Assembly (NCBI GenBank): GCA_019358935.1
Contig: JAHHIK010000008.1
Coordinates: 32,001 to 96,000 of the forward strand
Reading direction: 5' to 3'
DNA length: 64,000 nucleotides
Source of the DNA: Tolypothrix carrinoi HA7290-LM1
GTDB taxonomy: Bacteria > Cyanobacteriota > Cyanobacteriia > Cyanobacteriales > Nostocaceae
Of the stretch, positions 1-64,000 are shown piece after piece; within the stretch, counting starts at the first letter, position 1; every line of letters starts with the position of its first letter. Below the pieces are notes generated by a model. That model was not told where the DNA came from, did not search any database, and saw only the letters and a list, made by a program, of their open reading frames with translations. The position numbers were made by a program, and so were the translations under genes.

Positions 1-605
1 ACGACGATTTTTTTTTCATCACAACCAAGTTTAATGGCTCGTTGTCTAAAAAATTCGCAGTTTGCCAGAAAAAAATCTCCTTTGGCAAATAATTCGTTGT
101 AAACGTCTTTGCCGCGCTCTTTTACATACGAACTGATATCGTAACCACGAAATGAAGTAATTAACTTTCCTTTGATGGCACCAATATCACGGTAAATCAT
201 TCCATCAATTCCGTACATCCCAAACTGGCAATGAATAATATCGTATGCTTCGGTGTTTAATAAGGGTACGATCGCATACAATAACCTCAGAGAAGCAGCT
301 CGTTTGCCATATTTGAAAATGTTAAGCGATCGCATGAACAATAAAGGAGCTTTCAAAAAATGCCGAAATACTAATTCTAGACCTTTTATCAAGCGCCACA
401 AATAATTTTCGGGAACACGCGGGTAATAATGAGTGTGTTTTAGTAAATCATATTTTTCTACATCGGGATGCACTTTCTCAATATCATCTGTTGGATAACT
501 ATAAATATCAACTTTGTGTCCACGCGAAATCAAACCTGTAATTTGATTAAGAATGAACGTCTCTGATAAAACTGGAAAATACTTGACTATAAAGGCGATT
601 TTCAT
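1..605 (-). CDS. GT4 glycosyltransferase, WcaL-like (5' part; runs off window)
   Basis: Manual translation from ATG at 605: MKIAFIVKYFPVLSETFILNQITGLISRGHKVDIY..., a typical WcaL-like N-terminus. Not in the ORF track. Confidence 0.8.
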   Translation of the reverse strand, partial: MKIAFIVKYFPVLSETFILNQITGLISRGHKVDIYSYPTDDIEKVHPDVEKYDLLKHTHYYPRVPENYLWRLIKGLELVFRHFLKAPLLFMRSLNIFKYGKRAASLRLLYAIVPLLNTEAYDIIHCQFGMYGIDGMIYRDIGAIKGKLITSFRGYDISSYVKERGKDVYNELFAKGDFFLANCEFFRQRAIKLGCDEKKIV

Positions 606-967
606 AGAAAAAATTTCCAATTTACTACATTGTGAACTTTTTTTAAGATAATATTTTTTGCGGATGAAAAAACACTTTTTAGGACACCTTTATAATTTCT
701 TTAAATAAACAAACTTAATTAAAAGCTTATCTGAAGATATTAAATTTGTTCCGAGGTAAGAATCACCTTCAAAGGCTTATATAGATGGCTGATGGATGCG
801 AAAAAATATTATTTTCACAGATGAAATTATATTATTTTCATATTTTCCTACACAAGTCAAGTACCATCGGACGGTTATTTTTTAATTGCCAAGGAAGAAA
901 AATAATAAAGTAGAATCAGGCAAAGATACGATCAAAATTAGTAACTTTGCAGGATTTTACTTTTATT

Positions 968-2512
968 ATGTCTTTAACTGAAGAGATACTTTCACAATTA
1001 CCGGGTGATGTTTTGGTCCGATTGCGTCGCAGCGATCGCACTTTGGCATCCCTGAGGGAAAACAACGCATCCATACCAACAATAGTCAAAGAAAGTCAGC
1101 AGTCTTTGGGTGCTGTGGATTGGGATGTTGTTATCTGCGGTGGCACTTTAGGCATTTTAATTGGTTGCGCTTTAGCTTTGAAAGGCTTGCGGGTAGCGTT
1201 GATTGAGCGCTTTATTTTGCGTGGTAGAGAGCAAGAGTGGAATATTTCTCGCAAAGAGTTAGAAGTATTTTTGGAATTAAATTTGCTGACACACGAGGAA
1301 TTAAATCAGGCGATCGCAACCGTTTATAATCCCGCACGAGTCAGCTTTCAAGGTGGTACAGAAGTCTGGGTAGAAAATGTACTGAATATCGGCGTAGACC
1401 CAGTATATCTACTGAATACCTTAAAAGAGCGATTTCTTGCCGCTGGCGGTAAATTGTTTGAAAACACGCCATTTACAGAAGCTGTAGTTCATCCAGATGG
1501 TGTGATGGTTGCTGGCAGCAAGTTCAAAACCAGATTGTTAATTGATGCGATGGGACATCTTTCTCCCATCACGCAGCAAGCACGACAAGGAAAAAAACCA
1601 GATGCTTTGTGTCTAGTTGTGGGAAGTTGCGCTCAAGGATTTCCGGAAAATGATTCTGGCGACTTGTTGTTATCATTCACATCCTTGCAGAATCAATGTC
1701 AGTACTTCTGGGAAGCTTTCCCGGCAAAAGATGGTAGAACCACCTACATGTTTACCTACATGGATGCACATCCACAACGCTTGGGTTTAGAAGCTCTTTT
1801 TGAGGATTATCTTCGCTTGATGCCAGAATATCAGGGTGTGGCATTAAGTCAGCTGAAGTTGCAAAGAGCGCTGTTTGGCTTTTTTCCCACTTATCGTCAA
1901 AGTCCTCTAAAAACTTGTTGGAATCGCATTCTACCAGTGGGAGATAGCAGCGGTAATCAATCCCCATTAAGTTTTGGTGGTTTTGGGGCAATGGTGCGTC
2001 ACTTAAAGCGTTTAACATTGGGCATTCATGAAGCGCTGGAAACAAATCAATTATCTGCAAAGTCGCTCTCTATACTACAACCATATCAGCCAAGTTTGAC
2101 TGTGACTTGGCTATTTCAAAAGGCGATGAGTGCAGGTGTAAATCAAAAAATTGCTCCAGAACAAATTAACCAATTACTCTCGGCGGTATTTCAAGAAATG
2201 CAACAGTTAGGCGAACCAGTACTTAAGCCATTTTTGCAAGATGTGGTGCAGTTTCCGGCACTAACGCAAACACTTTTAAAAACGGGTTTGGCGCATCCGG
2301 GATTGATTGCCAAAGTGATACCGCAAGTAGGTTTAACAAGTTTGCTAGATTGGACGGTGCATTATGGCAATTTAGGTATTTATTCTGTTTTATTTCGGCT
2401 GAGTCCAATGCTAGAACCGTGGATAAAAAGTTTGCCCAGCGAACAACAATATTATTGGCATCGTTTGGTTGATGCTTGGAAATATGGTTCTGGTGGTGAC
2501 TATTCTGATTGA
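968..2512 (+). CDS. cruP: FAD-dependent lycopene cyclase-like protein (CruP/CruA family)
   Basis: DVVICGGTLG FAD motif, GREQEWNISRKE and QSPLSFGGFG motifs; about 515 aa; ATG at 968 preferred over TTG at 947. Confidence 0.7.
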   Translation: MSLTEEILSQLPGDVLVRLRRSDRTLASLRENNASIPTIVKESQQSLGAVDWDVVICGGTLGILIGCALALKGLRVALIERFILRGREQEWNISRKELEVFLELNLLTHEELNQAIATVYNPARVSFQGGTEVWVENVLNIGVDPVYLLNTLKERFLAAGGKLFENTPFTEAVVHPDGVMVAGSKFKTRLLIDAMGHLSPITQQARQGKKPDALCLVVGSCAQGFPENDSGDLLLSFTSLQNQCQYFWEAFPAKDGRTTYMFTYMDAHPQRLGLEALFEDYLRLMPEYQGVALSQLKLQRALFGFFPTYRQSPLKTCWNRILPVGDSSGNQSPLSFGGFGAMVRHLKRLTLGIHEALETNQLSAKSLSILQPYQPSLTVTWLFQKAMSAGVNQKIAPEQINQLLSAVFQEMQQLGEPVLKPFLQDVVQFPALTQTLLKTGLAHPGLIAKVIPQVGLTSLLDWTVHYGNLGIYSVLFRLSPMLEPWIKSLPSEQQYYWHRLVDAWKYGSGGDYSD

Positions 2513-2556
2513 TAATTTGAGAAAAATTCAACTTCAACGAGGTTTGTGAGAATAAT

Positions 2557-3261
2557 ATGATAGAACGGCAATCTCAAGGGATAAAATACTTTGCGGTACT
2601 AATTGGTTTATTACGCGATCGCCAAGCATTTCTAGAAGAAATTCGCGAAGGAACGAGATTACCAAGTAAAATCATTTCTCTACTAGTTTGCAGTTCGATA
2701 TTTATTGCGATTTATGGCGGAATTATCGGTGCATATCATAGTTGGATGCAAGCTTTATCTTCCGCTGTAAAACTGCCATCTCTCTATTTAATCACGTTGC
2801 TGATTTGTCTGCCGACGTTGTATTTTTCTAATGTTATTTTTGGTTCAAGGCGGAATTTTCCTCAACATTTTGCATTGGTGCTAACTGCGGTTTCAATAAC
2901 AAGTGTGTTGTTATTCAGTTTTGCACCAATCACACTGTTTTTCTTGATAACGACTAATAATTACCAGTTTTTAATTCTGTTAAATGTAGTTATCTTTGCT
3001 TTAACTGGATTTATTGGAATTTCTTCTTTATATCAAGCAACCAGCTTGGTTTTAGAGCAAGATAATCAAGGTAGCAATACCCGCAAGAAAATCTTACAAT
3101 TTTGGTTATTACTTTATGCTTTTGTAGGTAGTCAGTTAGGGTGGACTCTCAGACCATTTTTCGGCACACCTGATTCTCCTTTTCAACTGTTTCGAGAAAG
3201 GGAAGGCAACTTTTATTTGAGTATTATTCAGGCTATTGGCTACCTTTTAGGGTTTCGTTAG
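2557..3261 (+). CDS. Multi-pass membrane protein, Yip1-like topology (paralog 1)
   Basis: About 5 hydrophobic segments; C-terminal YAFVGSQLGWTLRPFFG motif. Confidence 0.7.
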   Translation: MIERQSQGIKYFAVLIGLLRDRQAFLEEIREGTRLPSKIISLLVCSSIFIAIYGGIIGAYHSWMQALSSAVKLPSLYLITLLICLPTLYFSNVIFGSRRNFPQHFALVLTAVSITSVLLFSFAPITLFFLITTNNYQFLILLNVVIFALTGFIGISSLYQATSLVLEQDNQGSNTRKKILQFWLLLYAFVGSQLGWTLRPFFGTPDSPFQLFREREGNFYLSIIQAIGYLLGFR

Positions 3262-3455
3262 TGGATAGTGGGAGCGTTGATAGTAGATAGTAGATAGTGG
3301 ATAGTGGGTAGTGGTTAGTGGGAGCGTAGATAGTGGATAGTGGATAGTGGGAGCGTAGATAGTGGTTAGTGGATAGTAGATAGCAACGCTCGAACTGACA
3401 ACCAACAACTAACAACCAACAACTAACAACTAACAAATAACAAATAACAACCAAC
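3262..3455. repeat. STRR heptamer array (TAGTGGA-type arm followed by AACTAAC/AACCAAC-type arm)
   Basis: Tandem 7-mers directly visible between the two paralogs. Confidence 0.85.
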
Positions 3456-3464
3456 AAAATTAAT

Positions 3465-4172
3465 ATGCTTCATAAACAATCTCGTCAAATCAAGCACTTT
3501 GCTATTCTGATTAGTTTACTACGCGATCGCCAAAATTTTCTCGAAGAAATTCGTCAGGGAACGGGATTACAAAGTAAAACTACTTCTCTGTTTGTTTCTA
3601 GTTCTATTTTCTTTGCCATATATGGGGGAATTATTGGTGCATCTCATAGTTGGGCACAGGCATTATCTGGTGCGATTAAACTACCAGCGTTTTACTTATT
3701 AACGCTTATCATTTGTTTTCCAACTTTGTTCTTTTTTAATGTTTTATTTGGTTCCCGTAGCAGTATTCAACAGCATTTTGTTGTGTTGCTCACAGCTGTG
3801 TCAGTGATTAGTGTTTTGTTATTCAGCTTGGCACCAGTTACGCTGTTTTTTATGATTACTGCTCCAGATTCTTATCAATTTTTTAAGCTGTTGAATGTGT
3901 TAGTTTTTGGCATCACAGGTGCATTTGGGGTTAAGTTCCTTTATGAAGGAATGCAGTTACTTTCTCAACAAGATGAGGTAGGAAAACGAACCCGCACGAC
4001 TATTTTAAGATCCTGGCTATTTCTCTATGCTTTTGTGGGGATGCAGTTAGGATGGTTTCTCAGACCATTTTTTGGGGCACCTGGAACTAAATTTGAGTTG
4101 TTTCGGGCAGTGCAAGGTAACTTTTACCTTGATATTGTAGCAGCGATGTCAGAGATTTTCGGTTTTCGTTAA
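3465..4172 (+). CDS. Multi-pass membrane protein (paralog 2 of 2557..3261)
   Basis: Colinear with the upstream ORF (LLRDRQxFLEEIR; YAFVGMQLGWFLRPFFG). Confidence 0.75.
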   Translation: MLHKQSRQIKHFAILISLLRDRQNFLEEIRQGTGLQSKTTSLFVSSSIFFAIYGGIIGASHSWAQALSGAIKLPAFYLLTLIICFPTLFFFNVLFGSRSSIQQHFVVLLTAVSVISVLLFSLAPVTLFFMITAPDSYQFFKLLNVLVFGITGAFGVKFLYEGMQLLSQQDEVGKRTRTTILRSWLFLYAFVGMQLGWFLRPFFGAPGTKFELFRAVQGNFYLDIVAAMSEIFGFR

Positions 4173-4195
4173 TAGTGCCTTAAATTTTGCCCGAA

Positions 4196-4303
4196 CGACT
4201 AAAAGTCGCGGCTATACAAACAAAGTCCGCCTACGCGGACTAATAATTTTAAAGCCTGTGAAGACAGGCTTTGTTCGTTTAGCCCCACCCTTCTAGGGTG
4301 AGG
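4196..4303. repeat. REPIN/MITE-like four-palindrome element
   Basis: Palindromes cgactaaaagtcg, agtccgcctacgcggact, agcctgtgaagacaggct and cacccttctagggtg, between convergent genes. Confidence 0.65.
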
Positions 4304-4312
4304 GTAATTTTA

Positions 4313-4855
4313 TCACCCCAACAATTCATCAACTGATACATTGAAACCTTTTAACATTTGAGTGCTGACAATTTCACTATCAGTAAACACAAGTCGCTGA
4401 TTTTTGGTAATCGTAATTATCCAACGATTTTCGGGAAACACTAACCAAACTTCTTCGCATCCAGACTGCAAATATTCTTGAGATTTAGCAATTACATCTT
4501 CAGCCAAATCTGTAGGAGAAACTATCTCAGCAATTAGTGGGAAACTTTGGGGTAAAACAGCAGGTTCACCAAACTGGGTAATTAGTTCTGGTGTGAGATA
4601 AGCAACATCAGGAACACGTCCTTGTTTGTTGGTGCGACAAGCTACTTCTGTATAAACTTCTCCCCCTTGTCCGCTAGACTCTTTGTAATTTCTCCAGTAA
4701 ACTGCTACATTAGCTTGAATCCGACTATGTTTAAGTGTCACTCCGTTTTTCTCCACTAATTGCCCATCCACCCATTCTGTATTCTCAGGGGGATTTTGCA
4801 TCCAGTCTTCTAATGAAAATGTTGATACATTTGCAAGAATTGTAGAAGTTATCAT
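4313..4855 (-). CDS. Uma2-family endonuclease
   Basis: EWVDG, RVPDVAY, LIAEIVSP and YLQSGCEEVWLV motifs. Confidence 0.9.
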   Translation of the reverse strand: MITSTILANVSTFSLEDWMQNPPENTEWVDGQLVEKNGVTLKHSRIQANVAVYWRNYKESSGQGGEVYTEVACRTNKQGRVPDVAYLTPELITQFGEPAVLPQSFPLIAEIVSPTDLAEDVIAKSQEYLQSGCEEVWLVFPENRWIITITKNQRLVFTDSEIVSTQMLKGFNVSVDELLG

Positions 4856-4890
4856 TAATATCTATTCTCCTTTGACAGCGGTTACTAAAA

Positions 4891-7242
4891 TTATGGCTGA
4901 TTATTTATGAAAGCATCCATAGCTGTTTGTACTTTCTCAATTTGTTTGGGTGCTTGCATTTCGTGAAAAAGAGCGATCGCACTCTCAAAATTTTCTCTAC
5001 TCTGGTTAACTTCACCTTTTTTTTGATTAGTTAATGCTAATTGATAATAAGCTTCAGCTAAATCACATTTTGCGCCTATTTTGTCAAGGATTTTTATTGA
5101 TTCTAAATGATGCAAAAGCGATTTCTCAAATTCTTGCTGTTCTCGATACAGTTCCCCTAAACAACTTATCGCTTTCGCTTTCACCTGAGCAAAGTGATTT
5201 TCTTCAGCATATAATATAGCTCTTTCACATAACTCGAATGATTTTGGGATATTTCCTAAATTTTTATAAGTGAAACATAAAAATAATAAGTTATATCCAG
5301 TTCCCCAAGCTGTCAATTTAGTTGTAGACATGGCTGTTTCCACCTTTTCAGCTAGGGAAAAAGCCTCTTCTGTTAGCTCTAAACACGAGTTGACGAAAGC
5401 CAGACAGCATTCTGAATAAACGATATACTCATATGAAGTTTCAGTTTGTTCTACAATCGAGCAAACCGAATTGAAAAAGAATTTAGCTTCTTCAAGCTCC
5501 CATAACTCCATTTTGCAGAGTCCTATATTAAACAAGGGAGATATTTTCAGGATGTTAAGTTCAAATTTTTCTACAATTATCCTTGACTCTTGATGGCATT
5601 CTAAAGCTGTGGAAACTCTTCCAATTAATCGATAACTATAACCGAGAATATTATAAAGCCTACTACGTTTATCATGACAGCTAATATTGTCGATTATCTG
5701 CGTTATTACAGAAATGATTTTTTGAATTAAACCTAATTGATAAAATGAACAGCCTAATGGTAAAGTAATTTTTTGTTTATTATCTCTTCTATAAAGAATC
5801 ACACCACCCGCTTGTTCCAAATCATTAATTTCCAGAAAGTGATAATAAGCCTCCAAAGCGCTTAAGGCATCAGTTGTATTTTCGACTTCTGTAATTATCT
5901 GCCTCCAAAAGTCTGCGGCTTTTCGATTGACTAATTCCCATTCTTCACTTACTAATCTAAGTCTGCCAATCGCTTCATCTCTAATTACTGGGTGCAGCCA
6001 ATATTGCCCTTTTTTAGCTTCTATTAACGATAAATCTTGCAAGGCTTTAATCACACGTCTGCGTTGTTGTTCAGGTACATCCCAAAGCAAACAGAAAATT
6101 CCCTCTATGGGTACTGAAGGAATATCTTGATAGCGATAGCATCCCAAACGACACAAAAGACGATAAGCTTCTAAATCTATTTGTTGTAATCGATTAAACT
6201 GGCTTGCAACTAAATCTTTTAACTCTCTTTCGATTAGCAAATCTGTAGAGTTTTCTTGCCAATATGCATCTATATCACCTTGAAAATCTGTGAATATTGC
6301 TCCTCTGAGAATTTGCATTGCTTTGGCATTACCTCCATAAGCTCTGCACATTTCATTCAGGACGTTTGAATTACAATTTATGTTACGACTGCTGAAAAAT
6401 TGTTGCCATACCTGCTCATCTAAACCTTCTAATGAGTAAAGATGAACTTCTAGACTCGACTCACGCAGACGCTCACGACTTGTGACTAAAGTAACTGAAT
6501 GCACATCCGAATCGCTTAATACTCTTAATAGTTCCACATAAGGACGACGAGATTCTAAAAACTTACCATTTTTCTCAAGGGCAGTTTCCAAATTGTCAAT
6601 AAATACGCCAATTTTCCGAGATTGATTTCTCAGCTTTCGTCGCAGTCGCTCTAAGTTTATCCCAAAATCTCTTCCTGGTTCTTCATTAAAATCTCGCCGC
6701 AACCATTCTTCAACTACACTCTCTACAGGGGTGAGGTTTTGGATTTCTGTTGCCATCCACAGTTCTAAAACAAAGTCGAAATTTTGCGCTTTGAAATACT
6801 TACGAGCTAGAGTTGTTTTGCCTACACCACCTTCCGCTTGAATGAGAATCACTTTCGCACCACTGTTGATGATGTTGTGGAGTTCAGCTATTTCGCGATC
6901 GCGTCCCAAAAAGTTAGAATCAATACTTGATCTAACGCCATTTGTCAATTCAATACTTGCGCTGTTGTTGCCATACTGCTGTTTCCATCGTTCCACTGCG
7001 CTTTGAAAGCTTCCCTTTGTGATTTTTTCTCCCAATACCTCTGAGAGTAACTGCCAAAGTGCCGCTCCAACTTCTTTTAAATATACAGACGAGTATGCAC
7101 AACTCTTTGCAATGTCGTCATACGTCTTTCTTTGATCCTGCCATAAATCAGAAAATATAATCCTTTGGGGTTGTTCTAAGTGTCTCCCTGTTTTTACAAA
7201 CACCAATCTGTCGGCAAATTCTAAGGCTTCTTCCGCACCCAT
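4891..7242 (-). CDS. STAND-like NTPase: N-terminal HTH-like domain, NB-ARC-like ATPase, TPRs
   Basis: FLGRDRE, Walker A EGGVGKT, Walker B VFIDNLE, LVTSRE, winged-helix LHPVIR, C-terminal TPR helices. Confidence 0.85.
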   Translation of the reverse strand: MGAEEALEFADRLVFVKTGRHLEQPQRIIFSDLWQDQRKTYDDIAKSCAYSSVYLKEVGAALWQLLSEVLGEKITKGSFQSAVERWKQQYGNNSASIELTNGVRSSIDSNFLGRDREIAELHNIINSGAKVILIQAEGGVGKTTLARKYFKAQNFDFVLELWMATEIQNLTPVESVVEEWLRRDFNEEPGRDFGINLERLRRKLRNQSRKIGVFIDNLETALEKNGKFLESRRPYVELLRVLSDSDVHSVTLVTSRERLRESSLEVHLYSLEGLDEQVWQQFFSSRNINCNSNVLNEMCRAYGGNAKAMQILRGAIFTDFQGDIDAYWQENSTDLLIERELKDLVASQFNRLQQIDLEAYRLLCRLGCYRYQDIPSVPIEGIFCLLWDVPEQQRRRVIKALQDLSLIEAKKGQYWLHPVIRDEAIGRLRLVSEEWELVNRKAADFWRQIITEVENTTDALSALEAYYHFLEINDLEQAGGVILYRRDNKQKITLPLGCSFYQLGLIQKIISVITQIIDNISCHDKRSRLYNILGYSYRLIGRVSTALECHQESRIIVEKFELNILKISPLFNIGLCKMELWELEEAKFFFNSVCSIVEQTETSYEYIVYSECCLAFVNSCLELTEEAFSLAEKVETAMSTTKLTAWGTGYNLLFLCFTYKNLGNIPKSFELCERAILYAEENHFAQVKAKAISCLGELYREQQEFEKSLLHHLESIKILDKIGAKCDLAEAYYQLALTNQKKGEVNQSRENFESAIALFHEMQAPKQIEKVQTAMDAFINNQP

Positions 7243-7660
7243 TGGTTATTGAAGTTGAAGTATCGTTTTTTCTTCAATGTAGCGTGATTTTTCCTACTTT
7301 TTCCAACTTCTTCCCATACAACCTACTTTTTCCCACCAATTTCGTCAGTAAAACTACCCACTTAATCCGGCTGACAAGCTATAAATTATTCAATACACTT
7401 TATAGTATGAAAGATAAAGTTTACTACCCAGCTTTAAAGGGCACAATCTCCAGAAATGCTCAGAGTTAATTTGGTGAGGAGATATTTTTTATAACTCTGA
7501 TACTGCGGTGAAAGAAGGAGTGTTAGTAATTGTGCCAACAGTACATACATAAATGACTAATTAAAGCTGTGTTATCTAAAACTACCTGAGGTATTTACTG
7601 ACTCAATTGAGGAAAACGTCCGAACATTTACTAGCTAACTCTTGATTACGGGGTTAAATT

Positions 7661-7924
7661 ATGTTCCCAAAAGACTGTCCTCACGATTGCGAAAACAATC
7701 ATTGTCCTTTTGCCCAAGACACGCATAATCCTAACAGATATGTCTGCCTGAAGTGCGGTTTTGATAGAGAAATAGATCGAAATCGATTTAGTTTTGGTTC
7801 ATTTTTGCTGCTTATTTTCACCATGCTGGTAATAGTATCGCTGTTAGCTAATGATGGTAAGCAAAATAAAAAATCAGTGCCAGAAAAGCCAAAGCAACCT
7901 TCTTTATCATCCATCATCTTGTAA
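7661..7924 (+). CDS. Small Cys-rich (Zn-ribbon-like) single-TM protein
   Basis: CPHDC...HCP...CLKC followed by a hydrophobic helix; ATG start. Confidence 0.6.
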   Translation: MFPKDCPHDCENNHCPFAQDTHNPNRYVCLKCGFDREIDRNRFSFGSFLLLIFTMLVIVSLLANDGKQNKKSVPEKPKQPSLSSIIL

Positions 7925-7972
7925 ACGCGATTCAGCTTTTTTTAATCAGCAACATAATGTGAGTGTAAAACT

Positions 7973-8200
7973 ATGACTACGAATCAATATACGCCTTTGA
8001 TGCGATTGGTTTCCAAAATTCTCAAGTATTTCTTGTTGGTAATGTTAGGCTTTGCGATCGCCTACATTTTATCAACGGCTTTTAATGCCTTACCTATTGC
8101 CAAAATACTACTACCTTTAGTAGTAACTTGGTTTCAAAAGTTAGGAATTATTCTCTTGTGTTTGTTAGCAGCAGCAGTAATTCTTGAATCTTGGCGTTAA
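7973..8200 (+). CDS. Small two-TM membrane protein
   Basis: 75 aa with two hydrophobic segments; co-oriented with the previous ORF. Confidence 0.6.
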   Translation: MTTNQYTPLMRLVSKILKYFLLVMLGFAIAYILSTAFNALPIAKILLPLVVTWFQKLGIILLCLLAAAVILESWR

Positions 8201-8249
8201 AAATTGAGGAAGTAGGGAATGTCATATCTTGCACCAACCTTCTCGTTCA

Positions 8250-8361
8250 CCAAGAAATAAATTTCTTGGCTCAAAGCTAAAGTCCGTTAAAACGGACTGA
8301 AATGCATATCTAGTCCGTTTTAACGGACTTTAACTATTAGCCTTGAACTTAAGTTCAAGGC
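8250..8361. repeat. REPIN/MITE-like four-palindrome element
   Basis: Palindromes ccaagaaataaatttcttgg, agtccgttaaaacggact, agtccgttttaacggact and gccttgaacttaagttcaaggc. Confidence 0.7.
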
Positions 8362-8456
8362 TTGCTTAAGGCGAGGTGTATTTCTCTGAATAATGCTTCT
8401 TGTTTCTCTATTTCCCTATCTTCCTTTAGCATTCAGAAACTTGAGTTGTTGATATC

Positions 8457-8494
8457 TCATATCCCCGACTTCGTAAAAGTTGTCGGGGATATGA
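8457..8494. repeat. Dispersed hairpin repeat (related copy at about 19307-19340)
   Basis: tcatatccccgac...gtcggggatatga perfect stem; the second copy reads agattcccgac...atcgggaatct. Confidence 0.55.
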
Positions 8495-8625
8495 ACAGCG
8501 TATCTTAATTTATGTTAAATTACTAATTTATCCACTTCAGCTGTATGCTAAGGTTAATTAAATTATCTAAAAATAGATTAAATATAAATAAATTCTTAAG
8601 ATGTTGACATTATCCCAACAAATTA

Positions 8626-8955
8626 ATGCTCGATTTCAACACCATAAGTGAGTTATCCCGCGCCAACTGCGTGAGTATTTGTGCATTTCTCGTGCCAGCC
8701 AACTTACTGGCAACATCCTCGACAATCATCTTGGCAGCACTACGCCGCCCAACACGTCAAGTATGGCAAGCGTGTACAATTGCCACGTTTTTCGCTGTAG
8801 TGATGATATTACATGTCTATACTTGGTTTGCGATCGGCGTCGTCATGGCTCCTACTTATATCCTCATGTGGCTAGCAATCACCTGTTTGCTGTCTAATTT
8901 CGGAGCGATTCTGCTGCAAAGACACTTCCCTAAGATCCTCAGCTTCGGAAGATAA
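8626..8955 (+). CDS. Cyanobacterial small membrane protein
   Basis: 109 aa with 3 TM segments; CVSICAFLVPANL and WFAIGVVMAPTYIL motifs. Confidence 0.75.
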   Translation: MLDFNTISELSRANCVSICAFLVPANLLATSSTIILAALRRPTRQVWQACTIATFFAVVMILHVYTWFAIGVVMAPTYILMWLAITCLLSNFGAILLQRHFPKILSFGR

Positions 8956-8996
8956 AGCGTCTTTGCACCCTAGGACTGTAAATCACTAGCTCACGA

Positions 8997-9021
8997 AAAA
9001 GCCTGCTCCCGGCAGGCTTTT
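8997..9021 (+). terminator. Intrinsic terminator (bidirectional-type)
   Basis: aaaagcctgc-tcccg-gcaggctttt hairpin. Confidence 0.6.
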
Positions 9022-9140
9022 AAATACTAAAATTGCAAAAAACCTATACCTATAAGCCGCATTCCCTACTCAATTACTAACTGATTGACAATTGATGGCT
9101 TAGAATAAAAAGGTTGTCAAAAATTGCGATATCTGCTGTC

Positions 9141-9314
9141 ATGGCTGTTCCTAAGAAGAAAACATCGAAGTCCAAAAGAGATAAACGCCGAGCTACCTGG
9201 AGGCACAAAGCTGTAATTGAAGCTCAGAAAGCTCTCTCCTTAGGCAAGTCGATTTTGTCTGGACGTTCTACATTTGTCTATCCAACTGCTGAAGAAGAGG
9301 AAGAAGAAGAATAA
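9141..9314 (+). CDS. rpmF: 50S ribosomal protein L32
   Basis: [23 protein letters not shown] at 9141. Confidence 0.95.
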
Positions 9315-9600
9315 TTTCCTCTTGAATAGGTAGTCCGGAAAAGCTAATCGAGTTAATGAGAAATTGGTAATCGGTAATTGGGAACACCTATTACCGATGA
9401 CCGATGACCAAGGCGTAAATAATCGTATAAAGATTAATTAAGTAAATGAGTGTAAGATAAACGCGCTTTAATGTAGTGAGCGGCTCTATCCTTTGAAAGC
9501 TTTGCTATGAGCGGTAAACCGCTCACTACGTATTAGGAGTACATTTTATATTTAATTACGCTCACTTACTTATCTTCAGAAAACTTATTTTTTTTCAATT

Positions 9601-10194
9601 ATGGTAGGTAAATTTTTTCAGAAACCACAAAAAGAAGAAAGCGTTCGCGTTCCTCAAGGGCAATATTTAACTAAAGGCTTCCCTGTCTTAACTTACGGTG
9701 CAACGCCCAAAATTAACATAGATGAATGGGAATTTAAAGTTTGGGGTTTGGCAAAACCTGCGACTTTTACTTGGTCTGATTTTATGGCATTACCCCAACA
9801 TCAATTTACAGCAGATTTTCACTGTGTAACACGTTGGTCAAAACTTGATGTCAAGTGGACTGGTATTAAAGTTACAGACTTTATGAAGCTGATTGAGGTA
9901 GACCCGAAAGCTGCTCACATTATGGAACACAGCTACGGTGGCTACACTACTAATATTGCAATGGAAGATTTTGTGCGCGAAGAAAACTTCTTTGCTTTTA
10001 AAGTATTTGATGAAGATTTGCCAACAGAACATGGTGGTCCAATGCGGTTAGTTGTTCCCCATCTTTACGCTTGGAAAAGTGCTAAATGGATTAATGGTTT
10101 AGAATTTTTAGAGCGCGAAGAACTCGGTTTTTGGGAACGTAATGGTTATCACCGTCGTGGTGAACCTTGGGCTGAAGAACGTTATAGCAACTAA
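9601..10194 (+). CDS. Sulfite oxidase-like molybdopterin oxidoreductase
   Basis: DFHCVTRWS, EHGGPMRLVVPHLYAWKSAKW and GFWERNGYH motifs. Confidence 0.9.
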   Translation: MVGKFFQKPQKEESVRVPQGQYLTKGFPVLTYGATPKINIDEWEFKVWGLAKPATFTWSDFMALPQHQFTADFHCVTRWSKLDVKWTGIKVTDFMKLIEVDPKAAHIMEHSYGGYTTNIAMEDFVREENFFAFKVFDEDLPTEHGGPMRLVVPHLYAWKSAKWINGLEFLEREELGFWERNGYHRRGEPWAEERYSN

Positions 10195-10195
10195 T

Positions 10196-10298
10196 AATGG
10201 GGAATGGGGAATGGGGAATGGGTAATGGGTAATGGGTGATGGATTTTACCAATTACCTATTACCAATTCCCAATTACCTATTCCCAATTACCAATTCC
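10196..10298. repeat. STRR inverted heptamer arrays between convergent genes
   Basis: (GGGAATG/GGTAATG)n followed by (ATTACCA/ATTCCCA)n. Confidence 0.85.
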
Positions 10299-11690
10299 CT
10301 ATCCTAGAATTCGCTTTAGTAAGGATAATTTACCTTTGTAGGGAGGGTACAGCCATTTAACATCTAGCAGGAAAGGCTTGTATAACACGCTTTTGTAATG
10401 AGAGAATGTGTCAAAACTAGCTTTACCGTGATAGCTACCAATACCGCTTTCACCTACACCACCAAATGGTAAAGATGAGACACCAACTTGGATGACTGTG
10501 TGGTTGATGCAAACTCCTCCGGATGAAGTTTGCTGACATACTTGCTTTTGCAGGTTTTTATTTTGGGAAAATAGATATAAAGCTAGGGGTTTTGGTCGAG
10601 AATTAATTAAGGCGATCGCTTCACCAATATCTGTGTATTCAATCACAGGCAAAATGGGTCCAAAAATTTCCTCCTGCATCACTGCATCTGCTGAGGAAAC
10701 TTTATCAATCACCGTTGGGGCAATATAAGACTCTGAAGAATTACTTTCGCCACCAACTATAATTTTACCATCTTTTAAGAAGTTAACCAACCTGTCAAAG
10801 TGTTTTTGATTAATTATTCTCGCATAATCAGGACTCGTTGCCGGATTATCACCATAAAATTCTTTCAAGCATTTTTGGATACCAGATAACAAATTATCTT
10901 TGATTTTTTTATCAACTAAAAGATAATCAGGTGCAATACAAGTTTGTCCAGCGTTGAGAAATTTGCCCCAAGTAATACGTCTAACAGTTTGTTCAAGATT
11001 GATGTCATCATCGACAATGCAAGGACTTTTACCACCTAATTCTAAAGTAACTGGTGTGAGGTGTTTTGCAGCAGCTTCCATGACTATTTTACCGACTGAT
11101 GTACCCCCAGTGAAAAAGATGTGGTCAAATTTTTCTGCTAATAGTTGTTGACTTGTTTCTACACCTCCTTCTAAGACTGTAATATAAGCTGGATCGAAAG
11201 ATTTGCTAATAATTTCTGCTAAAACACGAGAAGTATGAGGTGCGAGTTCTGAAGGTTTGAGAATTGCACAGTTGCCGGCAGCGATCGCGCCCACCAATGG
11301 GGAGATAATTAATTGCAATGGATAGTTCCAAGGACTAATAATTAAAACCACTCCCAGCGGTTCGGGATAAATTCGTGCCGATGCAGGGAAAAAGTCCAGA
11401 GAAACTGGTGCTTTCTTAGGCTTAGTCCAATTTTTAATATCTTTTATTGCTGAATCAATCTCCTTATATACTAAAACTTCTGTAGCATAAGCCTCAAATT
11501 CTGGTTTCTTTAAATCGGCTTGCAGTGCTTCGAGAATAAGTTGTGTATGCTCAATTACTGCTTGTTTGAGAGTTTTTAATTGGGCAATGCGAAAATCAAT
11601 ATTTTTGGTTTCTCCTGTTTGAAAAAAGTCACGTTGTTTGCGGATAATATCAGGGATGGATAAGTTAGTATGCATGTTTTTTTCTAACAT
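10299..11690 (-). CDS. NAD(P)-dependent aldehyde dehydrogenase (ALDH3-like)
   Basis: PWNYP, FTGG, LELGGKSP, NAGQTC and EEIFGP motifs. Confidence 0.95.
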   Translation of the reverse strand: MLEKNMHTNLSIPDIIRKQRDFFQTGETKNIDFRIAQLKTLKQAVIEHTQLILEALQADLKKPEFEAYATEVLVYKEIDSAIKDIKNWTKPKKAPVSLDFFPASARIYPEPLGVVLIISPWNYPLQLIISPLVGAIAAGNCAILKPSELAPHTSRVLAEIISKSFDPAYITVLEGGVETSQQLLAEKFDHIFFTGGTSVGKIVMEAAAKHLTPVTLELGGKSPCIVDDDINLEQTVRRITWGKFLNAGQTCIAPDYLLVDKKIKDNLLSGIQKCLKEFYGDNPATSPDYARIINQKHFDRLVNFLKDGKIIVGGESNSSESYIAPTVIDKVSSADAVMQEEIFGPILPVIEYTDIGEAIALINSRPKPLALYLFSQNKNLQKQVCQQTSSGGVCINHTVIQVGVSSLPFGGVGESGIGSYHGKASFDTFSHYKSVLYKPFLLDVKWLYPPYKGKLSLLKRILG

Positions 11691-11712
11691 TCAAAATGTT
11701 TGAGTTGATTTC

Positions 11713-11755
11713 TAAACGCAGAGTGGCGCTGAGGTATACGCAAAGGTGCGCGGAG
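11713..11755 (+). repeat. Solo copy of the GxxExxY-flanking four-unit CGCNRAG arm
   Basis: AA-CGCAGAG-TGG-CGCTGAG-GTATA-CGCAAAG-GTG-CGCGGAG. Confidence 0.75.
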
Positions 11756-11813
11756 TATGAGTTAGAGTTATTTGTGTTTGGTAAAAATTGGGATACAATC
11801 TTTGAATCTGCGT

Positions 11814-12890
11814 TTATTTGACGGGTAAATTAACAATAAATACACTACCTTTACCGAATTCAGAATTGACTCGAATTGTTCCTTCATGTGCTTCGACGAT
11901 TCGACGAGAAAGATAAAGTCCTAAACCACTACCAGAACTTTTGTGGCTTCCTTGGCGAAATCGTTCAAATAAGGTGGTTTGTTCTTGGGGGGGAATTCCT
12001 GAACCTGTATCTGCTATTTCAATGGTAACAATTTCAGCTTGAGAAGTTAAGCGGATGGTAATTGAGCCGGTGTCGGTAAATTTGATAGCATTGCCTACAA
12101 GGTTGGTGAATAAGCGATGTAATTCTAAGCGATCGCCTATCATTTTACTGGTTAACTCTTCTGTCAAATCTAGATTTATACAAAGTGATTTGGCTTGCGC
12201 TAAAGGTGTTAGTTCTCCTGCAACCTCTTCTAATAACGAGCAAAGATTAATTGGTTGAAATGCCAAGGTTTTGCGACCGGCTTCAAAGCGGTAAACTTCT
12301 AATAAGGTATTCACCATCGCTAGCAGGTTGGTATTACTGCGAGCCATGATAACAATAACTTCCTCCATTTGTGCTGATAGATTTCCTAAAGCACCTTGCT
12401 GAAACAGCATCAGTATTCGATCTGCTGCTACTAAAGGGGTGCGTAAGTCGTGGGTGAGACGCGAAACAAAATCTTCTCGCTGTTTTGCTATTTCGTCACG
12501 TTCGTCTATGCTGTGTTTGAGTCGCAGAAGCGATCGCACTCGCGCTAATAATTCATCGACTGTTACAGGTTTGCGGATAAAATCATCAGCACCCAAATCT
12601 AATCCTTGAGCGACATTCGGTGCGTCATGAGCGGTAATCAGCAGAATCGGAATATATGGCAATTGCGTATTGCCACGCACACGGTTTGTAACTTCGTAAC
12701 CATCCATTCCCGGCATCATCAAATCTAGCAATACCAAGTCACAACCAGATGTTTCAATTTGGGCGATCGCTAAAGCACCATTTTCTGCCGTGCTAACTAT
12801 GTAGCCTTCTTCCTCCAGAATGGTTTTGATTAAAAATACGTTATCGGGAGAATCGTCTACAACGAGAATTTTGTCAGATTGCGAACTCAT
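11814..12890 (-). CDS. Hybrid receiver-histidine kinase
   Basis: Receiver (ILVVDD, LLDLMMP) plus HisKA (THDLRTPL) and HATPase (NAIKF, DTGSG, GLGL). Confidence 0.95.
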   Translation of the reverse strand: MSSQSDKILVVDDSPDNVFLIKTILEEEGYIVSTAENGALAIAQIETSGCDLVLLDLMMPGMDGYEVTNRVRGNTQLPYIPILLITAHDAPNVAQGLDLGADDFIRKPVTVDELLARVRSLLRLKHSIDERDEIAKQREDFVSRLTHDLRTPLVAADRILMLFQQGALGNLSAQMEEVIVIMARSNTNLLAMVNTLLEVYRFEAGRKTLAFQPINLCSLLEEVAGELTPLAQAKSLCINLDLTEELTSKMIGDRLELHRLFTNLVGNAIKFTDTGSITIRLTSQAEIVTIEIADTGSGIPPQEQTTLFERFRQGSHKSSGSGLGLYLSRRIVEAHEGTIRVNSEFGKGSVFIVNLPVK

Positions 12891-13111
12891 ATAAAAGCAA
12901 TATATACGTAAATTTAAATTACAAGGTTAATTAGGTAGGCAGTCCGAGCGATCGCTATTTTACTTTTAATTATGGTTATATAAATGTTGCATCCGGCGAT
13001 TTTAATTGTCGGGACAGATGCCGCTTTATTGATATCATTATTAAATTTAAACCTCCCCCCCCTTGTCCTCCCCCTCCCCCTTGTCCTCCCCCTCCCCCTC
13101 CTCTCCCTCCA

Positions 13112-16100
13112 ATGAAAGCACCCCACCCAAAGTATGAATATCAAGTTGGGGGAAGTCTACCGGCTGATGCTCCCACTTACGTGACGCGGCAGGCAGATGA
13201 TGATTTATACAGAGGTTTAAAGGCAGCGGAGTTTTGCTATGTGCTGAATTCGCGACAAATGGGCAAATCCAGCTTGCGGGTAAGAACTATGGAACGCTTG
13301 CAAGCTGAGGGAATTGCTTGTGCGGCAATTGATATTACCGCGATTGGAACTTGGGATATCACACCTGAGCAATGGTATGCAGGGGTGATTGATAGTATAG
13401 TTGGCAGTTTGTATTTATACAACAATTTTGATTTAGATAGCTGGTGGGAGAGTCACCATTTACTTTCTCCGGTGCAGCGATTCGGCAAGTTTATCGAAGA
13501 TGTTTTGTTGGTAGAGATTTCTGGACAAATTGTCATCTTTGTGGATGAAATCGATAGCATCCTCAGTCTGAGTTTTTCGATAGATGATTTTTTTGCTTTA
13601 ATTAGAAGTTGCTATAACTTGCGTGCTGATAATCCAGAATATAAGCGGATTACTTTTACGCTGTTTGGGGTAGCGACACCTTCAGATTTGATTGCGGATA
13701 AAAAGCGAACACCGTTTAATATTGGCAGAGCGATCGCACTGACTGGTTTTCAATTCGATGAAGCTGCACCATTAGCTGAAGGGTTTGTGGGTCAGGTGAG
13801 TAATCCGCAAGCAGTGCTGCGAGAAATTTTAACTTGGACTGGTGGACAACCGTTTCTCACGCAGAAGGTTTGTAAGTTACTGCTTCAAGCAGACAGACCT
13901 AACCCCCCAACCCCCTTCCCTGCGAGGGAAGGGGGAGTAGTTCTCCCCTCCCCTAGTAGGGGAGGGGTAGGGGGAGAGGTCAGTATCAACGCGGTGGAGT
14001 GGGTGGAAGAGTTAGTGCGATCGCATGTTATCAGAAATTGGGAATCGCAGGATGAACCGGAGCATTTAAGGACGATACGCGATCGCTTGTTGCAAAATCA
14101 GCAGCGTGCTGGCAGGTTGTTGGGATTATATCAGCAAATATTGCAATCTTACCAACCCCCCTTTGAAAAGGGGGGAGAAGGGGGGATCGCAAGTGATGAC
14201 AGTTCCGAGCAAATGGAATTGCGGCTTTCTGGATTGGTTGTCAAGCAGCAGGGATTAAAGGTTTCTAACCGCATTTACGCAGCGGTTTTTAATCAAAGTT
14301 GGGTTGATCAAGCATTTGCGAAACTGCGTCCCTATGCACAAGGGTTAACAGCGTGGTTAGATTCTGGTTGTGAAGATGAATCGCGTTTGTTGCGGGGGCA
14401 AACTTTGCGAGATGCTCAGACATGGACAGTGGGCAAAAGTTTAAGCGATCAAGATTATCAATTTTTAGCTGCAAGTCAGCAGTTAGACCGGCAAGAAGTG
14501 CAAATTGCCTTGGATGCGGAAAGACAAGCCAAGCAAATATTAGCTGATGCACGACAGAAAGCAGAAATCGCTTTAGAAGAAGAAAGACAAGCGAATCAGC
14601 GGTTAGCGCAAGCGCAACAAAAAACACGACGACAAACTTATATTGGTGCTGCGATTTTGGGAGTGACACTGCTGGGAGCGGTAGTAATAGCGACAGTGGC
14701 AGAACAAGCCAGACAAAACGCTTTCACTGCTGGTGAAGTCGAACGTGAGGGTAATTCTGCCTCAGAACGCTTTAAGTTGAATAAAGCTGAAAGTGTTCAA
14801 AGTTTAGTTATGGCAATGCAAGCTGGGCAAACTCTGAAAAACTTGGTGAAAGAAAAGCCCTCGATTGTCGATTACCCTGCTTTGAGTCCGATATTGAGCA
14901 TCCAAGAGATTTTAGCGGAGATTCAAGAAAAAAATACCTTAGAGGGACATTCCTTACCTGTATTGAGCGTCGCATTTAGCAGTGATGGCAAAACTATTGC
15001 TTCTGGAAGTTACGACAACACGATCAAAATCTGGGACAGCAGCACCGGCAAAGTAATTCGCACCCTAACTGGACATTCCGAATTTGTAAGGAGCGTCGCA
15101 TTTAGCAGTGATGGCAAAACTATTGCTTCTGGAAGTTACGACAACACCATCAAAATCTGGGACAGCAGCACCGGCAAAGTAATTCGCACCCTCACTGGAC
15201 ATTCCTCACCTGTATATAGCGTCGCATTTAGCAGTGATGGCAAAACTATTGCTTCTGGAAGTTACGACAACACCATCAAAATCTGGGACAGCAGCACCGG
15301 CAAACTAATTCGCACCCTCACTGGACATTCCTCACCTGTATATAGCGTCGCATTTAGCAGTGATGGCAAAACTATTGCTTCTGGAAGTGAGGACAAGACG
15401 ATCAAAATCTGGGACAGCAGCACCGGCAAAGTAATTCGCACTTTAACTGGACATTCCTCAGATACACTTAGCTTCAGTATAAATAATGGCAAAACAGTTT
15501 CTTTTGGAAGTAGCGTCGCATTTAGCAGTGATGGCAAAACTATTGCTTCTGGAAGTGACGACAACACGATCAAAATCTGGGACAGCAGCACCGGCAAACT
15601 AATTCGCACCCTAACTGGACATTCCTCATCTGTATTGAGCGTCGCATTTAGCAGTGATGGCAAAACTGTTGCTTCTGGAAGTTGGGACAACACGATCAAA
15701 ATCTGGGACAGCAGCACCGGCAAACTAATTCGCACTTTAACCGGACATTCCCAAGGTGTATTGAGCGTCGCATTTAGCAGTGATGGCAAAATTGCTTCTG
15801 GAAGTGAAGACAACACGATCAAAATCTGGGACAGCAGCACCGGCAAAGTAATTCCCACCCTGAAGGGACATTCCGAATCTGTAAGTAGCGTCGCATTTAG
15901 CAGTGATGGCAAAACAGTTGCTTCTGGAAGTTACGACAGCACGATCAAAATCTGGGACAGCAGCACCGGCAAACTAATTCGCACTTTAACCGGACATTCC
16001 CAAGGTGTATTGAGCGTCGCTTTTAGCAGTGATGGCAAAACAGTTGCTTCTGGAAGTTGGGACAACACCATCAAAATCTGGGACAGCAGCACCGGCAAAC

Positions 16101-18040
16101 TAATTCGCACCCTAACCGGATATTCCCAAGGTGTATTGAGCGTCGCATTTAGCAGTGATGGCAAAATTGCTTCTGGAAGTGAAGACAACACGATCAAAAT
16201 CTGGGACAGCAGCACCGGCAAAGTAATTCCCACCCTGAAGGGACATTCCTCAATTGTCAGTAGCGTCGCTTTTAGCAGTGATGGCAAAACAGTTGCTTCT
16301 GGAAGTGCTGACAACACGATCAAAATCTGGGACAGCAGCACCGGCAAACTAATTCGCACCCTCACGGGACATTCCTCATCTGTAAATAGCGTCGCATTTA
16401 GCAGTGATGGCAAAACCGTTGCTTCTGGAAGTGACGACAACAGCATCAAAATCTGGGACAGCAGCACCGGCAAACTAATTCGCACCCTAACCGGACATTC
16501 CTCATCTGTAAATAGCGTCGCATTTAGCAGTGATGGCAAAACCGTTGCTTCTGGAAGTGCTGACAACACGATCAAAATCTGGGACAGCAGCACCGGCAAA
16601 CTAATTCGCACCCTAACCGGACATTCCGAATCTGTAAGTAGCGTCGCATTTAGCAGTGATGGCAAAACTGTTGCTTCTGGAAGTTACGATAACACCATCA
16701 AAATCTGGTACTTCGATTTAGATAATTTACTTTCGCGAAGTTGTCAGAGACTCAAAGCTTATCTGATTAATCATCCAGAGGATTTAGAACCACTGACATT
16801 TTGTCAAGAACAAAATCCCGATATTTTATTGGCAGCAGTCCCAGTCATGGTGACAGCCGGAGAAACTTCCGCCAGAAATGGTAATTTTGAAGATGCCCTT
16901 GCTAAGTTCAAAACAGCTAAAAAATGGGACTCTAAATTAGACATTAATCCGAAAGTCAAAACTGATTCTCTCCGCTTGGAGTTTGAAGGTAGAAAGTTAG
17001 CCAATGAAGGTGATTTTGATGGTGCAATAACCAAGTTTAAACAAGCAAAGCAACTAAACGTCAAAATTGACTTCGACACAGTTACCGATGGTGTGCAGAA
17101 CGATCCCGAAAAAGTTGCTAAAGAACTTGTCAGTCAAGTTTTAGTTAAACAAGGCAGAGAACAAGCAAACAAAGGTGATGTTGACGGTGCAACAGCCAAG
17201 TTGAAACAAGCACAGCAACTAAACGCGAAAATTGACCTTGATGATAATACTGAAGGTGTGCAAACTAACCCCCAAGCTGTTGCCAAAAAACTTTTCAGTC
17301 AAGCCTTAGTTCAACAAGGTAAAGACTTAGCCACACAAGGTAATTTGGATGGTGCAGTTGCCAAGTTTAAACAAGCACAGAAACTAGATACCAAAATTGA
17401 CCTCGACACAGATACTAAAGGGGTGCAAACTAACATCCAAGCTGTTGCCAAAGACTTTACCATCAAAGGACTTGTTGATCAAGGCACACAACTAGCCAGA
17501 CAAGGTGATATTCCCGATGCAGTTGCCAAGTTCAAAGAAGCACAACGAATCCAACCCAAGGTAGATATCAATCCAGACATTGATGGTCTACAAAATAAAC
17601 TCGAAAAAGCAGCCCAAGACCTTTACATAGCCGGTTTAATTGATGAAGCCGAAGAACAATTAAAGCAGGATGAATATAGCAAAGCAATTGCAGTTTATAA
17701 AAAGATTGAAAACTTAAAGCCAACAAAAGAAAACCTAGCTAAATCTGGGAATAGTTTGTGCCGGCAAGCTAGCTTACAAGGTTATGTCAAGAATGTAGTT
17801 AACGATGCTTGTGAAAAAGCAGTGAAACTTGCACCTAATAATGCTTATATCCGCGATAGTCGCGGTTTAGCGAGAGCGCTAACTGGTAATTTTAAAGGTG
17901 CAATTGAGGACTTTCAGGTATTTATCGAATCAACTGACGATGGTGATGAGAAGAAACAACGGGAAAGCTGGGTGAAAGACTTGCAAGCGGGTAAGAATCC
18001 GTTTACACCAGAGGAGTTGGAGAAGTTGCGGGGGGATTGA
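13112..18040 (+). CDS. AAA-like (STAND-type) ATPase with TM helix, 14 WD40 repeats and TPR-like repeats
   Basis: YQVGGSL, RQMGKSS, IFVDEID and [11 protein letters not shown] motifs; 14 GHS...IKIW repeats; C-terminal TPR-like helices. Confidence 0.9.
14938..16710 (+). repeat. 14 near-identical, about 126-bp WD40-coding tandem repeats
   Basis: Recurrent agcgtcgcatttagcagtgatggcaaaac...atcaaaatctgggacagcagcaccggcaaa. Confidence 0.95.
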
Positions 18041-18125
18041 CCTCTCTCCAAACCTCTCTCCTAAGAGGAGAGAGGCTTTGAATCTTACTCCCCTTCCCTT
18101 GTAGGGAAGGGGTTGGGGGTTAGGT
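18039..18125 (-). repeat. Double-hairpin small dispersed repeat (same family as in-frame copy at 13896-13981)
   Basis: Reverse complement reads acctaacccccaaccccttccctacaagggaagggg...ggagagaggtc; overlaps the stop codon of the AAA-WD40 gene. Confidence 0.75.
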
Positions 18126-18158
18126 TTTGATCTGCAACGCACTATTTTATTCTAGTGT

Positions 18159-18329
18159 GGTAACGACAGCTTCTATTTTTATAACCACAGCTTCAACGTT
18201 AGTAACGACAGCTTCAACGTTAGTAACGACAGCTTCAACGTTAGTAACGACAGCTTCAACGTTAATAACGACAGCTTCAACTTTCATAAGCAAAACTTAA
18301 GCGTTGGTAACGACAGCTTTCACTTTCAT
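18159..18329. repeat. 21-bp tandem repeat (GTAACGACAGCTTCAACGTTA), about 8 units including degenerate ones
   Basis: Directly visible; no spacers between units. Confidence 0.85.
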
Positions 18330-18407
18330 AATAAAAAAAAATTATAAAGTTATAACTAATGTTTGACGACAAGACGATGCAACGTCTACGCATGGGAGAG
18401 AAAAAGA

Positions 18408-18545
18408 GCGATGTCTTGCGACAAGCCCTTCGGGTTCGGGAGTTCGCAATCGACGGGAAGCGGAGCCACTGCGGTGGACGGGTCTCCCGGCATAAAGCAA
18501 GTGGCGTCCAAGACTGCGACTCCCTCACCGCTAAGGTGTCTACGC
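18408..18545 (+). repeat. Nested small dispersed repeats inside a split HIP1 site
   Basis: GCGAT-gtcttgcgacaagcc...gtgtcta-CGC encloses a second hairpin repeat, which encloses a 46-bp GGAGCC...TGGCGT unit. Confidence 0.6.
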
Positions 18546-18552
18546 CGGCTTA

Positions 18553-18903
18553 CTACACAATTTGCACTGTTTGAGTGTTAATTTGTGTTACATTATTCAA
18601 CCTAACATCATTCGTAAATAACATTGCATTCAATCCTTGTGCAGTTGCAGCAATAATTGCGTCCGGAAGCCTAAGTTTGTATTGTTTGCGAAGTGCTATT
18701 GTTAAATTTTTGATATTATTATCAATACCAACAACTGTAATTTTATTTAAAAAGTCAATAATTTGTATTTCTTCATCTGAACTGAGGCTGGGATAAGATA
18801 ACAATTCAATTTCAGTAATTACGGACACAAAATATTGTCCTGATGGTAATGGATTTACTAACCTACCACCCAGAAAGTACAAAACTATATTTGTATCTAA
18901 CAA
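18553..18903 (-). CDS. vapC: PIN-domain VapC toxin (start uncertain)
   Basis: LDTN, SVITEIE, LPDAIIAATA and LFTND motifs. Confidence 0.85.
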   Translation of the reverse strand: MLDTNIVLYFLGGRLVNPLPSGQYFVSVITEIELLSYPSLSSDEEIQIIDFLNKITVVGIDNNIKNLTIALRKQYKLRLPDAIIAATAQGLNAMLFTNDVRLNNVTQINTQTVQIV

Positions 18904-18923
18904 TATTAAAGGCTGCGTTAAGT

Positions 18924-19130
18924 TTATTCATGCCTGCTTTGCTGCTGATATTCTAAAGGGTCTTGAGTGAGTTGAATTACACCTGCATATTTATTTAAAT
19001 CAAAATGTTCTTGTTGTGATTGATAAACATTTAAGATTTGCTCAATTGTCTGCCAGTCTTGATAATCAATCAAAACTGCTACTGGACGCATTGCTTCATC
19101 AGTGACAATTTTCTTATTCACTCTTAGCAT
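18924..19130 (-). CDS. Putative antitoxin of the VapC pair
   Basis: 68 aa, directly upstream of the PIN gene; RPVAVLIDYQDW...DPLEYQ. Confidence 0.7.
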   Translation of the reverse strand: MLRVNKKIVTDEAMRPVAVLIDYQDWQTIEQILNVYQSQQEHFDLNKYAGVIQLTQDPLEYQQQSRHE

Positions 19131-19391
19131 AATTGTTTAGTTTGGATGTAAGTTGACTTTTTTATCTTAGCTTTTTAACTTAATTGGATAAATGGCGATG
19201 TCTATCGACAAGCCGAGGAAGCGTCTACGCATAACTCAAACTGCATGAAAAATTTATGCGATACAATGAAGGGAGTCACTTCGTGAACGCTTAAACAGAA
19301 AAACAAGATTCCCGACAACTTATGCGAAATCGGGAATCTAGGTAGGAATTTGGGTAATAGCGATCGCCTAAATCAAAATGAACTAATTACA

Positions 19392-20267
19392 TCACACCTC
19401 CGGTTCAATTCCCGCAGCTCTGAGTTGTTGTGCTAATCTATCAGCACGTTGACCTTCATCATCAGCACGTTGACGTTCCTCATCCGCACGTTGACGTTCC
19501 TCATCAGCACGTTGACGTTCATCCTCAGCACGTTGACGTTCCTCTTCTGCACGTTGACGTTCCTCTTCTGCACGTTGACGTTCTTCTTCTGCACGTTGAC
19601 GTTCTTCTTCTACACGTTGACGTTCTCTAGTTGTCAACTCCGAACCCCACAGCAGCAGTTCTCCGCTTTCATCCCACCAGCGCAACCAATAGCCATTTCG
19701 ATTTTCGCGGCTACCTTGCCATATACCTAAGAAAAGGTTCATTTCTCCAATCCAGCAACGATTATTTACATCTGGGGTTTGAATTTGATAGCGTCCTGAA
19801 TCATCCAATTGATAAACCTCCAGTACTCCAGTACTCGGTTCAAAAATTGCATAATTGGGAACTTGCAAAATCTGTTCGTAAAAAAACCACTTTCCCGGTG
19901 GATAAGTTGGTTTACTTGAATATTCCCCACCTTCGGTATCGGAAATAAATTCCATCACAATCACTGGAATATCTCCTTGAAGTCGCGGTGTATAACTGCG
20001 CGTCACTTCTTCTCGCGAAACCCGAATTGCTGGTACATATCCCCAATCAGGTGCTTTCACGACAAACTTATTATTTAAAGTGGCACAAATACCGTAGTTA
20101 GTGGTAGTCAAAGCATTCGCGGGTAATTTACCAGCAAATACCAAGCTTTCGGTTAACGCAGCAGCTAAAGGTGGTTGATTAATATTATCCACTGGCTCGT
20201 CATCTAAAATAAAATCGTCTGGTAACTTTTCCCAGGTAACTTCAAATGTGGCTGAATTAGCTAACAT
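19392..20267 (-). CDS. Uma2-family endonuclease with C-terminal heptad (EEERQRA)n coiled coil
   Basis: KAPDW, VMEFISD and WLRWWD motifs; 21-bp repeats at about 19440-19625. Confidence 0.85.
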   Translation of the reverse strand: MLANSATFEVTWEKLPDDFILDDEPVDNINQPPLAAALTESLVFAGKLPANALTTTNYGICATLNNKFVVKAPDWGYVPAIRVSREEVTRSYTPRLQGDIPVIVMEFISDTEGGEYSSKPTYPPGKWFFYEQILQVPNYAIFEPSTGVLEVYQLDDSGRYQIQTPDVNNRCWIGEMNLFLGIWQGSRENRNGYWLRWWDESGELLLWGSELTTRERQRVEEERQRAEEERQRAEEERQRAEEERQRAEDERQRADEERQRADEERQRADDEGQRADRLAQQLRAAGIEPEV

Positions 20268-20305
20268 AATGCTACTACCTCATTACGCCGTTTAATTATC
20301 GGTGG

Positions 20306-21283
20306 TTATTCTTGAGATGCAATACTTGACAAAAGTTGTTCAAAATCTGCAACTGAAGGAATAGCGATCGCTCTTTTGAGAAGCATTTTTAACACGGCAG
20401 ATTCCTCAATTTGATTAACAACTTCCACAATCGAACTTGGCACGAGTCCAAACCGTGTCTCTAAAACTTCAATCAAATTTTCTCGACTTGTTTGCAGAAT
20501 ACCTTGTTCAATTCCCTCTTCAATTCCTTCTGCTTTTGCTAGCCTTTCAATACTTGTTACGTACCGCATTCTATTTACCTCTTCGTAACTTCTCAATTCT
20601 GTTTTAAAATTATTTGCCAGTTCTTCTGGAAGTACCATCACCCAGTCAATAAACCGAAATAATCCCAAAATGTATTCTCGGTCATATCCCCTTTCAAACA
20701 AGCTTCTGACTAAGCTTAATTTCCACTGTAGCCTGAAGAGCGGATTTCGGTTTGTCGCCTTAGTTCTCAGATGTGCCATGACGACTATACTAAAGGGATT
20801 AGTACTTTGTTCCAGGCTTTCCCAGTCAGCTTCATAGTCTAAAAGTTTCGCGATAGGGAACTCTAAGCTGACACGACATCCCCCAAGTTGATAGTTATAA
20901 CTTGAAGGTCGCCAACTCGCTGATTCATCCGCTAAAACCGCCAAGCTAATAACTTGCTTTTTATGACGGTCAAACAAGCGATAATTATATGTATACATCC
21001 TTTCGGCAAACTTGCTGTCATATTGCCCTTGGACTTCCACATGAATTAATACCCAAGCTTCTTCACCATCAAGTAGCCAAACTTTCGCAACTTTATCAAC
21101 TAAACGCTTGCCAATTTCTGCATCAGGTTCTAACTGTTGCAGTTCAGTATCGAGAAATTCATAGTCTCTTTCCCAATCAATAACAATGTAGGCATCAAGA
21201 AAGAAGTATTCTAAAAAGCGAGGAAAAAAGCTTTCAATAACTTCTTTCCAGGGACTATCATAATCACTAAATTGCTCAGTCAT
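20306..21283 (-). CDS. Rpn-like PD-(D/E)XK nuclease family protein
   Basis: DYDSPWK, VDK...VLIHVEVQ and FAERMYTYNYR motifs; C-terminal MRYVTSIER...EGIEQG. Confidence 0.75.
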   Translation of the reverse strand: MTEQFSDYDSPWKEVIESFFPRFLEYFFLDAYIVIDWERDYEFLDTELQQLEPDAEIGKRLVDKVAKVWLLDGEEAWVLIHVEVQGQYDSKFAERMYTYNYRLFDRHKKQVISLAVLADESASWRPSSYNYQLGGCRVSLEFPIAKLLDYEADWESLEQSTNPFSIVVMAHLRTKATNRNPLFRLQWKLSLVRSLFERGYDREYILGLFRFIDWVMVLPEELANNFKTELRSYEEVNRMRYVTSIERLAKAEGIEEGIEQGILQTSRENLIEVLETRFGLVPSSIVEVVNQIEESAVLKMLLKRAIAIPSVADFEQLLSSIASQE

Positions 21284-21286
21284 GAA

Positions 21287-23014
21287 TTAAAACAAAAAGT
21301 ATCTTTGTGCCATTGGTAAAATCGTCGCCGGTTCGCAAGTCAGCAACTCTCCATCAGCGCGTACTTCATAAGTTTCCGCATCAACTTCAATGTGAGGTAA
21401 CGCATCATTCAACTTCATATCCCGCTTACTCAATTGACGTGTCCCGGAAACTGCAACAATTTGCTTTTGCAAACTCAACTGACTGGGAATTTCTCTTTCT
21501 AACGCTGCTTGCGAAACAAAAGTTAACGATGTGGCGTTCTTAGCACCTGCAAAACTACCAAACATCGGACGCATATGCACAGGTTGCGGTGTGGGAATAC
21601 TCGCATTAGCATCACCCATTTGCGACCAAGCAATCATTCCCCCTTTAACTACTATCTCTGGCTTCACGCCAAAAAAAGCAGGACGCCACAAACACAAATC
21701 TGCTATTTTACCCTCTTCCACTGAACCGACATACTCAGCAATTCCATGAGTAATTGCCGGATTTATCGTATACTTAGCAACATATCGCTTCGCCCGGAAA
21801 TTATCTGCTCTTTGCCCCTCTCCTTGTAGGAGAGGGGTTGGGGAGAGGTCTCCCCGCTGCACTTTCATTTTATGCCCCGTCTGCCAAGTTCTAATTATCA
21901 CTTCGCCTACCCGTCCCATCGCCTGAGAATCCGAAGAAATCATACTAAACGCGCCCAAGTCGTGTAAAATATCTTCGGCGGCGATCGTTTCCCGACGAAT
22001 GCGCGACTCAGCAAAAGCGACATCCTCGGCGATCGCTGGATCGAGATGATGACATACCATCAACATATCCAGATGCTCATCCAAAGTATTCACCGTGTAA
22101 GGGCGTGTCGGATTGGTAGAAGATGGTAACACGCACGGCGTACCGCAAACTTTGATAATATCTGGTGCGTGTCCTCCGCCTGCGCCTTCAGTATGGTATG
22201 TGTGGATAACGCGATTTTTGAAAGCAGCGATCGTATCTTCTACAAAGCCGGCTTCATTCAAGGTGTCAGTATGAATTGCCACTTGTACATCATACTCATC
22301 CGCAACGCTTAAACAAGTATCAATTGTTGCTGGCGTAGTTCCCCAATCTTCGTGTAACTTTAAGCCGATCGCACCCGCGTTAACTTGTTCTACAAGTCCT
22401 TGAGGTTGGCTAGTGTTGCCTTTGCCCAAAAATCCCAAATTGACGGGGAAAGCATCAGCAGCTTGCAGCATTCGGTAAATATTCCAGGGTCCAGGCGTGC
22501 AAGTTGTGGCATTTGTACCTGTAGCAGGACCCGTACCACCGCCAATCATCGTAGTAATACCAGAAGCGATCGCCACTTCAATTTGTTGCGGACAAATAAA
22601 ATGAATGTGGGTATCAATACCCCCAGCGGTGAGAATCATTCCTTCCCCCGCTAAAGCTTCAGTTCCAGGACCGATAATAATATCTACATTGTCTTGAATA
22701 TAAGGATTTCCAGCTTTCCCGATTTTGAAAATTTTGCCATCTTTAATGCCAATATCTGCTTTGACAATCCCCCACCAATCGAGAATTAAAGCATTTGTAA
22801 TCACTAAATCAACCGCACCATCAGCATTAGAAATCGGAGATTGTCCCATCCCATCTCTAATAACTTTACCACCACCGAATTTGACTTCATCGCCGTAAGT
22901 TGTGAAATCTTGTTCAACTTCAATAAATAATTCTGTATCAGCAAGTCGGACTTTATCTCCGACAGTGGGACCGAAAGTTTCTGCGTAAGCGCGACGAGAC
23001 ATTCTGTAAGGCAT
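21287..23014 (-). CDS. ureC: Urease alpha subunit
   Basis: [30 protein letters not shown] and SSDSQAMGR motifs. Confidence 0.98.
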
Positions 23015-23047
23015 AATGCACTTTTAGTAATGGAGGTTAAAATCGAG

Positions 23048-23517
23048 TTTAAACGCAAAGTGACGCAAAGGTAAGCGCAAAGGGTTCGCTGAGGATGGAT
23101 GAGAATGATTTGAGTGGGGTGATAATTGGCTGTGGGATGCGAGTGCATACAGCGTTGGGACCGGGTTTGTTAGAGTCAGCTTATGAGGAGTGTTTGTATT
23201 ACGAGTTGACAAAGAAGGGATTAAATGTTGGTAAGCAAGTTCCATTACCCCTTGTTTACGAAGAGGTGCAATTAGATTGTGTTTATCGATTAGATTTAAT
23301 AGTCGAAAATAAAGTAATTATTGAAGTCAAATCTGTAGAATCTATTAAACCAATTCACTCAGTACAACTTTTAACTTATCTCAAACTCACCGATTGCAAA
23401 CTCGGTCTTATTCTCAACTTTAACGTCCTCCACCTCAAAGAAGGCATTAAACGTGTGGCAAATAAACTCTAACTCCGCGCACCTTTGCGCTTCCCTCAGC
23501 GTCCCTCTGCGTTAAAA
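23048..23517 (+). mobile_element. Putative GxxExxY cassette: gene bracketed by inverted 45-46 bp arms
   Basis: Left arm 23048-23093 ends 1 nt before the ATG; right arm 23473-23517 begins directly after the TAA. Confidence 0.55.
23095..23472 (+). CDS. GxxExxY family protein (PD-(D/E)XK-like nuclease)
   Basis: LGPGLLESAYEECL, YRLDLIV, IIEVKS and QLLTYLKL...GLILNF motifs. Confidence 0.92.
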   Translation: MDENDLSGVIIGCGMRVHTALGPGLLESAYEECLYYELTKKGLNVGKQVPLPLVYEEVQLDCVYRLDLIVENKVIIEVKSVESIKPIHSVQLLTYLKLTDCKLGLILNFNVLHLKEGIKRVANKL

Positions 23518-23616
23518 AATAAATATACCGTAAATTTAGTGATGTCTGAACAAGAGAGTAAGAGTTATCTTGTACTCAGAATACTGTAATAAAAAGTTAA
23601 AAAAGAGCAGTAAAAC

Positions 23617-23814
23617 TTGGCTAATAAGTACAAAGTCACTATGCGTATAACAGGTTCAGATTACAAAGAAATACGCGGCTTTTTTGGGGGAGTTACAATA
23701 ACAGGCACAACGGCAGAAATCACCGTGGAAGCCGACGATCCAGAAACAGCTAAATCTACTGTAAGTAAACTACTCGGTCATCGTTTCCCTCTTTTAGGGG
23801 CTACAAAACTGTAA
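23617..23814 (+). CDS. Small hypothetical protein
   Basis: 65 aa, TTG start after aagag; globular-looking sequence. Confidence 0.5.
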   Translation: MANKYKVTMRITGSDYKEIRGFFGGVTITGTTAEITVEADDPETAKSTVSKLLGHRFPLLGATKL

Positions 23815-23990
23815 TTCAGTTTGTATATCGACTTAACGAAAACAAACCTGATATAAAAATTTACGCAAAAATGTAAAGGCGCTGAGAATCACTCTGCCTC
23901 TTTAAACTTTTGCGTGAAATTTCATATTTAAAATCAGCCAGTTTCCTAGTGACTGTATTGGAGTTTGAAATTAAACCTATTCAATAACCT

Positions 23991-24038
23991 TTTTTAAACG
24001 CACTCGTGACGCTGAGGGAAGCGCAGAGGTACGCAAAG
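23991..24038 (+). repeat. Solo copy of the GxxExxY-flanking arm next to the ureB stop
   Basis: AA-CGCACTCG-TGA-CGCTGAG-GGAAG-CGCAGAG-GTA-CGCAAAG. Confidence 0.75.
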
Positions 24039-24043
24039 GGTTT

Positions 24044-24349
24044 TTAGAGGTTGCCATTAATTCTGGCGTTGAAACCGTAAACTTGTCGGCTACCAGCAAG
24101 AGGAATTAAAGTAACTTCTTTCTCATCTCCTGGTTCAAACCTCACAGCAGTTCCCGCAGGGATATCAAGACGCATTCCCCTTGCTTTTTCCCTATCAAAA
24201 TTTAAAGCCGCGTTAACTTCAAAAAAGTGAAAATGCGAACCAACTTGAATTGGTCTATCTCCTGTATTTGCCACCAGCAATCTTACAGTAGAACACCCCG
24301 CATTTAATTCAATTTCCCCATCAGACGTAATAATTTCTCCAGGTATCAT
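24044..24349 (-). CDS. ureB: Urease beta subunit
   Basis: [17 protein letters not shown] and GTAVRFEPG motifs. Confidence 0.98.
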
Positions 24350-24362
24350 AAGTAATTAAAAA

Positions 24363-24510
24363 TGGATAGTTGATAGTTGATAGTTGATAGTTGATAGTGG
24401 TTAGTGGTTAGTCGATAGTCGATAGTCGATAGTAGTTCATAAAGCAACCAACAACTAGCAATTAACAACTAGCGACTAACAACTAACAACCAACAACCAA
24501 CTACTAACAA
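24363..24510. repeat. STRR inverted heptamer arrays between ureA and ureB
   Basis: (GATAGTT)n followed by (AACAACT/AACAACC)n. Confidence 0.85.
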
Positions 24511-24511
24511 A

Positions 24512-24814
24512 TTATCTAATCGGATTATGCACAGTTACCAACTTAGTTCCATCAGGAAAAGTTGCTTCTACTTGCACCTCATGCACCATTTCCGGCACAC
24601 CTTCCATCACCTCATCTCTTGTTAACAGAGTTGTACCATAACTCATTAAATCTGCAACAGTTTGTCCATCTCTCGCACCCTCCAAAATAGCAGCAGAAAT
24701 ATAGGCGATCGCCTCCGGATAATTCAACTTCAAACCTCTATTTTTACGCCTTTCTGCTAACAACGCAGCCGTAAAAATCAACAGCTTATCCTTCTCCTGC
24801 GGCGTAAGTTGCAT
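24512..24814 (-). CDS. ureA: Urease gamma subunit
   Basis: [11 protein letters not shown] and [18 protein letters not shown] motifs. Confidence 0.98.
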
Positions 24815-24862
24815 CTTTCTCTCTTCCCTTTTCTCTGTGTCCTCTGCGCCTCTGCGGTTCGT

Positions 24863-25732
24863 TTAAATCTGCCAAACCCTCGGTACACAATTACCACGAC
24901 TTAAAAAAGACATCCGCAGCAACTGCCAAACATCAATAAACCAGTTTCTCACCTCAGATGTCAAACAACCACGATATCGACACAAAAATCCATTTTCCAA
25001 ACGAGTAACCCCAGCTAAAGAGTGAGGAGTTAGGAGTGAGGAGTTAGGAGTGAACAAAGAACGTGCTTTTTCCACAATTTCCTTTGAAACTGGTTGTCCC
25101 ACCCAAACTAGACTACCTGTAATTGGTTGCCCAGCCAAGCCGTGAGGACTATGAAAAACTTCTTCGCTACCCGGTAGCCATTGTCTATCAATCCACAACG
25201 GTTTGCCTTGCTGCCAAATTTCCGTATGACTGCGCCATTCTCCTTCTACAAACTTCTCACCTCTAGCACTGCGACCAAATCGAGTAATTTCCCAGCCTAA
25301 ATAACTAGCTTTCGTAGCTAATTCTACCCGTAAATCTTGCCGATAAATTGCCCCGTTAAAAACAATAGTTTCTTGGGGAAACCATTCCAAACAAGCGCCA
25401 GCATCAACTTGTATATTAATGCTTTGTTTTGCTTGAGTACCGTTACTGCGATAAATTTTACTAGCAGCGGCTGTAGTAATTAATGCTTGGGTGTTCGGTT
25501 GAAGGTGGAAATTAAGAGAAAGGCGATCGCCTCCCACAACGCCCCCAGCCGTATGTAAAATGACGCTATGACAAACTTGCTGTCCTTCTGGGTAAAACGG
25601 GCGCTGTACCTTCAGTGGGGCTTGATGCGAGTTGGAAATTAGGGCAGTTGTCCCCAGGCGATCGGCATACACTAAATTAAGTTTGCCATGCCAGCCATTT
25701 TCTGATGCTGTTTGATAGTTACATTGATTCAC
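24863..25732 (-). CDS. ureD: Urease accessory protein UreD
   Basis: PLKVQRPFYPEG, HTAGGVVGGD and PQETIVF motifs; C-terminal PRVW. Confidence 0.95.
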   Translation of the reverse strand: MNQCNYQTASENGWHGKLNLVYADRLGTTALISNSHQAPLKVQRPFYPEGQQVCHSVILHTAGGVVGGDRLSLNFHLQPNTQALITTAAASKIYRSNGTQAKQSINIQVDAGACLEWFPQETIVFNGAIYRQDLRVELATKASYLGWEITRFGRSARGEKFVEGEWRSHTEIWQQGKPLWIDRQWLPGSEEVFHSPHGLAGQPITGSLVWVGQPVSKEIVEKARSLFTPNSSLLTPHSLAGVTRLENGFLCRYRGCLTSEVRNWFIDVWQLLRMSFLSRGNCVPRVWQI

Positions 25733-25751
25733 AAATTTTCATAAATTAATA

Positions 25752-27074
25752 TTAATATTTTTTCGCCAATATTACATAATCATCTAAAGAATAGTGCTGT
25801 TCATACTTATGACCAAGATACTTTTGAATCATCGAACTCATATACAGTTGCTTGGGTAACTTAGCTAGTGCAAATTTTCCAAACTCAACAGCCGAATAAG
25901 GTGTTCTTGAGCCTGTCGATGTAAGATACTTATACCACACAAGTTCTAACCCAAGTTCTGCCAAGAATTTATTTACCACCTTTTTTTCCTGTTCTTGGTC
26001 TTCTACTTGATAAGCATCATAAGCTTTAAATAGCTTCTTGTCTTGGACAACTAGCAGCACATAACCTTGTGGCTTTAATCTAGTAGCAAATATTTGTTTG
26101 TAGATATTATTTGCTTGAAGGCTTTTAACTGGAGTGTTAAAAAAACAATGGGAAACAGTTATAAAGTCAAAAAAATCTTTTGGGATATTACTAGATTGAG
26201 AATTCCAAGTAAAGATGTCGTCAGTTACAAAGCGAAAGTAAGCATTTACAGGCGTTTTTCGCGATTCTATATATCGTCGCCAAAATTGTAACCCTCGAAA
26301 TTGAAAAGCATCTTGTTTTTCTAAAGAATAGTAAGATATATGCATTTGCTGAATATCGAAAAAGCCGCTAGTACTTTGTAAAAATAAAGCTAAACCATAA
26401 GCAACTGTTCCCGGACCTGCGGCAATATCAAGTATGTTAATCTTATTTGGTAGTAAACCAGCTTTGTAAATCAAAAACCAAGCTAAGTAAATGCAGTAGA
26501 CATTTTCTAAAAAATACTTCATAAAGTAGACATGGGGAGTCAGACTAAAACGGTAATCTGGATCTTGTCCACTTTTTAAGCTATTAATATCTTCCAGAGC
26601 ATCTTCTATTTTAATTTTTAACTTGTTATCAGGTATTCTACTAAATTCTTCTTTGATATATTCAACTAATCTCGCTTCAAAGTCATCAAATATACGCTCA
26701 TCCAGACTAGTAGATTGTAGCTTGTTGACATCATGTTCTATTAGCTTAAATGCTTTGGAGACAAAATTGATAAATTCTGCTTCTGGCTTGAATAGAAAAC
26801 TATCTTGCTTTTCAAAAGCTACTTCAGTATTTAAATTTTCTAGTTTTTGTAGTGCTTCAGTTAATTTAAAACTTAAATTGGCTACCTCTCTTTTGTCTTG
26901 CTGCGAATAACTTTCTAACTGAAGCTTATCTCTAAATAGCTTCTCTAACCAGGAAAATTTTGCTCCTGATTTTTTAATTTCTTGCAACAATTTTCTTGCA
27001 ACTTGCGTATTGCCACGCTTCAGCGCAGATTTAAATTGCTGACTTCGCCACCAATTTGCTATAGCATTACTCAT
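25752..27074 (-). CDS. Uncharacterised protein with C-terminal class I methyltransferase-like fold
   Basis: ILDIAAGPGT (SAM motif I-like), FDFITVSHCF and LKPQGYVLLV; ATG overlaps the upstream stop. Confidence 0.65.
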   Translation of the reverse strand: MSNAIANWWRSQQFKSALKRGNTQVARKLLQEIKKSGAKFSWLEKLFRDKLQLESYSQQDKREVANLSFKLTEALQKLENLNTEVAFEKQDSFLFKPEAEFINFVSKAFKLIEHDVNKLQSTSLDERIFDDFEARLVEYIKEEFSRIPDNKLKIKIEDALEDINSLKSGQDPDYRFSLTPHVYFMKYFLENVYCIYLAWFLIYKAGLLPNKINILDIAAGPGTVAYGLALFLQSTSGFFDIQQMHISYYSLEKQDAFQFRGLQFWRRYIESRKTPVNAYFRFVTDDIFTWNSQSSNIPKDFFDFITVSHCFFNTPVKSLQANNIYKQIFATRLKPQGYVLLVVQDKKLFKAYDAYQVEDQEQEKKVVNKFLAELGLELVWYKYLTSTGSRTPYSAVEFGKFALAKLPKQLYMSSMIQKYLGHKYEQHYSLDDYVILAKKY

Positions 27075-27987
27075 AACCAAAGCCGTCTTTTCCTTCTTTG
27101 ATTTCCACGTCAGGAAGACGAGAAATCAAATTTTCCTTAAACTTTATATAATTTACTTGTTCTAAGTCATACCACCAAGCGTATTTTTGCTTAATACCTT
27201 GTGCTTCTTCGCGGGTTCCTGCCACAAGCGAACGATTATGGCTTGCGTGAAATTCCTGAATGACAATTCTATCTGCGATCGCTAATTTCTCAATAAAAGC
27301 GGCTTCATCTTCTGGTAAGGTGGGAAGTAGAGGCGTAATGGTGATAGAAACTTTCGGAATAAAACCTTTTAAAGGGTCAATAGTTTGTTTAATTTTGGTA
27401 ATAGCATTTAATCTGGCTTTGATACTAGGCGATCGCGCTTCAAAATCTCTTCTCACAGACTCGCTACCAGTGGGGATACTCATATTAATTCGCAACCGCT
27501 GAAATCGTTGTAAAATATCGATATCTCTGGTAATAATTGGACTGCGAGTTTGAATCACCAACGTTGGACGATATTCAAGCATTACCTCTAACAAAGAGCG
27601 CGTTAGCTGATGTTTAGACTCAATTGGTTGATAAGGATCTGTAACGCTACTCATATAAATTTTCGGAAATTTGTGAGGGTTTTTCTTATACCAGTTTTCT
27701 AACTCCTTCTCTAAAACTTGTGCAGCATTTTCCTTGATAATTACCCATTTTCCCCAATCTTGCCGCATTTGAGAATTAGGACTAAAAGCCGCAGCATAAC
27801 AATAACTACATCCGTATTGACAACCCCGATAAGGATTTAAAGTAAAATCATAAGCAGCGATAAAACCAGTTGCCGGATTTAGTATAGATTTAGCATTTTG
27901 AGCATAAACTTTGGCATCACCGAAAGTTTCTTTAACTAACTTTGTCGGAGTGCCTTCAGAATATCCTTCATAACGTGCTTTTGCCAT
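27067..27987 (-). CDS. Radical SAM protein, spore photoproduct lyase-like family
   Basis: LNPYRGCQYGCSYCYA and SSVTDPYQPIE motifs; ATG at 27987 preferred. Confidence 0.88.
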   Translation of the reverse strand: MAKARYEGYSEGTPTKLVKETFGDAKVYAQNAKSILNPATGFIAAYDFTLNPYRGCQYGCSYCYAAAFSPNSQMRQDWGKWVIIKENAAQVLEKELENWYKKNPHKFPKIYMSSVTDPYQPIESKHQLTRSLLEVMLEYRPTLVIQTRSPIITRDIDILQRFQRLRINMSIPTGSESVRRDFEARSPSIKARLNAITKIKQTIDPLKGFIPKVSITITPLLPTLPEDEAAFIEKLAIADRIVIQEFHASHNRSLVAGTREEAQGIKQKYAWWYDLEQVNYIKFKENLISRLPDVEIKEGKDGFGYE

Positions 27988-28120
27988 TTTTAAGCTTGAT
28001 ATAAGGTTGAATAAATCATGAATATTTCGCGCAAAGACGCTAAGAAAGAACTTTGCGTCTTTGCTTAAAATATGGTGCGGAGCGCGAAGCGCGTAACGCA
28101 CCCTACTTTATCTTCTATTT

Positions 28121-28906
28121 TTAACTTTCAATTACTGACAAAATATGCACACTAGTGTTATCAACCATGTAAACAAAACCATGCTCATTAACAAAGCGTT
28201 GATATAACTCTTGCAAACTAACAACGAGTTGCTGCTGCATTAGTCCTTTCCGAGGAACGTAAGAATAACTCATAGTACGACCAATTAGCCCAGTTAAATC
28301 TAATTCTTGTCGATGAACAAAAGTATGTTCGGTTATGTTAATAAAATGGAGACTTGCTAATATTGGTTTTATAGATTTAATCCGCTCCTGTACTAGACCA
28401 CTATTCGATGCTGCACGTATTAATTGGTTATATTCACCGGTAAAAGCATCTTCTTGATCGAGGTGATTCCACACTACTGCCAACCGTCCCGATGGTTTCA
28501 AGATGCGGTGGAACTCTGATAAAGTTGGCTCTGGGTTGAACCAATGAAAAGCTTGAAAACTAGTTACTAAATCAACCGATGCATCAGGTAGGTTAGTAAC
28601 TTCTGCTGTTCCATCTCGAAATTCAACTAATGGATGTGGTTCAGCTGCTTCTCTCATTGCTGCATTTGGTTCAACAGCAATGACGCTAACTCCGCGTTTA
28701 CCTAACAACCGCGAGGAAATACCAGTACCCGCACCAATATCTGCGGCTAAAAGTTGCGTCGGTGGTGCTAACCCTTCCAAGATAATATCAATTGCTGCGG
28801 CTGGGTAGCTTGGTCGATAGTTTACATAATCCGCTGCTCTGTCAGAAAATCGGGTTAGTGGATTGAGGGTGTATAGCGGTGTTGTTTCCGGGTTAGTTTG
28901 GCTCAT
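28121..28906 (-). CDS. Class I SAM-dependent methyltransferase
   Basis: YRPSYP, DIGAGTG, VEPN and QAFHWF motifs. Confidence 0.92.
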   Translation of the reverse strand: MSQTNPETTPLYTLNPLTRFSDRAADYVNYRPSYPAAAIDIILEGLAPPTQLLAADIGAGTGISSRLLGKRGVSVIAVEPNAAMREAAEPHPLVEFRDGTAEVTNLPDASVDLVTSFQAFHWFNPEPTLSEFHRILKPSGRLAVVWNHLDQEDAFTGEYNQLIRAASNSGLVQERIKSIKPILASLHFINITEHTFVHRQELDLTGLIGRTMSYSYVPRKGLMQQQLVVSLQELYQRFVNEHGFVYMVDNTSVHILSVIES

Positions 28907-29139
28907 TGGTGTGGAATCGAAAATAATCTTAGTAATCTTATTAAGGTAAGTTAATTACCCATACTAATAAATATTTTCCAGAGTTTTACGGGAATTATAA
29001 AGTTACTTCTCCCGAAAAATACCTGCCACAGATAAATCCAATGCAAAAATGCATAAAAAAACAGGAGAAGTTGAAATAAAACTGGTTCTGTGGCATTTAC
29101 ACAACTGAATTGGTTGTGAAGTAACTTTATACATTCCTT

Positions 29140-31422
29140 TTGACAATGCAGTTGAACCCCAGAAACACCCATCCTGCTAAGAAAACTAAATCGATACCTC
29201 TGCGCTTGATTCTTGTCGTTCCCTTTGTGCTGCAAATCTTTGCGGCTGTGGGGTTGGTGGGATATCTTTCCTTTAAAAATGGGCAACAAGCAGTTAATGA
29301 CCTGGCGAATCAGCTAATTGATAAAGCTAGTCAGCAAGTTGATGAACATTTAGCTATTTATCTAGCGTTACCACAGCAACTGAGTCAACTGAATGCGGAT
29401 GCAATTTCCGCAGGACAACTCAATTTAAATAATCAAAGGGCAAACGAGCAATATCTCTGGCGACAAGCCAAAGCCTTTAAGGATATCACATACATCGGCT
29501 ATGTGTTAACCGACGGCAGAGAAGCTGGAGCGGGACGCTGGATTAACGGTGTCGATCTGCTAGTCTACGAAAACTTAATTGGAGATGGCAAAGCGTCAGA
29601 ATATATTGCGGATAACCGGGGAAACCGCGCTAAACTTTTGCAAAGCTATGAGTTTGATCCCTGGACGCAACAAGGCACTAAAGATGCAGCCCGATTAGGC
29701 AAACCTATTTGGGGTCCTATCTTTACGTTTGATCCGGGGAATGTAAAAATCACTCAAGAAGGTAAGGCGCTACAAACCAAAAACTCAACTTCCAATAATG
29801 GATTTGAGTATTATGTCGGCTTACCTGCCAGATATCCAATCTACGATCAAAATGGTAAACTGCTCGGTGTCATAGCCATTGATCTGCTACTGACGAATAT
29901 CAGTGAGTTTCTTCATAGCATAAAAGTCAGTTCGTCTGGGCAAGTCTTCATCATCGAGCGCGATGGAATGCTGGTTGGCAGTTCTAGTAAGCATTCCATC
30001 TTGCATAAAGTAAATGGAAAAGCAGAACGATTTAGTGTTCTTAAAAGTCCCGATCCGTTGATTCGCAGTATTGCTAGTGAGTTGAAAAAAAGGTTTAAAA
30101 ATTTTCAATCTATCCAGAAGAATCAAGAGCTTAACATCACCTTCAACGGAGAACGTCAGTTTATACAAGTGACTCCGTGGCGAGATAAATATGGTTTAGA
30201 CTGGCTCGTAGTTGTGACGATGCCAGAATCAGACTTCATGGCACAAATTAACGCTAATACTCGCACAACCATCTTATTATGTTTGGCGGCATTGGCAGTT
30301 GCAATTCTATTAGGAATATATACAGCAAGCTGGATTACCAGTCCAATTCTACGCTTGAGTCAAGCATCGTCAGCGATCGCCATTGGAAAACTGAATCAAA
30401 TTGTCGAAGAAACTCAGGTTAACGAACTGAATATTCTTGCTCGTTCTTTTAACAGAATGGCGCAGCAATTGCGAGATTATTTTGCAGCTTTAGAGACAAC
30501 AAATCAACAACTAGAACAGACAAACGAAGTCTTAGAAGTTCGTGTTACTCAAAGGACAGAAGAACTTTCTCAAACACTCCACGAACTACAACAAATGCAA
30601 ACTCAGTTAGTGCACAATGAAAAAATGTCAGCACTAGGGCAAATGGTTGCCGGAATAGCACATGAAATTAATAACCCAGTAAATTTTATCCACGGCAACC
30701 TTACCCACGTCAATCAGTATACGCAAGATATACTGCAAGTGCTTGAAGCATATAAACAACATTATGCAAATCCGCCGAAATCACTTCAAGAATTACTTGA
30801 TGAAATTGATATTCACTTTATTACCGAAGACTTAACTAAAATTCTTCAGTCGATGAAAGTTGGTACAACTCGCATCCGGGAAATTGTCTTATCACTGCGA
30901 AGCTTTTCGCGTTTAGATGAAGCCGAATTCAAAAAAGCAGATATTCACGAAGGTATTGACAATACATTAATGATTTTACAGCACCGTTTCCAAGCACAAA
31001 ATCACCAAAAAGAAATTCAAATTATTAAACAATACGGTAACTTGCCTTTAGTTGAATGCTATGCCGGACAATTAAATCAGGTATTGATGAACTTAATTGC
31101 AAATGCCATTGATGCACTAGAAGAAATAGAAGTAACTAATAATTTTCAAGTGCCGACAATTTGGATTCATACCCAACTAACAAATGAAAATAAGGTATTA
31201 ATTTCCATTCGTGATAATGGCGTAGGTATTCCGGAGAACATTCGTACTAAATTATTTAATCCTTTCTTTACTACTAAAGCTGTAGGCAAAGGAACTGGTT
31301 TAGGATTATCTATCAGCTATCAAATAGTAGTTGAAAAGCATCGCGGTAAATTATGGTGTGATTCAATACTAGGTCAAGGTACAAAATTTGTGATTGAGAT
31401 ACCGTTAAAGCCAAATTTATAG
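29140..31422 (+). CDS. Membrane sensor histidine kinase (Cache-HAMP-HisKA-HATPase)
   Basis: Two TM segments, HAMP ([12 protein letters not shown]), GIAHEINNP and PFFTTK...GTGLGL. Confidence 0.92.
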
Positions 31423-31538
31423 GGAAAATTGTAAGAGTGCGTAGACGCAGAGACGCTTGTCGCAAAATATCGCTTGAGTTCAAAAAAGCGATATCATAGT
31501 ATTAACGTAACTATTAAAAATAACAACTGCATCCAAAA

Positions 31539-31709
31539 ATGGAAAAATTACTTAACATCCATATTGAAAAATTACCAGAAGGTGTTTATTTAGCAACATC
31601 AGATGAGCTTCAAGGTTTAGTCGCTCAAGGACGGACGGTTGCTGAAACTTTAGAAATTGCCCGTGATGTAGCGCGTAAGTTATTGGAAGCACAATCTCAG
31701 GATGAATAA
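31539..31709 (+). CDS. HicB-like/DUF1902-like antitoxin (short, orphan)
   Basis: Manual translation: MEKLLNIHIEKLPEGVYLATSDELQGLVAQGRTVAETLEIARDVARKLLEAQSQDE. Confidence 0.7.
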   Translation: MEKLLNIHIEKLPEGVYLATSDELQGLVAQGRTVAETLEIARDVARKLLEAQSQDE

Positions 31710-31990
31710 TCTGTTATTCAGTAGATTCATTGTATGTAGTGGGATTGTGTGAGCCTTATTTTCGCTCATGATTTTTTGGGAATAAATATAATTATAAAAA
31801 AGCTCAGAATACGAAAAATAGGAATAATAAGTAACGTAAAAATTAAAAGAGTGCGATCGCATGCTTTATCAGGATATATAATCTCTTGTTTTAAGACACC
31901 ATTGTGATTTGGGTCATTGATTGTGATGTACTTTTTGTATGTGGTCATTTAAATCTTGCTGCATTTCTTATTTATATATTAATCGTGTAA

Positions 31991-32743
31991 TCATATCTTG
32001 CGGTTATCTTTGGTTTCAAGGTTCTCTGCTAGATAAAGCATCATCTTTGTCAAGCTACTATATTCTTTGGAAATATCTGCGTCTTCTGTTAATTTGGCAA
32101 ACACTGGAGATGTTTCTTGTTGTATATTTTCACCAATCACTAAATAATAATCTTCTTGAAGAAAGGCAGAGGGCAGGAGGCAGAAGGCAGAAGGAGCAAT
32201 CGGATGGGGATTCAAACCCCAACCGATTGAATCCACCGTGTAGACGGTGGGGTTTTATACCCAGTTGGCTCCAGCCAGAAGGCTGAATCAAAGACATAAT
32301 TTATACCTTCTGCCCTCTGCCCTCTGCCTTCTGCCTTCCGCCGAAGGCGGATAATCAATATTTTGAAACAGAGGAAACCAATTGACATTCCAAATATCTT
32401 TAGCATCCCAGCCAAAGTCTTCACCAAGGTTTTCGGCTTCTTCTTTAGCATCTTCAATTAATTCATCATATTTATCTAGTGCAGCTTCTAAAGAAAGAAA
32501 TGTCAGACCGTCAAAAAATCCTGCTCTCTCTTCTTCTCCGTAATAAGTTCCATTTCGCCATTGATAAAGCTTATAAACTTCTTTAGGTAAGCGAAAAGGT
32601 AGGTCTGTAACTCGTCTTTCAATCTCCTCATGAGTAAGTCCTGGTTCTAGAACTTCCACAGAGGCATAGTTATCAGATGGGTGTTGTCGCCACCAATTTA
32701 CAATTCTTTCCAAAGCTTCTGTTAACGCTGACATCAGATACAA
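31991..32743 (-). pseudogene. SMI1/KNR4-family gene interrupted by a 198-bp element
   Basis: LPFRLPKEVYKLYQWRNG motif; both halves are in the same frame, and removing the insert plus one TSD gives WFPLFQNIDYYLVIGEN. Confidence 0.8.
32153..32350. mobile_element. 198-bp non-autonomous element with inverted STRR arms and ATAATC target duplication
   Basis: ATAATC at 32147-32152 and 32351-32356; (GGCAGAA/G)n and (CTGCCT/CT)n arms. Confidence 0.75.
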
Positions 32744-32914
32744 AGATTTATAGTTAGATAAAAATTTAGTTATTTCTAGATTAGCTTCTCTAATCCTCTA
32801 TGTAAGAGTGCGGTTTCCACAAAAAAAGCGCGATACTCCTCCAGAGTCGCTGCGCGATCGCCTTTATGCTGTCTATTCCTGTAAAATTCCTAAAGTTAAT
32901 CTATTTCAGCATTC

Positions 32915-33100
32915 ATGGAGCCAACAGAAGCACAATATCTCGTCCTCAATGCTTTAGAAACTTTAGGACTCCTTGAGGGTATGTTTTATGATGAGGAAAG
33001 GGGATTTTACTACATCACCACTCCTAGCCGCGTTTTACCTACAGCACTCCTCTTGCAAAATGGCGAGATAGCTCCTATTTCTTGGGCATCAGAACTATGA
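32915..33100 (+). CDS. Small hypothetical protein (DUF6888-like)
   Basis: MEPTEAQ...LQNGEI; ATGA overlap with the next gene. Confidence 0.6.
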   Translation: MEPTEAQYLVLNALETLGLLEGMFYDEERGFYYITTPSRVLPTALLLQNGEIAPISWASEL

Positions 33101-33291
33101 AAGAACCAACATTATTAGAAAAGCAAAAATATCAAAGACTGAGAGAAATTTTTGCCCAAGCTAGACAGCGATATCTAGAAGCCGGTGGCGATCCTCGCCA
33201 TCCCGCCGACAACCGTTACTTAACTGATGAAGAGAAAAAAGAAGCCTTTGAATTAGGAGCGCAAGTTTTTAACACTCAAACAAAATCTTAA
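33097..33291 (+). CDS. Small hypothetical protein, translationally coupled
   Basis: ATG at 33097 overlaps the upstream TGA; 64 aa, helical and charged. Confidence 0.6.
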   Translation: MKEPTLLEKQKYQRLREIFAQARQRYLEAGGDPRHPADNRYLTDEEKKEAFELGAQVFNTQTKS

Positions 33292-33370
33292 TCTTAAATT
33301 AGTCCATACCCTCTCCTCCTCTTCCTTCGCGCCCTTCGCGCCTTTGCGGTTCGTTTCTCTTCCTCCTCAC

Positions 33371-33405
33371 AAAAAAAACAGCCGCCTCCCGCAGGAGACA
33401 GCCGT
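33371..33405 (-). terminator. Intrinsic terminator of groESL
   Basis: Minus strand reads acggctgtctcc-tgcg-ggaggcggctg followed by T8. Confidence 0.8.
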
Positions 33406-33429
33406 CAAAAATAAGGGGGTTAATAAACC

Positions 33430-35079
<1,650 letters not shown>

Positions 35080-35113
35080 TCAACCTGCTATTTGTAAATT
35101 TGTTAATTGTTGG

Positions 35114-35278
35114 TGATTGGTAATTGGTAATTGGGCATGGGGCATTGGGCATTGGGCATTGGGCATTGGGCATTGGGCATTGGTAATAATTCTTTTTAAG
35201 CGTCCCCATTTTCCATTCCCCATTTTCCATGCCCCATGCCCTATGCCCCATGCCCTATGCCCCATTTTCCATTCCCCA
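35114..35278. repeat. STRR inverted arrays in the groES-groEL spacer
   Basis: (GGGCATT)n ... (ATGCCCC/ATGCCCT)n. Confidence 0.85.
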
Positions 35279-35590
35279 TTAGCTAACTACCGCTAAAATG
35301 TCTTTTTCTGAAAGCAGGACATACTCGTCAGTGCCGAGTTTGATGTCGGTACCGGCGTACTTAGAGTACAGCACCTTGTCACCGACTTTTACATCCAATG
35401 CTTGACGACCACCGTCGTCTTTGAGCTTGCCATCACCGACAGCTACCACTTCGCCTACTTGGGGCTTTTCTTTGGCTGTGTCGGGCAAATACAGACCACC
35501 TGCGGTCTTTTCTTCAGAGGCGCTCACTTTTACAAAAACGCGATCGCCTAAAGGTTTTACAGTAGAAACGCTTAGAGATACAGCTGCCAT
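35279..35590 (-). CDS. groES: Co-chaperonin GroES
   Basis: [16 protein letters not shown] and KYAGT motifs. Confidence 0.99.
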
Positions 35591-35609
35591 ACGAATTTCT
35601 CGCCTCTTA

Positions 35610-35636
35610 TTAGCACTCTCGACTCCTGAGTGCTAA
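35610..35636. promoter_or_regulatory. CIRCE element (HrcA operator)
   Basis: Perfect TTAGCACTC-N9-GAGTGCTAA just upstream of groES. Confidence 0.97.
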
Positions 35637-35675
35637 TGTACCTAACTGCGGTATGCAATGGCAATAAATTTGTTT

Positions 35676-35691
35676 GTACGGGTTCCCGAAC
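35676..35691 (-). promoter_or_regulatory. K-box upstream of groESL
   Basis: Minus strand GTTCGG-GAAC-CCGTAC fits GTTCGG-NNAN-CCNNAC. Confidence 0.8.
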
Positions 35692-35914
35692 TAAGCAACC
35701 AAAGTTATACTTAAGTACAAATACTCAATTATTTTTTGTTTACCGGGTTTTGTTTTGCAAGTTACGAATATTTTTATATAGTCAAATTTATTTGCTTGCG
35801 TTGAAAAATTGATATAGAACAGTAATCAGGGAGCCGCTTAACGAGTAACAATGAGTAGATCCAGTCTTGGTGTGAAAATCCCAAAAACCACTTCTGTTCT
35901 GGGCAATAAACCTT

Positions 35915-36277
35915 AAGAAATTGTGTAAAAACTTTAGGACTGGCAAAAAATTCAGCCACATGTTTTTATATGCGCTGACCAGATAGTTCTAAAAAGCTAC
36001 ACAAAACAAGCTAATCTGGAATCTTGGGAACATTTGCTTGTTCGATTGCAAAAGCTCAAACTTGACCAGCCGCAAGACAAATATCCCACTTGCATTTCAC
36101 TTGACCCAAACCAACTGCTTGCGAGTTTGTTGTTCTAGACCGATAATGGTGGTTTACCCGGATGGTGTCTGGTATCGCCTACGTTACCCCGGAAGTCCCG
36201 GAAAGCGGCTTAATCAAGGACACTTGATAGGCAATATGGTGGTGGAATATGCATTTTTGACCCAACATATGCTTTGA
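35915..36277 (+). pseudogene. Decayed thioredoxin-like [2Fe-2S] ferredoxin
   Basis: Fragments in shifting frames: CVKTLGL, HVFICADQ, LESWE and NCLRVCCSRPIMVVYPDGVWYR; true start not resolved. Confidence 0.7.
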
Positions 36278-36627
36278 AACTTCCTTTGAAAATGAGCGAA
36301 CATCCACTGGATATGAAACAGCAGTCAGCATAATTAAAGCGCTTGGTTGGTTTTTAGATAGGGCGATCGAACTTCAATACCTACGTGTGAACGCAAAAGA
36401 TTATTATTTAATCAGTGTTTTCCACCAGCCACGTACAAAGCGATCTATAATAGCGCATTATATAACTACTGCTCTACGTATCCTTACTGGAGTTTTGCCC
36501 TTGAAAGTTCAATATCACAAAAGTGAAAATCGCTTTTGTGACATCGCTTAAGCAAAGGCAAGTTAAGTGGGAAAAAAAGGACAACATCTCAATAATCCAC
36601 CATAGAGGATAACTAATCAAGACCTTG

Positions 36628-37305
36628 ATGGACCCAAGCGCGACAAGTGCCACTGCTATGAAAGAGCCCAGCATGAAAGATCACAAAAGACTTCTACTGA
36701 TTGATGATGACCCTAACCTCATCTTGCTGGTGAAGGACTACTTGGAATTCCGGGGATATGAAGTCATCACTGGGGAAAATGGTCGGGAAGCTCTGGAAAT
36801 TTTAGAGCAGGATATCCCTGACATGATCATCTGCGACGTGATGATGCCGGAAATGGACGGATATACTTTTGTTGAACAAGTCCGGCAAAACGAACGCACT
36901 AGCTGGATTCCCGTTCTTTTCCTTTCTGCGAAAGGTCAAAGTGCCGACAGAGTTAAAGGATTAAATAAGGGTGCTGACGTCTACATGGTCAAACCTTTTG
37001 AACCCGAAGAACTCGTTGCCCAAGTTGAATCTTCGCTCAAACAAACTATCCGCTGGAAAGAACACCAAGCAAAAGGAGGAGAAAACGGTTCCCGCATTCA
37101 AGTTCCCTTCGATGTGCAGCTAACTCCAACCGAACTGAAAGTAGTTCAGTTTGTTGCTAGGGGTTTAGCTAATCGGGAAATCGCTGAAGAACTAAACGTC
37201 AGTCAGCGCACCGTTGAAAGCCACGTTTCCAATATGTTGGGCAAAACCAATTTGCACAACCGTACTGAATTAGCGCGGTGGGCAATTGAAAATCAAATGG
37301 CGTAA
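36628..37305 (+). CDS. NarL/LuxR-family response regulator
   Basis: Receiver (LLIDDD, CDVMMP) plus LuxR HTH (LTPTELKV...NREIAEEL...TVESHV). Confidence 0.93.
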   Translation: MDPSATSATAMKEPSMKDHKRLLLIDDDPNLILLVKDYLEFRGYEVITGENGREALEILEQDIPDMIICDVMMPEMDGYTFVEQVRQNERTSWIPVLFLSAKGQSADRVKGLNKGADVYMVKPFEPEELVAQVESSLKQTIRWKEHQAKGGENGSRIQVPFDVQLTPTELKVVQFVARGLANREIAEELNVSQRTVESHVSNMLGKTNLHNRTELARWAIENQMA

Positions 37306-37450
37306 TAACCATTTGAGATTTAATAGAAGAATCTGAGGGGAGAAAATCTCCACTCAGAACTTCAAAGAGAGTGCGATCGCCAATCTCAAATTTCAATTTC
37401 TTTTTCGAGATTATAGCCATTTTCTTTGGAAATGGCTTTTTGCCTAATTT

Positions 37451-38350
37451 TTGAGACTTACTCCGCACAACTTCAATATTTTGATTAGTGACGCTAATAA
37501 CGCGCTGCTGTCTGTTCTTCCTGAAGTGCCAATTGCTTCAAGTCAGGCAACAGGCTGGGATAAAATTCAGCTTGCACACTACCGTCAACCTCCTCACATA
37601 CTTCCGGAAATTAGTTCCCCACATCATACTATTTGCATTAATATTGGCGCTTGTGTCTTATTAGAGCATGTGGTTGATGGGCATATAAAGACAATTTATT
37701 CAGAAACGGGTGATATTGGTTTATATCCAGCTAACTTCAAGCAAAGCGTTCAGTGGGATAGAGAAACCGAATTTTTGCAACTTTATCTGGAACCAACACT
37801 GCCGATCGCTGTTAGTTACGAATCTTTTGGATGCGATCGCATCGAGATACCACCACAACTGACGTTTTTCGACCCGTTGATTTATCATATAGGGTTGGCG
37901 CTCTTGACGGCATTGGAAACAGATGGTGTACAAAGTCGTCTTTATGCTGAGTGTATGGCTAATGCATTGGCGGTTCATTTAGTGTCTCGCTACTCGACAC
38001 GAGAACGCGCCATTCCGGATTTTGTCCTGGGAGTATCCCCGCGAAATTTTCAGCAGGTTATTGACTATATTAACGACCATCTAGAGCATAATTTGAGCTT
38101 GGCTGAACTGGCAAATATAGTTCAACTGAGTTCTTATCATTTTGCCCATTTGTTCAAACAAACCACGGGAGTTTCACCGCATCAATATCATATTCGTTGC
38201 CGAATTCAGCGTGCCAAACAGTTGCTTCTAACAAAAAAAATGACGATCGCACAAGTTGCTTATGCTGTGGGTTTTGCTAGTCAGGGACATCTCAACTATC
38301 ATTTTAAACGCTTAGTTGGCATGACCCCGAAAGCATTTTTGCGGCAATAG
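37451..38350 (+). CDS. AraC-family transcriptional regulator
   Basis: LSLAELA...HFAHLFKQ...VGFASQGHL...GMTP; start uncertain. Confidence 0.92.
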   Translation: MRLTPHNFNILISDANNALLSVLPEVPIASSQATGWDKIQLAHYRQPPHILPEISSPHHTICINIGACVLLEHVVDGHIKTIYSETGDIGLYPANFKQSVQWDRETEFLQLYLEPTLPIAVSYESFGCDRIEIPPQLTFFDPLIYHIGLALLTALETDGVQSRLYAECMANALAVHLVSRYSTRERAIPDFVLGVSPRNFQQVIDYINDHLEHNLSLAELANIVQLSSYHFAHLFKQTTGVSPHQYHIRCRIQRAKQLLLTKKMTIAQVAYAVGFASQGHLNYHFKRLVGMTPKAFLRQ

Positions 38351-38380
38351 CAAGAACTTGGAAAACAAACGCAAGAACTT
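38350..38380 (+). promoter_or_regulatory. Putative AraC binding site (direct repeat, 21-bp period)
   Basis: GCAAGAACTT at 38350 and 38371, upstream of the SnoaL-like gene. Confidence 0.6.
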
Positions 38381-38449
38381 TGAAGACAGCAGTTTGTTTC
38401 ACTCCTGATACTGAATTAAGAATTCTGATTCAGGTAAAAGGAGATTTTC

Positions 38450-38884
38450 ATGTCTACATTAAGCGAACAAAACAAAGCGATCGCTCTGCGTTTTGCTAAG
38501 GAAGCATGGGGAAATGTTGCTCTGTGGGATCAAGTTTGGGATGAATTGGTGGCATCCGATATGATATGGTACTTTTGCGGTTGGTCCCAAGCGATTCGTG
38601 GAAGTAAAGCTAAGGAATTTTACGCCGATTTGTACCAAAGTTTCCCAGATATCGAACTTGTGAGTGTGGAGAATGCGATCGCTGAAAATGATAAAGTTGC
38701 CTTTCGCTCTACCATAAAAGGCACACATAAAGGTGAATTTATGGGAATTCCCCCAACCGGAAAATCGATAAGTGCAAGCGATCTGAATCTCTTCCGCATA
38801 TCTGAAGGTAAAATTGTCGAATGGTGGTATGAATTGAATTTGCTAGAAGTGATGAAGCAAATCGGCGTAATATCTGACTTATAA
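38450..38884 (+). CDS. SnoaL-like ester cyclase
   Basis: SFPD, AENDKV and GTHKGEFMGIPPTGK motifs; AGGAG RBS. Confidence 0.9.
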   Translation: MSTLSEQNKAIALRFAKEAWGNVALWDQVWDELVASDMIWYFCGWSQAIRGSKAKEFYADLYQSFPDIELVSVENAIAENDKVAFRSTIKGTHKGEFMGIPPTGKSISASDLNLFRISEGKIVEWWYELNLLEVMKQIGVISDL

Positions 38885-38922
38885 CAAGAAACCCGGTTTC
38901 TCTAAGAAACCGGGTTTCTAAA

Positions 38923-40314
38923 TTAAAACTCAGCACTTTGCGGTGTTCTCGGAAATGGAATTACATCGCGAATATTCCCCATCCCCGTCATGAATTGCAC
39001 CAAGCGTTCAAAACCCAAGCCAAAACCAGCATGGGGAACGGTTCCATAACGACGCAAATCGAGATACCACCACAAATCTTCTGGCTGCATTCCTTGCGCT
39101 AAAATCCGCTTTTCCAACACATCTAAACGTTCTTCACGTTGCGAACCACCGATAATTTCGCCTATTTTCGGTGCGAGTATATCCATCGCTCGCACTGTTT
39201 TTTCATCATCGCTCAAGCGCATATAAAACGCTTTGATTTTCGCTGGATAATCGGACACAATGACGGGCTTTTTGAATAACTGTTCGGCTAGATAACGTTC
39301 GTGTTCTGATTGTAAATCTAAACCCCAACTTACCGGATATTCAAACTTGACATCAGCTTTTTCTAATAGGGAAATTGCTTCTGTATAAGTTAAACGCTGG
39401 AATTCATTATTAATAATATTTTCTGCCGTTGCCAGCACTGTATCATCAATTCTTTGATTAAAAAATTCCATATCTTCCGGGCAAGTTTCCAACACATATT
39501 TGAAAACGTGTTTGAGAAACGCTTCGGCTAAATCCATATCCCCTTCTAAATCGCAAAATGCCATTTCTGGCTCAACCATCCAAAATTCGGCTAAATGGCG
39601 CGATGTGTTAGAATTTTCCGCACGGAAGGTGGGACCGAAGGTATAAACGTTACTAAAAGCCATCGCCATGACTTCGGCTTCTAATTGACCGCTTACTGTT
39701 AGGTATGTTGGTCTGCCAAAAAAGTCTTGAGCGTAGTCTACGGCGTTATTCTCGGTGCGGGGAATGTCTTTTAGGTTCAAACCGGTGACGTTGAAAAGTT
39801 CCCCCGCTCCTTCGCAATCGCTAGCGGTGATGATGGGTGTGTGTACCCACAAAAAGCCGCGTTCTTGGAAAAATTGATGAATTGCGGTTGCACAAGCGTT
39901 TCTGACGCGGAAAACTGCACCAAAGGAATTGGTACGCGATCGCAAGTGTCCAATTGTCCGCAAAAACTCATAAGAATGGCGTTTCTTTTGCAGCGGGTAA
40001 GTTTCGGGATCGGCTTCACCGTAGACTTTCACCATTTCGGCTTTCAACTCAATTCGCTGTCCTTTACCTTGGGAAGGAACTAGTACCCCTGTTACTTCAA
40101 CCGAAGCACCTGTATTCAGCTTTTTAATGATAGCCTCATAATCTGGCAAATCTTGATTCATCACGACTTGCAAACTAGCCAGCGATGAACCATCATTAAC
40201 TTCGATAAAAGAAAATCCTTTCAACTCGCGTTTTGTCCGTACCCAGCCTTGAATTAAAAGAGATTCATCAGGTTGACCACTTCGCAATATTTCTGCTATC
40301 CGTCGCTTTACCAT
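38923..40314 (-). CDS. asnS: Asparagine-tRNA ligase
   Basis: [27 protein letters not shown] and [11 protein letters not shown] motifs. Confidence 0.98.
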
Positions 40315-40538
40315 AGTCTTTATACAAGAAGAAAATTTAGTATAGCAATTTTACATTTTAGACTCGTTCCCAGGCTAACTACATGAAAACAGCCAAGGGA
40401 GCAACGGATTTTAGATTGTCCATGAATCCGTCTTGAAAAGCTTTGATGCCTTCGGCAACCCTTTCAGGGAACGGAGGAAACCTCCGCTCAAACTTTTCGC
40501 AAAATCCAAAATCCAAAATCTAAAATCCAAAATCGACA

Positions 40539-40898
40539 TTACCCAACATAGGACTTTAATATCCAGCCTATGATAACGCCCAATCCACCAAAGCGGATGA
40601 TTTGCCAAAAAGGTTTTTTGACGCTTTTCCAAGAAAATAACTGACTTTCTAAGCTAACTTCTAGCACTTCTAACTGCTGTTTGATGTGCTTTAACTCAGC
40701 TTTCATTTCTGGAGTGTGATGTTTATTTTTATTAAGTTCTTGGCGGCGTTTTTCATATTCTGCCTTGGAGATGCGATCGCGTTGCACTTGCGTGTAGCGT
40801 TCTTTCAAGTCAACAAGCGATCGCTCTAAGAACAATAGTTCTTCTTCAAATTCTAACTCTTGATTTGACTCTGGTGGCGGTTGTTTAGGCGGCTTCAT
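40539..40898 (-). CDS. Coiled-coil protein with C-terminal TM anchor
   Basis: LESQLFSW...FWQIIRFGGLGVIIGWIL. Confidence 0.75.
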   Translation of the reverse strand: MKPPKQPPPESNQELEFEEELLFLERSLVDLKERYTQVQRDRISKAEYEKRRQELNKNKHHTPEMKAELKHIKQQLEVLEVSLESQLFSWKSVKKPFWQIIRFGGLGVIIGWILKSYVG

Positions 40899-41052
40899 TT
40901 ACAGGTAGTACACTAATAGTCAATAGTCAATGGTCAACTGTCAACTGTCAAAGGTCAATGGTCAATGGTCAATTAACTATAGACTCTTGACTATGGACTC
41001 TTGACTCTTTGGACTTTGGACTATCAACTCAGCACTCCTCGCACTTAATATC

Positions 41053-41328
41053 ATGTCCCAATCGACCCAACTGCCTAAAACCAGTCAATTAGATGAATTA
41101 AGCACTTTAGAATTAGCACAAGCTCTCATGGAGAGGTTGAGCATTTCTCCTAACGATTGGCATCGCCTTAAGTCTAACCGCAATTCTCGCGCCAGTGAAC
41201 AAGCCGCCGCCGCTCTTGTGTTTCTCCTCAAAAATCAGCCTACTGAAGCTCTTGCTAGATTAGAACAAGCATCTGGTTGGTTAGATCGCTCTATTTCCGC
41301 ACCACCTTGTCCGAGTCACGGGAAATAA
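41053..41328 (+). CDS. Cyanobacterial small protein (DUF6439-like)
   Basis: DWHRLKSNR...[15 protein letters not shown]. Confidence 0.7.
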
Positions 41329-41540
41329 GACAGGGAGACAAGGGGACAGGGGGACAAGGGGGACAAGGGGGACAAGGAGGACAAGGAGGACAAGGGGGAC
41401 AAGGAGGACAAGGGGGACATGGAGACTTGGAGGACTTGGAGACTTGGGGGAATTTCTTCCCCTGCTCCCCCTGCTCCCCCTGCTCCCCCTGCTCCCCCTG
41501 CTCCCCCTGTTCCCCCTCTCCTTGTCTCCCCCACTTTCCT
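41329..41540. repeat. 9-bp tandem arrays (GGACAAGGG)n and (CCCTGCTCC)n between convergent genes
   Basis: Directly visible; related units at 13058-13110, 51145-51240 and 54575-54625. Confidence 0.85.
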
Positions 41541-41990
41541 CTAACGTCGCAGAGATAATCTCGGTCGATTATCTAGCTGTTTGCAAAGCCTTAATTCTGT
41601 GCCTTTGCGGTTCCACTCTACCTGATCGAAAATGTGATGCAGTAGAGTCATACCCCGACCGTTTTCTGACTCATCTGGGGGTAGATAATCTGTGGGATCG
41701 CGATCGCATGTACAACATGGACTAAATCCGCTGCCTTGATCTGATATAATCCACCAATACTGATTATCTATTAAGGAAAAACGGACTACTACTGTTTTTC
41801 CGGGATCGAGATGATTGCCATGTTTTGCTGCATTGACTAGGGCTTCTTGAAGTCCCAGTCGCAGCTCGGCTTGCAACTTCACGGGAATTTCTGCCAATAG
41901 TAAATCTAAGATTGGACAGAGATATAGAGTTGAGGCGAAACTAATTGTGCCCCAATTACGTCCAACTGGACGGAGCGAAATGGTAATCAC
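41541..41990 (-). CDS. pmgA: Anti-sigma-factor-like HATPase (PmgA-like)
   Basis: [33 protein letters not shown] and GRG motifs. Confidence 0.75.
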
Positions 41991-42411
41991 AAGAGAAACC
42001 CCATAGCCTTCAGTTAGCTAGACATCAGTTTGCACACGCAGGTACCCTGATATAAGTTGAGGTGGTCGTGCTGCCTTCAAACTAGCGTCTTCAAAACTAA
42101 GTTGTGAAAATACTGTGGAGCATCGGTTATCTTCATGAATTGCGGTTGCTTATCTAAAACGGCTTGCATAAACTTTCAGTTGGGCAGTTAGCAACTAAAG
42201 ATGCTTTCAATAATCTAGAAGAGTATAGCGATACTCTTTTACCTGCCGATTCGGAATTTAAACAACCAAATTCAAGTTTAGGAGTAACCCATACAACTTC
42301 AATTTCTTTATAGAAATGGAATTCAATGAATTCTATGTTTAGCTTAATTCAATTTTAGCATTTTTCCTATGCACTAGACTAAAAATAAAAAATTTGAGTT
42401 TTGTCAAGGGG

Positions 42412-43827
42412 CTAAATACCCTTGCCAGAAGCTGATAAAACTAGAATTGCGGCTGCTTCGACATGAGCGGTTTGAGGAAAAAAGTCAGCGGGTTGGATTC
42501 GTGTAATGGTATACATTCCATCTGCACAAAGTAGTTTTAAATCACGAGCGAGGGTGGCTACTTTACAGCTGACGTAAACGATGCGGGGGGGTTGCTTACG
42601 CCTTAAAGATTCGATGACATCGCTCGCGCATCCTTTACGTGGCGGATCTAATAACACAATATCGGGCGAAATGTCAGGATGCGGTAACAATTTTTCAACT
42701 GCGCCGACAACAAAAGTTACATTATTAATATTGTTATTTCGCGCATTTAAAATAGCCTGTTCGACCGCTTCGGCTTGCACTTCCAACCCCGTAATACTAC
42801 GTACTTGTTTTGCCAAAGGCAAAGTTAACGTGCCTATACCACAATAAGCGTCAACTATAACTTCATTTCCTTGCAGATTCAGTTCTTTTTGAATTTCCTG
42901 TAAAAGCGCCTCGGCTGTTTCGGTGTAAACTTGAAAAAATGTATCTGGACGCACTTGAAATTCTAATCCACAGAATTCTTCTCGCAGATAAGAAATTCCG
43001 GCAACGCAACGAGTTTCGTTACCAAAAATCGCATTAGTGCGATCGCTATTTCGATTTAAGCAGACTCCGACTAATCCGGGAAAGTTTTTTAACCACGCTG
43101 CGGAAAGCTTTTCAATTCCTGGTAAATTCCAGTCCTTGACTATTATTGTCAGCAACATTTCCCCAGTGCGCCGTCCAATGCGTAAACTAAGATGGCGTAT
43201 TTGTCCAGTGTGACGACGTTCGTCGTAAACTTGCCATTGTGATGTGTGGATATCTTGTTTAACTTGTGCGAGTAATGGATTTAATCGTGCGTCTTGCACG
43301 GGGCATTGATTTAAGTTAACTAATTGATGGCTACCTTTTTGGTAGTAACCAGCTTGAACTTGTCCGGTTGCCGATTTACCCACAGGATATGTAGATTTAT
43401 TACGATAACCTAAAGCTGAAGGCGCTCTCAATACTGGGTCTACTGGTGGATGCACAAAACCGCCAATTCGTTCTAAAGCTTGAATAACTTGATTTTGTTT
43501 GGCTTGAAGTTGGTACTCATAGCTGATATGCTGCCACTGACAACCACCACATTTATCAGCCACAATGCAACTAGGGCGGATGCGGTGGGGCGATGGTTGC
43601 GATAAGGAATGCAGTTTAGCGTGGGCGTATTTGGGTTTAACGTGTAATAAGCGTACCACTGCGCGATCGCCCGGTACAGTATCCGGAACAAAGACTACGC
43701 GCGAGTAGAAACGTCCCACACCATCCCCCGTATCACTCAAGTCTGTAATTTCAACTTCAATTAACTCTCCCTGTAGCCATTTGGGTGAATCATCTTCATC
43801 AGTGTGAAGCAATTCTGTAATCGACAC
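42412..43827 (-). CDS. rlmD: 23S rRNA m5U1939 methyltransferase
   Basis: TRAM domain, CGGCQWQH, FFQV, DAYCGIG, DPPRKG, YVSC and DFFPQTAHVE. Confidence 0.93.
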   Translation of the reverse strand: MSITELLHTDEDDSPKWLQGELIEVEITDLSDTGDGVGRFYSRVVFVPDTVPGDRAVVRLLHVKPKYAHAKLHSLSQPSPHRIRPSCIVADKCGGCQWQHISYEYQLQAKQNQVIQALERIGGFVHPPVDPVLRAPSALGYRNKSTYPVGKSATGQVQAGYYQKGSHQLVNLNQCPVQDARLNPLLAQVKQDIHTSQWQVYDERRHTGQIRHLSLRIGRRTGEMLLTIIVKDWNLPGIEKLSAAWLKNFPGLVGVCLNRNSDRTNAIFGNETRCVAGISYLREEFCGLEFQVRPDTFFQVYTETAEALLQEIQKELNLQGNEVIVDAYCGIGTLTLPLAKQVRSITGLEVQAEAVEQAILNARNNNINNVTFVVGAVEKLLPHPDISPDIVLLDPPRKGCASDVIESLRRKQPPRIVYVSCKVATLARDLKLLCADGMYTITRIQPADFFPQTAHVEAAAILVLSASGKGI

Positions 43828-43902
43828 CTTCTTATCTCCCTTTATTTGTGTACCTAAGACTAGTTAAACTAGCAAGTAATATGTCGCGTGATTTTACTAA
43901 TC

Positions 43903-44388
43903 ATGACTGTAATTAGCCAAGTTATTCTCAAAGCCGACGACGAACTGCGTTATCCCAGCAGTGGTGAACTCAAAAACATCAAAGACTTCTTGCAAACCGG
44001 CGCACAGCGGATGCGAATTGTCACAACCTTAGCCGAAAACGAGAAAAAGATAGTTCAGGAAGCAACCAAACAGCTTTGGCAAAAGCGTCCTGACTTTATC
44101 GCACCTGGAGGCAACGCTTTCGGAGAGCGTCAACGTGCTTTATGTATCCGTGATTACGGCTGGTACTTACGCCTAATTACTTATGGAGTGCTTGCCGGCG
44201 ACAAAGAACCAATTGAAAAAATTGGTTTGATTGGCGTGCGGGAAATGTACAATTCTTTAGGCGTTCCCGTACCAGGAATGGTAGAAGCGATCGCTTGTTT
44301 GAAAAAAGCCTCCCTTGACTTACTCAATTCCGAAGACGCTGCCGAAGCTTCCCCCTACTTTGATTACGTCATTCAATCGATGTCATAA
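43903..44388 (+). CDS. apcD: Allophycocyanin-B alpha subunit
   Basis: [23 protein letters not shown] and [13 protein letters not shown] motifs. Confidence 0.96.
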
Positions 44389-44704
44389 TCATGCGTGGGC
44401 GCTAATTTGAGCGTACACTTTTGGTCTACTAGAGTATCCATAAAATCTCTAATTTGATCATACCCTCCCCACACTTGGTAGTGGCTCTGGCAGAATTCCT
44501 GTCAAGTTACCAACAGGTTGTGGGGAACTTTTATTTATGGGGCAATGGGCCCTATCGCAATTGTTTAATGGGCAATGGGTAATGGGCAATTGAAGAGGGG
44601 AAAAGCGGAAAGGGGAATGCCCCATGACGCCAGTTGCCTCAACGGAGGACGCCTCCGCACGGCACTGCCTCCCCCATGCCCAATGCCCAATGCCCCAGAA
44701 TGCC

Positions 44705-44925
44705 AATAAAAAACCGACAGACTTCTTCAAAAGGCTGTCGGCAATTAGTGTGTTCCCTATTAATGACTCGGCTAGAGTTCAGTTATATGTAATTATGCCG
44801 GTTTACCCGTTTTTAGAAGACGATCTTAATCATGGGCATCAGTGATTGTCATCACATGATTGTTGCAGCTTAACTGTATTTACCTAAAAAGAAATTTTTC
44901 ACTTCGGATTTCTCCTATGCACATT
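44705..44925 (-). ncRNA. Candidate small RNA / micro-ORF transcript
   Basis: Minus-strand terminator (ccgacagcc...gtctgtcgg-T6) at 44708-44741 with no long ORF upstream; 5' end is a guess. Confidence 0.35.
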
Positions 44926-45273
44926 TTGACAAAATAAACTGTATTTTTTGGTTACAACTTATTAAATTATCTAAATATCAAGGCATCTAATGGAAAATGC
45001 ATAAAATTATCTATGCGATCGCAAAAACACTTCTACTCAACGCTTCTTTGGGTTGCACTATACCCAATTAAGTTTTCACAAGCGACAAAATTACAGCTAC
45101 ACCCAATACTGTTGATGCCAGTTATAACTCAAAAATTAACAGAGGGCACACTAAAATGCCATAATTTCTGTTGAAGGCGAAAAAATCCCGATTACACTAA
45201 GACTTTACGACCAATACAGTCACTTATTCACTTTGCGGCACATAATATTTTTGAGTTTTTCAAATCAAAGAAA

Positions 45274-46104
45274 GTGAGAACTGACACGATATTTTATCAA
45301 CTTTTTCAGACTTTGCCTGGTATTCTCTTTGAACTCATCGGTCAATCTGCTAATCAAGCAGAAGCTTATCAGTTTGCATCTGTTGAAATCAAAGAATTAG
45401 CCTTTCGCTTCGATGGTTTGTTTTTACCTTTAGCGGATTTGCCCGAACAACCCATCTACTTTGTCGAAGTTCAGTTTCAACCCAAAACCGATTTTTACTG
45501 GCGATTGTTTGCCGAAATCTTCGTTTACTTAAATCAATACCAACCGATTCAAGATTGGCGTGCAGTAGCAGTGTTTGCCAAACGAAGTTTAGATCCAGGC
45601 GTACCGATGCAGTACAGAGGATTGCTGATGAGTCAGCAAGTCACATTTGTGTATTTAGATGAATTAGAGTCAACAGTAAATACGTCCCTTGGTTTAGGAA
45701 TAGTGCAGTTAGTAGTTGAGGAGGAAGCGACAGTTAATGAACAAGCTAGGCAATTACTTCAGAAAGCACAGCAGGAACTTGAAGATGTTGCCCTCAGGCA
45801 GAAAGTTTTAGAATTGATAGAGACGATATTGGTTTATAAGTTGACCAATTTAAGCCGCGAGGAGATAGAAGCTATGTTTGGGTTAAGTGAGTTAAAGCAG
45901 ACAAGGTATTTTCGAGAAGTCGCACAAGATGCCAAAAAAGAGGGCAAACTACAGGGCAAACTAGAAACAGTACCCCTATTATTGGAGTTGGGGTTGACTG
46001 TCGAACAGATAGCTGAAAGATTAAGCTTGGATGTTGAAGCGGTAAGAAAGGCTGCACAAACGTCTTCTGTTGATAATTCCCAAGGTGAAGATACAGGAAT
46101 TTAG
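45274..46104 (+). CDS. Rpn-family (DUF2887-like) PD-(D/E)XK nuclease
   Basis: MRTDTIFYQLF, FRFDGLF, YFVEVQFQ and REEIEAMF motifs. Confidence 0.88.
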   Translation: MRTDTIFYQLFQTLPGILFELIGQSANQAEAYQFASVEIKELAFRFDGLFLPLADLPEQPIYFVEVQFQPKTDFYWRLFAEIFVYLNQYQPIQDWRAVAVFAKRSLDPGVPMQYRGLLMSQQVTFVYLDELESTVNTSLGLGIVQLVVEEEATVNEQARQLLQKAQQELEDVALRQKVLELIETILVYKLTNLSREEIEAMFGLSELKQTRYFREVAQDAKKEGKLQGKLETVPLLLELGLTVEQIAERLSLDVEAVRKAAQTSSVDNSQGEDTGI

Positions 46105-46206
46105 TGATTTAATGAAGAGCGATCGCGCTTATAGTTTGCTGTGATGAAGTGCGATCGCTATTCTAAATTAGTCTAAGATAGTTGTCTAATTTTGCTTTTT
46201 CAAAAT

Positions 46207-47079
46207 TTAAATGCTAACAGCAAGTATTTGAGCTTTTTTTTGCTCGAACTCTTGATTGCTAATGATGCCAGAATTTCTTGCATTTTCGAGTTGTTTTAAT
46301 TTTTCTGCAAATGCAATTTCATTTTTAATTGCCGCAGACTTATTATCAAACTCTTCTTGACTGAGTATTCCGGCTGCTAGAGCAACTTTTAATTGCGATA
46401 GTTTACCGTCCATTTCCACATTTGATGACTGTGCCATCAATTCTGCTTTCTTTATCTCATATTCCTCTTGGGTTAAAATTCCCGCATTTAAAGCATTTTT
46501 TAGCTTTGTCAGCTTATCGTTAAGCTCTTGATTTTTTTTGCGATCGACAGCCTGATTTTCAATTTCTCTTCTCTTTGCATGATATGCTACTTCATCAATT
46601 AATCCTTGGTCAAATACTTCTTTTAGTTGTTTCAGCTTTTCTTCTACAGATTGTTCAGCCTTCAAAACAGTAATTTCTCGTTCTGATTTTGCCTTTTCAC
46701 CAAAGATGGTCTTATTTTCAATAAAATTCCATATATCAGCTTCAATTTTTTTTGACCATCCAGCTGCCAATCCACTTCCAATAAGGCTGACACCTCCTGT
46801 GAGAACTGCGGCAACACCACCAGCAGCTAAATTTGTTGCCCATTCTCCCGTTCCGACTTCAACACAAAAGTCATTTGGTTGTCCCTCAATTAAAATATTA
46901 AAAGCTCTAGATGCTCCAACTGCTTTTCGCCATGCTTCCACTTTCTGAGCTTGTACAATCCACGCTTTTTCGGCTTTGTTGGATTGCACTTGATATCCCT
47001 GTTCGGAGAACCATGATTGAATATCTTTAGTTAAAGTATCCAAATCACAATTTTTGTTTTGATAAGGTTTCTTAGTCAT
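46207..47079 (-). CDS. Protein with Gly-rich hydrophobic hairpin and four SHOCT repeats
   Basis: Four LKxxxxxGILxxEEFxxKK units. Confidence 0.8.
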   Translation of the reverse strand: MTKKPYQNKNCDLDTLTKDIQSWFSEQGYQVQSNKAEKAWIVQAQKVEAWRKAVGASRAFNILIEGQPNDFCVEVGTGEWATNLAAGGVAAVLTGGVSLIGSGLAAGWSKKIEADIWNFIENKTIFGEKAKSEREITVLKAEQSVEEKLKQLKEVFDQGLIDEVAYHAKRREIENQAVDRKKNQELNDKLTKLKNALNAGILTQEEYEIKKAELMAQSSNVEMDGKLSQLKVALAAGILSQEEFDNKSAAIKNEIAFAEKLKQLENARNSGIISNQEFEQKKAQILAVSI

Positions 47080-47202
47080 GAGTTTTACCCGCTCAATAAT
47101 AATGTCTTGTCTACATGATTTTCTTAAGTTTATATGATTATTGTGTAGAGTGTTTTTACTGAAAATTATACGATTTAAATGATATTTACATGATTTTTTG
47201 AT

Positions 47203-47559
47203 ATGGCGTTCTCCTTGGGCAAATGCCTTAAGGCTACTCGCGAATCTCTAGGTATGACTCAGGAGCAAGTCATTGAGCAGCTAGAGCTTCGTTACGGGAT
47301 AACACTTAGTCAACAAGCTATATCGACTATTGAAAACGGAAAACGAAAGGTAGAAGCAGAAAAAGAATTACCTGCGCTAGCGGGAATTTACGGAAAATCA
47401 ATAGATTACTTTTACGAAACCCTAGAATTACCCACTGCACCCGCACCTGCCCCAAGCGGCGTTAAGTCTATAATTACCGTTGACTTAGAAGCGCTTACCC
47501 AGCGCGATAAGCTAGAGTTAGCAGCAAAACTGATTCATAACGTCTTGCAACAAACCTAG
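47203..47559 (+). CDS. XRE-family HTH regulator
   Basis: LKATRESLGMTQEQV...SQQAISTIENGKR. Confidence 0.88.
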   Translation: MAFSLGKCLKATRESLGMTQEQVIEQLELRYGITLSQQAISTIENGKRKVEAEKELPALAGIYGKSIDYFYETLELPTAPAPAPSGVKSIITVDLEALTQRDKLELAAKLIHNVLQQT

Positions 47560-47571
47560 CTTGGGGTAACG

Positions 47572-47886
47572 ATGGCAACAGAACAAAAACACAGCACTTA
47601 TTTATCAGAAGCCGAAAGTCGTTTGCGTCAACTTTCTCTTGAGAAGTTGCGAGTAGCAGTTGCAATTATTGCTTATCTGCAAAAAACAGAAGAAAGCGAA
47701 GCAACTGAGAAACTATTATTAAATATTCCTGATTTTGCCGAATCTTTCCGCGAAATTGAACAAAGCGAAGACAAATTAGAAAATACTGCCTCAAATCAGA
47801 TTGCCTCAGATGAGGAAGTATGGCAGGCTTATTTAGCAGTTGAAAAAAAATGGGAAGAGGTATTCCGTCGCCTTGCAGACTCCTAA
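47572..47886 (+). CDS. Putative antitoxin upstream of doc
   Basis: 104 aa, acidic; ends WEEVFRRLADS and overlaps the toxin start. Confidence 0.65.
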   Translation: MATEQKHSTYLSEAESRLRQLSLEKLRVAVAIIAYLQKTEESEATEKLLLNIPDFAESFREIEQSEDKLENTASNQIASDEEVWQAYLAVEKKWEEVFRRLADS

Positions 47887-48274
47887 ATTTCTCACTATTT
47901 CTCAAGTCTTAGATATTCACCAACGCCAAATTCAAAGATTTGGTGGAACAAATGGCGTCAGAGACGAAGGTTTGCTAGATTCAGCACTGGCACAACCTCA
48001 AGCTACCTTTGGCGGTGAACTTCTTCATCCTACAATTGGTGAGCAAGCAGCAGCATACCTCTACCATTTAGCAATGAACCATCCGTTTATTGATGGCAAC
48101 AAGCGCACCGCTTTCGCTGTTATGCTTACTTTTGTGGACTTGAACGCCTACACTCTCAACCTATCTCAAGAGCAAGCTTACAACTTGGTGATTCAAGTAG
48201 TTCAGAGGGAAATGTCCTTCATAAGAATTATCTGCATTTCTGAAACTGCATTTACAGCGCCTGTAAATCGATAG
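47873..48274 (+). CDS. doc: Doc/Fic toxin (probable frameshift near the C-terminus)
   Basis: HPFIDGNKRTA motif; TTG start at 47873. Confidence 0.85.
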   Translation: MQTPKFLTISQVLDIHQRQIQRFGGTNGVRDEGLLDSALAQPQATFGGELLHPTIGEQAAAYLYHLAMNHPFIDGNKRTAFAVMLTFVDLNAYTLNLSQEQAYNLVIQVVQREMSFIRIICISETAFTAPVNR

Positions 48275-48309
48275 AATAATTCTCTGTCCCCCAGAGTGCA
48301 TTACTTCCC

Positions 48310-51300
48310 ATGACTGCAAGCTCAAAACCAGCCTTTTCCGCTGAAGAAATTGCCGCCGAAGGTTTAAAGCCAGAAGAATATGAAGAAATTGTCCGCAGGT
48401 TAGGGCGTCATCCCAACAAAGCCGAACTGGGAATGTTTGGGGTGATGTGGTCAGAGCATTGTTGTTACAAAAATTCACGACCGCTATTAAAACAGTTTCC
48501 CACGACAGGCGATCGCATTCTTGTTGGTCCCGGTGAAAATGCTGGTGTTGTCGATTTAGGCGACGGGCTGCAACTTGCCTTTAAAATTGAATCTCATAAC
48601 CACCCTTCAGCCGTCGAACCGTTTCAAGGAGCCGCCACAGGCGTAGGAGGTATCCTCAGAGATATATTTACAATGGGTGCGCGTCCCATTGCTCTTTTAA
48701 ACTCCTTGCGCTTCGGTTCCCTAGAAGATGCCAAAACTCAACGGCTTTTCAGCGGCGTGGTAGCAGGTATAAGTCACTACGGTAATTGCTTAGTAGGCAA
48801 AGAAACATTTATTTGGCGCGATGTTACAGGCGTACATTTTGACACTATCGGCAACTTTGTAGAATCGCGGTTGCACTCAAATTACACAACTTTAGAATTA
48901 GATGACGCTATTGCTGTTGAGACTCTTTCTATAGACCCTGACACTCACGAAAGTTGTTGGCAGCGTGTGCGGCGTGTGTTTAAACGATGTACTAACACAT
49001 TGATAACTATTCGTACATCCCTTGGTCGTACCCTCACGGTAACACCCGATCATCCGATGTTAATTCGCTCAAGTAGTGATTGGGATATTTGTGTTGCCCA
49101 AAACTTAAAAGTTGGTCACGAATTGCCGATACTAATTTCCTTACCGCGATCGCAACAACAAAGTACACCAGCCATCGATTTACTTAGTGCTTTGGATGTG
49201 CAGCAACATCAAAATGTTTATGTACAACTGCCTGCAAATTGGCAAGCTACAGATACTGTCCGTACAGCTTTGCGCTTGCTAGAATTTTCTGCCAGCGATC
49301 GTCACAAATATCTCACAACTGGTAGACTACCTCTAGAGCATTTTCTCAGTTTAGAAAAACTACTGAATGTGTCGCGTAGCGAAGTTTGCCTCTTCCGTCG
49401 GGGAAAAGCAAATTACATGAAGGCAGTTATTCAACCAAATGAGCAGTTTGCACGCTTGCTTGGCTATTACCTTTCAGAGGGATGTGTTTCTCAAAACGCG
49501 AAGACCTATAAAATTATCTTCACCTTTGCCCTGCATGAAACCGAATATGTCAATGATGTTGTGCATGGGCTAAAAAATTTGGGACTGCGCCCTTGTGTTG
49601 AAAAACGAACTTCTACAATTGCTGTTTATGCCACTTCATGGTTGTTTGGACATATTTTGAAAAATGTTTGGCACTGCGGCACTAAAGCAAGTGATAAAGC
49701 TTTTCCCAGCTTTGTTTTCCAATGGTCGCCTAACTTACAGCATGAAGTTCTTAAAGGTTTGTTTAGAGGAGATGGTTCCCTAACCACAAAAACTCATGGA
49801 AATCATGCCAAAATCAGCTTTGCAACTACCAGTCGCAAATTGTTTGACCAAACAGTCGCACTCGTTCAAAATCAGGGAGCAATTCCCTATATTTATCAGC
49901 GTCCAGCATCATCAGGACAAATTGAAGGGCGCAAGCATATACGCTTACCACTGTGGCAGTTAGAAATTAACAACTTCGCTGGACTGAAAACCCTAGAAAA
50001 TGTCTTTTCCCAAGAACGCACTGCACAATTAGCCACAGCGCTGGCACGCTATAACAAGGAAAAATATTCATTTCCGCGTTTCCGTAAATTCTCAGATGAG
50101 GTGGCAGTTGTCAAGATTAAAAGCATAGAAATTAATACAGTTGATGAATGTGATGTCTATGATGTTGAAGTAGACAATACTCATCTTTTCGTCACTACTT
50201 CTGGCATTGTCACACATAACTGCGTTGGAGTGCCCACTGTCGGTGGCGAAGTTTATTTTGATGCCGCTTACTCCGGGAATCCCCTAGTAAACGTTATGGC
50301 GCTAGGATTGATGGAAACTCCAGAAATTGTCAAATCTGGCGCATCTGGTTTAGGCAACCCAGTATTGTATGTTGGTTCTACCACCGGACGCGATGGTATG
50401 GGAGGGGCAAGTTTTGCCAGCGCAGAACTCAGCGATGAATCACTAGATAACCGTCCTGCGGTGCAAGTTGGCGATCCCTTTTTAGAAAAGTCGTTAATTG
50501 AAGCTTGCTTGGAAGCGTTTAAAACAGGTGCAGTCGTTGCCGCACAGGATATGGGTGCAGCTGGCATCACTTGTTCTACATCAGAAATGGCTGCAAAAGG
50601 CGGTGTCGGCATTGAACTGGATTTAGATAAAATACCCGTGCGAGAATCGGGTATGGTTCCCTATGAATATCTGCTTTCGGAATCTCAAGAAAGAATGCTG
50701 TTTGTGGCACACAAAGGACGCGAACAAGAATTAATCGATATTTTCCATCGGTGGGGACTGCAAGCGGTTGTTGCGGGAAAAGTTATAGCCGAACCCATTG
50801 TTAGAATATTATTCCAAGGTGGAATTGCCGCAGAAATTCCCGCTGAAGCTTTGGCAGAAAATACCCCATTGTATGAACGAGAATTATTGACAGAAGCACC
50901 AGAGTATGCTGTTAAAGCTTGGGAATGGACGCCTAATTCTCTCCCTGCTTGCACAACTGCTGGCATTGAAATTCAAGGAAGCTTGCAAAGTTGGAATGAT
51001 ATTCTTTTGACTTTACTCGATACACCGACGATCGCATCAAAACGCTGGGTTTATCGCCAATACGATCATCAAGTCCAAAATAACACCGTCATCTTACCAG
51101 GTGGCGCTGATGCCGCTGTCGTCCGGTTGCGTCCCCTTGAGGAGGACAAGGGGAGTGGGGGAGTGGGGGAGGGGGACGAGGGGACAAGGGGACAAGGAGG
51201 ACAAGGGGGACAAGGGGGACAAGGGGGACAAGGGGGACTCCTTGGAGACAATTCTTTCTCCCCCACTCCCACACTCCCCCACTCCCCCACTCCCCAACGC

Positions 51301-52305
51301 CAGTCGCTACAAACTCCTCCACCCCCGCAACGCGCTGGCTCCTCCCCACTCCCCACTCCCCAAAGTGCCGTTGCTGCGACGGTAGATTGCAATCCTCGTT
51401 ACGTTTATCTTGACCCTTACGAGGGTGCTAAGGCAGTTGTTGCTGAAGCTGCACGCAATCTTAGTTGTGTGGGTGCTGAACCTTTGGCTGTGACTGATAA
51501 CTTAAATTTCGGCAGTCCGGAAAAACCGATTGGTTATTGGCAATTATCAGAAGCTTGTCGCGGTTTGGCTGAGGGTTGCCGAGAATTAGCAACGCCGGTT
51601 ACTGGCGGTAATGTCTCACTTTACAATGAAACTTTCGACTCAGAAGGCAACCCGCAACCAATTTATCCTACCCCGGTTGTGGGGATGGTCGGGTTGATTC
51701 CGGATTTAAGCAAAATTTGCGGTCAAGCTTGGCAAGCTGAAGGCGATATTATTTATCTTTTAGGATTGCCTTTAGAATCTAAAGTTGAATTGGGAGCATC
51801 GGAATATTTAGCCACTATCCATAATACTGTAGCTGGACACCCCCCACGGGTAGATTTTGAATTGGAAAGGTGTGTACAACGAATTTGCCGTGAAGGAATT
51901 CGCAATGGTTGGATTCGTTCAGCTCATGATTGTGCTGAAGGTGGTTTAGCTGTCGCTTTGGCAGAATGTTGCATTGCTGGCAAACTTGGTGCCGAAATTA
52001 ATTTAGGATTAGCATCAAGCAATTCACAACTTCGATGGGATGAGGTGCTGTTTTCTGAAGGTGGAGCGCGAATTATCGTTTCTGTAGCGTTAGAACAGCA
52101 AGAAGTTTGGGAATCTTTATTAAATGAACAATTGGCTAATTATTGGCAAAAGCTGGGCAAGGTTAGTAATTCCAACACTGATTTGGGGGTGTTAACCTCT
52201 GATAACCAAAGTTTAATCAAGGTTAGGATCGAAGATATGAGCGATCGCTATTCCCATGCGATTGAAAGACGTTTAAAAGGTGCCGAGTTAAAAGTTATGA
52301 GTTAG
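48310..52305 (+). CDS. purL: FGAM synthase subunit PurL containing an intein and an in-frame repeat insertion
   Basis: [32 protein letters not shown] and [11 protein letters not shown] motifs. Confidence 0.97.
48787..50220 (+). mobile_element. Intein with LAGLIDADG homing endonuclease (478 aa)
   Basis: C1 (CLVG), block [15 protein letters not shown] and [15 protein letters not shown]...HLFV, terminal HN followed by C; splits PurL YGN|CVGVP. Confidence 0.95.
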
Positions 52306-52635
52306 GAGTTATGAGTTATGAGTTATGAGTTGAAGAAGGTTCTGAACCTCCTCATTCTTAACGAAAGCTCCTCCTGACTCCAGAAGAACTGACTCTTGAC
52401 TCCCAACTCCGCTCCTCCCAACTTTCAACTTTGCTCCTCCGCTCCTCCGCTCCTCCGCTCCTCCGCTCCTCCTGACTATTCACCATAAATCCTTGCTAAC
52501 CCCAGGCATGATTAAGGTACTGTTATATGTATATAGATTGTTAACGATTTGTTAAGGTCAGTTAATATTTCTGAAAACAATCACTTATATATCCATCCCA
52601 CTGACTCAAAACCTCATCTGGAGCAAAGCTGTAGC

Positions 52636-54108
52636 ATGATTCCTAACCATTCCGTCTCCTTGGATGACCACGCAATTGAAGCCCGTGCTGACAAGCCAGA
52701 AGAAGCTTGCGGCGTTTTTGGCATCTACGCACCAGGGGAAGATGTTGCCAAACTGACCTACTTTGGACTTTATGCCCTTCAACACCGAGGTCAAGAGTCA
52801 GCGGGAATTGCCACATTTGCAGGGGAAGAAGTACACCTGCACAAAGATATGGGTTTGGTATCCCATGTGTTTAACGAATCAACTTTGAGTAAGTTACCAG
52901 GTAACTTAGCCGTTGGTCACACTCGTTACTCTACTACAGGTTCCAGCCGGAAAGTTAACGCCCAGCCTGCTGTTGTCGAAACTCGCTTGGGTTCAATAGC
53001 TTTAGCACATAATGGTAATTTAGTCAATACCGGGCACTTAAGAGAAGAGTTGCTAAAGAGCAAATGCAACTTAGTGACGACAACCGATTCAGAAATGATT
53101 GCTTTTGCGATCGCCGAAGAAATCAATGCTGGTGCAGACTGGTTAGAAGGCTGCATTCGTGCATTTAACCGTTGCCAAGGTGCCTTTAGTTTAGTAATTG
53201 GCACTCCAACTGGTGTTATGGGCGTTCGCGATCCTAATGGCATTCGTCCTTTAGTAATTGGCACCTTGGGAGAAAATCCAGTTCGCTACGTTCTCGCATC
53301 AGAAACCTGTGGACTAGATATTATTGGTGCCGATTATCTCCGCGACGTAGAACCGGGCGAATTAGTTTGGATTACCGAAGATGGTTTAGCTTCGTTTCCT
53401 TGGAGTCAACAACCCCAAAAGAAGCTGTGTATCTTTGAGATGATTTACTTTGCCCGCCCCGACAGTATGATGAACGATGAAACATTGTACAGCTACCGAC
53501 TGCGGTTAGGGCGGCGACTAGCTGAAGAATCTGCTGTAGAAGCAGATATTGTATTTGGTGTTCCTGATTCTGGTGTACCAGCTGCGATCGGCTTTTCTCA
53601 AGCTTCTGGTATTCCCTACGCTGAAGGACTGATTAAGAATCGTTACGTCGGGCGCACCTTCATTCAGCCAACACAAATGATGCGCGAATCCGGAATCAAA
53701 ATGAAACTCAATCCCCTCAAAGATGTCCTATACGGCAAAAGAGTGGTGATTGTGGATGATTCCATAGTCCGGGGTACAACCAGCCGAAAACTCGTCAAAA
53801 CCTTGCGGGATGCGGGTGTAGTGGAAGTGCATATGCGAATTTCCTCACCCCCAGTAACTCACCCTTGTTTCTACGGTATCGACACAGACACCCAGGATCA
53901 GCTAATTGCTGCCACCAAATCAGTAGAAGAAATTGCCAAACAACTAGAAGTTGACACCTTAGCCTATCTCAGTTGGAAAGGAATGCTAGAAGCAACGCGA
54001 GAAGACACTAATAGTTTTTGTTCCGCTTGCTTTACCGGCGATTACCCCACCTCAATTCCGGAAGCGCTCAAAGGTTCTAAATTGATATTAGAAAAAGCAG
54101 CAGTCTAG
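52636..54108 (+). CDS. purF: Amidophosphoribosyltransferase
   Basis: EACGVFG, QHRGQESAG, GHTRYST and VDDSIVRGTT motifs. Confidence 0.97.
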   Translation: MIPNHSVSLDDHAIEARADKPEEACGVFGIYAPGEDVAKLTYFGLYALQHRGQESAGIATFAGEEVHLHKDMGLVSHVFNESTLSKLPGNLAVGHTRYSTTGSSRKVNAQPAVVETRLGSIALAHNGNLVNTGHLREELLKSKCNLVTTTDSEMIAFAIAEEINAGADWLEGCIRAFNRCQGAFSLVIGTPTGVMGVRDPNGIRPLVIGTLGENPVRYVLASETCGLDIIGADYLRDVEPGELVWITEDGLASFPWSQQPQKKLCIFEMIYFARPDSMMNDETLYSYRLRLGRRLAEESAVEADIVFGVPDSGVPAAIGFSQASGIPYAEGLIKNRYVGRTFIQPTQMMRESGIKMKLNPLKDVLYGKRVVIVDDSIVRGTTSRKLVKTLRDAGVVEVHMRISSPPVTHPCFYGIDTDTQDQLIAATKSVEEIAKQLEVDTLAYLSWKGMLEATREDTNSFCSACFTGDYPTSIPEALKGSKLILEKAAV

Positions 54109-54243
54109 GGCATGGGGCAATGGGCATTGGGCATTGGGCATCGGGCATTGGGCATCGGGTCATCGGGTCAAGATTTGGCTTTATTCCCAATTCCCAATTC
54201 TTAATTCTCAATGCCCATTGCCCATTGCCCCATGCCCCATTCC
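54108..54243. repeat. STRR inverted arrays between convergent genes
   Basis: (GGGCATT/C)n ... (TGCCCAT)n. Confidence 0.8.
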
Positions 54244-54248
54244 CAAAT

Positions 54249-54530
54249 TTAGCTTTGCTGCAAAAATTCTACATTGGGTAACAACGGATCTGTAACAATG
54301 CCCACACCGCTGAAACCCCAGCGTTTCAGCAAACTTTTTACCTGCGTCCCTGGAATAGATTCTACAGAAAAGCGGCTTGCCAGTTCTGCGGCGTGGGTGT
54401 TGAGGTAGCTGAGGGCGTCAAAATGTTCGCCAAATAGCAACAAATAGCTTGTTCCTTGCGAGTTAGGACGGGCAGTAAGATAACTACCGTCAGATTTTGA
54501 GCGTATTAGATAATAAACTTCGGACAACAT
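54249..54530 (-). CDS. Cyanobacterial hypothetical protein (93 aa)
   Basis: MLSEVYYLIRSKSDGSYL...DPLLPNVEF; the longer start in the ORF track is repeat-derived. Confidence 0.7.
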   Translation of the reverse strand: MLSEVYYLIRSKSDGSYLTARPNSQGTSYLLLFGEHFDALSYLNTHAAELASRFSVESIPGTQVKSLLKRWGFSGVGIVTDPLLPNVEFLQQS

Positions 54531-54679
54531 GGAGGGGAGGGGGGGAGTGGGGGAGTGGGGGAGTGGGGGAGTGGGGGACAAGGGAGACAAGGGAGACAAG
54601 GGAGACAAGGGGGACAAGGGGGACAACCAACCACCAACCACTAACAACTAACAACTAACAACTAACAACTAACAAGCAA

Positions 54680-55726
54680 CTAATTCAAATTTTCTAGTCT
54701 TATGCGCGGATCGGCAGCTTTCAGCATTAAGTCGGCGACTAAATTGCCGACAATTAGGAGTACTGCACCCATTACCAAGCTTGCCATTACTAGAGGCACA
54801 TCTAGATTTAATAAAGCTTGTAAAGTCAACTTTCCCAAACCGGGCCAGTTAAAAAACTGCTCAGTAATGAAAGCGCCGCTTAATAAACTAGCCAATTCAA
54901 AGCCCAATAACGTAATTAAGGGGTTAATGGCGTTACGAAGGGCATGAACGTAAATAACGCGGTTTTCGGGCAATCCTTTAGCGCGAGCCGTTTGGATGTA
55001 ATCTTGACGCAGTACATCTAACATTTCGCCGCGAGTGATTCGCTGTAAACCAGCAAAGCTAGTGATGCTTAAAGCGATGGTGGGTAAAATTAAGTGCCAG
55101 CCTATATCTATAATTTTCCCAATTGGGGAGAGGTCGCTGTGATAAATGCTGGTCATACCACCTACGGGAAACAGGGGGGTGGTGATTTGGGCAAAGAACA
55201 GTAAAAACAAAGCGGCAATGAAACTGGGAAATCCTTGTCCGAGGTAGCTTAAGACTTGCAAAATCCGGTCGTAAGCGCGATTTTGCTTGACGGCGGCGGT
55301 GATGCCCAAGGGGATAGCGATCGCCCAAGTTACAATTAAAGAAGCGATCGCCATCAGCAAGGTTGCTGGCACGCGTTCCCACAACAAAGATGCCACCGAA
55401 CGATTATAAGAAAAACTCGTCCCAAAATCTCCCCGTGTCAAAATATTCCACAACCAAAGTCCAAATTGTTCCAGCCAAGACTTATCCAAACCAAACTGTC
55501 GTCGCAGTTCATCAATTCGTTCTTTAGAAATTTTCGGATTTGCCTCCAAGGAACTGACATAATCCCCTGGTGCGAGCTGCATAATAAAAAATGACAATGC
55601 TGATGCTAAAAACAATGTCAAAAGCGCCTGTAATAGCCGCTTGATGACATAAATAAAGGTTTCGCTAGTGACCAGCCTATACAGCCAATCTCGACTTGTT
55701 TCTAAGGAAATTCTGGTAGAAGTCAT
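54680..55726 (-). CDS. Peptide/nickel ABC transporter permease (OppB/DppB-like)
   Basis: GDFGTS and DYIQTARAKGL...HALRNA (EAA loop), FNWPGLG. Confidence 0.93.
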   Translation of the reverse strand: MTSTRISLETSRDWLYRLVTSETFIYVIKRLLQALLTLFLASALSFFIMQLAPGDYVSSLEANPKISKERIDELRRQFGLDKSWLEQFGLWLWNILTRGDFGTSFSYNRSVASLLWERVPATLLMAIASLIVTWAIAIPLGITAAVKQNRAYDRILQVLSYLGQGFPSFIAALFLLFFAQITTPLFPVGGMTSIYHSDLSPIGKIIDIGWHLILPTIALSITSFAGLQRITRGEMLDVLRQDYIQTARAKGLPENRVIYVHALRNAINPLITLLGFELASLLSGAFITEQFFNWPGLGKLTLQALLNLDVPLVMASLVMGAVLLIVGNLVADLMLKAADPRIRLENLN

Positions 55727-55896
55727 AGTAGTTTGTCAAACGTCAACAGGAGCCAGTGCCGTGGTGAGGCAGCGCGGTCTTGGGGGTTTCCCCCATGAGC
55801 GACTGCCGAAAGGGTTTCCCGACTTGAGGCATCTGGCGTTCAATAGTCTTGAGTCAAAAGCCTTTGGACTGTAGACTTTGGACTTTGGACTTTTGA

Positions 55897-56415
55897 CTAA
55901 TATTCCACAAGGCTAATAATCGGCACATCCGGCAGATTTTTTCGCCCTTGCAAATCCCGTAGCTCGATGATAAACCCAAATCCCACAAGTTCGCAGCCAA
56001 TCTTCTCTATTAACTTTGCCGTCGCACTCGCGGTTCCACCTGTCGCAATCAAATCATCTACAATCAAAACCCGGCTATTGGGGTGCAAAGCGTCCTGATG
56101 CATTTCCAAACAGTCCGTACCATACTCTAGTTCATATTCAACCGAATGAACTGCTGCTGGTAACTTACCTGGTTTGCGAACTGGAATAAAACCAACTCCT
56201 AATTTATAAGCTAGAGGTGTACCAAATATGAAGCCCCGCGACTCCATCCCCACAATATAATCAGCTTTTAATCCGGCATCAATGCATTTTTCGGCAAAAA
56301 TGTCAATAGTGTAACGCAGTCCTTGTGGATCGCGCAGCAGTGTGGTGATATCCCGAAAGACAATTCCGGGTTTAGGAAAATCTGGGATGTCACGAATCAG
56401 AGACTTTAAATCCAT
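55897..56415 (-). CDS. apt: Adenine phosphoribosyltransferase
   Basis: [13 protein letters not shown] and [10 protein letters not shown] motifs; ATG at 56415. Confidence 0.97.
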
Positions 56416-56422
56416 AAGAATA

Positions 56423-56667
56423 GGGAATGGGGAATGGGCATCGGGCATTGGGCAATGGGCAATGGGCAATGGGCAATGGGCAATGGGCAATGGGCAATGG
56501 GCAATGGGCAATGGGCAATGGGCAATGGGCAACGGGAATTAAAGACGCTCGATTTTTGATGCGCGTTCTATTCTAATAGCATTCTTTCCATGCCCGATGC
56601 CCGATGCCCGATGCCCGATGCCCGATGCCCGATGCCCGATGCCCCATGCCCGATGCCCCATGCCCAA
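56423..56667. repeat. STRR-armed element, copy 1 (56-bp core at 56534-56589)
   Basis: (GGGCAAT)n-core-(ATGCCCG)n. Confidence 0.85.
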
Positions 56668-56951
56668 TCCTAGATACCTGAAAAATCGTACACTATAATG
56701 TCATACGCTTGGGATCATTGCTCAAGAACGCACAATCCATTGACGATTATCAGAATCTACACCAAGCTAAAGATGGAATTATACTACCTCTTGTTGCTAT
56801 TAAACTTATGTTTTAAAAACTGACGATTTCAATATACGGAAACCTTTGAGTAGAACGAGTAAGTAATCTATATATTAGGCAGTCCTACTACTGCCATGTG
56901 AAAATGTTCACTTTTTAGACTAGCTATCTTAAATTAGTTTTACCTAGTCTG

Positions 56952-57605
56952 TTGCGATCGCACAAGGTATTTATAATGAATGTCTCCGCTTCTTTAACGC
57001 CGTTCAACAGTAGTCCCACGCAAAAATCAGCGCCGATGATTCTGGACACTCTCCCCGATCCTGCAATTGAGGGACAAGGATGTCCCCGTACAACCCGCGT
57101 GCAAATTGACCTTATTTTACTAGCAATTGAAGCTTTAGAACTGGGTGGCTCTGAAGCAATTTTGGGATTTGCTGAAGAATTGGATCTCAAAGGTATTATT
57201 AAAGATCGGGTGAATTTATGGCGAATGCGTAGCACTAACCCGTTACGTAGAGCAAATATTCGCCGTCCTTTGACTATTATCGAGGCGAAAGCTTTGGTAG
57301 TTATCGCTTGCTATTTGGCGCGACGGTTGACAGTTGTCATTCGCCAAATGCTAATGATTTATCAACAAATGAATGATAAACAGATTCCCTTAGAACAAAA
57401 TTTGCGGCTTTCTAATTATCTAGAGCGATTTAGAGCGCATTTTAAAAGCCGCATGAATCCCCGCCGTTCTGGTTTTTTGGCATTAACTTCTGATGAAAAA
57501 ATAGATGAACTGGCGATGAATTTGTTAGGTAAATTATTATTTTGTACAGGTACAGCGGGAATGCAACGCTTCTGGATTAGTCTTTTTGACGGTGAAGTAG
57601 AATGA
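56952..57605 (+). CDS. DUF3038-like protein
   Basis: IDLILLAIEAL, LWRMRSTNPLR and LLFCTGTAGMQRFWISLFDGEV. Confidence 0.75.
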   Translation: MRSHKVFIMNVSASLTPFNSSPTQKSAPMILDTLPDPAIEGQGCPRTTRVQIDLILLAIEALELGGSEAILGFAEELDLKGIIKDRVNLWRMRSTNPLRRANIRRPLTIIEAKALVVIACYLARRLTVVIRQMLMIYQQMNDKQIPLEQNLRLSNYLERFRAHFKSRMNPRRSGFLALTSDEKIDELAMNLLGKLLFCTGTAGMQRFWISLFDGEVE

Positions 57606-59056
57606 ATATTCAACGTAAGTATAGTTTACCTAATTGCACGCTGCTTTTAGAAGGTTTAAGTGATGCTACAAGAGCGGCACACTTCCAAGAAATGCGCCCA
57701 GAATTATCAATTTTGGTAAATGCAGAATGCTATTTATCTGGCTACAATCAGCCATTAGTGGGAGGGCGAGAATTTTTTGAAAGTTTGGTGAGAGCCGTTA
57801 GTGGTTATGCTCAAGAATTTTTGAGCAGTGTGCCGAACCCACTCGCACACAACACAGAATCAGAGTTAGTGCAGTTCCAGAAAATTCACAGCAATCGACA
57901 TAGATTGATTGTGCATTCAGAAGTACAAAAAAATCCAGAAGCTAAATCTAATAATGGTAAAGCACCAATTCAAATCGATTTGAATAGCGTGCAGTTGTTT
58001 GATTTAGTCGAAGCGGTGGATCAGTTTTTTGCTGATAGCCAAACTTTACCAGAGCTGTCACTCGAATTACAACCTGTTGGCAAAAGTTCTGGTCTTGCTA
58101 GTCAAGCGTTTATCAAGCAAGCAGTACCAGCGGGTGTGGGTGTATCGAGTTTGGCTGTATGTGCTCTTGCCTTCGGTTTGATTCCAGCGCCACAAGTGCG
58201 TCAACCACAACAGCAGACTAACTCTACAACACCCAGCACCACTCAAAAAGCAGCAGATGCTACAAATCCCGCACCATCTGCTATCCCCACAGCATCTGCT
58301 ACCCCTATCGCAAATGCTACTCCCACACCAACTACCACCCCGACTGCATCACCCGCAGTTACAACAGATTTAGAAGCTCTTTTAAAAACAGTTCCGGAAA
58401 TTACTGATGCCTCTCAACTGCGGGCATTAAATCGCCAAGTATACAATCAAATTAATCCGGATTGGGCTAATCGCTCAGGATTAAATGAGGATTTAGTCTA
58501 TCGTGTCGGTGTCGCAGCGGATGGTGCGATCGTCGGTTATAAAGCGATAAATAAAGAAGCAAATCAGGCAATAGAAAAAACTCCCTTGCCGAAACTGCTT
58601 TATAATCCTGCCAAACGTGGGGGCATTAACAACGAACCGATCGCTCAATTTCGAGTAGTCTTTACACAGCAAGGTGTGCTGCAAGTTAGTCCTTGGCTGG
58701 GATATGCCAACACACCACAAGTTATCGGCGCAAAAATCACAGACGCCAACGCCGTCAAAGATTTAAATAAGAAGCTTTATGATACAATTCGCCAAAATTG
58801 GAGCGGAACTCCCACTTTTTCCCAAAATTTGAAGTATCGAGTCGCCGTCAACAAAGATGGCACGATCGCCGATTATGAACCACTTAACCAAGTAGCTTTT
58901 GATTATTTCCGGGAAACACCGCTTCCCAAGATATTCAACGCACTTTACGGTTCAAATGTAGCCCCTCCCAACACCAAACAACCCCTCGCTCACTACCAAG
59001 TAGTATTTCAGCCCAACGGCAATCTAGAAGTCACTCCTTGGCAGGGATATCGGTAA
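57602..59056 (+). CDS. DUF4335-like membrane-anchored protein
   Basis: RKYSLPNCTLLLEG and QLFDLVEAVDQF; TM, Pro/Thr linker and duplicated C-terminal domain; ATGA overlap. Confidence 0.75.
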   Translation: MNIQRKYSLPNCTLLLEGLSDATRAAHFQEMRPELSILVNAECYLSGYNQPLVGGREFFESLVRAVSGYAQEFLSSVPNPLAHNTESELVQFQKIHSNRHRLIVHSEVQKNPEAKSNNGKAPIQIDLNSVQLFDLVEAVDQFFADSQTLPELSLELQPVGKSSGLASQAFIKQAVPAGVGVSSLAVCALAFGLIPAPQVRQPQQQTNSTTPSTTQKAADATNPAPSAIPTASATPIANATPTPTTTPTASPAVTTDLEALLKTVPEITDASQLRALNRQVYNQINPDWANRSGLNEDLVYRVGVAADGAIVGYKAINKEANQAIEKTPLPKLLYNPAKRGGINNEPIAQFRVVFTQQGVLQVSPWLGYANTPQVIGAKITDANAVKDLNKKLYDTIRQNWSGTPTFSQNLKYRVAVNKDGTIADYEPLNQVAFDYFRETPLPKIFNALYGSNVAPPNTKQPLAHYQVVFQPNGNLEVTPWQGYR

Positions 59057-59273
59057 TTGGGGAATGGGCAATGGGCAATGGGCAATGGGCAATGGGCAAT
59101 AGGCAATGGGCAATGGGCAATGGGCAATGGGCAATGGGAATTAAAGACGCTCGATTTTTAATGCGCGTTCTATTCTAATAGCATTCTTTCCATGCCCAAT
59201 GCCCCATGCCCAATGCCCAATGCCCCATGCCCGATGCCCCATGCCCGATGCCCGATGCCCCATGCCCCATGCC
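59057..59273. repeat. STRR-armed element, copy 2 (56-bp core at 59136-59191)
   Basis: Core is 55/56 identical to copy 1. Confidence 0.85.
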
Positions 59274-61544
59274 CTATTTTGTAACTCTCCCCATATAATT
59301 TCCCCAAAGTTGGGCTGCTTGAGCGCTGCTGCCAGATGTGGGAGAATTGTTATCATTTCCTAACCAAATACCAGTTACGAGTCGCTTACTGGGAATAAAG
59401 CCAATAAACCACAGGTCAACGTTGTCATTTGTTGTGCCTGTTTTACCAGCTTCGCCTAATCCAATTGCAGCACTGCGTCCTGTACCTCTGGTGACGACGC
59501 CGCGTAGCAAATTGGTCATGGTATTGGCTATTTCCGGTTTGAGTACGCGCTTGTTTGCTTCTGGAACTTGGTCAAAAGAGTAGATGACGCGGCAAGTTTT
59601 CAAATCCTTGGGATCGCGACAATCACTGCTATCTAAAATCCGGCTAATTGCGTGCGGACGATTCCAGACACCACGATTACCGATGGCTCCAAAAGCACCA
59701 GTCATTTCCGTGACATTAACTACACTTTGACCGAGAATTAAGCCAGGAACCGGATCGAGGGAAGACTTCACCCCCAAACGCTGTGCCATTGCGACAACTT
59801 TATTCAAGCCGACTTCTTTGGCGACTCGCAAGGCGATCGGGTTTTCCGAAAGCGCAAGACCGGTAGCAATATCTAAACTACCACCAGCGCCACTGCGACA
59901 AGGTTTGTAGGTAAAACCTTGCCAGCGCAAAGAATCACACGAATAACTTCTTCCGGGGGAAATTCCTTGCTCAATGGCGGCGGTGTAAGCAAAAATTTTA
60001 AAGGTAGAACCTGGTTGTCTTTTTGCCTGGATAGCCCGATTAAACTGACTTTTTCTGTAATCGGTTCCCCCTACCATCGCCAGTATCGCACCAGTGCTGG
60101 AATCAAGAGTCACCACTGCACCTTGGGAATAACGAAAACTTGAGCCACCGTTGTTGACAGAATTTCGCAATGCTGCTTCGGCTTGCGCTTGAATTGCTGG
60201 GTCTAGCTGAGTTTCTATAATAAAGTTGCCTTCTGTGGCTAACTCTTCACCCAAAATCGATCTGAGTTCTTGAAAGACGTAACTGTAGAAATAGGGTGCA
60301 ATTGTTTTCGCTTGCTGTTCGCAAACTTTGGGGCTAACTTCGATAGGCGATCGCCTAGCGCGGTTATACTCTTCAAGTTTGATTTTCCCCATTTCCAGCA
60401 ACCGCTTCAGCACGCGATTGCGATATTCAATTGCTTCTAACTTATTTCGACTTTCTCCACAAAAATCGAAGCCGTTGGGAGCGGGTAAAATTCCTACCAA
60501 CGTCGCTGCTTCTGCCAAAGTTAATTCTTTTGCCGACTTCTCAAAGTAAAATCGAGCTGCATCCTCAAACCCGGAGGTATCCACCCCCAAAAACACCCGA
60601 TTTAGATAAGTCAGTAAAATTTCATCTTTACTGTAAAACGTTTCTAACTTCAAAGCAACTACAGCCTCTCGCAATTTTCGCCCCAAAGAGTCTTGGCTGC
60701 CGACATAATCGCGAAACAAACTTCTAGCGACTTGCTGAGTTACAGTACTAGCACCTTGCTGCACATCTCCACTGCGGCTATTAATTAATACTGCTCGCAA
60801 AATTCCGTATGGGTCAACCCCGAAGTGCCAATAATAACGGCTATCTTCTGAGGCTACTACAGCAGCGGGCAAATAAGGACCAAAGTCTTCTAAACGCTTT
60901 TTGTCGATGTGAGAAGTAGAGCGAGGTTCGCGTAATGGCTTTTGTCCATCACGAGCGTAAACGATTACCGGGGCACGGGTGGCTGTGGGTAGAGGTCTAA
61001 CCGAGAATTTTAGTGATTCTACGCCAATTACCAAGGCGAATAAGGCTGTGGCTCCACCGACACCGCAAGCGCTCCATGTGGCAGCTTTTACATACCAAGG
61101 TGGTGGATCGACGTATTGCAGCCGCACGGAAGCAGCGAGTTCTGGCGGTCCGAGGGTGAAAATGTCACCGTGTCGTAGTTCTAGGGAAGTGACGCGACGT
61201 TTGCCGCGATAAATGCCATTAGTTGAGTTTTCATCTTTGATGATAAAAACCGGAGTTCGTTGAGTGGAATCGCGGGACAGTGACAGATGAATTTGGCTGA
61301 CTACTGGGTTGCGGATGACGATATCGCAGGATTTGGAACTGCGACCTAATACGTAGCGATCGCCTAATAACGGATATACTTCCGCCTTGTCCGCCCCCGA
61401 ATCCTGCACCAATAATTCTGGTACTCTGGCATTAGGTCGCAGCGCGAGTTTGGAAAAATCAACTCTCGCTTGAATTGTTTGTACTGCTTGAGTCACCTGA
61501 CCAAGCAAAGTTTTTGGCTTTTGAGGGGGGTGGGGGGAACTCAT
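59274..61544 (-). CDS. Class A penicillin-binding protein with N-terminal FHA domain
   Basis: FHA (LGR, VSQIH, STNG), transglycosylase (SEDSRY, GASTVTQQ) and transpeptidase (STFK, SEN, KTG). Confidence 0.93.
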   Translation of the reverse strand: MSSPHPPQKPKTLLGQVTQAVQTIQARVDFSKLALRPNARVPELLVQDSGADKAEVYPLLGDRYVLGRSSKSCDIVIRNPVVSQIHLSLSRDSTQRTPVFIIKDENSTNGIYRGKRRVTSLELRHGDIFTLGPPELAASVRLQYVDPPPWYVKAATWSACGVGGATALFALVIGVESLKFSVRPLPTATRAPVIVYARDGQKPLREPRSTSHIDKKRLEDFGPYLPAAVVASEDSRYYWHFGVDPYGILRAVLINSRSGDVQQGASTVTQQVARSLFRDYVGSQDSLGRKLREAVVALKLETFYSKDEILLTYLNRVFLGVDTSGFEDAARFYFEKSAKELTLAEAATLVGILPAPNGFDFCGESRNKLEAIEYRNRVLKRLLEMGKIKLEEYNRARRSPIEVSPKVCEQQAKTIAPYFYSYVFQELRSILGEELATEGNFIIETQLDPAIQAQAEAALRNSVNNGGSSFRYSQGAVVTLDSSTGAILAMVGGTDYRKSQFNRAIQAKRQPGSTFKIFAYTAAIEQGISPGRSYSCDSLRWQGFTYKPCRSGAGGSLDIATGLALSENPIALRVAKEVGLNKVVAMAQRLGVKSSLDPVPGLILGQSVVNVTEMTGAFGAIGNRGVWNRPHAISRILDSSDCRDPKDLKTCRVIYSFDQVPEANKRVLKPEIANTMTNLLRGVVTRGTGRSAAIGLGEAGKTGTTNDNVDLWFIGFIPSKRLVTGIWLGNDNNSPTSGSSAQAAQLWGNYMGRVTK

Positions 61545-61951
61545 TGGCTATATCACACCACGATTAGTTAGTCAAGAAAACTGTCGATTTGCGCTCTTGA
61601 TGCTGGTATTTCACCATTTTACTCATAAGCCAAAGTAGAATTTGGCTGTACGGAATTATTGGAATTTCATTTGACACCAATACCATATAATGTCACCGGA
61701 TTAAATTTGTTAATTTTATAACATACTTATCTCAGCAATAATTCTTATACAAATTATCTAATCCCTATTTCGTAAATGACGAATAAAATGTAGTTATTTG
61801 AAGTTGTATTGATAATTACTACCAATCCTGGTACAAATTATGTAAATTTTATAGCTTTGGGAGCTAGACAAATTTCAAATTCAAAATATACATCTTCATT
61901 TAGGAAGATTTTATAAATTATATTGTTTGATTTAATGGGCGGAGTGTTCCG

Positions 61952-62923
61952 TTGAGGTTAAATAAGATGAAGGGAAAATATCTGACCCTAATAGGTACAG
62001 CCTTTACCCTAGCAGTTACCAGCAATGTTGCTGTTGCTCAATCGTCCAAATTCCCAGAATTAGCAAGCCAATCCACAAGCACCTCGCCAACGGAGATCAA
62101 GCTGAATGCCGATGCTCAGGAAATTTTGTGTAAAAATTTCCCGCTGAATTCCCGTTGTCAAGGAGGCACCACTGGAGCGACTCCAAACACTCCAGCTAAC
62201 ACAACTACCCCAGGTACCACCACAACTCCTGACGCAACTACCCCAGGTACCACCACAACTCCTGACGCAACTAGCCCAAGTAACACGCCAATTCCGGAAA
62301 ACAGCAATCCCAGCAACCCGTCAACTCCTGACACCATCAATCCAGGAAGCACTACATCTCCGGATTCAAACAGCCCAACCAAAATTACTCCGGTTCCAGG
62401 AAGCACTACACCGAACGACACAACTACCCCACCAGGTAGCACGATTCCGGAAAACAGTAATCCCAGCGACCCGACATCTCCTGACACGAGCAATCCAGGA
62501 AGCACTACATCTCCGGATTCAAACAGCCCAACCAAAATTACTCCAGTTCCAGGAAGCAGTACTACTCCCGACACAACTACCCCAGGTAACACGACCGAGC
62601 CTGATAGCGGCACTCCTGGCACTACTACTCCCGAAAACAGCATTCCAGGAAGCACCACGGTTCCTGATTCGAGCAGCACAATAACTCCTGATTCGAGTAC
62701 CCCAGGTAGCACGATAACTCCTGATTCGAGTACTCCAGGTAGTTTGACAACTCCTGATTCGAGCAGCCCAACTCAGATCACTCCAGTTCCAGGCAGCACG
62801 ATAACTCCTGATTCGAGTACTCCAGGTAGCACAATCGAACCAAGCAGCAGTTCTCCCAGTACACTTCCATCCGGTTCGGAAAAAGTTCCTACTGGTGGCT
62901 CACAAATGTTAGAACCACGTTAA
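61952..62923 (+). CDS. Secreted Pro/Thr/Ser-rich low-complexity protein
   Basis: Signal peptide (AVA|Q), CKNFPLNSRC motif and repeat-rich tail; ATG at 61967 is the likely start. Confidence 0.75.
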   Translation: MRLNKMKGKYLTLIGTAFTLAVTSNVAVAQSSKFPELASQSTSTSPTEIKLNADAQEILCKNFPLNSRCQGGTTGATPNTPANTTTPGTTTTPDATTPGTTTTPDATSPSNTPIPENSNPSNPSTPDTINPGSTTSPDSNSPTKITPVPGSTTPNDTTTPPGSTIPENSNPSDPTSPDTSNPGSTTSPDSNSPTKITPVPGSSTTPDTTTPGNTTEPDSGTPGTTTPENSIPGSTTVPDSSSTITPDSSTPGSTITPDSSTPGSLTTPDSSSPTQITPVPGSTITPDSSTPGSTIEPSSSSPSTLPSGSEKVPTGGSQMLEPR

Positions 62924-63048
62924 TTCAAACATAATCGCATTCTTGCCACCAGGGAATAGTCGGTTTGTCTAAATGCCGATTATCAATTTCTAATGGTGGC
63001 ATTTAAAGATCGTGTTGATTAGAGTTGAAACGAAAAACGTCAGAAAAG

Positions 63049-63104
63049 AAAATTAAGCCTGCTTACTCTTGGGGTTTTTCAAAGTAGTAAGCAGGCTTAA
63101 TTTT
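63049..63104. terminator. Long bidirectional hairpin between convergent genes
   Basis: aaaattaagcctgcttact...agtaagcaggcttaatttt, 19-bp perfect stem. Confidence 0.7.
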
Positions 63105-63137
63105 GTGAGGACTTCAGTCCTCACAGGAGAAGGAATG

Positions 63138-63662
63138 TTAAGGCGATCGCCTACTTGAAGCTTCTGTTTTTTGAAACGAGGAAATCAGCAGGCAAACAAT
63201 GCCGATACTAATAAATGAATCTGCCACATTAAATACAGGAAAGTTGATCAATCGAAAATCGAGAAAATCAACTACGTAACTTAAAATAAAGCGATCGATA
63301 CCATTGCCCATCGCTCCGCCTAAAATAAAGCCATAGCCTAGTTGATCCCAAAAATGTAAGGCTGGACCAAAGCACGCTACCGCTATCAATACTAAACTTA
63401 CGGCAAGTGATAAAAAGCGCAATAAATCTATATGTCCGCTAAGTATACTCCAAGCTGCACCATCGTTTTTTACGTAGGTAAAATGAAATATCCCCTGGAT
63501 GAGTGGCAAAGTAGGTCTGTATATTATATTTCCTGTTTTTGATTCGATTATAGTTTCCAACTGCCAAGATTTTGCGGCTGATACTACTTGGTTTTTCGTA
63601 ACTTGGTCTAAGATAACAATTACAAAGGCAGCAATCCAAAAGAGGCGATTTTTTAAGCGCAT
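63138..63662 (-). CDS. lspA: Lipoprotein signal peptidase II
   Basis: DQVTK, NDGAAW, GNGIDR, VVDF and FNVAD motifs. Confidence 0.96.
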   Translation of the reverse strand: MRLKNRLFWIAAFVIVILDQVTKNQVVSAAKSWQLETIIESKTGNIIYRPTLPLIQGIFHFTYVKNDGAAWSILSGHIDLLRFLSLAVSLVLIAVACFGPALHFWDQLGYGFILGGAMGNGIDRFILSYVVDFLDFRLINFPVFNVADSFISIGIVCLLISSFQKTEASSRRSP

Positions 63663-63742
63663 GGCAAGTTAGTCAAGTATCATTTGTCAAAAGTCAAGTG
63701 TCATTAGTCATGAGCTTTTGACAAACAACAAATGACATTGAA

Positions 63743-64000
63743 CTAATAAAACATTAAGTGTCGTAATAGATATGCTATTACAGTAACGGCGCACACTACA
63801 GCTAGTTGACCTGGTAGAGCAAACCAGGAGTATGTGAGGATTGCTTGCATCATTAATGGCAGAGTTTCTGTACCTTTCCAATGAAAAATATAGCTGATAA
63901 TCAAATAACTAATACCGCAAACGTGGACAATTAACAAGCCACAAAAACAGCTAAACGCCAAAGTTTCTAGTTTAGGTCTAGCTTTAAAAGCTAAGAAGCC
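63743..64000 (-). CDS. bioY: Biotin transporter BioY (3' part only)
   Basis: Hydrophobic C-terminus (LAFSCFCGLLIVHVCGISYL...LPGQLAVVCA), directly upstream of lspA. Confidence 0.65.
   Translation of the reverse strand, partial: GFLAFKARPKLETLAFSCFCGLLIVHVCGISYLIISYIFHWKGTETLPLMMQAILTYSWFALPGQLAVVCAVTVIAYLLRHLMFY

Follow-up and report, generated by a model that had tools for sequence, protein, structure and literature searches.

Paired GxxExxY Genes and Dispersed Heptamer Arrays: A Putative Nuclease–Repeat System

GxxExxY genes, encoding small putative nucleases, are found bracketed by a pair of inward-facing arrays of heptamer repeats, here described as 'arms', with arms of the same style dispersed, mostly singly, about the genomes in which such a gene resides. 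Across the genomes compared, each clade of the protein shows its own array geometry and its own inward pair, along with dispersed arrays which are abundant mainly where that clade's gene is resident. The link between gene and arm, as well as its clade specificity, is strongly supported by these comparisons, and what they describe is a real, non-random, and apparently undescribed nuclease–repeat system, with a fair chance that the mechanism as well is new. Under the reading preferred here, to which we would assign a probability of about 0.55, the resident nuclease would read the CGC..AG cores of the heptamers at a set spacing and nick or cut the array, with copying then effected by host recombination.

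The gene in question is from the cyanobacterium Tolypothrix carrinoi HA7290-LM1, of the Nostocaceae (contig JAHHIK010000008.1). By 'the window' is meant the whole stretch of DNA that was analyzed, i.e., 64,000 nucleotides of that contig, as numbered from its first letter (Table 1).

The Gene, Its Arms, and the Protein

The GxxExxY gene lies between what we take to be ureB and ureC, urease gene and subunit names here being recognized from translations, without an HMM basis. It is upstream of ureC and antisense to both of these genes, just as the initial annotation of this DNA had it, with the ORF found on the forward strand and its neighbors both found on the reverse strand. The arms also bracket the gene as tightly as had been claimed: The final unit of the left arm stops 1 nt short of the ATG, and the right arm's first base comes directly after the TAA, i.e., with a gap of 0 nt. 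The 3/5/3 spacers originally ascribed to the left arm are, upon measurement, 3/5/4. Two further arms had been placed at 11713-11755 and 23991-24038, and both exist, the second however with a variant unit and 4/5/3 spacing. Overall, the window possesses six arrays of at least three units, versus none in 100 dinucleotide Markov resamples. A promoter and terminator scan found no excess relative to shuffles.

Table 1. Positions of the GxxExxY gene, arms, and neighboring genes of the window, along with GTACAG-type shells found elsewhere
Feature	Position	Strand	Basis or detail
GxxExxY gene, clade A, 125 aa	23095..23472	+	ORF, PF13366/TIGR04256 profile match
Left arm, style A	23048..23093	+	four C(G/A)CNRAG units at 23054-23093, spacers 3/5/4, preceded by an AT-rich TTTAAA head
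Right arm, style A, inverted	23473..23517	-	four units at 23473-23511, spacers 3/5/3
Solo style-A arm, intergenic, partnerless	11711..11755	+	array 11717-11755, four units, 3/5/3
Solo style-A arm	23993..24038	+	array 23999-24038, variant first unit CGCACTC, 4/5/3
Solo style-C arm filling ureD-ureA spacer	24833..24860	-	cognate is contig C47 paralogue
Solo style-C arm	33325..33352	-	
ureC, host gene, left-arm side	21287..23014	-	name by recognition
ureB, host gene, right-arm side	24044..24349	-	name by recognition
GTACAG-type shells	G001:C28 (L152); G004:C69 (L195); G000 C150:3928-4091; G000 C36:8199-8322		

Between the right arm and ureB are found about 520 bp, inside of which are a 65-aa ORF (23617-23814, forward strand) lacking a Pfam match, an imperfect hairpin with degenerate arm-like units (23858-23921), and the second of the solo style-A arms. 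The latter is located 5 nt from the ureB stop, and this same ureB-arm junction recurs in genomes in which ureB, arm, and ureC are directly adjacent. The first solo style-A arm occupies a site which in the relative G005 is occupied as well (L180). With the style-C arm of the ureD-ureA spacer, all three of three units differ from those of the orthologous G005 site (L305), and for the second style-C arm the orthologous slot in G006 holds instead a style-A arm (L350).

Various other features of the window may be noted. The ureA-ureB spacer (24360-24500) is taken up by heptamer repeats of another kind, which form a long, imperfect hairpin, and in close relatives the same spacer is a style-B arm which spans exactly from stop codon to start codon. 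At 28030-28060, in the 5' part of a predicted radical SAM ORF (27067-28101, reverse strand), a style-B-like array of two units is found together with an inverted partner, which suggests that the true start of that ORF is further in. Downstream of ureC (19392-21283, reverse strand) are two ORFs, one of 291 aa with a C-terminal ERQRAEE repeat and the other of 325 aa with weak similarity to Rpn/YhgA nucleases (TIGR01784, below cut-off).

The protein itself matches PF13366 (E 4.9e-43; 146.7 bits versus a cut-off of 22) and TIGR04256, i.e., GxxExxY (149.7 bits versus a cut-off of 35). Its AF2 model (pLDDT 95.6) is of a minimal, restriction-endonuclease-like PD-(D/E)XK domain, and on the strength of that model the protein can be placed within the PD-(D/E)XK superfamily as a putative nuclease. 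The best fold matches are to Cas4 (4ic1, 4r5q) and to restriction-type domains, with Z scores of 7 to 8, which is middling: 4ic1 is matched with a Foldseek probability of 1.00 (E 2.6e-3; Z 7.8, rmsd 4.3, 101 aligned) and BpuSI, 3s1s, with Z 8.0 (rmsd 2.6, 91 aligned). The motif layout is E27, D67, E77-x-K79, and Q91-xxx-Y95, the QxxxY motif being what we take to be a mark of the RecB family. Among 92 aligned rows the predicted catalytic residues E27, D67, and K79 are invariant, with E77, Q91, and Y95 nearly so. No cysteine is invariant in the conserved columns of those rows; by a separate count C33 is found in 80%. Cas4 HMM matches are weak (E of at least 2e-4). A search of the PDB by sequence returned no match, and the ESM Atlas returned no usable match outside of PF13366. 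Prediction of a homodimer scored 0.00, which speaks neither for nor against a dimer. The 50% cluster library also includes tandem, double-domain GxxExxY proteins of 266 to 295 aa (P0121-P0128), and such duplicates would be compatible with action as an oligomer. The family is listed as of unknown function in a family table of PMC3424549, and by our count consists of 20,421 clusters at 50% identity (E of at most 0.001).

Arms and Their Cognate Genes

The genome (7.96 Mb, 184 contigs) encodes three GxxExxY paralogues, as found by tblastn, and the three differ in the geometry of their arms. Style A, that of the window gene, has a TTAAA-type head and spacers of 3/4-5/3; style B, that of the contig C3 gene, has a CTCA head and spacers of 1/1; and style C, that of the contig C47 gene, has a GAAC head and spacers of 1-2/2. 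Each is seen on both sides of its gene. Arrays of at least three units number 239 in this genome versus 5 in a reversed-genome control, with spacer classes of 1/1 (73), 1/2 (69), 2/2 (34), 3/5/3 (35), and 3/4/3 (16). Arms total about 220, mostly single and intergenic (200 of the 220 are outside ORFs), with the consensus heptamer C(G/A)CNRAG. When 220 arms were set against the 6,182 ORFs of a simple call, inward same-style pairs within 3 kb of each other were seen to bracket only the three GxxExxY genes plus one 2,987-bp case. The idea that arms in this genome serve as brackets of other cargo genes is thus unsupported, there being only that one incidental case.

It had been suggested that heptamers are better conserved than spacers. 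This holds for the CGC..AG core but not for unit positions 4 and 5, which are as variable as the spacers. For the core, a count of 0 changes in 300 is biased by the search pattern and is given no weight here. Likewise, a unit spacing of about one helical turn describes style A but not styles B and C, whose periods are 8 to 9 bp. Also recurrent inside arms, between units, are small, GC-rich palindromic inserts (L008, L023, L042, L223, L234, L235; G000 C43:58442-58563). We assume for these the label 'SDR-like', SDR and STRR labels in general being used here in the same presumptive manner.

Relatives display the same arrangement. Cognate arms flank both sides of the gene at 18 of 18 fetched clade B, C, or D loci, and of the 48 closest cyanobacterial loci almost every one was seen by eye to have style-A arms on both sides. 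As a separate observation, L239 (G052:C19) and L240 (G025:C1) represent a fifth, more distant GxxExxY clade (35% identical), the flanks of which carry a different repeat, i.e., ATCCTG-type units ending in CAGAC and of opposite apparent polarity.

A further 112 loci were collected from outside of the Nostocales: 32 from genome contigs (mostly Bacteroidota), 79 metagenomic, and 1 from IMG/VR. An array is found no more than 110 nt from a gene end at 92 of the 108 of these loci with enough flank, versus 1 of 159 control windows, so that the association of arms with GxxExxY flanks, as the initial annotation would have it, does extend across taxa. Of the 108, 42 have inward arrays on both sides and 16 have none at all. 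Arm geometry also covaries with protein clade, as had been anticipated, requiring 13 changes versus 39.6 upon shuffling over a quick IQ-TREE tree of 103 proteins, from which 41 of 144 proteins were omitted (36 lacking a three-unit arm, 5 mixed). In the clade uniting the window protein with Bacteroidota proteins (SH-aLRT 94), style A is seen in 53 of 56 rows. This fit of geometry to tree shows co-inheritance rather than recognition, and co-inheritance is to be expected of any linked unit.

Mobile replicons supply few family members, i.e., 8 among 72,556 plasmid records and 0 among 50,697 phage records. A scan of IMG/VR found a single locus (L261, on a 6.5-kb contig) with arms on both sides; that contig may be host-derived.

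Also considered was the abundance of arms away from the gene. Exact-pattern counts of arms A, B, and C were made for 121 genomes of the family which are at least 90% complete, with the gene's own two arms subtracted from solo counts. Clade presence was called by identity, fragments and pseudogenes counting as present, and weaker remnants may escape the E-value cut-offs. At least 10 solo A arms are seen in 28 of 30 genomes with gene A versus 13 of 91 without, at least 10 solo B arms in 35 of 36 with gene B versus 18 of 85 without, and at least 10 solo C arms in 65 of 69 with gene C versus 11 of 52 without. Arms that are abundant without a gene, which had been put forward as the pattern that would speak against a link, are thus mostly not what is seen, though gene-less genomes of this sort do exist. 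Median cognate solo arms for A, B, and C are 24.5, 35.5, and 35 with the gene versus 0, 1, and 1.5 without. In a joint regression, cognate terms have t of about 10 and non-cognate terms at most 2.6. Solo-arm copy number, that is, tracks the presence of an arm style's own gene. The same is seen in within-genus contrasts between discordant genomes, where more arms accompany the cognate gene by 13:1 (A), 14:2 (B), and 11:0 (C), and the six non-cognate within-genus contrasts are null. As kin are not independent, p-values here overstate the strength of the association, and genus contrasts correct for this only in part.

Exceptions include gene-less yet arm-rich genomes (59 A arms in G113, 169 B arms in G060, and 98 C arms in G114) as well as four gene-bearing genomes with fewer than five solo arms; we assume these to be recent gene losses or gains. 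Arm integrity was considered for style B, with two mismatches allowed. The intact fraction is 0.62 with gene B versus 0.44 without (p 0.001), and is higher with gene B within genera by 12:2, but among genomes with at least 20 arms the difference (0.62 versus 0.51) is not significant (p 0.21). Seen as well was a clade-A pseudogene with decayed arms, in G029, a genome which has zero intact solo A arms.

Turnover of Cassettes and Arms

Cassettes, that is, a gene plus its arms, are sometimes inverted, moved, or deleted, and comparisons of loci place the break points within the arms or at their edges. Among 48 close homologues, 17 have ureC as a neighbor and 26 share a second locus, while a third locus accounts for 3 and the remaining 2 have rearranged surroundings. 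Further loci were seen as well, and clade A is present at four or more unrelated ones. Neighbors at the 48 loci are what we take to be housekeeping-type ORFs, with the neighbor gene names at other loci resting likewise on recognition. In G042 the clade-A gene is inverted with its TTTAAA heads and host flanks still in place, and in G051 a clade-B gene is inverted likewise (one of nine B loci). Assembled contigs from sequencing runs had no inversion joint among those listed. A survey upstream of ureC in 52 genomes, hand chosen and enriched for those bearing arms without the gene there, found cassette remnants in 8. These consist of a left arm plus first codons, arms around a deleted gene, a right arm plus last codons, or fused arms. 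The order ureB, one style-A arm, and then ureC was seen in 6 of the 52, with other styles so placed in a few and the rest armless. Comparison of ureB-ureC spacers, as had been proposed as a means of finding empty sites and target-site duplications, supplied a near-precise empty site in G096, which is of the same genus as G042. That spacer, whose length is 1 nt less than a duplication would call for under any model, may represent excision. Empty ureB-ureC spacers have no obvious shared target. At L121 (G002:C14:1268798-1269526), in a same-genus genome, the clade-A gene at ureC is split by about 370 bp.

The gene is under purifying selection, with amino-acid differences of 0.09-0.13 versus four-fold differences of 0.22-0.39. 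At the second locus its divergence tracks that of the neighboring gene (r 0.85). At the ureC locus, four-fold divergence in three cross-genus pairs is 0.14-0.24 for the gene versus 0.52-0.58 for ureC, with means over 121 pairs of 0.39 versus 0.48-0.53. That some cross-genus pairs fall below ureC in this way hints at allele exchange.

Solo arms turn over in sequence and in position. Full style-A arms within the genome are nearly all distinct (51 of 52). Orthologous arms differ at 21% of variable unit positions and at 19% of spacer positions versus 7% of flanks, where flanks include coding DNA; set against a figure of 13% for the gene's four-fold sites, variable arm sites differ at 26% and spacers at 20%, the pairs not being independent. 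With style C, all three units have changed in 5 of 13 orthologous arms, 4 of those 5 within flanks that are 94-98% identical. Genomes G005 and G006, furthermore, each display their own genome-wide heptamer 'dialect', which is also that of the gene's arms, and these dialects together with the all-unit changes look like en-bloc conversion. That the protein sequence sets the dialect was considered and rejected, since clade-C proteins of G005 and G000 are 97% identical and their dialects differ.

As to position, among 150 arm loci of relatives 102 are syntenic with G000, where an arm is present as well at 65, in some cases of another style, and other sequence at 33. Elsewhere an orthologous slot may be filled by an arm of a different style or by a heptamer hairpin unrelated to the arms, the ureA-ureB spacer being an example. 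Clean empty sites are seen at 4 of the 150 loci scored, 2 of which are true precise pairs, and none of these 150 shows a naked arm cleanly inserted. The precise cases (L152, L195, L314, L318) are instead shells of MITE type that have TWA or TA duplications, the arm serving as their cargo, so that part of arm dispersal is hitch-hiking. Shell 1, of 120-190 bp, has ends of the GTACAG type, has a TWA duplication of 3 bp, and has as cargo either style-A arms or a tandem repeat of 21 bp; 20 DDE_Tnp_4 loci did not include an autonomous IS with such ends. Two other shells were noted (L314 and L318 in G006; several G000 contigs), both carrying style-C arms: shell 2, whose ends are of CTCCCTT type and whose duplication is TA, and shell 3, with GGACTTACGCA-type ends.

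Internally deleted cassettes do occur at the ureC locus. As a general account of solo arms, such deletion is rejected: nhmmer found no gene fragments, and only 4 of 127 non-gene arms have tails which resemble gene ends above the null. With so few gene-like tails, the route by which single arms are seeded is left unexplained by deletion. The 'minimal autonomous element' originally proposed has partial support: The full cassette is seen at a few stable loci, and clean pairs of empty and filled sites are those of unrelated MITE shells.

Proposed Mechanism and Comparisons

The preferred reading may be put as follows. A small RecB/Cas4-like nuclease, probably acting as an oligomer, would recognize repeated CGC..AG cores by a spacing particular to its clade, nicking or cutting at the array. 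Other arrays would then serve as templates for host recombination and repair, or else these processes would leave an array in intergenic DNA that is AT-rich, with some arms later hitch-hiking in ordinary MITEs. Such nicking or cutting combined with recombination could account for inversion, relocation, concerted change, and single-arm seeding. A broader version, which we hold to be less likely than not, is offered here tentatively. In it, the spacing of one universal heptamer, and not its sequence, would program the target, and a 125-aa PD-(D/E)XK protein would be at the center of a new class of genome-resident replicator, one whose arrays of about 30-45 bp are copied and rewritten via host recombination without transposase, integrase, or reverse transcriptase, with several orthogonal codes per cell and in many phyla.

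Arms might instead be spread by other machinery, such as DDE transposases acting on MITE shells or host recombination, with the GxxExxY gene a passenger following upon arm abundance, for example because many arms allow arm-to-arm recombination by an incoming cassette. We consider this unlikely, even with many arms found inside shells of MITE type whose duplications (TWA, 3 bp, or TA, 2 bp) are clean, with one shell that also bears other tandem repeats, and with orthologous slots that swap arm styles and unrelated hairpins. Style-B arms, among the matches listed, are without a shell yet track gene B, and the shells of GTACAG type lack an autonomous IS among the loci noted above. Nor would a passenger explain why it is GxxExxY genes alone which are bracketed, why geometry follows protein clade across phyla, or why catalytic residues are kept under purifying selection. 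A regulatory role, with arrays as operators (autoregulation, regulon) which a domesticated DNA-binding protein would bind but not move, would be consistent with arms that are intergenic and near starts and stops, with conserved cores, and with purifying selection, and such a role has been proposed in a passage of PMC4679880 for intergenic heptamer repeats of Beggiatoaceae. Arm positions turn over between close relatives, however, with 37 of 102 syntenic sites scored armless in G000; there are also inversions and en-bloc rewriting, the catalytic residues are retained, and slots are interchangeable among three paralogues. This reading is, we think, very improbable.

An RNA-level explanation would have the arms pair, with a host dsRNA nuclease excising the cassette from operon mRNA in the manner of an intervening sequence (IVS), the protein binding or cutting arm RNA, and solo arms serving as RNA signals at stops and starts. 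The arms do abut start and stop codons and often occupy entire operon spacers, there is a weak fold resemblance to tRNA splicing endonucleases, and the predicted RNA fold does pair the arms (z -3.71), in keeping with an earlier suggestion that they fold the whole mRNA. There is a parallel as well in the Coxiella 23S IVS, which in the description in PMC4990558 is an ORF within inverted repeats that contain heptamers and is cut by RNase III. Set against this, none of 36 left/right pairs is fully complementary, and variable sites match between left and right at 70% versus 60% in permutations, i.e., slightly more than chance, implying that pairing is not tightly selected. On the sense strand A-C mismatches (27) exceed G-U (17), a wobble asymmetry that is uninformative under permutation given fixed margins. 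Among the 220 arms, same-style hairpin pairs number 7 of about 110 possible, the rest being single, and an RNA role alone leaves DNA inversion and dependence of copy number unexplained; on balance, it does not seem a probable account. Even less so would be a free-standing homing-type endonuclease, which cuts cassette-free spacers and is copied by homologous recombination, with arms protective or for recognition and solo arms as by-products. The lesser divergence of the gene than of ureC between some genera, its patchy presence, and the near-precise empty allele of G096 versus G042 are suggestive, but codon bias could depress the gene's apparent divergence, and at the second locus divergence tracks the neighbor as in vertical descent. 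Homing implies, too, one fixed site, whereas clade A is found at several, with only the hint of allele exchange at ureC; the empty ureB-ureC spacers lack an obvious common target; and dozens of solo arms per genome are not predicted.

Among known systems, the closest likeness is to RAYTs and their REPs/REPINs. There too, as described in passages of PMC3116915 and bioRxiv 10.1101/2021.07.10.451892, is found one resident enzyme gene per repeat class with its own repeat flanking it, several orthogonal enzyme–repeat pairs per genome, dozens to hundreds of extragenic copies, a dependence of repeat number and integrity on the enzyme, and rarity on plasmids and phages. By analogy, the GxxExxY gene would behave like a RAYT, i.e., present once per clade, for the most part resident, subject to purifying selection, and effecting upkeep of its repeat, with different chemistry. 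RAYTs, however, are HUH/tyrosine transposases, whereas Pfam and NCBIfam supply for GxxExxY only PF13366/TIGR04256, a PD-(D/E)XK assignment; REPs are palindromic and mostly inverted doublets, whereas GxxExxY arms are non-palindromic direct arrays and singlets; and the GxxExxY cassette undergoes inversion and relocation as well as what looks like exchange between genera and between phyla. Vertical inheritance, as would characterize RAYTs, is suggested at one locus only (r 0.85), with several loci, inversions, and sub-ureC divergence seen otherwise. The 'RAYT/REP-like' label first applied to this DNA thus is apt as analogy, that is, as a resident gene with a cognate dispersed repeat, but not as membership: by that analogy the GxxExxY system would work like one without being one, and the pairing belongs with those in which a resident enzyme has a dispersed repeat as its cognate.

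Other comparisons go similarly. TIRtrons/TIRYTs, in the account given in PMC3733652, also place an enzyme gene between long terminal inverted repeats which are also a dispersed repeat family, with enzymes that are IS200/IS605-type tyrosine transposases; GxxExxY repeats, differently, are internally periodic heptamer arrays. With IVSs of 23S rRNA, the portions of PMC4990558 that treat them indicate a shared small ORF in inverted repeats, including tandem heptamers, at a transcript-tolerated site, whereas the GxxExxY cassette is found between protein-coding genes, encodes another protein, and has imperfect complementarity and many partnerless copies. On enzyme, repeat form, or location the cassette accordingly falls outside of the RAYTs, TIRtrons, and IVSs. 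Cyanobacterial MITEs, small dispersed repeats, and STRRs share its intergenic niche, with arms found in MITE shells and palindromic inserts found in arms, whereas the arm lacks terminal inverted repeats or a duplication of its own; the passages of PMC3184786 and PMC3542288 on such repeats make no link to a GxxExxY gene. Versus DDE ISs and MITEs, the cassette has no DDE domain, has one copy per clade, and has variable heads. The core fold with its D..ExK plus QxxxY motifs (4ic1, 4r5q, 3s1s) and the weak HMM matches recall Cas4, RecB, and type II restriction enzymes, but the GxxExxY protein is only 125 aa, lacks in its conserved columns an Fe-S cysteine cluster, and has at the loci examined no CRISPR or methylase context.

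No account of the gene–arm link was found in the literature searched on GxxExxY, PF13366, PDDEXK_3, and TIGR04256 (mostly open papers), and what mention of GxxExxY appears in the relevant passage of bioRxiv 2021.01.26.428298 is incidental. It is this link that would be novel; the arm repeats or the GTACAG shell as such may already have been named.

For PF13366, a very large family for which we found no function assigned in the literature and which has no solved relative by sequence, there now is a specific putative substrate, and the three paralogues of a single genome supply a built-in, three-by-three specificity control. A tiny nuclease which reads spacing, if that is what this is, would be of mechanistic interest and of interest as a tool. 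For cyanobacteria, the arms suggest a possible origin for an abundant class of intergenic repeats, and the family as a whole may represent a second, unrelated route to the RAYT–REP way of life.
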